11,595 nucleotides of DNA from a virus. Its lineage: Duplodnaviria > Heunggongvirae > Uroviricota > Caudoviricetes. Positions within the stretch are counted from its first letter, which is position 1. Every line of letters begins with the position of its first letter. The DNA is taken from positions 1-11,595 of the IMG/VR virus record IMGVR_UViG_2698536392_000001; one strand, 5' to 3'. Both the position numbers and the translations under genes were made by a program. Shown here one piece after another: positions 1 through 11,595 of this stretch. Under the pieces are notes generated by a model. That model did not search any database. It was not told the origin of the DNA and saw nothing but the letters and a program-made list of their open reading frames with translations.

Positions 1-1822
1 CACTGCAATCGCGATGCGGATCGCTGCCATCGTTCTCCTTGTGCGGATGTTCAGCACCTTCCATTTCCTCCAGACCTTTTTCCTGATATTCATTCTGATT
101 TTCTTCATTAAAGGTTTTCTGATACGTTGCGTCGCCCATCACCGCGCCGCAGTCAGGACAGTTGCCGCCGCCAGCCTGACCGCAGGCGATGCAAACTTTC
201 TCCGTTTCCTGTTGTTGCACTACTGGCTCAGGCTGTTCCGTTTCTGGCTCGTTTTGTTGCGTATTTGGGTCGTTCTGTTCCGCTTTCTGGTCGTTATGTT
301 CCGTTTCTGGCTGATTCTGGTACACAGAGTCGCGGGTCTGGATCCCCTTAACCCATTTCGGATCATTCGGGTCGCTAATCCCTTCAACAAATTCTCCGCG
401 AGAGGCAGCCAGTAATTTGTCTGCATCGACAGGATTTTTGGGCGGAATGTTTTTCCGGGCTTCATGGAGTTCTGCCCGCAGTTTCTGATATTTCGCATCA
501 ACAGAATTTACCTGTGACTGAGCATCCAGCGACTGCGTGTCCTGATGATGTTCAGTTGCATCCGGTTCCACTGTTTCAGCCGTTGCCTGTTCATCTGCCA
601 TTGCGCAAGATGGTTGCAGTTTTTCTTCATCATCCTGTTTTTCTTCTTCTTCTGTTACACGCTGCGGCATCGGGGCAGAGGAACGACCGCAGGCAATATC
701 CACGATTTCCGGATCAGGGTTGGCATGATCAGTTTCAGTCAGTACTTTGTTCAGATATTCAGTGACGTGTGCGGGGGTAACCTCGATCCCAATTGGTGCT
801 TCTTTTACGGACGCAACCACGATGGCGCGGGAATAATCCAGCCCGCCAGGCATGGTGATGAATTTGTCGCGGAAAACAGAAAAGGGCGGTTTATTTTCAG
901 CGATAATTTCCTCGACACGTTTAGCGTGTGCCGGATGAAGGTTATAAATGTCCACGTCCATTGAACGAGCCAGTACGCCAGTGGCTACGTCGCGCGCCAG
1001 TGACGTCAGATCGTGAACGAAACCTTCGCCGCGATCGGTGAGGTTCCCGCCGCCAGCATTAGCGCCGGAAGCCGTGCGCGTGATGCGTGAAACACGATTT
1101 CCTTTCATCCACTCTTTTGTCAGCAGACCACGATCGGTGTAGTCTGCGTCCAGGTATGCTTCGAAAAAAGCAGTCATCAGCCCCAGGCTTGAATTGCCTG
1201 GATTAGGGAAAACTCTGTCAGTATCACGCACCAGTTTGTGGAGATCGCGAATTTCCAGCGGGTCGAGCAGGCTGGTTTTGTGGGAAACAGCCAGGGCAGT
1301 AACAGCTGGTAGTTCTTCAGCTCGTGCAATGTGTAATGCCTGGAGTTCGTCGCGTGAAACGTGCGTCACCGGTTTTTCGCTGCCGTGTTGAGCAAGCCAG
1401 CGAATGGGCAGCTCCTGACCGGAAATCGGGAGTAGCATATTCTCCTCAATCTCCGTCATGTCTTCGCCATTAACATTGGTATTGTCAGTGCTGGCTGGTT
1501 TGTCCTGCGCAGAGGATGAGGGCGCGATAAATACCATTGTGATGCCATCTTCCCCGCCTTTTTCGTAACGGTTGCAGAATTCCGTATCAAATACGCCTTC
1601 TGGCGGGAGGTCATCAACAACGGGCAAATTGACGCGAACAGGTTTTTTGAAGTCATCTTCATCGTAGCCAGCATCATCAATCGCAACAGCACCACGGGAG
1701 ATGGCAATGGATAATTTTTTCGCTTCAGCCCAGTAAAAACCGCCTTTAATACCGAGACGTTTTCTGACTTTGTCATTTTTTGCTTCGTAATACAGTGGGT
1801 AAACTTGTTTATCGGTGCTCAT
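1..1822 (-). CDS. recE: Exodeoxyribonuclease VIII (RecE), N-terminal ~607 codons; gene continues beyond the window start
   Basis: Uninterrupted minus-strand frame from ATG at 1822-1820 to the window edge; absent from the ORF track only because it has no stop inside the window. Translation starts [15 protein letters not shown] and includes [45 protein letters not shown], an acidic Q/E/P-rich repeat linker and a CxxC-x7-CxxC motif. This matches my recollection of the non-catalytic N-terminal part of Rac RecE; the nuclease domain would lie outside the window. Confidence 0.8.
233..316. repeat. Four tandem ~21-bp degenerate repeats inside recE (encode heptad-like acidic Q/E/P-rich linker)
   Basis: Plus strand reads ctgttccgtttctggctcgtt / ttgttgcgtatttgggtcgtt / ctgttccgctttctggtcgtt / atgttccgtttctggctgatt at 233-253, 254-274, 275-295 and 296-316. 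Confidence 0.75.
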
Positions 1823-1929
1823 TGTTTTTTAACCTCAACTCAGATTAAAATTCGTTTGTTCAGTGAATAATCTTGCCGGATACACACTGTTCATAGCCTG
1901 TGCCATACGCAGGCTATTTCTTTCAGATT

Positions 1930-2199
1930 TCACCTTTTAATTTCATTGCAATAAGAGTTGCCAGAAATTCGGCTTTTTTTTCTGCGGGCAGATTCTTTCC
2001 GATATGCACCAGGCACATTTTTTTTGACGCCTTCGTTAAGTGTTTTAACGTTGCCTGATGGACCGTCGATATCAACCACAGTGAAAGGGGTTTCTTTATT
2101 TTCTGTTTTAATCACGTAGCCAATACGCTTTCCTTCCAGGCTGACTTCGTGAACAATGTCATCAGTAGTAACAACAGTGGCTTCATAACTGGTAATCAT
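1930..2199 (-). CDS. racC: RacC-like protein; C-terminal 31 codons apparently out of frame after an A8 homopolymer (possible pseudogene or sequencing error)
   Basis: Likely start is ATG at 2199 (MITSYEATVVTTDDIVHEV...) with AGGAG 6 nt upstream; the 105-aa track ORF starting at 2247 is probably an N-terminal over-extension. After the A8 run (plus-strand T8 at 2028-2035) the current frame gives a basic low-complexity tail NVPGAYRKESARRKKSRISGNSYCNEIKR, while the -1 frame gives MCLVHIGKNLPAEKKAEFLATLIAMKLKGEI ending at a stop at 1923-1925. Confidence 0.65.
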   Translation of the reverse strand: MITSYEATVVTTDDIVHEVSLEGKRIGYVIKTENKETPFTVVDIDGPSGNVKTLNEGVKKNVPGAYRKESARRKKSRISGNSYCNEIKR

Positions 2200-2273
2200 G
2201 TTTTTCTCCTTAATTAAGGTTGAGCGAATCCCTGCCATTGCTGGCATAAATTCAGTTTCGGATAGTCAGTTAA

Positions 2274-2444
2274 TTAAAGTTCGTGTGCCATCTGGTCTTT
2301 TTCGGCACAGATTTCACTACAATATTTTTTCATTTCCGTCGTTGGTATAACTCCACGCATGAAATGAAGTGGTCTTGTAATGATTTTGCTTTCTTCAATT
2401 TCTTTATTGCAAAGGTGATAAGCACATTTTATTTTCTTAGTCAT
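2274..2444 (-). CDS. ydaE: YdaE-like small zinc-binding protein (56 aa)
   Basis: Minus-strand ORF below the 60-aa track cut-off: [56 protein letters not shown]. It has C-x4-C ... C-x3-C cysteines, its start overlaps the kilR-like stop (TAATG), and its size and position match Rac ydaE. Confidence 0.65.
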   Translation of the reverse strand: MTKKIKCAYHLCNKEIEESKIITRPLHFMRGVIPTTEMKKYCSEICAEKDQMAHEL

Positions 2445-2665
2445 TACCATGACTCCGCCTTTACAGGTAAACCATCACGACCGAGGAAGACTCTAATCAT
2501 GCAGTCAGAAATGCATGTTTTTGTAGTCAGGCTACGAATATAAAGTTTTCGCTTTTTAATATTGTTTGCCGAGGCGATATATGTCCGACCTTCATGAAGA
2601 ACATAATCGCCAGGGGTCACACACTGACGTGGTATTTCATCAGTTCCGAAGTGATGAGCAATCAT
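2444..2665 (-). CDS. kilR: KilR-like cell-division inhibitor (73 aa)
   Basis: Track ORF 2444..2677 begins MEIIMIAHH; the internal ATG at 2665 has GGAG 6 nt upstream and gives a 73-aa product [73 protein letters not shown]. Position between ydaE and the immunity region matches Rac kilR. Confidence 0.7.
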
Positions 2666-3073
2666 AATTATCTCCATTTTTACAAATGAATTTTGTCGAT
2701 GCGGTGCCTGGTGCCTCCAGGTGACGTTAACCAGTTAACAATTAACGCCGGATAATCCACCCATAACACTGATGCTTTTAACTGTGCCGCGTGCGCTTAG
2801 CCGCATTCACCGCATCACAAAATTCACTTTAAAAAGGGGCGGCAGGGCAGCTACGGAGTAGAACTGATGCCGCCAAAGACTAGACACAGCAATGTCGTTA
2901 TTTACAACCGGAGGCGCACTCCCACCATTTAAATTTAACAGACAAGACCGACTCTTTATGGATACCGGAAATGCGCCTTCGTGTTGTGCCCGGTTTTATT
3001 TCACCACCTCCGGGCTTTGGTGGCCTCGGCTATACCCCTACAGCAAGAATATTGAATTAATCCAATAAATGGT

Positions 3074-3226
3074 TTAGCTGGTATTTTTGGCAAGCCAGCG
3101 ACGTGCGCCAGCTTCGGTTTTAAACGATTTGCTTTTGGTATACGTCATGGCGGTGAATGTGCCGTCCTGATTGGGAAACACGCCACATACCAGAGATTCG
3201 TTGTTGCCAAGATCGATAGTATCCAT
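3074..3226 (-). CDS. Small Rac-type early protein (50 aa; YdaF/YdaG-like position)
   Basis: Internal ATG at 3226 with GAGG 5 nt upstream gives MDTIDLGNNESLVCGVFPNQDGTFTAMTYTKSKSFKTEAGARRWLAKNTS; the longer 71-aa track ORF lacks a good ribosome-binding site. It lies just downstream of a strong leftward promoter. Confidence 0.5.
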   Translation of the reverse strand: MDTIDLGNNESLVCGVFPNQDGTFTAMTYTKSKSFKTEAGARRWLAKNTS

Positions 3227-3406
3227 GTTGACCTCATTTCCCCTTAACGCCGGGTGGCGGAACGTTTTATCTACTGCGCTTTGTATCAATCAACAACTGC
3301 CGTCATGTTCGTATGCCTCAGGCTGGCTACTTAGCCCTGTTCAGTGGCTGGATAACTCGAGGTATTGTCCTGCCGTTCTCTGGTGGGGCGTTGTTTGGAT
3401 ATGCTT

Positions 3407-3448
3407 ATTAAACACAATACGTTTTCTTATGTCAACACGAAATGTGTT
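3407..3448 (-). promoter_or_regulatory. Leftward early promoter (PL-like) with overlapping operator-like inverted repeat AACAC-N5-GTGTT
   Basis: On the minus strand: TTGACA (plus 3435-3430), a 17-bp spacer, then TTTAAT (plus 3412-3407). The inverted repeat AACACgaaatGTGTT at 3434-3448 overlaps the -35 and has the same architecture as the site at 4009-4023. Confidence 0.55.
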
Positions 3449-3477
3449 TTGTGGTGGATGTCATATGATGATGGTAC

Positions 3478-3501
3478 AAAAAAGCCCGCTGATAGCGGGC
3501 T
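3478..3501 (-). terminator. Rho-independent terminator downstream of the repressor gene
   Basis: Minus strand reads AGCCCGC-uauca-GCGGGCU followed by UUUUUU (plus-strand A run 3478-3483); it sits 30 bp past the repressor stop. Confidence 0.7.
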
Positions 3502-3531
3502 GATTGGCATATTACTGTGATAGCAAGATCA

Positions 3532-3951
3532 TTACTCCGGTGGGGGATTATCTTTAAGCCTGCCTCTCAAATATTTTTCTACATACTCATCGATTTCTTT
3601 TAGCCGGACTTCAAATAGCTCAATCATTCGTTGTTGTTCTGAGCCCGGTAGCTGGTTAAACAACTCAAGAAGTTTTCGTTGGGATTCATTTAACCACAAT
3701 TCAGAAGATTCCTGTTCTCCAAATAGGAGCTCAGGAGGAGATATGCCAAGTGCCTTTCCCAATACGACAGCGTCATGCACTCCAACATTTCTGCTGCCCG
3801 CCTCATAGTTACCTATACGCGATTGCGTCCATCCGCAGATTTCAGCAAGTTTTCCTTGAGATAAACCAAGCTTCTGCCTGCGCTCTTTAAGACGCATTGC
3901 AATTTTGTCATTGAGCCTACTAGCGGCAATTTTTTCGTTTTCTTTTTCCAT
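3532..3951 (-). CDS. Prophage immunity repressor, XRE-family HTH, no S24 peptidase domain (RacR-like position)
   Basis: 139 aa; HTH segment LGLSQGKLAEICGWTQSRIGNYEAG; divergently oriented to the Cro-like gene; AAGGA ribosome-binding site. Short length and absence of an Ala-Gly/Ser-Lys autocleavage module suggest a non-LexA-like repressor. Confidence 0.75.
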   Translation of the reverse strand: MEKENEKIAASRLNDKIAMRLKERRQKLGLSQGKLAEICGWTQSRIGNYEAGSRNVGVHDAVVLGKALGISPPELLFGEQESSELWLNESQRKLLELFNQLPGSEQQRMIELFEVRLKEIDEYVEKYLRGRLKDNPPPE

Positions 3952-4047
3952 TGCATCCTTGTATCACGAATCGTGATTTACATAAAACACAAAACAGCTT
4001 GACCATATAACACAAGGTGTGTTTAAAATTGTCATCGGAGGTTTTCA
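3952..4047. promoter_or_regulatory. Divergent promoter/operator region of the immunity switch
   Basis: Perfect 15-bp palindrome ATCACGAaTCGTGAT at 3963-3977, 12 bp from the repressor start codon. Inverted repeat AACACaaggtGTGTT at 4009-4023 lies between a rightward -35 TTGACC (3999-4004) and -10-like TTTAAA/TAAAAT (4022-4029). GGAGG precedes the Cro-like ATG by 7 nt. Confidence 0.6.
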
Positions 4048-4290
4048 ATGAACAAAATTTCAACATATCGAAAACAGCTTGGGCTGTCTCAAAGACAACT
4101 TGCTGTTCAGTTAGGGTGGATACAAAGCCGACTGGCAAATTACGAAGCAAATTTTCGTACCCCTGGACTAGAGGAGTGCAGAAAAATTGTTTCTACCCTT
4201 AATCGGCTTGGCGCTCGTTGTGGACTTGACGATGTATTCCCCCCAGACGGTAAGCATAGCGAAAACAGCATAGGAGCGGTTGATTCATGA
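4048..4290 (+). CDS. Cro-like XRE-family HTH protein (YdaS-like position, 80 aa)
   Basis: HTH segment LGLSQRQLAVQLGWIQSRLANYEA; first gene of the rightward operon; its stop overlaps the next start (ATGA). Confidence 0.75.
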   Translation: MNKISTYRKQLGLSQRQLAVQLGWIQSRLANYEANFRTPGLEECRKIVSTLNRLGARCGLDDVFPPDGKHSENSIGAVDS

Positions 4291-4709
4291 AAATCAGGCA
4301 TGAGCATATCGAATCAGTGTTGTTAGCCCTGGCTGTTGAAAAAGGGCAGGCATGGGTAGCCAATGCCATTACTGAAGAATATCTGCGCCAGGGGGGCGGC
4401 GAATTGCCCCTTGTACCAGGCAAGGACTGGAACAATCAGCAGAATATCTATCACCGTTGGTTGAAAGGTGAAACGAAAGCGCAAAGGGAAAAAATTCAGA
4501 AACTGATCCCTGCGGTTCTGGCAATTCTTCCGCGCGAGCTGCGTCACCGACTCTGCATCTTCGATACCCTGGAACGCCGTGCATTACTGGCGGCGCAGGA
4601 AGCGTTGAGTACGGCAATTGATGCGCATGATGAGGCAGTCCAGGCCGTTTACCGGAAAGCACATTTCAGCGGTGGTGGGTCGCCCGGCGATTCTGTCGTA
4701 GTGCATTGA
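4287..4709 (+). CDS. ydaT: YdaT-like protein (140 aa; CII-position regulator reported toxic when derepressed in Rac)
   Basis: 140 aa, the same length as Rac YdaT as I recall it; translationally coupled to the Cro-like gene; position between cro-like and the replication genes. Confidence 0.6.
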   Translation: MKIRHEHIESVLLALAVEKGQAWVANAITEEYLRQGGGELPLVPGKDWNNQQNIYHRWLKGETKAQREKIQKLIPAVLAILPRELRHRLCIFDTLERRALLAAQEALSTAIDAHDEAVQAVYRKAHFSGGGSPGDSVVVH

Positions 4710-4754
4710 TTGAAATTAATCGTGCCGGATTGTTTTGTTCGGTATCAGTTAAAT

Positions 4755-4773
4755 GTAACGCTGCGAGCGTTAC
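4755..4773. repeat. Perfect inverted repeat GTAACGC-N5-GCGTTAC upstream of the replication initiator gene (iteron/operator-like)
   Basis: gtaacgc-tgcga-gcgttac at 4755-4773, 14 bp upstream of the O-like start; the same motif recurs inside the gene. Confidence 0.7.
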
Positions 4774-4786
4774 AAGGTGAAAACAA

Positions 4787-5575
4787 ATGGCTTCAAACTG
4801 GATAAAGCTCGAGGTTATTACGCCGGATAAGCCGGAAATATTCAGGCTTGCTGAGATTCTGAATATTGATCCAGATGCCGCATTAGGGAAGGTTATTCGC
4901 TTCTGGGCATGGGCGGATCAACAAATGATAGACGGTAATGCAAATTGTAACGCTCGCGGCGTTACAAAAAGTGCAATAGATCGCATCACTTTTATGGCTG
5001 GTTTTGCTGATGCGTTAATTCAGGTTGGATGGCTGGTCGAAAATGACGTTGGGCTTTCTCTACCTAACTTTGAACGTCATAACGGAAAAAGCTCTAAAAA
5101 ACGGGCGGTTACAAACGAGCGAGTTACAAAAATACGCGAACTGAAACGAAAAGGTAACGCTGCCATCGTTACACAAACGGATCAAAAAGCGTTACCAGAG
5201 GAAGAGGAAGAGGAAGATATAAATACTGATCTCCCCCTAAATCCCCCTCGCCAAAAACGAGCGTCTAAAAAATTCGAGCCGGAGGCTATTGAGCTGCCCG
5301 ATTGGTTGCCGGAAACACTCTGGCATGAGTGGGTCCGGTTCAGACAGGCATTGCGAAAACCGATTCGAACGGAGCAGGGCGCTAACGGGGCGATACGGGA
5401 ACTGGAAAAATTCCGCCAGCAGGGTTTTACACCTGAGCAGGTGATTCGACACAGCATCGCCAATGAATACCAGGGCCTGTTCGCGCCGAAAGGTGTTCGG
5501 CCTGAGACGTTGCTCCGACAGGTTAACACCGTCTCGTTGCCGGACAGTGCGATCCCGCCAGGCTTCAGGGGGTAA
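4787..5575 (+). CDS. Phage replication initiator / replisome organiser (O-like; YdaU-like position)
   Basis: 262 aa; immediately upstream of the DnaC-like gene; contains the iteron cluster in the region encoding a basic then poly-Glu linker (KRAVTNERVTKIRELKRKGN ... EEEEEED); AAGGTGA ribosome-binding site. Confidence 0.6.
   Translation: MASNWIKLEVITPDKPEIFRLAEILNIDPDAALGKVIRFWAWADQQMIDGNANCNARGVTKSAIDRITFMAGFADALIQVGWLVENDVGLSLPNFERHNGKSSKKRAVTNERVTKIRELKRKGNAAIVTQTDQKALPEEEEEEDINTDLPLNPPRQKRASKKFEPEAIELPDWLPETLWHEWVRFRQALRKPIRTEQGANGAIRELEKFRQQGFTPEQVIRHSIANEYQGLFAPKGVRPETLLRQVNTVSLPDSAIPPGFRG
4947..5195. repeat. Intragenic iteron cluster (putative replication origin) within the O-like gene
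   Basis: GTAACGC-tcgcg-GCGTTAC at 4947-4965; direct GTTACAAA half-sites at 5108-5115 and 5123-5130; GTAACGC-tgcca-tCGTTAC at 5154-5172; GCGTTAC at 5189-5195. These are followed by a (GAG GAA)n purine tract at 5198-5218 and an A/T-rich patch, resembling the iterons plus AT-rich region of lambda ori inside gene O. Confidence 0.6.
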
Positions 5576-5581
5576 CGGACC

Positions 5582-6328
5582 ATGAAAAATATTGCGACAG
5601 GCGGCGTTCTGGAACGCATCCGCCGACTGACCCCGCCACATGTAACCGCCCCATTCAGAACGGTAGCGGAGTGGCGCGAGTGGCAACTTGCTGAAGGCCA
5701 GAAACGTAGCGAGGAGATTAACCGCCTGAATCGCCAGTTGCGGGTGGAAAAAATTCTGAATCGTTCAGGCATCCAGCCGTTGCACCGTAAATGCTCGTTT
5801 GCGAATTACCAGGTGCAGAACGACGGCCAGCGATACGCGTTAAGCCAGGCGAAATCCATCGCCGATGAACTGATGACCGGGTGTACAAATTTTGCGTTCA
5901 GCGGAAAACCTGGTACCGGGAAGAATCACTTAGCGGCATCTATCGGGAATCGCCTGCTGAAAGACGGTCAGACAGTGATTGTGGTTACCGTGGCTGATGT
6001 TATGAGCGCCCTGCACGCCAGCTATGACGACGGGCAGTCAGGCGAAAAATTTTTGCGGGAGCTGTGCGAAGTGGATCTGCTGGTTCTTGATGAAATTGGC
6101 ATTCAGCGCGAGACGAAAAACGAGCAGGTGGTGCTGCATCAGATTGTTGATCGCCGGACAGCGTCGATGCGCAGCGTGGGGATGCTGACAAACCTGAACT
6201 ATGAGGCCATGAAAACATTGCTCGGCGAGCGGATTATGGATCGCATGACCATGAACGGCGGGCGATGGGTGAATTTTAACTGGGAGAGCTGGCGTCCGAA
6301 TGTTGGTCAGCCAGGAATTGCGAAGTAA
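5582..6328 (+). CDS. ydaV: DnaC/IstB-like AAA+ helicase loader (YdaV-like)
   Basis: 248 aa; Walker [19 protein letters not shown] and Walker [10 protein letters not shown]; follows the initiator gene with a 6-bp gap. Confidence 0.85.
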
Positions 6329-6350
6329 TTTTTACCGGGAGGAAATTTTA

Positions 6351-7094
6351 ATGGAGACTGTTTTTGACGCACTGAAAGCAATGGGAAAAGCCACATCCAT
6401 AGAACTTGCTGCGCGACTTGATATCAGTCGTGAAGAAGTGCTGAACGAACTATGGGAACTGAAAAAGGCTGGTTTTGTTGATAAAAGCGCGTACACCTGG
6501 CGTGTGGCTGATAACAACGTTCAGCAGGAACAGCCAGCGCAGGCAGAACTGCCGGAAGAAACCACCACAGCAACAGTAGCGAAAATCTCAGAGTGCGATT
6601 TAACCGCAACGATTGAACAACGCGGACCACAAACGGCTGATGAGCTGGCTACATTGTTTGGTACCACATCACGCAAAGTGGCTTCAACGCTGGCAATGGC
6701 AATCAGCAAAGGTCGTCTGATTCGCGTAAATCAGGGCGGTAAATTTCGTTACTGCATACCGGGCGATAATTTACCAGCAGAGCCGAAAGCAGCATCGGTA
6801 GCGGAAACTGATGGTAAGGCCTTTCCTCATCCCGCAGGTGTTGCATTACCAGTACAGGAGGCTGCAACACAGGAAGATATTAAAACAGAAACGGTGGCGG
6901 ACATTGTGCAGTCGCTTGAGAAGCGAGTGGATAATCTGGTTCTGCCATCGCTGCGACAGGCAAACCGCGAACTGCGTCGGGCGAAAAGTGATATCCGGAA
7001 ATGGGAGCGAGTCTGTGCCGCGCTGCGGGAGCTGAATAAATATCGCGATATTGTCGCCCAGCTTTGCCGGGAGGAAACCAGTGAGCAACATTAA
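6351..7094 (+). CDS. Hypothetical protein with two winged-helix-like segments and a C-terminal coiled coil
   Basis: Start taken at ATG 6351 (GGGAGG 8 nt upstream) rather than the track start at 6300, which overlaps the ydaV-like gene. Segments [30 protein letters not shown] and [34 protein letters not shown] look like HTH/wHTH motifs; the C-terminus is heptad-rich. Possibly the DUF1627 family (recollection only). Confidence 0.55.
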
Positions 7095-7635
7095 TTACCA
7101 GGCACTGCGAATGGCGGCAGAAAATGCAACCCCTGGCGAATGGTGTTCTGATGATTATGGGTTAATTGCTGATGCCGGACTGAACGCAAATTACTACATA
7201 GCATCATGCTCAGGACCAGATAATCGCGCCAATAAGCGATTCATAGCAGCAGCCAATCCGGCTACCGTGCTGGCACTGTTGGATGAACGGGAAGCCCAAA
7301 GCAAACGCATTGCAGAGCTGGAGACTAATCTTGCTGCGCTTGCGGCGGAGAATGCGGGGCTGAATAAATTTATCGTACAGAGTTGCTACGTGTTTGATGG
7401 CGAGCAGGATGAACTATCTGATGCGTATATCTGCGCAATAGACGGAAGGATGCCGCAAACCCCAGCCACCGACGCTTTCTTGTCGGATGTGCGGGCTGGG
7501 GCGTTTAACGACCTTTGCGCGGCGTTTGTCAGGCACGCAAAAGTTGCAGGACTGGATGATGCCGATACCGTAACGCTTAAGGAAGTGACAGAAGCATTGT
7601 TGCATTGTGCGGAACAGATTCGCGCGCCTGAATAA
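7081..7635 (+). CDS. Ead/Ea22-like family protein, paralog 1
   Basis: Start probably GTG 7081 (GGGAGG 6 nt upstream), giving [21 protein letters not shown]. Shares the N-terminal INYQALR motif and the central [18 protein letters not shown] core with the ORF at 8079, including an identical 17-nt stretch gccaatccggctaccgt. Confidence 0.6.
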
Positions 7636-7707
7636 TTAAATTTAGTGTTGTAAATAAAATTTAATCCTTAACCGGAAGGATTTCTGCACCCTCAGAACAG
7701 CAGGAGG

Positions 7708-7723
7708 CCACCCGAAAGGGTGG
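7708..7723 (+). promoter_or_regulatory. GC-rich hairpin with GNRA tetraloop (CCACCC-GAAA-GGGTGG) between a Shine-Dalgarno-like AGGAGG and the start codon of the acidic ORF
   Basis: Perfect 6-bp stem with GAAA loop, seen directly. AGGAGG at 7702-7707 is 23 nt from ATG 7731 unless the hairpin shortens the effective spacing; alternatively GGTGG in the 3' arm serves as the ribosome-binding site. Confidence 0.45.
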
Positions 7724-7730
7724 TAGTGAA

Positions 7731-7913
7731 ATGCGAAAGTTCAAAATAATTATTGAAACGGGAATAGCTGGTGGAGATTTTGAGGATGTATTCGAAGTGG
7801 ACGATGACGCAACACCTGATGAAATTCATGACGAAGCAAAAGAAATTTTCTTTAACTACTGCAATTACTCATATCACGAAATAAAAGACGAAGAGGAAGA
7901 ACAAAATGGCTGA
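7731..7913 (+). CDS. Small highly acidic protein (60 aa), function unknown
   Basis: MRKFKIIIETGIAGGDFEDVFEVDDDATPDEIHDEAKEIFFNYCNYSYHEIKDEEEEQNG has about 20 of 60 residues D/E. Preceded by an AT-rich leader and hairpins; its 3' end overlaps the next ORF. Confidence 0.5.
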   Translation: MRKFKIIIETGIAGGDFEDVFEVDDDATPDEIHDEAKEIFFNYCNYSYHEIKDEEEEQNG

Positions 7914-8082
7914 TTTTGGTTCAACTAAATATAACGTCAGTTATGAAGAATGGCATGAATTGTTAATGGACTATGCAGAGTTACGCGGTGGAAGTGCTGC
8001 TGATGCTGAAGCCTGGCGTGATGACTATGAAGCAGGAAAAACTCCGGTCGAAGCATATTGTGATGAGTGGGGCGATGAATGA
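7906..8082 (+). CDS. Small acidic protein (58 aa), function unknown; not in the ORF track (below 60 aa)
   Basis: ATG 7906 with AGGAAG about 8 nt upstream, overlapping the previous stop: MADFGSTKYNVSYEEWHELLMDYAELRGGSAADAEAWRDDYEAGKTPVEAYCDEWGDE. Its stop overlaps the start of the next gene (ATGA-type coupling). Confidence 0.5.
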   Translation: MADFGSTKYNVSYEEWHELLMDYAELRGGSAADAEAWRDDYEAGKTPVEAYCDEWGDE

Positions 8083-8669
8083 GCGAAATTAATTATCAGG
8101 CGCTACGTGAAAAGGCAGAGAAAGCAACTAAAGGAAGCTACATCGTAGGGCATACATCTGTTAACCAGCACGGCAATTTAACAGGAGTTTTTGTTTGTCA
8201 AAAATGGAAAGGAGAACCCGGTGGCGTGATTGCCGAATGTCACGTTAACTGCCTGGTTGAAACAGATGCTCAGGCTTATGCAAACGCAGAATTCATCGCC
8301 GCAGCCAATCCGGCTACCGTCTTGGCGCTGCTGGATGAACGGGAAAGAAACCAGCAATACATCAAAAGCCGTGATCAGGAGAACGAGGATATTGCGCTAA
8401 CGGTAGGGAAACTGCGTGTTGAGCTTGAGGAAGCAAAATCAAAACTCAACGAGCAACGCGAGTATTACGAGGGAGTAATCGCGGATGGAAGTAAGCGCAT
8501 AGCAGAACTGTCTGCTAGCCACAGCAAATTGCGCGACACAATGGCTGGCATCCACAACACAATCCGAATGGATGGCGGCTATACGCCACTGGCAGCAATC
8601 CTTAACGCTGCTAAACGCGCATATGAAGAATCAGCAAGCGCCGCTGGCATCAAGGAGGAGTCTGAGTGA
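8079..8669 (+). CDS. Ead/Ea22-like family protein, paralog 2 (C-terminal coiled coil)
   Basis: MSEINYQALREKAEKATKGS ... [19 protein letters not shown]; C-terminal heptad-rich segment LTVGKLRVELEEAKSKLNEQREYYE. Confidence 0.6.
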   Translation: MSEINYQALREKAEKATKGSYIVGHTSVNQHGNLTGVFVCQKWKGEPGGVIAECHVNCLVETDAQAYANAEFIAAANPATVLALLDERERNQQYIKSRDQENEDIALTVGKLRVELEEAKSKLNEQREYYEGVIADGSKRIAELSASHSKLRDTMAGIHNTIRMDGGYTPLAAILNAAKRAYEESASAAGIKEESE

Positions 8670-9160
8670 TGGTCATTTCACCTATAACGCTGAAAGCGGC
8701 GCAGGAATTTATCGCACAGCACCACCGACACAATAAACCACCAGTGGGGCATAAATTCAGCATTGGTCTGAGAAATAATGCCGGAGAATTGATAGGTGTG
8801 GCGACAGCTGGTCGACCTGTTGCACGACATTTGGACGATGGATTAACGCTTGAAGTAAATCGCACATGTACCACAGGAGAACGCAACGCTAACAGCGCGC
8901 TTTATGGTGCTGTCTGGCGGGCAGCAAAAGCTATGGGTTATCAACGTTGTATTACGTACACCCAGGCAGATGAATCAGGAGCATCTCTTCGCGCAGCTGG
9001 TTTTGTTCGTGTGAAAGAGCTTCCTCCAAGAAAAAGCTGGGCGGAATCAAGCGTCGCCCTGCGGAGTAAACGCGATCCGGTCGGAAACGGTGGTATTCCT
9101 CGTGTGCTCTGGGAAATCAGGAGAATGAGTACCGCTGGCATTCGCATCAAAGGAGAGTGA
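8669..9160 (+). CDS. Hypothetical protein, possibly a minimal GNAT-like acyltransferase fold (weak)
   Basis: ATG 8669 (or GTG 8666) after AAGGAGGAG. The C-terminal half GYQRCITYTQADESGASLRAAGFVRV resembles the GNAT motif-B pattern; the N-terminus has QHHRHNKPPVGH. I could not place it in a family with confidence. Confidence 0.4.
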   Translation: MVISPITLKAAQEFIAQHHRHNKPPVGHKFSIGLRNNAGELIGVATAGRPVARHLDDGLTLEVNRTCTTGERNANSALYGAVWRAAKAMGYQRCITYTQADESGASLRAAGFVRVKELPPRKSWAESSVALRSKRDPVGNGGIPRVLWEIRRMSTAGIRIKGE

Positions 9161-9161
9161 T

Positions 9162-9806
9162 ATGAGCGCTATAACCAAAGAACGTATCAAATTATTCATT
9201 AAAAATCCGCTTGATAACGGACTTACTCGTGGCGAACAAATGGAACTGGCACGAATTGCACTGGCATCACTGGAACGCGAACAGATTCGCCACGAGCATG
9301 CCAAATGGTCTGACTCCACATTTGGCTGCGTTGGCCCCATTGGTCCGCTGAAACATCTCTCAAAAGAGGCACTGGAAGCCGCAGCCGAACCAGACGATCT
9401 TGGCGAGTGGGCTGATATGCAGTTTCTGTTGTGGGATGCACAGCGCCGTGCTGGCATCAGCGATGCTGAAATTACCGCTGCTATGGAAGATAAATTGAAG
9501 ATCAACATGAAGCGCCAGTGGCCTGAACCAAAAGATGGTGAGCCTCGCTTGCACATTAAAGAACCCGGCAACTCTCCGGTAACTCCGGATGGTTGGATAA
9601 GCTGTAGTGATCGAATGCCTGAAAAGGGCCAGAACGTGCTTATTTCGGTGAATTTCGATAGCTCTCTGGTTGAACCGCTAATATGCTCTGCACGCTATAC
9701 CGGAAGCACATTCCGGCGAGGAGATGCAACGATTAAGCCGGGTAATGGTATTGAGCAGGCAACTCACTGGATGAAATTACCGGAACCGCCGCAGGAGGTG
9801 AGCTGA
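9162..9806 (+). CDS. MazG-like all-alpha NTP pyrophosphohydrolase domain (DUF550-like) fused to a C-terminal DUF551-like domain
   Basis: N-terminal LKHLSKEALEAAAEPDDLGEWADMQFLLWDAQRRAGISDAEITAAMEDKLKINMKRQW fits the MazG/HisE-type EExxE ... ExxD ... K.x.N.xR pattern. C-terminal WISCSDRMPEKGQNVLI ... ATHWMKLPEPP resembles the DUF551 signature (recollection). AGGAGA ribosome-binding site 6 nt upstream. Confidence 0.6.
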   Translation: MSAITKERIKLFIKNPLDNGLTRGEQMELARIALASLEREQIRHEHAKWSDSTFGCVGPIGPLKHLSKEALEAAAEPDDLGEWADMQFLLWDAQRRAGISDAEITAAMEDKLKINMKRQWPEPKDGEPRLHIKEPGNSPVTPDGWISCSDRMPEKGQNVLISVNFDSSLVEPLICSARYTGSTFRRGDATIKPGNGIEQATHWMKLPEPPQEVS

Positions 9807-10201
9807 TGGAAAATGAAGGCGATAATATCATCACACTGGTGCAGCCAAAGCGCGATGAAGAGAAGCTGCTGAACATTACAGTAACTGGCAGAAAAAACTA
9901 CACACAACAGAGCTGTAAGCATCGGGCCATTGAGGTTCATGAACAGGATCGCGTTATCCTGTGCTTGCAGTGCGGATGTGTTGTGGACCCTTTTCAGTAT
10001 GTTCTGCGGTGTGCGAACGATGGTGAGGCTGTGGTGAGAGAGATTAGACAGCTTCATAACAGACGCGATCAGCTCCGCGAATCTGTTGCCAGCCTCGAGC
10101 GTGAAGAAAAGAACACCAAAGCACGGTTGCGGGCAGCAAGAACTGCAATACTGTATGCGGAAAATGACCTTAAAAATATTGAGCAGAAGGTGAATCAATG
10201 A
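9806..10201 (+). CDS. Hypothetical protein with a Cys/His zinc-ribbon-like motif and C-terminal coiled coil
   Basis: SCKHRAIEVHEQDRVILCLQCGCVVDP, then a heptad-rich helix REIRQLHNRRDQLRESVASLEREEKNTKARLRAARTAILYAENDLKNIEQK. AGGAGG 7 nt upstream; start overlaps the previous stop. Confidence 0.55.
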   Translation: MENEGDNIITLVQPKRDEEKLLNITVTGRKNYTQQSCKHRAIEVHEQDRVILCLQCGCVVDPFQYVLRCANDGEAVVREIRQLHNRRDQLRESVASLEREEKNTKARLRAARTAILYAENDLKNIEQKVNQ

Positions 10202-10275
10202 CCTGGCCTGAAGCATTCACAACGGTAGGAATCGCGGTGGCGCTGGTGGTGTATTCGATTTGCCGCTGGGGATAA
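10198..10275 (+). CDS. Putative 25-aa single-pass hydrophobic peptide, translationally coupled to the upstream ORF
   Basis: ATGA overlap with the upstream stop; MTWPEAFTTVGIAVALVVYSICRWG has an 11-residue hydrophobic core; AAGGTGA 4-5 nt upstream. Below the ORF-track size cut-off. Confidence 0.35.
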   Translation: MTWPEAFTTVGIAVALVVYSICRWG

Positions 10276-10282
10276 AAACGGT

Positions 10283-10310
10283 TTGCGGGAAAAGGAGAGT
10301 TAAGTAGAAT
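10283..10310 (+). promoter_or_regulatory. Candidate promoter of the hok mRNA
   Basis: TTGCGG (10283-10288), 16-bp spacer, TAGAAT (10305-10310). The predicted 5' end near 10318-10321 starts GCTTGAGGCTATCTGCCTCAGG, which resembles the hok mRNA 5' element of plasmid R1 as I recall it. Confidence 0.45.
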
Positions 10311-10369
10311 TGCAGCGGGTGCTTGAGGCTATCTGCCTCAGGCATGATCACCAAAAGGCAGATAGAGAA

Positions 10370-10437
10370 AAGCCCCAGTTAACATTACGCGTCCTGCAAG
10401 ACGCTTAACATTAATCTGAGGCCATATCTATGCGACA
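10370..10437 (-). ncRNA. Candidate Sok-like antisense RNA (approximate extent)
   Basis: Minus-strand promoter: -35 TTGACC (plus 10472-10467), 18-bp spacer, -10 TAATCT (plus 10448-10443). The predicted start near 10436 gives a transcript antisense to the mok-like start region. I could not define the 3' end or terminator by eye. Confidence 0.3.
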
Positions 10438-10489
10438 CATAGAGATTAGCCTCTTACGGACCGAAAGGTCAAGGAGAAGCAGGCTATGA
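10430..10489 (+). CDS. mok-like upstream ORF (19 codons) whose stop overlaps the hok start codon
   Basis: ATG 10430 with GAGG 8 nt upstream; its UGA stop overlaps the hok AUG (cuAUGAag), a geometry consistent with coupled translation as in hok/mok systems. Confidence 0.45.
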   Translation: MRHIEISLLRTERSRRSRL

Positions 10490-10641
10490 AGCAGCAAAAG
10501 GCGATGTTAATCGCCCTGATCGTCATCTGTTTAACCGTCATAGTGACGGCACTGGTAACGAGGAAAGACCTCTGCGAGGTACGAATCCGAACCGGCCAGA
10601 CGGAGGTCGCTGTCTTCACAGCTTACGAATCTGAGGAGTAA
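10486..10641 (+). CDS. hokD: Hok/Gef-family type I toxin (51 aa), closest to HokD/RelF in my recollection
   Basis: MKQQKAMLIALIVICLTVIVTALVTRKDLCEVRIRTGQTEVAVFTAYESEE: N-terminal transmembrane helix plus the conserved C-terminal Hok motif. AAGGAG ribosome-binding site 9 nt upstream. Below the ORF-track cut-off. Confidence 0.85.
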   Translation: MKQQKAMLIALIVICLTVIVTALVTRKDLCEVRIRTGQTEVAVFTAYESEE

Positions 10642-10709
10642 GAGACCAGGCGGGGGAGAAATCCCTCGCCACCTCTCATGTGTCAGGCATCCTCAACGCA
10701 CCCGCACTA

Positions 10710-10732
10710 AACCCGCTTCGGCGGGTTTTTTG
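10710..10732 (+). terminator. Rho-independent terminator of the hok transcript
   Basis: AACCCGC-ttcg-GCGGGTT followed by TTTTTT, about 70 nt after the hok stop. Gives a transcript of roughly 415 nt from the candidate promoter. Confidence 0.8.
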
Positions 10733-10877
10733 TTGCGCGCTGAATGCGCAGGGTGAAAAATAACCATATATTTGATTATATACACAACAAAAAATAAAAG
10801 TCATTGCACCTGCACATTAAACAATCAAATATACGACGTGAAATAAATATTTTTCAGATTAATATTTTTGTCTCTAT

Positions 10878-11129
10878 GTGAATATAACCGTTTGTACTTA
10901 TAAACCTGGAGGCATCGTGGAAAAAATAAAAAAACTATTTAGTAGCAAATACGCAGTCATACGTCGTGATGACCTGTCAGTTATAGTCGAAATGGATTAC
11001 TTCCCTGAAACCCCAAAATCAATGATGTATCGTAATGGTCGAAAGGCAATTTTTTTACCGATGAGGGTAAGTGACATTATGGGAAATGATAAACTGCTGG
11101 ATGAATTGCGAGTCAGAGCATCCTGTTAG
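10878..11129 (+). CDS. Rem-like small protein (83-aa ORF; in-frame GTG at 10917 after GGAGG is an alternative start)
   Basis: The 83-aa length and the position downstream of hokD and upstream of a ydfU-like gene match the hokD-rem-ydfU order of the Qin prophage as I recall it. Preceded by a roughly 170-bp AT-rich region. Confidence 0.45.
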   Translation: MNITVCTYKPGGIVEKIKKLFSSKYAVIRRDDLSVIVEMDYFPETPKSMMYRNGRKAIFLPMRVSDIMGNDKLLDELRVRASC

Positions 11130-11200
11130 TATTGGCATTAATTCTGTTATACTACATAACGGGCTGAACACCCATTCTACTGCGCCAGCGGAGAACTACG

Positions 11201-11595
11201 ATGGCGCATATACAACTGGTCAAACAAACCTCTTCCGGATTACTTCTCCCGGCGACGCCGGAGAGTTGCGATTTTTTGCATCAAATCAAAATAGGTGAGT
11301 GGATACACGCGGACTTTAAGCGAGTGCGTAACTACGCGTTCCACAAGCGTTTTTTCAAACTCCTGCAACTGGGATTCGATTACTGGACTCCGGTCGGTGG
11401 GGCGATCACGCCTCGCGAACGAAAACTGGTATCAGGCTTCGTTGATTACCTGTGCGAATCAGTAGGTCGGGAACACACTCCAGCCCTGAGTGATGCCGCA
11501 GAGCAATACCTTAATACAGTTGCGACATGCAGAACCCGGGATACGGCATTGCTAAAGTCGTTTGACGCTTTCCGCGAGTGGGTAACCATTCAGGC
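11201..11595 (+). CDS. Hypothetical phage protein (YdfU-like position), 5' part only; runs off the window end
   Basis: ATG 11201 with GGAG 8 nt upstream; open frame to the window end: MAHIQLVKQTSSGLLLPATPESCDFLHQIKIGEWIHADFKRVRNYAFHKRFFKLLQLGFDYWTPVGGAITPRERKLVSGFVDYLCESVGREHTPALSDAAEQYLNTVATCRTRDTALLKSFDAFREWVTIQ. Confidence 0.5.
   Translation, partial: MAHIQLVKQTSSGLLLPATPESCDFLHQIKIGEWIHADFKRVRNYAFHKRFFKLLQLGFDYWTPVGGAITPRERKLVSGFVDYLCESVGREHTPALSDAAEQYLNTVATCRTRDTALLKSFDAFREWVTIQ

Follow-up and report, generated by a model that had tools for sequence, protein, structure and literature searches.

Genes of the immunity region

The window analysed here, a stretch of DNA of 11,595 bp, carries the immunity region of a Rac-like lambdoid E. 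coli O157:H7 prophage, and the locus is 100% identical to the O157:H7 Z869 locus annotated in RefSeq. Of 5,426 complete E. coli genomes, at least 153 contain this immunity type, and a related form occurs in Salmonella. The core of the region consists of two divergent genes, 96 bp apart and both matching HTH_3, which encode a repressor and a Cro-like protein. The genes that matter for the following are:

3074-3226, minus strand: DUF1391 gene (Pfam DUF1391, E 8e-29), opening gene of the leftward (PL-type) operon, with kil, ydaE, recE, recT, ralR, xis and int after it
3532-3951, minus strand: repressor gene, 139 aa; N-terminal lambda-CI/434-like five-helix HTH and C-terminal two helices (DicA-family tail)
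4048-4290, plus strand: Cro-like gene, 80 aa; Pfam HTH_3; recognition helix QSRLANYE, against QSRIGNYE in the repressor
4287-4709, plus strand: ydaT, encoding a CII-like regulator; Pfam YdaT_toxin; PHROG 163 CII-like activator, E 3e-36

HTH_3 is the sole Pfam domain match of the repressor. No S24 peptidase domain was found in it by Pfam, and the C-terminus of its AF2 model (pLDDT 85) consists of two helices. A fold search with this model returned solved-structure matches for the N-terminal HTH domain only, with no specific match for the two-helix tail; SinR came up as a loose analogy only, at an rmsd of 8 Å. The protein is 29% identical to DicA over 129 aa, that is, over its full length (E 2e-15). 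Its N-terminal domain is 31% identical to that of lambda CI (E 2e-6), aligned from residue 1 and including LGLSQ and the QS that starts helix 3, and 59% identical to that of mEp213 cI, and both of these alignments end after the N-terminal domain. Judged by these alignments, the repressor is a DicA-family protein with a lambda-CI-like DNA-binding domain. The recognition helices of lambda CI and Cro start with Gln-Ser, as does the recognition helix of the repressor. The repressor and Cro-like HTH domains are 45% identical to each other (E 2e-10) with nearly identical recognition helices, and the Cro-like protein is 55% identical to mEp213 Cro.

Palindromic sites around the repressor gene

The first-pass annotation had described a pair of matched AACAC-N5-GTGTT sites, AACACGAAATGTGTT at 3434-3448 and AACACAAGGTGTGTT at 4009-4023, on the two sides of the repressor gene, together with a separate perfect palindrome, ATCACGAATCGTGAT, at 3963-3977. 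All three are found at these positions. Searched on both strands of the 11,595 bp, AACAC-N5-GTGTT has exactly two exact matches, those at 3434-3448 and 4009-4023, against a chance expectation of 0.01, and a count of two or more was reached in 0 of 200 shuffles. The broader pattern AWCAC-N5-GTGWT has five matches in the window at one mismatch or fewer, four of which lie inside the two control regions.

The palindrome at 3963-3977, ATCACGAaTCGTGAT, has the form ATCAC-N5-GTGAT. It had been set apart as a separate kind of site, but it is a position-2 variant (ATCAC versus AACAC) of the same CAC-N5-GTG family, and a repeat search clusters the sites at 3434, 3963 and 4009 as one family. The three sites noted earlier are real, but two degenerate ones, at 3986-4000 and 3411-3425, had been overlooked. 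By sequence, all of the sites belong to one family, AWCAC-N5-GTGWT, arranged as a three-site OR and a two-site OL:

4009-4023, no strand: predicted OR1 operator, AACACaaggtGTGTT; perfect, an exact match; in the PR spacer, overlapping the PR -10
3986-4000, no strand: predicted OR2-like site, AACACaaaacAGCTT; one half-site intact; centre at -42; overlapping the PR -35
3963-3977, no strand: predicted OR3 operator, ATCACgaatcGTGAT; perfect palindrome; centre 19 bp before the repressor ATG; overlapping the PRM-like -10
3434-3448, no strand: predicted OL1 operator, AACACgaaatGTGTT; perfect, an exact match; abutting the PL -35 with a 2-nt overlap
3411-3425, no strand: predicted OL2-like operator, AACACaatacGTTTT; one mismatch; in the PL spacer, overlapping the PL -10; 23 bp from OL1

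The centres of the OR sites, two perfect sites and one half-site, lie at 3970, 3993 and 4016 with a spacing of 23 and 23 bp, or at -19, -42 and -65 relative to the repressor ATG. The second operator of the same sequence family is present at the leftward early promoter, upstream of DUF1391-kil-recET. OL1 and OR1 are 575 bp apart from centre to centre, which agrees with the earlier estimate of about 575 bp, and the repressor gene and its terminator lie between them.

Promoters and terminator

The control sequences that accompany the sites are:

3407-3412, minus strand: predicted PL -10 hexamer, TTTAAT, 5/6 of consensus and without the A at position 2; read from the minus strand
3430-3435, minus strand: predicted PL -35 hexamer, TTGACA, joined to OL1 in the 12-mer GTGTTGACATAA, which lambda PL has too
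3999-4004, plus strand: predicted PR -35 hexamer, TTGACC
4022-4027, plus strand: predicted PR -10 hexamer, TTTAAA, with a 17-nt spacer; alternative TAAAAT at 4024-4029 with a 19-nt spacer
3958-3966, minus strand: predicted PRM-like extended -10, TGaTACAAG, ending 6 nt before the repressor ATG
3483-3501, minus strand: intrinsic terminator of the repressor transcript, a GC-rich hairpin followed by TTTTTT

Both of the promoters proposed earlier can be read in the window. The leftward one runs from TTGACA (3435 to 3430) over a 17-nt spacer to TTTAAT (3412 to 3407), with the 3434-3448 site overlapping its -35 by 2 nt, and the rightward one, TTGACC (3999-4004), a 17-nt spacer and TTTAAA (4022-4027), encloses the 4009-4023 site. 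By count both are near-consensus, with 11 of 12 positions matching in PL and 9 of 12 in PR, but the highly conserved A at position 2 of the -10, the base that matters most, is missing from both. A consensus promoter scan of the window called none of PL, PR and PRM because the scanner demands an A at this position, so that the promoters were assigned by eye and from their conservation. The regions of PL and PR can be aligned with each other over about 55 bp as site, TTGAC, site and TTTAA.

As the PRM-like extended -10 ends 6 nt before the ATG, the repressor mRNA is predicted to be leaderless, with its start near A3951. Leaderless messages have precedents in cI and paaR2 (PMC8630535). Toxin-antitoxin genes co-transcribed with the repressor are absent, and the repressor gene is followed by the terminator (3501-3483) and then by PL.

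Conservation

Variation was counted among 50 distinct close relatives, comprising 31 E. coli-type and 19 Salmonella-type sequences. In the half-sites of the three perfect sites, 0 of 30 positions are variable in either group. The spacers are variable at 8 of 15 positions in the E. coli-type sequences and at 6 of 15 in the Salmonella-type sequences, and the other non-coding positions at 48 of 198 and 40 of 198, respectively. By Fisher's test, the half-sites differ from the rest with p = 6e-4 (E. coli-type) and 3e-3 (Salmonella-type), and from the spacers with p = 3e-5 and 6e-4.

OL1 and OR1 each have invariant half-sites in the 50 relatives and four of five spacer columns that vary; OL1 is conserved in Salmonella, Citrobacter, Serratia, Klebsiella, Dryocola and Brenneria loci, and OR1 has many different spacers among homologous loci. 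The half-sites of OR3 are likewise invariant in the 50 relatives, and CAC-N5-GTG stands at -19/-20 in nearly every homologous locus with the repressor helix GW..SR..NYE. The OR2-like site has a conserved AACAC half and a polymorphic other half, and Serratia, Klebsiella, Dryocola and Brenneria relatives have a one-mismatch site at this position. The OL2-like site is less constrained than the perfect sites, with 5 of 10 half-site columns polymorphic, and most homologous loci of the same group have a second site at the OL2 position.

The arrangement extends to more distant relatives. In loci that encode repressor homologues of 57-84% identity (Salmonella, Citrobacter, E. coli, Dryocola, Serratia, Klebsiella and Brenneria), AACAC-N5-GTGTT stands at -66, -43 and -19 relative to the ATG and a second pair of sites follows about 90-150 bp after the repressor stop, with N5 spacers that differ between loci. 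The three-site OR layout recurs in lambda and in most homologous loci that belong to the same helix group. The distance between OL1 and OR1 ranges from about 538 to 604 bp among relatives, with no conserved helical phase, which speaks neither for nor against the OL-OR looping suggested earlier.

The promoter sequences are conserved as well. The block at 3407-3415, which contains the PL -10, shows no variation among the 31 E. coli-type sequences and has two variable positions across all 50 relatives, and the block at 4018-4033 in the PR -10 region is invariant in the E. coli-type relatives. In 17 aligned OR regions the TTGAC of the PR -35 is kept at the same position (TTGAT in L032 and L025), and TGnTAnnnn stands 6-7 nt before the repressor ATG in 17 of 17, in all specificity groups. 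The proximal half of OR3, TTTA[TC]CAC, is also conserved in every specificity group, so its conservation may partly reflect the promoter and not the operator.

Covariation of recognition helix and half-site

In a comparison of 109 distinct homologous loci, the CAC core is fixed, as are the positions and geometry of the sites, while the outer bases of the half-site track the recognition helix of the repressor. The helix xQSR[IV]GNYE pairs with AACAC in 230 of 230 half-sites, helices that start with S (SGASRVANYE, SGSSRIANYE, SAASRLANYE and related ones) pair with TTCAC or CTCAC, and the helix ATASRVGNYE pairs with GACAC, GTCAC or TACAC. With position, half-sites and spacing conserved across genera, a drifting N5 and a half-site that covaries with the recognition helix, the earlier reading of operator-type sites in a lambda-like OR/OL pair around the repressor gene is upheld. 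The short palindromes are very probably operator sites for the repressor of a lambda-like switch, real and strongly conserved.

The palindrome at 3963-3977 had been suggested as the site of the Cro-like protein or of autoregulation, and this remains reasonable for a site at the OR3 position (-19) that overlaps the conserved extended -10, although it is not a different palindrome. A stricter version would have two specificities in the switch, with the AACAC sites serving the repressor, the ATCAC palindrome dedicated to the Cro-like protein and position 2 discriminating between them. Within the E. coli and Salmonella clade, OR3 does indeed read ATCAC-N5-GTGAT throughout, with no case of AACAC, and the loci with the Cro helix GWIQSRLANYE (the window, L019 and L031) all keep ATCAC in OR3, even where the repressor is different and the other operators differ. 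However, ATCAC or ACCAC occupies the promoter-proximal half of OR3 in every specificity group and with any Cro type, where it coincides with the conserved extended -10, and the two proteins have nearly identical recognition helices. Moreover, mEp213 mixes AACAC and ATCAC halves within single sites at both OR and OL, and in lambda one site family serves both proteins with graded affinities, so a division into two specificities is unlikely. L031, which combines a Salmonella-type Cro with a different repressor and TTCAC/CTCAC operators, indicates that the specificity of Cro is not simply readable from its helix.

The pentamers might also be promoter-associated sequence, such as UP-like elements, spacer elements or -35/-10 context, with incidental palindromy. 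Every site overlaps or abuts a predicted hexamer, and GTGTT is fused to TTGAC and TTTAA in both promoters, yet half-sites that lie off any hexamer, such as those on the left of OR1 and OL1, are equally invariant. The pentamers change with the repressor recognition helix while TTGAC does not, and dyad symmetry around a 5-bp centre that drifts freely marks a site for a dimeric HTH protein and not a promoter element, which makes this explanation highly improbable. Binding by another factor, either the CII-like YdaT or a host protein, in place of the repressor and Cro-like pair can be almost wholly discounted, for although the ydaT gene lies close by and YdaT of CP-933P binds inverted repeats, its known site TTGATT-N6-AATCAA is unrelated, a candidate copy of that site lies elsewhere, and the site sequence follows the repressor helix across the 109 loci. 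The candidate copy is:

4280-4297, no strand: candidate YdaT (CII-like) binding site, TTGATTcatgaaAATCAG, at the Cro-like stop and ydaT start

It has one mismatch to the CP-933P YdaT operator and occupies the same relative place. As a YdaT site it is a weak lead, because the YdaT of the window is distantly related to PDB 8bt1 (E 2.5e-6) and the site is missing at the gene junction in most relatives.

Comparison with known switches

The window resembles lambda in its divergent repressor and cro genes about 100 bp apart, in the 17-bp operator plan with a CAC-N5-GTG core and in the second operator at the leftward early promoter. OR3, OR2 and OR1 are annotated at -19, -42 and -66 from the cI ATG in the lambda record, against -19, -42 and -65 in the window. 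Lambda OR2, tAACACcgtgcGTGTTg, is itself an AACAC-N5-GTGTT site and is fused to the PR -35 as GTGTTGACT; an AACAC half-site fused to the -35 as GTGTTGAC occurs in lambda OR2 and in one half of OL2, and GTGTTGACATAA is shared by the PL promoters of lambda and the window. The likeness extends to a repressor mRNA that is probably leaderless and to a recognition helix beginning with Gln-Ser. The window differs from lambda in its 139-aa repressor with a two-helix tail in place of the S24 autocleavage domain, in a consensus half-site of AACAC and not TATCAC, in having two recognisable OL sites only and in the replacement of CII by YdaT. OL and OR are about 575 bp apart in the window versus 2.3 kb in lambda, as the window has no rex genes.

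The repressor tail has its counterpart in DicA of the Qin prophage of E. coli K-12, a short and non-cleavable protein with full-length homology that includes the C-terminal LLELFNxLPxSEQ. Both systems have operators, predicted ones in the window, in the gap between the divergent genes and a second time at the leftward promoter, which directly follows the repressor gene and precedes a DUF1391 gene. DicA, which is without a cleavage site and under the control of an antirepressor, represses dicCp and dicBp via operators that flank dicA (PMC10448788). The Dic system differs from the window in this known antirepressor, in operators that read here as TTAG[CT]-N4/5-[AG]CTAA at other distances from the ATG, in the lack of ydaT and in a left operon with dicF and dicB.

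In CP-933P of E. coli O157:H7 EDL933, a Cro-like HTH gene is likewise followed directly by YdaT as the CII equivalent, and PaaR2 and YdaS bind OR and OL operators (PMC8630535), as the repressor and Cro-like protein of the window presumably do. The two prophages further share a leaderless repressor gene, predicted in the window, and a possible YdaT site where ydaS meets ydaT. The operators of CP-933P have a different half-site, GTTTAGTAA, and the CP-933P repressor gene is followed by the paaA2-parE2 toxin-antitoxin genes, whereas that of the window is directly followed by a terminator.

Operators of the same form occur in mEp213, a working lambdoid phage, in which a cI with a 59% identical DNA-binding domain and the helix QSRIGNYE, together with a 55% identical Cro, accompanies three A[AT]CAC-N5-GTG[AT]T sites at OR and another three at OL. 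Its PR, TTGACT-17-TTTAAT, is of the promoter type seen at the PL of the window. Stx1 phage VT1-Sakai also has annotated putative operators on the CAC-N5-GTG plan. Unlike the window, both phages have S24-type RecA-cleavable repressors of about 213 aa and lambda-type CII, N and O genes, not YdaT or Rac-type genes. A literature search on H-19B and mEp213 found no operator-level description, and one for AACAC/GTGTT operators returned primer-type matches only.

The K-12 Rac prophage with RacR, YdaS and YdaT is of the same prophage type and gene order, with recET, kil and DUF1391 to the left and ydaS-like and ydaT genes to the right. RacR was considered as a homologue of the repressor on account of this gene order and was rejected, as it has no detectable similarity (BLASTP E 2.0). 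The prophage in the window, which is inserted beside yebY-copD and not at the K-12 Rac position, is of a different immunity type from K-12 Rac.

Proposed working of the switch

The sites are very likely the OR and OL operators of a Rac-like prophage immunity switch built on the lambda 17-bp plan, in which a half-site A-W-C-A-C is followed by five central bases and the mirror half. Their existence, statistics, conservation, geometry and protein-DNA covariation support this assignment, and from it we infer binding, occupancy order, activation, the start points of the promoters and how induction proceeds, with looping between OL and OR as a further possibility. Dimers of the 139-aa repressor would bind the perfect OR1 and OL1 through the lambda-CI-like helix-turn-helix, and the weak neighbours OR2 and OL2 would probably be filled cooperatively. 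Occupancy would block RNA polymerase at PR, the promoter of the Cro-like, YdaT and replication genes, and at PL, the promoter of DUF1391, kil, recET, xis and int.

A dimer at OR2, centred at -42, would be placed to activate the leaderless repressor promoter, whereas filling of OR3, which lies over the extended -10 at -19, would switch that promoter off. As OR2 is here only a half-site whose degenerate half is polymorphic, cooperative filling and activation of PRM are assumptions. The Cro-like protein of 80 aa would most likely use these same sites but rank them differently.

Induction would be expected to proceed via an antirepressor and not via RecA-stimulated cleavage, given that the repressor is without an S24 domain, as in the case of DicA and the Gifsy repressors. 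Neither an antirepressor-like gene nor a LexA box was found in the 11.6-kb window, and the route proposed here is accordingly modelled on those two systems.

Implications and possible applications

The design of these operators is already well known, and the locus adds one more member without a new regulatory principle. The analysis provides a precise and testable operator map of a prophage immunity type, with five sites, three promoters and one terminator. The family comparison amounts to a small natural recognition code data set, in which the two outer bases change along with the residues that open the recognition helix on one fixed CAC-N5-GTG scaffold, and it could help in designing orthogonal repressor-operator pairs and in predicting cross-immunity between prophages of enterobacteria.

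The same module, consisting of the helix QSRIGNYE and A[AT]CAC-N5-GTG[AT]T operators, is found on two chassis, an SOS-cleavable S24 cI in mEp213 and a non-cleavable DicA-type tail in the window. It is conceivable, if rather doubtful, that the resident prophage repressor gives its host SOS-proof immunity to mEp213-type lambdoid phages, provided that the specificities coincide. If so, the repressor could keep co-resident mEp213-type phages repressed after DNA damage, which would give a decoy or defence role to the repressor of a "cryptic" prophage. A weaker corollary is that the repressor might touch the switch of lambda too, since lambda OR2 is an exact AACAC-N5-GTGTT site.

Sites and predicted promoters around the repressor gene

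The prophage is Rac-like and lambdoid. Two strains of E. coli O157:H7, Z869 and Z1813, carry a prophage 100% identical to the window, and 153 of 5,426 complete E. coli genomes contain at least 80% of its 1.1-kb core. Genes were assigned by annotation together with Pfam and PHROG scans, and inspection of the sequence located the three elements that a first-pass annotation had placed around the repressor gene. OL and OR denote the control regions past the repressor stop codon and between the repressor and Cro-like genes, and PL, PR, and PRM the predicted leftward, rightward, and repressor-maintenance promoters.

Features of the control regions and their surroundings
Left of the repressor gene: DUF1391, kil, ydaE, recE, recT, ralR, xis, and int
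3411-3425: OL2, degenerate site AACACaatacGTTTT, one mismatch
3435-3430 (TTGACA) and 3412-3407 (TTTAAT), minus strand: predicted PL, 17-nt spacer
3434-3448: OL1, exact AACAC-N5-GTGTT
3501-3483, minus strand: clean intrinsic terminator between the repressor gene and PL
3532-3951, minus strand: repressor gene, 139 aa, HTH_3
3966-3965 (TG) and 3963-3958 (TACAAG): PRM-like extended -10
3963-3977: OR3, palindrome ATCACGAaTCGTGAT, ATCAC-N5-GTGAT
3986-4000: OR2, degenerate site AACACaaaacAGCTT, one half-site intact
3999-4004 (TTGACC) and 4022-4027 (TTTAAA), plus strand: predicted PR, 17-nt spacer, flanking OR1
4009-4023: OR1, exact AACAC-N5-GTGTT
4048-4290: Cro-like gene, 80 aa, HTH_3, right of the repressor gene
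Right, past the Cro-like gene: ydaT (CII-like gene) and replication genes

The two exact AACAC-N5-GTGTT matches are the only ones in the 11,595-bp window, where 0.01 would be expected by chance, and none of 200 shuffles reached two. The palindrome at 3963-3977 had been described as separate from these, yet it differs from AACAC-N5-GTGTT only at bases 2 and 14, and a repeat search placed 3434-3448, 3963-3977, and 4009-4023 in one family (D1). With the two degenerate sites, both overlooked earlier, the family has five members instead of the two plus one first described, and the palindrome is OR3. Site centres lie at 3970, 3993, and 4016 in OR and at 3441 and 3418 in OL, with neighbours 23 bp apart throughout.

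Read on their respective strands, PL and PR align over ∼55 bp with a common order of elements: site, TTGAC, site, TTTAA. In each promoter, one site thus abuts the -35 and the other falls within the spacer; PL has its perfect copy upstream and PR in the spacer. Both promoters resemble the consensus closely by count of matching bases, but the most critical base, the A at position 2 of the -10, is missing. An automatic consensus promoter scan of the window called neither PL nor PR because both -10 hexamers lack this conserved A. Between PL and the DUF1391 gene, the predicted PL leader contains a GC-rich hairpin (3366-3390); the scan listed this hairpin as a plus-strand terminator-like element, and the PL transcript would be minus strand.

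Conservation and covariation of the half-sites

Fifty distinct sequences were aligned and analysed separately as an E. coli clade (139-aa repressor) and a Salmonella clade (141-aa repressor), with the outer pentamers of each 15-mer taken as half-sites and the central N5 as spacer.

Varying positions in the two clades
E. coli type (n=31): half-sites of the three perfect sites 0/30, spacers 8/15, other non-coding 48/198
Salmonella type (n=19): half-sites of the three perfect sites 0/30, spacers 6/15, other non-coding 40/198

Half-sites differed from the rest with Fisher p values of 6e-4 (E. coli type) and 3e-3 (Salmonella type), and from spacers with 3e-5 and 6e-4, respectively. At OR2, the intact half was conserved and the degenerate half polymorphic. 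The spacers (3439-3443, 3968-3972, 4014-4018) were more polymorphic than other regional non-coding DNA (24% and 20%), which may reflect affinity tuning or simply absence of constraint.

Repressor homologues with 57-84% identity occur in Salmonella, Citrobacter, E. coli, Dryocola, Serratia, Klebsiella, Brenneria, and other genera, and their loci were fetched for footprint comparison. All loci with the helix GW[TAV]QSR[IV]GNYE carry AACAC-N5-GTGTT-type sites at -66, -43, and -19 from the repressor ATG and a further pair, 23 bp apart, 90-150 bp past the stop codon; half-sites are identical and the five central bases vary from locus to locus. The exception is two Yersinia loci (L025, L026; helix GWSQSRIGNYE) with degenerate sites there (2 mismatches). 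Loci of other repressor subfamilies were added, giving 109 distinct control regions.

Recognition helix and half-site
xQSR[IV]GNYE, 58 loci: AACAC in 230/230 half-sites
S-starting helices (SGASRVANYE, SGSSRIANYE, SAASRLANYE, and related), 36 loci: TTCAC or CTCAC
ATASRVGNYE, 13 loci: GACAC, GTCAC, or TACAC

This covariation is the pattern expected if the repressor helix-turn-helix reads the sites. That the sites are instead a promoter element, or are bound by a third factor, is hard to reconcile with half-sites that track the repressor helix while the CAC core, the N5 spacing, and the -66/-43/-19 geometry stay constant across the 109 control regions. The reading of the sites as repressor operators is well supported by statistics, conservation, and covariation; binding, promoter activity, occupancy order, looping, and the way the prophage is induced are inferences.

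Alignment of the repressor's N-terminal domain with lambda CI begins at residue 1 (31% identity, E 2e-6) and covers LGLSQ and the Gln-Ser that opens the recognition helix; the helices read QSGVGALF in lambda CI, QSAINKAI in lambda Cro, and QSRIGNYE and QSRLANYE in the window. In the structure of lambda repressor on its operator (PDB 1LMB), the adenine at operator position 2, which corresponds to base 1 of our 15-mer, is contacted by Gln44, and the G opposite C4 by Ser45. Subfamilies without the Gln change exactly that outer base, which by structural analogy would fit the Gln44 contact. An AF2 model (pLDDT 85) comprises a five-helix HTH domain followed by a short and a long helix, and in a fold search the HTH domain alone matched solved structures.

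Predicted repressor promoter and OR3

All 17 aligned OR regions, from all specificity groups, carry a TGnTAnnnn extended -10 located 6-7 nt before the repressor ATG and overlapping the proximal half of OR3. This element predicts a leaderless repressor mRNA starting at about A3951. Lambda cI mRNA is leaderless, and a leaderless mRNA has been reported for paaR2 (PMC8630535). An AAGGA Shine-Dalgarno-like sequence (3952-3957) just upstream of the ATG, not conserved in relatives, would lie outside a leaderless PRM transcript and inside any transcript from further upstream, comparable to the lambda PRE/PRM duality.

OR2 at -42 would occupy the place where lambda CI activates PRM, and OR3 at -19 the place where repressor or Cro would turn PRM off, which makes autoregulation or Cro action, the roles suggested earlier for the palindrome, reasonable. 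OR3 position 2 (T for A) might make Cro favour this site, but every group has ATCAC or ACCAC in that half-site, perhaps as nothing more than the -10, and the Salmonella locus L031 couples a Salmonella-type Cro with different operators. The immunity region of L031 (GCA_006772285.1, 2380-2500) is a mosaic: over the 48 N-terminal residues compared, its Cro-like protein does not differ from that of L019, a Salmonella AACAC-type locus, and its repressor helix is different (GWSGSSRIANYE), with TTCAC/CTCAC operators.

Comparison with known systems

A well-known design recurs here in an uncharacterised immunity type. The lambda record places OR3, OR2, and OR1 at -19, -42, and -66 from the cI ATG, compared with -19, -42, and -65 in the window. 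Lambda OR2, tAACACcgtgcGTGTTg, is an exact instance of the motif, joined to the PR -35 as GTGTTGACT, and lambda PL has GTGTTGACATAA, a 12-mer found identically at the window PL. The OL1-OR1 distance is 575 bp in the window and ∼538-604 bp in relatives, with helical phase not conserved. Lambda CI and PaaR2 octamers make the looping proposed earlier plausible, and these distances speak neither for nor against it.

The repressor has full-length homology to DicA of prophage Qin (29% identity, E 2e-15), and a Pfam scan found no S24 domain in it. DicA, the experimental paradigm, represses dicCp and dicBp via operators on both sides of its own gene; it has no site for RecA cleavage, and an antirepressor relieves its repression (PMC10448788). 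Read by eye, the Qin sequence has TTAG-type dyads at equivalent places. Neither an antirepressor gene nor a LexA box was found within the window. RacR was considered as a homologue of the window repressor and ruled out, being unrelated on protein comparison.

The CP-933P PaaR2/YdaS/YdaT switch has likewise been worked out: it has operators at OR and OL (PMC8630535), and YdaT takes the CII role. Its YdaT operator is TTGATT-N6-AATCAA, and the window has TTGATTcatgaaAATCAG (4280-4297), with one mismatch, exactly on the Cro-like stop and ydaT start, where CP-933P has its OM site. This sequence may mark a PRE-like, YdaT-controlled element; it is missing in most relatives, and the window YdaT is only a distant relative of the crystallised YdaT.

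The viable lambdoid phage mEp213 (L116, JQ182733.1) encodes an S24-type cI with an N-terminal domain 59% identical to that of the window repressor and a Cro 55% identical to the window Cro-like protein. It has three A[AT]CAC-N5-GTG[AT]T sites at OR and three at OL (1370-1500, 2225-2290), and its PR, TTGACT-17-TTTAAT, is of the promoter type found in the window. Stx1 phage VT1-Sakai has annotated putative operators on the same CAC-N5-GTG plan, and the operator family is therefore not new. Of possible interest is that one specificity module is common to SOS-cleavable (mEp213) and non-cleavable (window) repressors; such sharing would predict cross-immunity, and the partners could be a viable phage and a cryptic prophage.

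Other conserved elements in related loci

A 15-mer, AACACCGGATGAGAT or ATCACCGGATGAGAT, absent from the window, is conserved, centre included, ∼170-215 nt past the repressor stop and downstream of PL in ten fetched loci of all specificity groups (L002, L003, L006, L008, L023, L024, L027-L030); it probably belongs to a conserved leader or a small gene rather than serving as an operator. Loci L009-L014 (Serratia, Sodalis, Kluyvera, Pluralibacter, Dryocola, Phytobacter) encode the same C-terminal repressor tail with an unrelated N-terminal HTH and carry dyads of the TAAAC-N5-GTTTA type, again at -66, so that the entire DNA-binding domain is swapped with tail and operator geometry retained.

Follow-up and report, generated by a model that had tools for sequence, protein, structure and literature searches.

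A probable lambda-style replication origin made of GTAACGC half-sites within the initiator gene of a Rac-like prophage module

In phage lambda, the replication origin ori-lambda lies in the middle of the initiator gene O, at the junction of the DNA-binding N-terminal domain and the linker, and its 19-bp dyad-symmetric repeats are followed downstream by a strand-asymmetric tract (PMC7466680). There, the repeats form four to six contiguous iterons, the adjoining element is an AT-rich region of about 40 bp, and the gene of the helicase loader, P, comes directly downstream. A second system, the ‘gpO homolog’ of Gifsy-2, has a Phage_rep_O N-terminal domain (PF04492, 1.5e-30, our control), lambda-type iterons and a DnaC-like partner. 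Finally, the Rac prophage of E. coli K-12 is reported to carry a genetically defined origin, oriJ (PMC3945230).

The window analyzed here, a stretch of 11,595 nucleotides of viral DNA, contains a Rac-like prophage module with the order repressor, cro-like, ydaT/cII-like, 262-aa initiator and DnaC-like loader, the last of which is presumed to be the partner of the initiator. K-12 Rac has the same order (racR-like, ydaS-like, ydaT-like, initiator, ydaV-like), and the two modules are near-identical over the C-terminal part of the initiator and in the DnaC-like gene. The features of interest are the following:

4755–4773: site 0, the upstream palindrome, GTAACGCTGCGAGCGTTAC (GTAACGC-TGCGA-GCGTTAC), perfect, non-coding, in the ydaT–initiator intergenic region
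4787–5575, plus strand: initiator gene, 262 aa, ATG at 4787
4935–4941, plus strand: degenerate direct half-site GTAATGC, one mismatch, 12 bp before the left arm of site A
4947–4965: site A palindrome, GTAACGCTCGCGGCGTTAC (GTAACGC-TCGCG-GCGTTAC), perfect
5105–5112: half-site-like GCGGTTAC with a 1-nt insertion, GTTAC pentamer at 5108–5112
5121–5127, minus strand: weak half-site GAGTTAC, one mismatch, GTTAC pentamer at 5123–5127
5143–5149, plus strand: degenerate outer-left half-site GAAACGA of the site B core, two mismatches
5154–5172: site B palindrome, GTAACGCTGCCATCGTTAC (GTAACGC-TGCCA-TCGTTAC), one mismatch, the inner two half-sites of the core
5189–5196, minus strand: outer-right half-site GCGTTACC, exact GCGTTAC at 5189–5195, then C, with the purine tract directly next to it
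5197–5217, plus strand: polypurine tract AGAGGAAGAGGAAGAGGAAGA, 21 nt
5217–5225: short A/T patch ATATAAATA, 9 bp
5582–6328, plus strand: DnaC-like helicase loader gene, 248 aa (NF009043, 507 bits; DnaC equivalog, E = 1e-90; phrog_50)

We consider it probable that the initiator recognises the palindromes and half-sites in and just before its own gene and that these sites, together with the polypurine tract, constitute the replication origin of the prophage, most likely a lambda-style origin not described previously. An origin had already been proposed in a sequence-only reading of this DNA, and that proposal is now backed by positional conservation, frozen synonymous sites, the use of two reading frames, joint switching of half-sites and the Gifsy-2 module. 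Sequence comparison establishes here that the sites are under selection at the DNA level, have a fixed architecture and co-vary with the clade of the initiator, and that the protein is a modular equivalent of initiators of the lambda-O type. The searchable literature, subscription-only reviews aside, holds neither a description of a GTAACGC intragenic origin nor an experimental report of binding or origin activity for any family member.

Direct reading of the sequence confirmed the inverted repeats, perfect at sites 0 and A and with one mismatch at site B. Such palindromes are expected 0.01 times in the window, and three or more appeared in none of 200 shuffles (pattern search). The exact 7-mer GCGTTAC has seven copies over both strands, six of them inside 4755–5195, with an expectation of 1.13. 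The three 19-bp dyad-symmetric sites are spaced 192 and 207 bp, contiguity being found at the half-site level only (> > < <, 11–12 bp). Site 0 ends 1 nt before the Shine-Dalgarno sequence AAGGTG (4774–4779), and site A codes for C-N-A-R-G-V-T, which belongs to an N-terminal domain loop. The degenerate half-sites GTAATGC (4935–4941) and GAAACGA (5143–5149) had been overlooked by the earlier reader.

The repeat positions proved to be conserved in homologous prophages. With loci counted as non-redundant when they shared less than 85% nucleotide identity with one another, 66 of 69 homologous loci carried the same half-site at two constant positions of the gene, i.e., at +149, +152 or +161 for site A and between +347 and +394 for site B (66/69 homologues each). 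The exact half-site reached a density of 8.1 per kb between −120 and +440 of the 69 loci versus 0.11 per kb in the flanks, a 72-fold difference. The core TAACG/CGTTA was almost invariant, yet 34 and 49 distinct spacers were found at sites A and B, respectively. Hosts of site-bearing loci comprised Enterobacterales, Pseudomonas, Burkholderiales, Xanthomonas/Xanthomonadales and Planctomycetota (Stieleria, complete chromosome), and further loci came from MAGs labelled Verrucomicrobiota, Ignavibacteriae and Thermoanaerobaculia; the sites are kept in phages whose hosts span at least two confirmed bacterial phyla. This recognition sequence, near-unchanged across very distant hosts, contrasts with the fast divergence of iteron specificity among lambdoid phages.

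Conservation differed between individual sites. Site 0 was restricted to 10 of the 69 non-redundant lineages: in close E. coli relatives its arms are invariant and its spacer is TGCGA or TTACA, in Erwinia, Mixta, Serratia, Yersinia and Pantoea loci a copy precedes the start codon by 31–43 nt, and another is found at −92 in Stenotrophomonas. The half-site at 4935–4941 is an intact GTAACGC in four of five aligned close relatives and also in the Enterobacterales subfamily (map ‘149> 161> 173<’), where it sits within a 12-nt (four-codon) insertion relative to other clades. At the position of 5143–5149, relatives have GTAACGC or GAAACGC, 11–12 bp ahead of the palindrome, and the right arm of site B is a perfect GCGTTAC in all five close relatives, none of which has the T of the window. 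With regard to the single half-sites listed in the sequence-only reading, the exact one at 5189–5195 is the most widely conserved of the family, while those at 5108–5112 and 5123–5127 were judged weak, since they are only GTTAC pentamers and the second can be either GTTAC or GTAAC in close E. coli relatives. Whether GAGTTAC at 5121–5127 counts as a half-site is uncertain; at this position (+335), several Enterobacterales loci have an exact GCGTTAC.

In the window, x-N-A-x-x-V-T is encoded by site A as well as by site B, and the purine tract encodes a Glu-rich linker, as would fit repeats that arose as a by-product of coding constraint (an acidic linker and a G-N-A-x-x-V-T peptide that recurs) or by chance, an explanation to which we give virtually no credence. 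Synonymous positions of the arms were frozen: third codon positions within the arms of site A were held at GGT (96%), AAC (98%) and GTT (93%), whereas at other conserved Gly or Val columns the same codon reached 9–44%. Third-position entropy was 0.12–0.38 bits within the arms versus 1.65–1.97 bits at other conserved four-fold codons, and third positions immediately outside the arms were free. Furthermore, site B is read as GGT-AAC-GCT (G-N-A) in the window and as GTA-ACG-CTG (V-T-L) in Klebsiella, Enterobacter and ZX5 phages, and site 0 is non-coding. These patterns indicate that the constraint acts on DNA and not on protein, and a chance or coding artefact was ruled out by the shuffles, the synonymous-site test, the two reading frames and the Arg codon usage of the purine tract described below. 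Because they are kept at the DNA level within and immediately upstream of the initiator gene in at least two phyla, the sites are most likely binding sites of the initiator.

A role as stem-loops in single-stranded nucleic acid, be it as RNA hairpins, weak antisense terminators or ssDNA primosome-assembly or priming signals, was also considered and appears very improbable. Each palindrome can pair into a 7-bp stem closed by a 5-nt loop, the upstream palindrome folds in the predicted mRNA (z = −2.1), both intragenic palindromes are terminator-like on the minus strand, and the A3C/T17G switch retains complementarity. However, arm changes were mostly one-sided and uncompensated, with 29 one-sided versus 3 paired changes at site A and 49 versus 5 at site B (78 versus 8 in total), which makes a hairpin unlikely. 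The stem sequence itself, beyond pairing, was near-invariant over all sampled host clades, and unpaired half-sites were equally conserved, at 11–12-bp helical phasing, and switched along with the palindromes. In addition, no Rfam match at E up to 1 was obtained within 4400–5700, and the tails behind the stems have only four to five T. The hairpin or terminator was therefore largely ruled out by the one-sided arm changes, the conserved unpaired half-sites and the weak T tails on the minus strand, and the recognition unit would be each half-site instead.

The conserved core consists of four half-sites in the order > > < <, 11–12 bp apart, and occupies 5143–5196 of the window. In nearly all lineages, its outer-right half-site, as GCGTTACC(T), directly adjoins the purine tract. 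An 11-bp insertion shifts this half-site by about one helical turn in the window and its Enterobacterales subfamily, giving a start-to-start distance of 23 bp versus the usual 11–12 bp. All half-sites were changed together in the GTCACG/CGTGAC clades, whose initiators differ at N51, T109 and V113; the last two residues lie on the basic helix 102–123, and the comparison suggests T109/V113 as specificity-setting residues. The epsilon15/SPN1S clade, with an N-terminal domain of 27–32% identity, carries GTCCGC half-sites, again ordered > > < < and with the same purine tract after them. In these alignments, the sites co-vary with the initiator clade, a pattern that at clade level may stem from a small number of independent events.

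Immediately upstream are genes for several DNA-binding proteins, and 32 bp separate site 0 from a YdaT-box-like repeat on its upstream side, but we would be surprised if the binder of the sites were the YdaT/CII-like protein, the RacR-like repressor or a host factor. The YdaT recognition sequence, (A/T)TGATT-N6-AATCAA (PMC9986795, PMC11879457), is unrelated to GTAACGC, and such boxes are located elsewhere, at 4280–4297 and 4706–4723; a YdaT/CII operator was ruled out on this basis. Site-bearing lineages have wholly different neighbour genes (methylase, KilAC, Roi, and DnaC present or absent), the N-terminal domain of the initiator being the sole constant partner. Co-inheritance of both is expected, since they are physically inseparable, with site A lying within the coding sequence of the domain. 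No DnaA boxes were found in the window and, to our knowledge, no host factor of GTAACGC specificity is common to Planctomycetota and Enterobacterales.

The purine repeat that had been reported after the intragenic sites is real, with its coordinates corrected from 5198–5218 to 5197–5217, and it is one of only two homopurine/homopyrimidine runs of at least 14 nt in the window. A purine run after the last half-site, as (GAGGAA)n or (AGAGA)n, was conserved in 53 of the 69 lineages, with a mean of 92% purine over 24 nt. Tract length differs by 6 or 12 bp among E. coli relatives, and the linker peptide varies (EEEEEE versus REEKRRE) while purine content is kept. Arg codons in the tract were AGA in 68 of 68 cases, compared with 9 of 311 in the N-terminal domain (Fisher 7e-44). 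Taken as sequence data, these observations indicate constraint at the DNA level, and slippage, together with a requirement for charge in the linker, could partly account for the persistence of the simple repeat. The tract is a candidate unwinding or helicase-loading element. The A/T-rich stretch claimed to follow it is weak: it amounts to the 9-bp ATATAAATA, where the 40-bp duplex stability was z = +1.5 (nearest-neighbour), and the region was not among the 15 weakest 40-mers of the window. In many lineages, the purine tract terminates in GATATA-like sequences. Nearest-neighbour stability gives no support for an AT-rich unwinding element, the conserved neighbour of the core being the polypurine tract; a DNA-constrained purine element stands where such an element would be expected, beside a DnaT-like ssDNA-binding domain.

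The initiator comprises a winged-helix-like N-terminal domain (approximately aa 1–123), an acidic disordered linker (approximately aa 123–160, with pLDDT below 50 at residues 123–160 of the predicted structure) and a DnaT-C-terminal-like domain (aa 170–262). No Pfam match at E up to 1 was obtained for the N-terminal domain of the window protein or for 11 diverse N-terminal domains of the family, and NCBIfam and PDB sequence searches likewise gave no match for this domain. Residues 170–262 aligned to the DnaT C-terminal domain (2ru8_A, E = 9e-5; 9zbt_D, E = 3e-4), and relatives such as ZX5 matched PF17948 at 1.6e-18. This homology covers the C-terminal 93 residues, including the terminal ...PDSxIPPGFRG, and the acidic linker and the dnaC-like gene that comes next add to the likeness to DnaT-DnaC. 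Unlike DnaT, the protein has no DnaT N-terminal domain (NCBIfam equivalog NF002770, 15.8 bits, cutoff 201), and its targeting would be via a sequence-specific domain rather than via PriA/PriB at forks.

The likeness to lambda drawn in the sequence-only reading held in part. The repeats lie inside the initiator gene, where N-terminal domain and linker meet, with site A in an N-terminal domain loop and the site B core and purine tract in the low-confidence linker, and the 19-bp dyads, the strand-asymmetric tract and the loader gene follow the lambda layout. In contrast to lambda, there is neither a convincing AT-rich region nor a tandem iteron array: the recognition sequence is unrelated, the sites form clusters about 200 bp apart plus a phased four-half-site core, the adjoining element is polypurine and the loader is DnaC-like. 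Similarly, the name ‘O-like’ fits the gene by position and C-terminal half, but the N-terminal domain is not Phage_rep_O (PF04492). The C-terminal half of the Gifsy-2 ‘gpO homolog’ is 40% identical to that of the window initiator. On the other hand, the K-12-type YdaU has a DUF1376 N-terminal domain (PF07120, 8.7e-26), for which the window protein gave no match, and has no GTAACGC sites but TGTTCAAACA repeats in the corresponding gene part. Identity with oriJ of K-12 Rac was ruled out by these differences in N-terminal domain and repeats, and the window element is another specificity cassette. The same C-terminal module is evidently joined either to Phage_rep_O and lambda iterons or to DUF1376 and its own repeats, in line with modular equivalence, and mosaic breakpoints would be explained if an N-terminal domain and its sites were exchanged as one cassette.

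With iteron-plasmid Rep systems (pSC101, F, P1, R6K and RK2 type) the locus shares the use of both inverted repeats and phased single sites and a possible dual origin/operator role. It differs in that the initiator has no sequence relationship to Rep_3-type proteins and no such Pfam family, in its 7-bp half-sites instead of tandem 17–22-bp iterons, in the lack of DnaA boxes and in a candidate origin within coding sequence. Initiator dimers of iteron plasmids act at inverted repeats to repress the gene that encodes them, and here the upstream palindrome ends 1 nt ahead of the Shine-Dalgarno sequence and stays 12–24 nt from the ATG in several Enterobacterales lineages. The sites might accordingly be operators only, through which the initiator or another regulator controls transcription or translation of the replication genes, with the origin elsewhere; this we regard as unlikely. 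Site A and the B core, which are universal, fall within coding sequence 150–400 bp past the start, as opposed to the upstream copy of 10/69 lineages, and a promoter-like site was predicted near none of them. There is no obvious regulatory reason for the core to meet a DNA-constrained polypurine tract at a fixed junction, and the equivalent Gifsy-2 cassettes bear bona fide lambda-type origin iterons. Moreover, regulatory and origin roles are not mutually exclusive. Putative autoregulation of the initiator through the upstream palindrome is plausible, while transcriptional autorepression is unsupported, as no promoter was predicted at this palindrome.

Under the origin reading, the winged-helix-like domain would bind the 7-bp half-site GTAACGC, with initiator dimers on the 19-bp palindromes and side-by-side binding on the four-half-site core. 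Site A and, in the lineage of the window, the upstream site, about 200 bp apart, would be auxiliary and could loop into one nucleoprotein complex like the lambda O-some. This complex may destabilise or mark the adjoining polypurine/short-AT tract (5197–5225), where the DnaT-like domain and the DnaC-like loader would then put the host DnaB. More tentatively, and with the balance somewhat against it, these elements might be read jointly as an origin-specific primosome, in which a widespread winged-helix domain reads the 7-bp half-site and the DnaT-like domain fused to it polymerises on one polypurine/polypyrimidine strand, marking the site of DnaC-like/DnaB loading. The half-site would then be near-unchanged across distant hosts because one copy is written into the coding sequence of the same domain, which would thereby lock its own specificity. 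If true, initiation at a phage origin would be a replication-restart mechanism without PriA/PriB, and a polypurine element would replace the AT-rich unwinding element.

The initiator family is large and unnamed, and with the half-site, the four-half-site core, the polypurine tract and the auxiliary sites it gains a precise candidate origin, so that origin annotation would become possible in thousands of prophages. Approximately 6,600 protein clusters (50% identity) match the N-terminal domain, for which the RefSeq label is ‘hypothetical protein’. The domain was found in 786 of 5,426 complete E. coli genomes, including O157:H7 prophages, and also in the Stx phage TL-2011b.

The repeats in and just upstream of the gene for the 262-aa initiator, together with the adjoining polypurine tract, are probably the replication origin of the prophage, as judged from sequence comparisons. 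With half-sites written as > (GTAACGC) and < (GCGTTAC), direct reading and a pattern search gave the following elements in the window:

4755-4773: palindrome GTAACGC-N5-GCGTTAC, perfect (upstream copy)
4947-4965: same palindrome, perfect (site A)
5108-5112 and 5123-5127: weak half-sites, GTTAC pentamers only
5143-5196: core, outer-left half-site degenerate
5154-5172: palindrome with one mismatch, right arm TCGTTAC (site B)
5189-5195: exact half-site
5197-5217: purine repeat, among only two long homopurine/homopyrimidine runs of the window
5217-5225: A/T stretch, nine bases only

About 0.01 such palindromes are expected by chance per window and three were reached in none of 200 shuffles, which bears out the three claimed in the sequence-only reading. 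The exact 7-mer was found seven times on both strands, against 1.13 expected, with six of the seven within 4755-5195. Among the further half-sites proposed in that reading, the one at 5189-5195 held, whereas the other two were mere pentamers; the purine repeat does follow the intragenic cluster. The accompanying "A/T-rich stretch", however, was not upheld, given its length and a 40-mer there (z = +1.5 in the nearest-neighbour profile) outside the 15 least stable of the window. The least stable 40-bp duplexes (7631-7670, 10759-10798 and 10846-10885; z 3.4-3.7) are intergenic, A/T-rich and unrelated to the finding. The T at 5166, in the right arm of site B, was shared by none of five aligned close E. 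coli relatives, all of which read GCGTTAC.

Loci encoding the same N-terminal domain were collected by tblastn and pattern-based searches (12 from phages, 80 from genomes and 80 from viral contigs), and removal of sequences with at least 85% nucleotide identity left 69. Motif conservation in homologous prophages, the check proposed with the sequence-only reading, was observed in 66 of the 69, with the palindrome (≤3 mismatches) at the same two gene positions, site A at about +149 to +161 and site B at +347 to +394. Hosts included Enterobacterales, Pseudomonas and Burkholderiales, besides Xanthomonas/Xylella phages and a complete chromosome of Stieleria (Planctomycetota) with two copies; sites were also present on contigs binned as Verrucomicrobiota, Ignavibacteriae and Thermoanaerobaculia, MAG assignments that need care. 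The core TAACG/CGTTA was nearly invariant and the five-base spacers were free (34 and 49 different ones), while exact half-site density was 72-fold higher in the -120 to +440 region than in the flanks. A Pseudomonas-type gene copy with its sites on a 1,551-bp contig of a Streptomyces hayashii assembly is probably contamination and not evidence of an actinobacterial host.

The family-wide constant unit consists of four half-sites in the order > > < <, with start-to-start distances of about 12, 12 and 11-12 bp. Its last half-site reads GCGTTACC(T) and is directly followed by the polypurine tract, which is (AGAGA)n for most clades, with (GAGGAA)n in its place in Enterobacterales, and commonly ends in GATATA. 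In the window, an 11-bp insertion in the core shifts the last half-site by one helical turn. Extra < half-sites are frequent 11 and 33 bp downstream of the site A palindrome, and in the Enterobacterales subfamily a 12-bp duplication at site A adds a > half-site, degenerate in the window (4935-4941). Ten of the 69 lineages have the upstream palindrome, 12-24 nt before the start codon and in some lineages with further half-sites; apart from one Stenotrophomonas locus, all are Enterobacterales. Arginine in the ten codons past the last half-site was encoded by AGA in 68 of 68 cases, against 9 of 311 in the N-terminal domains that these genes encode (p = 7e-44), and the peptide encoded by the tract differs (EEEEEE vs REEKRRE); by this codon usage, the tract is constrained at the DNA level.

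Downstream of the tract, a C-rich motif, CCCCCC-TWA-CCCCCC-(AA)GGGG (CTCCCCCTAAATCCCCCTC at 5232-5250 in the window), recurs in distant lineages and encodes P-P-L-x-P-P-(K/R)-G; it also starts the C-terminal module that K-12-type YdaU shares and therefore marks the cassette recombination boundary. GATC sites at 5180-5183 and 5228-5231 bracket the last half-site and purine tract, as in other Enterobacterales loci, and five lie within 4868-5231, where the window average predicts about one; Dam/SeqA control of the candidate origin is possible.

In the codon alignment, third positions inside the arms were frozen (Gly GGT 96%, Asn AAC 98%, Val GTT 93%; 0.12-0.38 bits), whereas other, equally conserved Gly and Val columns used the same codon in 9-44% (1.65-1.97 bits); third positions directly outside the arms were variable. 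Site B encodes G-N-A-x-x-V-T in the window and is read in another frame, as V-T-L-A-A-L, in Klebsiella, Enterobacter and E. coli Uetakevirus-type phages as well as in several further clades, and the upstream copy is non-coding. These patterns indicate that selection on the sites acts on DNA, and the chance that the repeats are a coding artefact or coincidence is practically negligible. Stem-loops in RNA or single-stranded DNA, which inverted repeats could form, are a quite unlikely explanation: 78 arm changes were one-sided and 8 two-sided, and unpaired half-sites are conserved with 11-12-bp phasing, so selection is unlikely to have acted on a hairpin. Terminator-like elements, each a stem with a short T-rich tail, were flagged on the minus strand at 4945-4967 and 5154-5172; they may reflect weak antisense termination or arise by coincidence from the A-rich spacers.

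The 262-aa protein, annotated in RefSeq as 'hypothetical protein', matches phrog_2509 ('replication initiation protein'). Its N-terminal half gave no family in Pfam or NCBIfam searches, and residues 170-262 are homologous to the E. coli DnaT C-terminal ssDNA-binding domain. Identity with K-12 YdaU was ruled out, as YdaU has a DUF1376 N-terminal domain and only the C-terminal part is common to both. In an AlphaFold2 model, with a mean pLDDT of 68 and N-terminal domain blocks at 70-87, helices (16-25, 29-48, 61-67, 73-80) precede a beta-hairpin (84-91) and a long basic helix (102-123); the linker that follows is acidic and disordered, and the C-terminal domain is helical. Site A maps to loop 49-60 and the site B core to the disordered linker, places where the modelled protein should tolerate DNA-driven sequence.

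Half-sites and protein vary together. Five lineages (Vibrio phage 1.211.A and loci labelled Rhodospirillaceae, Paraburkholderia, Rhodanobacteraceae and Puniceicoccaceae) carry GTCACG/CGTGAC, with every half-site changed together and the purine tract kept. Their proteins deviate at N51, because the site A codon forces the change, and also at T109 and V113, which are separated by one turn of the basic helix 102-123. The epsilon15/SPN1S clade, with only 27-32% N-terminal domain identity, carries GTCCGC half-sites that keep the > > < < order and spacing, with the same AGAGAAG tract directly after, and a second cluster near the gene 5' end. Such co-variation is what an initiator-site pair would show, although the switches may represent few independent events.

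The C-terminal module and DnaC-like partner of the window also occur in combination with two different N-terminal domains, both of which have intragenic repeats of their own. The Gifsy-2 'gpO homolog' combines Phage_rep_O with about seven iterons of lambda type, spaced at 22 bp, and K-12-type YdaU combines DUF1376 with TGTTCAAACA repeats. In phage vB_EcoS-683R6, which encodes a K-12-type YdaU, three direct and one inverted TGTTCAAACA lie in the linker-coding part (2613-2685 of the locus) and are candidate sites for oriJ, the origin of K-12 Rac. The lambda origin is a repeat set of this kind in mid gene O (PMC7466680); therefore, by this comparison and that of the cassettes, the window repeats sit where a protein that is otherwise equivalent has its proven origin. 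The lambda-like intragenic origin of the sequence-only reading thus gains support from conserved sites, co-variation and modular equivalence with the Gifsy-2 protein. Unlike the lambda model, however, there is a four-half-site core with split auxiliary sites, a polypurine tract instead of an AT-rich element, a DnaT-like effector domain and a recognition sequence near-invariant across very distant hosts. It is known that origins can lie inside initiator genes, and a specialist would therefore expect one here; no description of the origin of this initiator family was found in the searchable literature.

Beyond the observed DNA-level selection, architecture, co-variation and modular equivalence, we propose a mechanism in which the half-sites would be bound by N-terminal domains, which would form dimers on palindromes and sit in phase along the core, and sites about 200 bp apart would be gathered into a single complex. 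The adjacent polypurine/short-AT tract would be opened or marked, and the DnaT-like domain and DnaC-like loader would put DnaB there. Filaments of the DnaT C-terminal domain on ssDNA mark the helicase-loading site (PMC13377028), which by analogy suggests how the initiator C-terminal domain could act beside the tract.

The genes in the window are ordered as in a Rac-like module for immunity and replication:

3532-3951, minus strand: HTH repressor
4048-4290: cro/ydaS-like gene
4280-4297: YdaT-box-like repeat TTGATTCATGAAAATCAG, with the ydaT start codon (4287) within the spacer, as in K-12 Rac
4287-4709: ydaT/cII-like gene
4706-4723: YdaT-box-like repeat TTGATTGAAATTAATCGT, overlapping the ydaT stop and 32 bp short of the upstream palindrome
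4787-5575: 262-aa protein
5582-6328: DnaC-like loader

The upstream copy adjoins the ribosome-binding site and could well be regulatory, but no promoter was predicted there; that the sites are operators only is unlikely, and an operator function would be compatible with an origin role. Binding by another protein is very improbable: the published YdaT site, (A/T)TGATT-N6-AATCAA, differs (PMC9986795, PMC11879457), and the genes neighbouring the initiator are not conserved. Both YdaT-box-like inverted repeats of the window fit that published site. Downstream of the probable origin, a gene for a DUF1627 protein with an N-terminal HTH (6300-7094) overlaps the loader gene by 29 nt and is followed by early genes at 7051-7635, 8079-8669, 8666-9160 and 9162-9806; these encode two Ead/Ea22-like paralogues, a weak Mom-like match and a dATP/dGTP pyrophosphohydrolase-DUF551 fusion.

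Follow-up and report, generated by a model that had tools for sequence, protein, structure and literature searches.

Morons, a concept that goes back to phages HK97 and HK022, are units of promoter, gene and terminator inserted between genes that are adjacent in related phages. T7 Ocr, T7 gp5.9, ArdA, phi29 p56 and Ugi, in turn, are small acidic inhibitors that mimic DNA. Regarding translation, a hairpin located between the Shine-Dalgarno (SD) sequence and the start codon is known from phage T4, where it cuts the spacing between the two from 22 to 5 nt in gene 38, and from 27 to 11 nt in gene 25 (PMC3014915). Moreover, the exo-xis genes orf60a, orf61, orf63 and ea22 have been reported to affect lysogenisation and induction (PMC3824215, PMC7093339). 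The closest described relative of one of the two small proteins analyzed here is Pfam family DUF7167, or PHROG 1997; the protein does not differ from that family, which is itself without an assigned function. A literature search on DUF7167, phrog_1997 and WP_001224672 returned nothing relevant, and the family was mentioned in no paper found.

The locus lies in a stretch of 11,595 nucleotides (hereafter, the window; IMG/VR record IMGVR_UViG_2698536392_000001), which is a Rac-type lambdoid prophage of E. coli. The gene list of the window opens with recE, kil, repressor-like and cro-like HTH genes, and ydaT, followed by an O-like replication gene, a DnaC-like ATPase and a DUF1627 gene. Then come, all on the + strand, an Ead/Ea22-like gene with a GTG start (Ead1, 7081-7635), an open reading frame of 60 amino acids (ORF60, 7731-7913), a second one of 58 amino acids (ORF58, 7906-8082), and another Ead/Ea22-like gene (Ead2, 8079-8669). 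Downstream of Ead2, an XF1762 family gene, a dATP/dGTP pyrophosphohydrolase-DUF551 gene, a 131-aa ORF and hokD/sok were identified. This gene order places the cassette in the rightward early operon, within the accessory region past the replication genes. The original prediction, made from the letters alone, had described positions 7636-8082 as a moron-like cassette of two small acidic proteins with a structured leader, inserted between two Ead/Ea22-like paralogs, and all the sequence features on which it drew were found again at the same positions. The neighbouring genes are indeed such paralogs: both match Pfam PF13935 (Ead_Ea22), with E-values of 9e-20 for Ead1 and 2.4e-43 for Ead2, and their proteins are 31% identical. 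The 17-nt core noted in both genes (7252-7268 and 8304-8320) was likewise recovered, the exact run being in fact 20 nt long, with one copy inside Ead1 (7249-7268, + strand), where it encodes the family motif AANPATV, and the other inside Ead2 (8301-8320, + strand). Ead1 itself lies outside the mobile module.

Region 7636-8082 proved to be one instance of a mobile module of two accessory genes that is widespread among the lambdoid prophages of E. coli. The 447-bp region was matched in 2305 of 5426 complete E. coli genomes, and in 1753 of these 2305 the match covers at least 80% of its length. As accessory modules go, the cassette is ordinary and very common, and its family is known; as approximately 40% of the sequenced E. 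coli genomes carry it, thousands of genes would be annotated if a target were defined. Within the close E. coli clade, ORF60 and ORF58 are always paired, with the same 8-nt overlap (ATGGCTGA) and a start-to-start spacing of 175 nt, in 77 out of 77 loci. Outside that clade, other genes follow the DUF7167 relatives of 64-70% identity, which lack ORF58, and the same was observed for the DUF7167 homologues of Pseudomonas and Firmicutes-type assemblies. Conversely, 20 of 23 viral loci with an ORF58 relative have no DUF7167 gene, among them those of 157-kb virulent Klebsiella phages, e.g., Menlow; P0221, a distant relative of ORF58, gave no match in a scan of IMG/VR. Since the two families separate outside the E. 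coli clade, they are to be regarded as two independent families travelling together here. An obligate complex between ORF60 and ORF58 was also considered, and is unlikely, as each family usually occurs without the other outside the clade.

We then focused on the edges of the module. The left junction is the stop codon of the upstream gene: an imperfect palindrome, CTGAAT-AATTAA-ATTTAG (7628-7645, + strand), spans the Ead1 stop codon TAA (7633-7635) and bounds the conserved leader on its left side. When loci with different upstream genes are compared, their homology sets in at this palindrome, the conserved sequence starts at CTGAATAATTAAAT, and upstream proteins of several families end in ...E-TAA. 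The possibility of a universal three-frame stop at the leader start was rejected, as nearly all upstream genes use the same GAA-TAA frame. The right junction (8079-8099, + strand), defined from the alignment of downstream flanks and from the N-termini of the downstream genes, comprises the 4-nt overlap ATGA between the ORF58 stop and the Ead2 start, together with the first seven codons (MSEINYQ), which are common to Ead genes and unrelated downstream genes; the boundary is either the ATGA itself or the end of those seven codons. In approximately 80 related loci, the upstream genes belong to at least six families, the commonest being a 118-aa zinc-finger/coiled-coil protein, with a methyltransferase-like protein, a 101-aa protein, a DUF1627 protein and Ead-type genes among the others, while the usual downstream gene encodes a 119-aa non-Ead protein. 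In Stx phage ArgO145, the module is found in the leftward exo-xis-type region, near ea22-like genes, with a leader of only 33 nt that retains the SD sequence and a hairpin. Altogether, these comparisons show that recombination at gene boundaries, where the junction sequences are conserved, carries the module from phage to phage. The idea that the cassette was acquired by recombination within the Ea22 core did not stand: the shared 20-mer lies approximately 370 nt upstream of the left boundary and approximately 220 nt downstream of the right one, and the junctions are instead the upstream stop plus leader, and the ATGA or first seven codons. Nor is insertion between Ead paralogs typical, given that Ead genes on both sides represent a minority arrangement among the approximately 80 loci.

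A related phage carrying an Ea22-like gene but devoid of the insert, the kind of locus that the original prediction had proposed looking for, was found in Stx2 phage 1717. Homology to this phage starts at query position 1078, corresponding to window position 8077, 2 nt before the Ead2 ATG, and there an orf73/DksA-like gene directly abuts the Ead2-like gene, the module being absent. In addition, the GC content is 0.36 for ORF60 and 0.44 for ORF58, against approximately 0.50 in the flanking genes. The cassette thus resembles lambdoid morons in being an extra module that is missing from related phages, placed between genes adjacent in a relative, and in having a GC content under that of its flanks. 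It differs from them in that its genes are joined to the operon by overlapping stop and start codons, which would couple their translation, and in that a crude consensus scan of positions 6900-8900 of the + strand detected neither a promoter-like nor a terminator-like site within the cassette or next to it; therefore, it is not a strict moron. Hence, the moron-like label holds as regards insertion and atypical GC, but not as regards a promoter and a terminator of its own. A -10-like TAAAAT, without a -35 element, was seen by eye at 7655-7660 and may represent a weak promoter.

The two genes are preceded by an intergenic leader of 95 nt (7636-7730, + strand), which is portable: it is kept behind at least six upstream gene families, and before several unrelated genes. 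It starts with 27 nt holding only three G/C (7636-7662; 11% GC), followed by hairpin 1 (7663-7682, + strand), with a 7-bp stem AAUCCUU/AAGGAUU and a loop AACCGG, the SD sequence AGGAGG (7702-7707, + strand), and hairpin 2 (7707-7724, core 7708-7723, + strand), of the form (G)CCACCC-GAAA-GGGUGG(U), closed by a GNRA tetraloop and located between the SD sequence and the AUG. As expected from the initial description, both hairpins appear in the minimum-energy fold of 7630-7745 (z = -2.67), and only 2 out of 200 shuffled sequences were as stable. A search of Rfam with the leader retrieved no family match, only chance-level hits.

Hairpin 1, with a pi of 0.018, is more conserved than any other segment of the leader. 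A U.G wobble takes the place of the U-A pair of the window in 36 of 41 distinct leaders, which argues for an element acting at the RNA, rather than the DNA, level; as the hairpin lacks a U-tract, it is not terminator-like. When IMG/VR was scanned with the hairpin 1 pattern, 120 loci were returned, and in approximately half of them the leader (hairpin 1, AGGAGG and hairpin 2) precedes a DUF7167 gene. In the remaining loci, the leader stands before a small membrane protein (MKHYLEKNYPRKSR... and variants), before proteins starting with M(T/A)ELTKEQ or M(T/A)ELTKW, and with MQDIKENI, and also before a Q-antiterminator-like gene. Two complete E. coli genomes likewise carry the leader before unrelated genes.

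The SD sequence of ORF60 lies 23 nt upstream of its AUG (7731), and no SD-like motif is found in the UAGUGAA spacer that follows hairpin 2; moreover, the 3' arm of hairpin 2, GGGUGG, is a poor SD match, and is paired. Among 211 copies of the element, the SD sequence is kept as AGGAGG or AGGAGA in 200, with GGGAGG or CGGAGG in most of the others, and the distance between hairpin 2 and the AUG is 7, 9, 6, 6, 6 and 9 nt for different genes. The A-rich spacers that follow the hairpin (UAGUGAA, UAAUGAAAA, UAAGAA, UAAUGA and UAAUAAAUA) have no SD-like motif, the one exception being the Q-like gene, where a GGAGA of its own follows the hairpin, at 11 nt, so that the hairpin is not always needed as a bridge and may act otherwise. 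Hairpin 2 has a computed stability of approximately -14 kcal/mol in the window, and of -13 to -17 kcal/mol in 64 of 84 loci, with weakened forms of -5 to -10 kcal/mol in approximately 20 of the 84. Pairing is retained in 94.6% of cells. CCACCC/GGGTGG alternates with CCGCCC/GGGCGG, a compensatory change from A-U to G-C, and G.U variants also occur. A G-to-A change at the last SD base turns the closing G.U pair into A-U. Of the 41 distinct leaders, 2 have the A-U form of the key pair, which amounts to 9 of the 211 copies of the element; nine distinct leader variants show an A.C mismatch at the key pair. As the leader copies are all closely related, this covariation is thin. Furthermore, the nucleotide diversity of hairpin 2 (0.112) is as high as that of third codon positions (0.086-0.126) with the pairing mostly kept, which is the signature of a structure-constrained element. 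Distant DUF7167 genes have ordinary SD spacing or are directly coupled to the upstream gene (GTGATG), with no hairpin.

This arrangement resembles the split ribosome binding sites (RBS) of T4 genes 38 and 25 in several respects. The SD sequence and the AUG are too distant from each other (23 nt in the leader, compared with 22 and 27 nt in T4), a stable hairpin lies between them, the effective spacing that would result is functional (approximately 7 nt here, compared with 5 and 11 nt in T4), and the arrangement is confined to a close clade, being absent from more remote homologues. On the other hand, there is no sequence relationship with the T4 sites, the lambdoid element is portable and serves several unrelated genes of temperate phages, and the leader, as known from sequence comparison, adds a conserved upstream hairpin. 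Based on these comparisons of sequences, the leader is probably a portable split SD site, a new example of a known mechanism. The structure-dependent translational control proposed at the outset agrees with this: the hairpin that separates the SD sequence from the AUG has been conserved, and is probably of importance for translation.

Turning to the proteins, ORF60 is a full-length member of DUF7167 (PF23768), scoring 53.6 bits, over a Pfam gathering threshold of 24.4 bits, with residues 2-53 aligned over profile positions 1-60 of 60; it also matches phrog_1997. It has a pI of 4.06, a net charge of -14 and 32% Asp+Glu. Across 85 related loci its pN/pS is 0.083, and 26 of its 41 variable sites are at third codon positions. 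The structure predicted by AlphaFold2 with the family alignment (pLDDT 85.7) consists of a beta-hairpin and a helix, with a disordered acidic tail of low confidence, and the near-invariant columns are mostly hydrophobic or aromatic (F21, A27, I32, A36, F40 and Y46). DUF7167 homologues are also found in Pseudomonas and in Firmicutes-type assemblies, and the median net charge of the family is -12.

ORF58, in turn, belongs to PHROG 519 (E 2.9e-22), its match covering only the C-terminal part of the profile, positions 76-137 of 143, and has no Pfam or NCBIfam family match. An exhaustive profile search gathered 74 cluster representatives of its family at E<=1e-3. The protein has a pI of 4.05, a net charge of -12 and 28% Asp+Glu, with a pN/pS of 0.115 across 74 related loci, and it is predicted to form a three-helix bundle (AlphaFold2 with family alignment, pLDDT 86.9), its near-invariant columns being again mostly hydrophobic or aromatic (W16, L20, W37 and Y41, along with G44 and P47); the median net charge of the family is -10. 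An SD-like motif for ORF58, GAGGA (7893-7897, + strand), is embedded in the codons for the Glu-rich tail of ORF60, at a distance of 9 nt from the AUG of ORF58. Overall, ORF60 and ORF58 are real genes under purifying selection and predicted to be folded, and acidity is a conserved property of both families. The structure prediction suggested for both peptides thus yielded confident folds, and the view of the cassette as a distinct unit that is shuffled horizontally, encodes two real proteins of small size and acidic nature, and has a GC content below that of its flanks, was borne out.

Taking these results together, we favor, with a probability of roughly 60%, an explanation in which a mobile accessory module is transcribed by read-through, its first gene is translated from a split-RBS leader and its second by coupling, and both products act as independent acidic binders or inhibitors. 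The module, having no promoter or terminator of its own, would be transcribed from the early operon. Comparison among leaders suggests that hairpin 2 would loop out 16-18 of the 23 nt, leaving an effective SD-AUG spacing of approximately 7 nt for ORF60, and that ORF58, and then the next gene, would be translated by coupling through the 8-nt and ATGA overlaps. Finally, the mode of action that we tentatively consider most likely is a stoichiometric one, in which ORF60 and ORF58, each on its own, would bind or inhibit some protein of the host or of the phage. We put this forward because both proteins are small, confidently predicted to fold and under purifying selection, their acidity is conserved, their genes lie in an early operon, and the two families have spread independently, into temperate as well as virulent phages.

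Several other explanations were weighed against this one. One is that the ORFs are decaying or non-functional prophage remnants. Some alleles do look that way: the start codon is lost in a cluster of 139 member sequences (ATG to AGG) and in allele L055 (ATG to ATA), and internal stops are present in 2 of 36 ORF60 alleles and 1 of 33 ORF58 alleles. Nevertheless, with a pN/pS close to 0.1 and a confident fold prediction for both ORFs, and with family members in Pseudomonas, Firmicutes-type assemblies and virulent phages, we regard this as most improbable. Concerning the leader, hairpin 2 or the whole element could be a translational attenuator, an RNA-processing or stability element, or a factor-binding, nut-like site rather than an RBS bridge. 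Hairpin 1 plays no part in the split-site model and is more conserved than either the SD sequence or hairpin 2, the leader travels as a unit with at least six upstream gene families, and the Q-like gene has its own SD after the hairpin, all of which would fit such a role. GNRA hairpins, moreover, are common protein-binding and tertiary-contact motifs. The leader was also examined as a nut site, with hairpin 1 as a phi21-type boxB; it shares only the heptamer UAACCGG with what we take to be the phi21 boxB sequence, in a different register. No boxA-like sequence is visible in the leader, whose position is mid-operon, and the loop of hairpin 2 is the 4-nt GAAA, so that the nut-site candidate was rejected, as also indicated by the register and by the lack of an Rfam match. 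The phi21 boxB loop is CUAACC (PMC12550061), and this difference, together with the lack of a U-tract after either hairpin, also speaks against the broader alternative. As the constant distance of 6-9 nt and the absence of another SD for most genes are simplest under the bridge model, we consider a role other than bridging unlikely.

As for what the proteins do, the original prediction leaned towards DNA mimics or other inhibitors of host defence proteins, gained within the Ea22 core; in its full form, this account has the cassette as an autonomous moron encoding DNA-mimic anti-defence proteins, for example inhibitors of type I restriction-modification, BREX or RecBCD. Like Ocr, gp5.9, ArdA, p56 and Ugi, ORF60 and ORF58 are in the same size class, strongly negative, with that acidity conserved in both families, and set in an early phage gene context; the low GC, the occurrence of the ORF58 family among small early gene clusters of virulent Klebsiella phages, and the absence of the module from otherwise related phages, such as Stx2 phage 1717, would also be in line with it. 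However, the likeness is known from net charge and per-column acidity, and neither protein has sequence or fold similarity to Ocr, ArdA, gp5.9, Ugi, p56 or Acr mimics. Searches by sequence and fold linked neither of them to any known anti-defence protein, PADLOC and NCBIfam returned no match for either, and a literature search combining Ea22 with anti-defence returned nothing relevant. Furthermore, conservation falls mainly on hydrophobic and aromatic residues of the core, the acidity of ORF60 peaks in its tail, which is variable in sequence and of low confidence, and neither the missing promoter and terminator nor the position of the junctions agrees with an autonomous moron acquired through the Ea22 core, which makes this account rather improbable. 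Alternatively, the proteins could modulate phage development (lysis-lysogeny, induction or host transcription), as do small proteins of the exo-xis region in lambda and Stx phages, or work with their Ead/Ea22 neighbours. The reported effects of exo-xis genes on lysogenisation and induction point in that direction, as do the ArgO145 module, which sits in the exo-xis-type region beside ea22-like genes, and the DUF7167 genes of 64-70% identity, whose translation is coupled to that of genes with the Ead-type tail AAGIKVEAE at their end. The exo-xis small proteins orf60a, orf61, orf63 and ea8.5 share with ORF60 and ORF58 this neighbourhood in Stx phages and a similar size, but comparison revealed no homology to any of the four, and the module of the window is in the rightward operon, past the replication genes. 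Given, in addition, that most E. coli copies do not adjoin an Ead gene, and that the ORF58 family extends to virulent phages, for which there is no choice of lysogeny to be made, a developmental role appears doubtful.

Returning to the mobile module with a split-RBS leader, the leader would extend to temperate phages a mechanism known from two T4 late genes, with the translation-initiation element itself serving as a conserved junction for the exchange of phage gene modules, which would help to explain the mosaicism of lambdoid phages. A bolder and more tentative version is that the leader is a self-contained mobile RNA adaptor and that, separately, one or both acidic mini-proteins are new inhibitors of host defence or DNA metabolism. 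If the adaptor part were true, the leader would be a universal junction for plugging accessory genes into lambdoid early operons: it would supply the stop for the upstream gene, hairpin 1 would bind a phage or host factor or direct RNA processing, and hairpin 2 would give any gene located 6-9 nt downstream a strong, structure-dependent RBS.

The leader would also be useful for start-codon annotation. The frame upstream of ORF60 is closed by TAA at 7662-7664 in the window, and by a UAA right before the AUG in the commonest variant; the leader as coding sequence was therefore rejected, the 87-aa annotations arising in rare variants only. Gene callers were also seen to yield mis-extensions of ORF60 of 87-93 aa.

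Within the cassette leader, hairpin 1 (window 7663-7682, with the same element in loci L137-L256) was found to be the best conserved stretch (pi 0.018), exceeding the Shine-Dalgarno sequence (7702-7707), hairpin 2 (7708-7723) and synonymous sites. One of its pairs is U-A in the window and U.G in most of the other copies. Terminator features were looked for in hairpin 1 and none was found, and a comparison of the element with Rfam returned no match.

Downstream of this leader, the start codon of DUF7167 (ORF60, 7731-7913) is not uniformly preserved among relatives. Among protein clusters P0003 and P0001, a sizeable allele class (139 member sequences) carries AGG in place of ATG and is annotated as an 87 aa protein beginning at an ATG farther upstream, while in locus L055 the ATG is replaced by ATA. 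These start-altered alleles represent either decaying copies or mis-called starts; extensions of DUF7167 to 87-93 aa, reading through the leader, are also made by gene callers. As for the family of ORF58 (7906-8082), which was seen in loci L112-L134, its carriers include 157-kb virulent Klebsiella phages, where it lies amid runs of small hypothetical genes, as in Klebsiella phage Menlow (L117; 58.9-60.7 kb of the record).

Unrelated proteins of the accessory region were seen to share a common C-terminal tail, AGI(K/R)xxxE followed by the stop codon. It closes Ead2 (...SAAGIKEESE, window 8640-8669), the XF1762-like protein (...STAGIRIKGE, window 9130-9160) and lambda Ea22 in locus L110 (...DAGIRIKGE), and the Shine-Dalgarno sequence of the next gene, AAGGAGGAG, sits within the tail codons of Ead2. 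The shared endings resemble conserved junctions at which modules could be exchanged. The XF1762 family protein itself (window 8666-9160) scored below threshold against Pfam Mom (24.2 bits, cutoff 27.1), and may be a DNA-modification-related, acyltransferase-like protein.

Elsewhere in the window, the DicF antisense sRNA was detected on the minus strand at 2837-2888 (Rfam RF00039; its 55 bits exceed the gathering score, 48), and the sok antisense RNA on the plus strand at 10317-10488 (RF01794, 107.8 bits). The latter adjoins a hokD-type toxin ORF (10486-10641), the two constituting a hok/sok type I toxin-antitoxin locus. Hok is likewise present in locus L001 (GenBank PP818812.1), labelled as the Actinobacillus pleuropneumoniae phage 'Actinobacillus phage vB_Apl-pPE4', which over Ead1 plus the cassette shares about 94% identity with lambdoid prophages of E. 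coli; the Actinobacillus host label of this record looks doubtful.

Follow-up and report, generated by a model that had tools for sequence, protein, structure and literature searches.

The cassette and its prophage setting

The window analysed here is the whole stretch of 11,595 nucleotides (IMGVR_UViG_2698536392_000001), and all positions are counted from its first letter. Near its 3' end lie the elements of a complete hok/mok/sok-type type I toxin-antitoxin cassette, and their coordinates are collected in Table 1. In a sequence search, a 450-nt region covering the locus matched the chromosome of E. coli O157:H7 strain Z1813 with 100% identity, and the RefSeq annotation of the surroundings identifies the host element as a Rac-like lambdoid prophage of E. 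coli O157:H7. The gene order of this prophage runs from recE through kil, a repressor pair, ydaT, ydaV and ead/Ea22-like genes to the hok gene, and continues with DUF1367/DUF1364/DUF1133 (Q-like) genes, followed by holin, lysozyme and terminase. The cassette is carried by the prophage as an accessory gene, with the replication/nin-like genes on one side and the Q-like antiterminator on the other, in a region for which RefSeq also annotates frameshifted and partial genes. At the locus itself, only the 51-aa CDS is annotated in RefSeq, as 'type I toxin-antitoxin system toxin HokD' (WP_000813255.1), and the mok ORF and the Sok RNA are unannotated.

Table 1. Coordinates of the elements of the hok locus in the window
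Feature	Position	Strand	Detail	Basis
hok/mok/sok-type type I toxin-antitoxin cassette	10283-10734	+ (hok sense)	complete
hok sense promoter	10283-10310	+	-35 TTGCGG 10283-10288; 16-nt spacer; -10 TAGAAT 10305-10310	direct reading, homology
Full-length hok mRNA (predicted)	10317-10734	+	about 418 nt	Rfam model start and terminator
tac	10317-10328	+	translational activator, GGGUGCUUGAGG	MFE pairing with 10691-10703
Sok antisense RNA (predicted)	10436 to 10368	-	about 69 nt	ends projected from annotated sokW of 933W
ucb / anti-SD box	10370-10376	+	AAGCCCC	MFE pairing with mok SD
mok SD	10418-10421	+	GAGG	8 nt upstream of mok ATG
Sok-target hairpin (predicted)	10427-10443	+	mok AUG in stem; loop CGACA	tac/ucb-constrained fold
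mok leader ORF	ATG 10430, TGA 10487-10489	+	19 sense codons, MRHIEISLLRTERSRRSRL	stop overlaps hok ATG (ATGA)
Sok promoter (candidate)	10472 to 10443	-	-35 TTGACC 10472 to 10467; 18-nt spacer; -10 TAATCT 10448 to 10443	homology to sokW
Hairpin sequestering hok SD (predicted)	10449-10480	+	GGAG 10473-10476 with CUCUU 10451-10455	MFE
hok toxin gene	10486-10641	+	51 aa	Pfam HOK_GEF; ORF call
TACG motif at Tyr47 codon	10624-10627	+	probable TadA A-to-I recoding site (Tyr to Cys)	invariance, homology
3' stem-loop (predicted)	10649-10670	+	would cap processed mRNA	MFE
fbi (fold-back inhibitory)	10691-10703	+	CCUCAACGCACCC	MFE pairing with tac
Intrinsic terminator	10709-10734 (hairpin 10709-10728)	+	8-bp stem, UUCG loop, T-run

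The preliminary description of this DNA had proposed a complete-looking hok/mok/sok locus embedded in the prophage, and all of the elements that it described were found in the sequence. Its 51-aa Hok/Gef-family toxin was borne out by the ORF and by the Pfam match given below, and its short upstream ORF with a stop codon overlapping the hok AUG runs from the ATG at 10430 to the TGA at 10487-10489. The sense promoter TTGCGG-16-TAGAAT is present exactly as written, the hexamers of the convergent promoter TTGACC-18-TAATCT lie on the minus strand, and the strong intrinsic terminator, a hairpin with a T-run, closes a transcription unit that had been put at about 415 nt and is estimated here at about 418 nt.

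The HokD annotation of this CDS is found across thousands of genomes in RefSeq. Sequences with 80% identity or more across most of the query were present in 3,949 of 5,426 complete E. coli genomes, at up to 9 places per genome. The hok-like places in these 5,426 genomes number 10,853 in all, and strain Z1813 has seven further hok-like places besides the window locus. A further 79 phage records contained related sequence, those of 933W, VT2-Sakai and many Stx phages among them.

The hok product matched PF01848 (HOK_GEF) with 82.9 bits (E=1.2e-23; cut-off 22) in the Pfam search; Hok-family models of NCBIfam matched only below threshold and added nothing beyond Pfam. Cys30 is present. The protein differs by a single amino acid from K-12 HokD (S49P), by 3 of 51 from HokW, and by 8 of 50 aligned residues from the hokC product. 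Inactivating substitutions relative to functional homologues, for which a comparison had been proposed beforehand, were not evident against K-12 HokD and HokW, and the protein lies 3 aa from the toxic HokW. HokW toxicity, and its neutralisation by sokW expressed from its own promoter, have been described (Takada et al. 2021, PMC8621323), and we infer that the window protein is toxic as well. For the comparisons below, a covariation set of 45 non-redundant homologues was used, taken from Escherichia prophages, Kluyvera, Citrobacter, Pseudocitrobacter, Photorhabdus, Pantoea, Erwinia and Kalamiella. In this set, the UACGAA around the Tyr47 codon is invariant. A-to-I editing has been reported at the homologous TACG of K-12 hokC/D/E, and the window motif is probably a TadA editing site, too.

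The sense promoter has the same sequence in 933W, and its -10 is conserved in Rac 442/2 and across loci. The sense transcript should start at G10317, the position at which the Rfam leader model described below begins. The terminator is common to the window, K-12 hokD and Rac 442/2, but is absent from 933W. A generic sigma-70 scan flagged neither the hok nor the Sok promoter, both of which fell below its threshold, because each has one hexamer matching at only 3/6 positions. By consensus alone, both promoters are no better than chance. The consensus match was therefore not counted as evidence, and the promoters are supported by homology and conservation. A weak promoter is as expected for hok.

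Leader RNA and the predicted Sok antisense RNA

The sense strand at 10317-10488 gave a full-length match to Rfam RF01794 ('sok') with 107.8 bits (E=2.9e-24; gathering score 59). Despite its name, this family describes the hok mRNA leader, because its consensus runs from the hok mRNA 5' end to the hok AUG. The predicted mRNA (10317-10735) had an MFE of -176.5 kcal/mol (z=-7.65). Across the 45 homologues, 89% of the cells of the predicted structure were paired, as compared with 36-46% when the partners were slid by 1-3 columns, and compensatory changes on both sides were found at 45 pairs. By the Rfam E-value, the fold z-score and these paired fractions, the whole set of elements is far beyond chance.

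The 5'/3' fold-back, for which RNA folding had been suggested as a check, appeared in the MFE structure as the pairing of tac with fbi, and it is supported by covariation: this helix is 92% paired in the 45 homologues, and its position-4 pair covaries (UA 33, CG 10). In the same full-length MFE structure, the mok SD pairs with 10372-10376 of the ucb, whose AAAGCCC core (mRNA positions 53-59) is invariant in 45/45 homologues and whose last C is at least 90% conserved. The hairpin that would sequester the hok SD (helix 8) is 96% paired among the homologues and lies wholly inside the mok ORF. The 3' stem-loop (helix 17) is 98% paired with 4 compensatory pairs, and mutations in the equivalent 3' stem of plasmid R1 destabilise the truncated mRNA.

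Constrained folding was applied to the mRNA with different 3' ends. The penalty for forcing the tac/ucb pairing was +12.1 kcal/mol in the full-length mRNA; it dropped to +3.1 kcal/mol when the RNA ended at 10690 and to 0.0 kcal/mol when it ended at 10680. In the open form with tac/ucb paired, the mok SD was released from ucb, and the hairpin containing the mok AUG (10427-10443) was formed. The unconstrained MFE structure of the mRNA trimmed to 10688 preferred a local 5' hairpin over tac/ucb; for R1, that local hairpin has been described as metastable and as belonging to the nascent transcript, not to the processed form. In these models the tac/ucb switch appears only with trimming slightly deeper than 10688. 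As modelled, the folding switch reproduces the published R1 model, in which the switch is triggered by 3' processing. Truncated hokW RNAs were observed for the Sp5 homologue (Takada et al. 2021, PMC8621323).

On the minus strand, the candidate Sok promoter hexamers and a hairpin with a U-run lie at positions homologous to those of the annotated and experimentally mutated sokW, with the promoter below the threshold of the generic scan. The window Sok -10 (AGATTA on the plus strand, 10443-10448) aligns with the sokW -10 TAACCT, as read from the 933W alignment and from the primer YO-421 of Takada et al., and in Sp5 the antitoxin effect was lost when the sokW -10 was mutated (Takada et al. 2021, PMC8621323). 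The -35 and spacer differ between the two loci, being TTGACC and 18 nt in the window and TTGCCT and 17 nt in 933W. Among the 45 homologues, the Sok promoter hexamers are conserved in position from Escherichia to Photorhabdus and Erwinia. The predicted Sok has a fold of -30.2 kcal/mol (z=-5.2), in which a single-stranded 5' tail of 13 nt is followed by a long hairpin and the U-run.

The loop of the predicted Sok-target hairpin is 2 nt shorter than that of 933W and contains no U, and the kinetics of Sok binding could thus differ. A YUNR U-turn motif in the target loop is said to facilitate Sok binding, reportedly from the work of Franch et al. This motif is absent from the window loop, and several other alleles likewise do not have it.

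A hypervariable patch surrounds the mok AUG at 10423-10442. Among 76 closely related prophage loci, the entropy in this patch was 0.7-2.15 bit per column, and the mean at the third-codon positions of hok in the same loci was 0.038 bit. The ATG and the predicted Sok start form invariant islands inside the patch, which coincides with the predicted Sok 5' tail and the loop of the target hairpin. In the three multi-copy genomes among the fetched loci, a small sample, a different patch allele was present at each copy.

The short mok frame and related loci

The GAGGC at the mok SD is invariant in the 45 sequences, and GAGG was identified as the mok SD by mutagenesis in R1. Both the mok SD and the mok ATG are conserved in position from Escherichia to Photorhabdus and Erwinia in the same homologues. 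An alternative start for mok was considered and rejected, since the hok frame has no start between its preceding stop and 10486, and the only SD-preceded start is that at 10430.

The spacing from the mok ATG to the hok ATG is 56 nt in the window, 57 nt in 933W and hokC, and 58 nt in Rac 442/2. A 56-nt spacing gives a 19-codon peptide ending on the hok AUG, 57 nt gives an in-frame, N-terminally extended Hok, and 58 nt gives an R1-like out-of-frame overlap. With any 56-nt spacing the mok frame ends on the ATGA overlap, because these Hok proteins begin with Met-Lys (ATGAA). Compared with 933W, the window lacks 2 nt just past the mok ATG and has 1 extra nt in the Sok -35.

The spacing was counted in 127 loci from IMG/VR and species-representative genomes, 122 of which had an identifiable mok. 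The 57-nt spacing was found in 99/122, 56 nt in 15/122, 58 nt in 7/122, and an unusual 48 nt in 1/122, and the remaining 5/127 loci were without a mok SD. According to the alignment, at least three different indels led to the 56-nt spacing. The window-type prophage allele carries a deletion in the loop, E. ruysiae and E. whittamii have another loop deletion, of 1 nt, in their hokC-type loci, and Erwinia and Kalamiella have lost 1 nt between the hok SD and AUG. At least 784 E. coli records contain the exact 68-nt mok allele of the window at 100% identity, and among the matches listed for this allele hok was annotated as intact in 40/40.

Mutagenesis of R1 showed that mok translation is needed only as far as the hok start. 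The short mok is expected to work, because the mok ribosome crosses the entire hok-SD hairpin before stopping on the hok AUG, and it probably couples hok translation via classical termination-reinitiation. The 19-codon mok is a common natural allele consistent with the published mechanism, and not an anomaly. The idea that the 56-nt spacing marks a frameshifted pseudogene was rejected on the allele frequency, the recurrence and the R1 mutagenesis.

The hokW-mokW-sokW locus of 933W and Sakai prophage Sp5 shares 93% nucleotide identity over 426 nt of the locus. With 933W, identity of 94.5% extends over 9765-10705, with the homology ending just after fbi. Because this identity spans the upstream gene, a small hydrophobic ORF and hok up to fbi, the cassette travels as a unit. 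The promoters, tac, ucb, mok SD, position of the candidate Sok promoter, hok-SD hairpin and fbi are alike in the two loci, and mokW, hokW and sokW are all annotated in 933W. Both loci are prophage-borne in O157:H7, but the place within the prophage differs. In addition, mokW is in frame with hokW and gives a 70-aa N-terminally extended Hok, whereas the window mok stops at the hok AUG.

In its tac/fbi clamp, its ucb anti-SD, the dependence of hok translation on mok and the convergent Sok promoter lying within mok, the hok/mok/sok locus (parB) of plasmid R1 corresponds to what was found or predicted in the window. HokW and R1 Hok share only 44% identity (Takada et al. 2021, PMC8621323). The mok frames of R1 and the window both have 19 codons upstream of the hok start; that of R1 continues out of frame across hok to 70 codons, whereas that of the window ends at the hok start. 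The preliminary description was thus correct about a long R1 mok overlapping hok. The R1 locus serves plasmid stabilisation, while the window locus is a prophage gene.

Among the K-12 loci, hokC (gef)/mokC/sokC belongs to the same clade, with an identical tac, an alignable leader, and sokC annotated at the homologous position. K-12 mokC is in frame with hokC at the 57-nt spacing, and the locus is chromosomal and outside a prophage, in contrast to the window locus. The fbi region of K-12 hokC is replaced, because IS186 lies just downstream. In Rac 442/2, mok overlaps hok out of frame.

K-12 hokD (relF, Qin prophage) is 97.7% identical in DNA to the window from the hok SD to the terminator (10472-10734), and both lie immediately before the Q region of a lambdoid prophage. 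The homology begins only at 10472, 14 nt before the ATG, directly after relE. Since relBE replaces everything upstream of 10472, K-12 hokD is without promoter, tac, ucb, mok, Sok promoter and Sok, which agrees with the preliminary description, where it was placed inside the relBEF operon without regulatory elements of its own. The window has the full ancestral-type leader and no relBE, and is not of the K-12 relBE-hokD type; the PGAP name HokD was given to its CDS because of the protein similarity to K-12 HokD. The same truncated relBE-hok arrangement was found in a few other loci, including a Kluyvera genome. The earlier proposal that the window copy retains autonomous regulation is supported, as judged from the sequence, by its own promoters, predicted antisense RNA, fold-back elements and terminator.

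Proposed mechanism and biological role

We are confident, short of certainty, that this hok/mok/sok type I toxin-antitoxin cassette, which belongs to the hokC/hokD/hokW clade, is intact and under autonomous regulation, and that it works by the mechanism proposed here. By homology to plasmid R1 hok/sok and hokW-sokW, the weak promoter would make a stable mRNA of about 418 nt, the 5' end (tac) of which would be clamped to its 3' end (fbi). In this closed form, the mok SD would be paired with ucb and the hok SD buried in the hairpin inside mok, so that no translation would occur. Slow 3' trimming would remove fbi, after which tac would pair with ucb, the mok SD would be freed and the Sok-target hairpin would form. 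While the prophage is present and transcribed, a presumably short-lived Sok of about 69 nt would pair across the mok start, blocking mok translation and exposing the duplex to RNase III. When the supply of Sok is stopped by loss of the element, transcription shut-off or prophage induction, the 19-codon mok would be translated. The mok ribosomes would melt the hok-SD hairpin and terminate on the UGA overlapping the hok AUG, and hok would then be translated. Finally, Hok would insert into the inner membrane and depolarise or kill the cell.

The roles on record for the family are post-segregational killing (plasmid R1), phage exclusion, and acceleration of lysis by hokW-sokW. With hokW-sokW, lysis was faster and phage release was twofold higher after mitomycin C (Takada et al. 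2021, PMC8621323). The biological role of the window locus is uncertain, because the E. coli chromosomal hok loci tested in the 1990s gave no post-segregational killing, as cited in a recent survey of Hok diversity. The most likely roles of the window allele would be prophage retention and/or help of lysis on induction, as for hokW-sokW.

A narrower view of the role, compatible with the proposed mechanism, is that the functional cassette would act as an accessory of phage lysis and release and not as an addiction or stress module. After mitomycin C, sokW vanishes, production of HokW depends on RecA, and the phage yield is halved without the locus (Takada et al. 2021, PMC8621323). The long identity to 933W includes the upstream gene, and in the window hok points the same way as the early-right genes. 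Neither the terminator scan nor the annotation showed a terminator separating the upstream gene from the hok promoter, and we may speculate that read-through on induction could thereby supply sense RNA of hok and also run into the convergent Sok promoter. However, the evidence on lysis comes from a single study of a related allele, at another position in another prophage, and the effect was twofold. Moreover, the prophage region of the window contains the frameshifted and partial genes. We consider an exclusive role in lysis to be possible but rather unlikely.

It is improbable that the locus is a relic, intact in sequence but dead, in which the mok-shortening 2-nt deletion or other changes uncoupled hok or weakened the recognition by Sok, leaving silent baggage. 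Such a state would be in keeping with K-12 hokA, C, D and E, which are reported to be inactive, and with the same chromosomal loci that gave no post-segregational killing. The 56-nt spacing is also a minority class among the loci with an identifiable mok, and the target loop of the window is shortened. Nevertheless, the mok stop overlaps the hok AUG and lies past the whole hok-SD hairpin, the exact allele occurs in its many records with intact hok, and the spacing recurs through three indels in Escherichia prophages, in the hokC-type loci of E. ruysiae and E. whittamii, and in Erwinia and Kalamiella. The remaining regulatory elements are all intact and conserved, and the inactive K-12 loci have visible lesions, such as IS186 by hokC and the leader loss of hokD, of which none is present here. 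It is hardly credible that hok stands alone without antisense regulation and that the hexamers resembling promoters and the upstream ORF surround it by chance. Both promoters fall below the generic scan threshold, and 19 codons are few enough for an ORF to occur at random, but this reading is effectively refuted by an Rfam covariance-model match spanning the entire leader, the conserved positions of the mok SD, mok ATG, ucb and Sok hexamers from Escherichia to Photorhabdus and Erwinia, the homology to the experimentally mutated sokW -10, and the covariation of the structure in homologues.

An intact and autonomously regulated cassette is a kind of element already known, being a textbook type I toxin-antitoxin system with a characterised near-relative, hokW-sokW. 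The discovery value is small, because hokW-sokW is near-identical and thousands of E. coli genomes already have the toxin CDS annotated. The value for annotation is that a locus named 'HokD' in RefSeq appears as a complete autonomous cassette, unlike K-12 hokD.

With somewhat more doubt than conviction, we suggest that the mok frame is evolutionarily free in the hokC/hokD/hokW clade and switches between 56, 57 and 58 nt by small indels, some of them in the hypervariable patch. The patch itself might be subject to diversifying selection against cross-regulation among co-resident copies (up to 8-9 per genome), with the change of frame as a tolerated by-product. A survey of Hok diversity from 2025-26 deliberately excluded Mok and Sok as hard to call, and the patch diversity may be undescribed for this reason; a census of mok frames and Sok-recognition alleles would fill this small gap. 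If the suggestion is true, the changes of the mok frame would confirm, by natural example, that mok translation need reach no further than the hok start. The common 19-codon allele is a natural counterpart to the stop-codon mutagenesis of R1, and is usable for studies of termination-reinitiation.

The hok cassette as part of a block shared with 933W

The hok cassette lies within a region that is homologous to the Stx2 phage 933W, which carries hokW-mokW-sokW (Takada et al. 2021, PMC8621323). The positions of the features discussed here are listed in the table. The homology includes the upstream gene encoding 131 aa, a small ORF and the cassette, and it ends at 10705, 2 nt past the mRNA 3' fold-back element, fbi, and therefore, the terminator hairpin is outside the shared unit. 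This extent of the sequence homology suggests that the cassette moves from one prophage to another as a single block, the 3' end of the mRNA marking a recombination boundary.

The small ORF encodes a hydrophobic peptide of 25 aa (MTWPEAFTTVGIAVALVVYSICRWG), and its start overlaps the stop codon of the upstream gene (ATGA). Its sequence is identical in the Sakai prophage Sp5 (primer YO-432), and 18 related loci have conserved 27-aa versions of it ahead of hok.

Positions of the features in the window
Feature	Position	Strand	Remark
DicF antisense sRNA	2837-2888	-	Rfam RF00039, full-length match
Block homologous to 933W	9765-10705		L002 (933W locus) 977-1923
Small hydrophobic ORF	10198-10275	+	unannotated
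Rfam RF01794 match	10317-10488	+	named 'sok antitoxin'
Hypervariable patch	10423-10442		flanks the mok AUG
TACG motif at the hok Tyr47 codon	10624-10627	+	codon TAC lies within TACG/UACGAA

Variable and invariant sites in the cassette

The hypervariable patch corresponds to the region of the Sok 5'-tail and target loop. Its entropy reached 2.15 bit per column, as compared with 0.038 at the third-codon positions of hok in the same 76 closely related prophage loci. Each copy had a different patch allele in the multi-copy genomes, although these were a small sample of three among the fetched loci. The UACGAA motif at Tyr47 of hok was invariant in the alignment (45/45 homologues). A-to-I editing by TadA, which recodes Tyr to Cys, has been reported at the homologous position of K-12 hokC/D/E, and the hok copy in the window is therefore probably recoded at Tyr47 as well.

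hok loci in other genomes

Four loci (L051, L055, L089 and L110; compare locus L004) have relE fused directly upstream of a leaderless hok. This K-12-type arrangement is not confined to K-12: further E. coli/IMG-VR contigs have it, as does a genome of Kluyvera. Sequences of E. coli-type hok with 96-100% identity were present in tiny contigs of unrelated genera, i.e., Acinetobacter idrijaensis (L100, 275 bp) and Xanthomonas pisi (L106, 431 bp), and in the Actinobacillus-assigned phage vB_Apl-pPE4 (H31). These three occurrences most likely represent contamination or mis-assignment, rather than the true host range.

Rfam matches in the window

DicF is located in Qin in K-12. In the window, the DicF match (55 bits; gathering score, 48) is between the kil and DUF1391 genes in the leftward operon of the Rac-like prophage.

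RF01794 matched the sense strand, and its consensus spans from the 5' end of the hok mRNA (tac) to the hok AUG. Therefore, RF01794 is a model of the hok leader, not of the Sok RNA, and its name can mislead automated annotation on the strand assignment.
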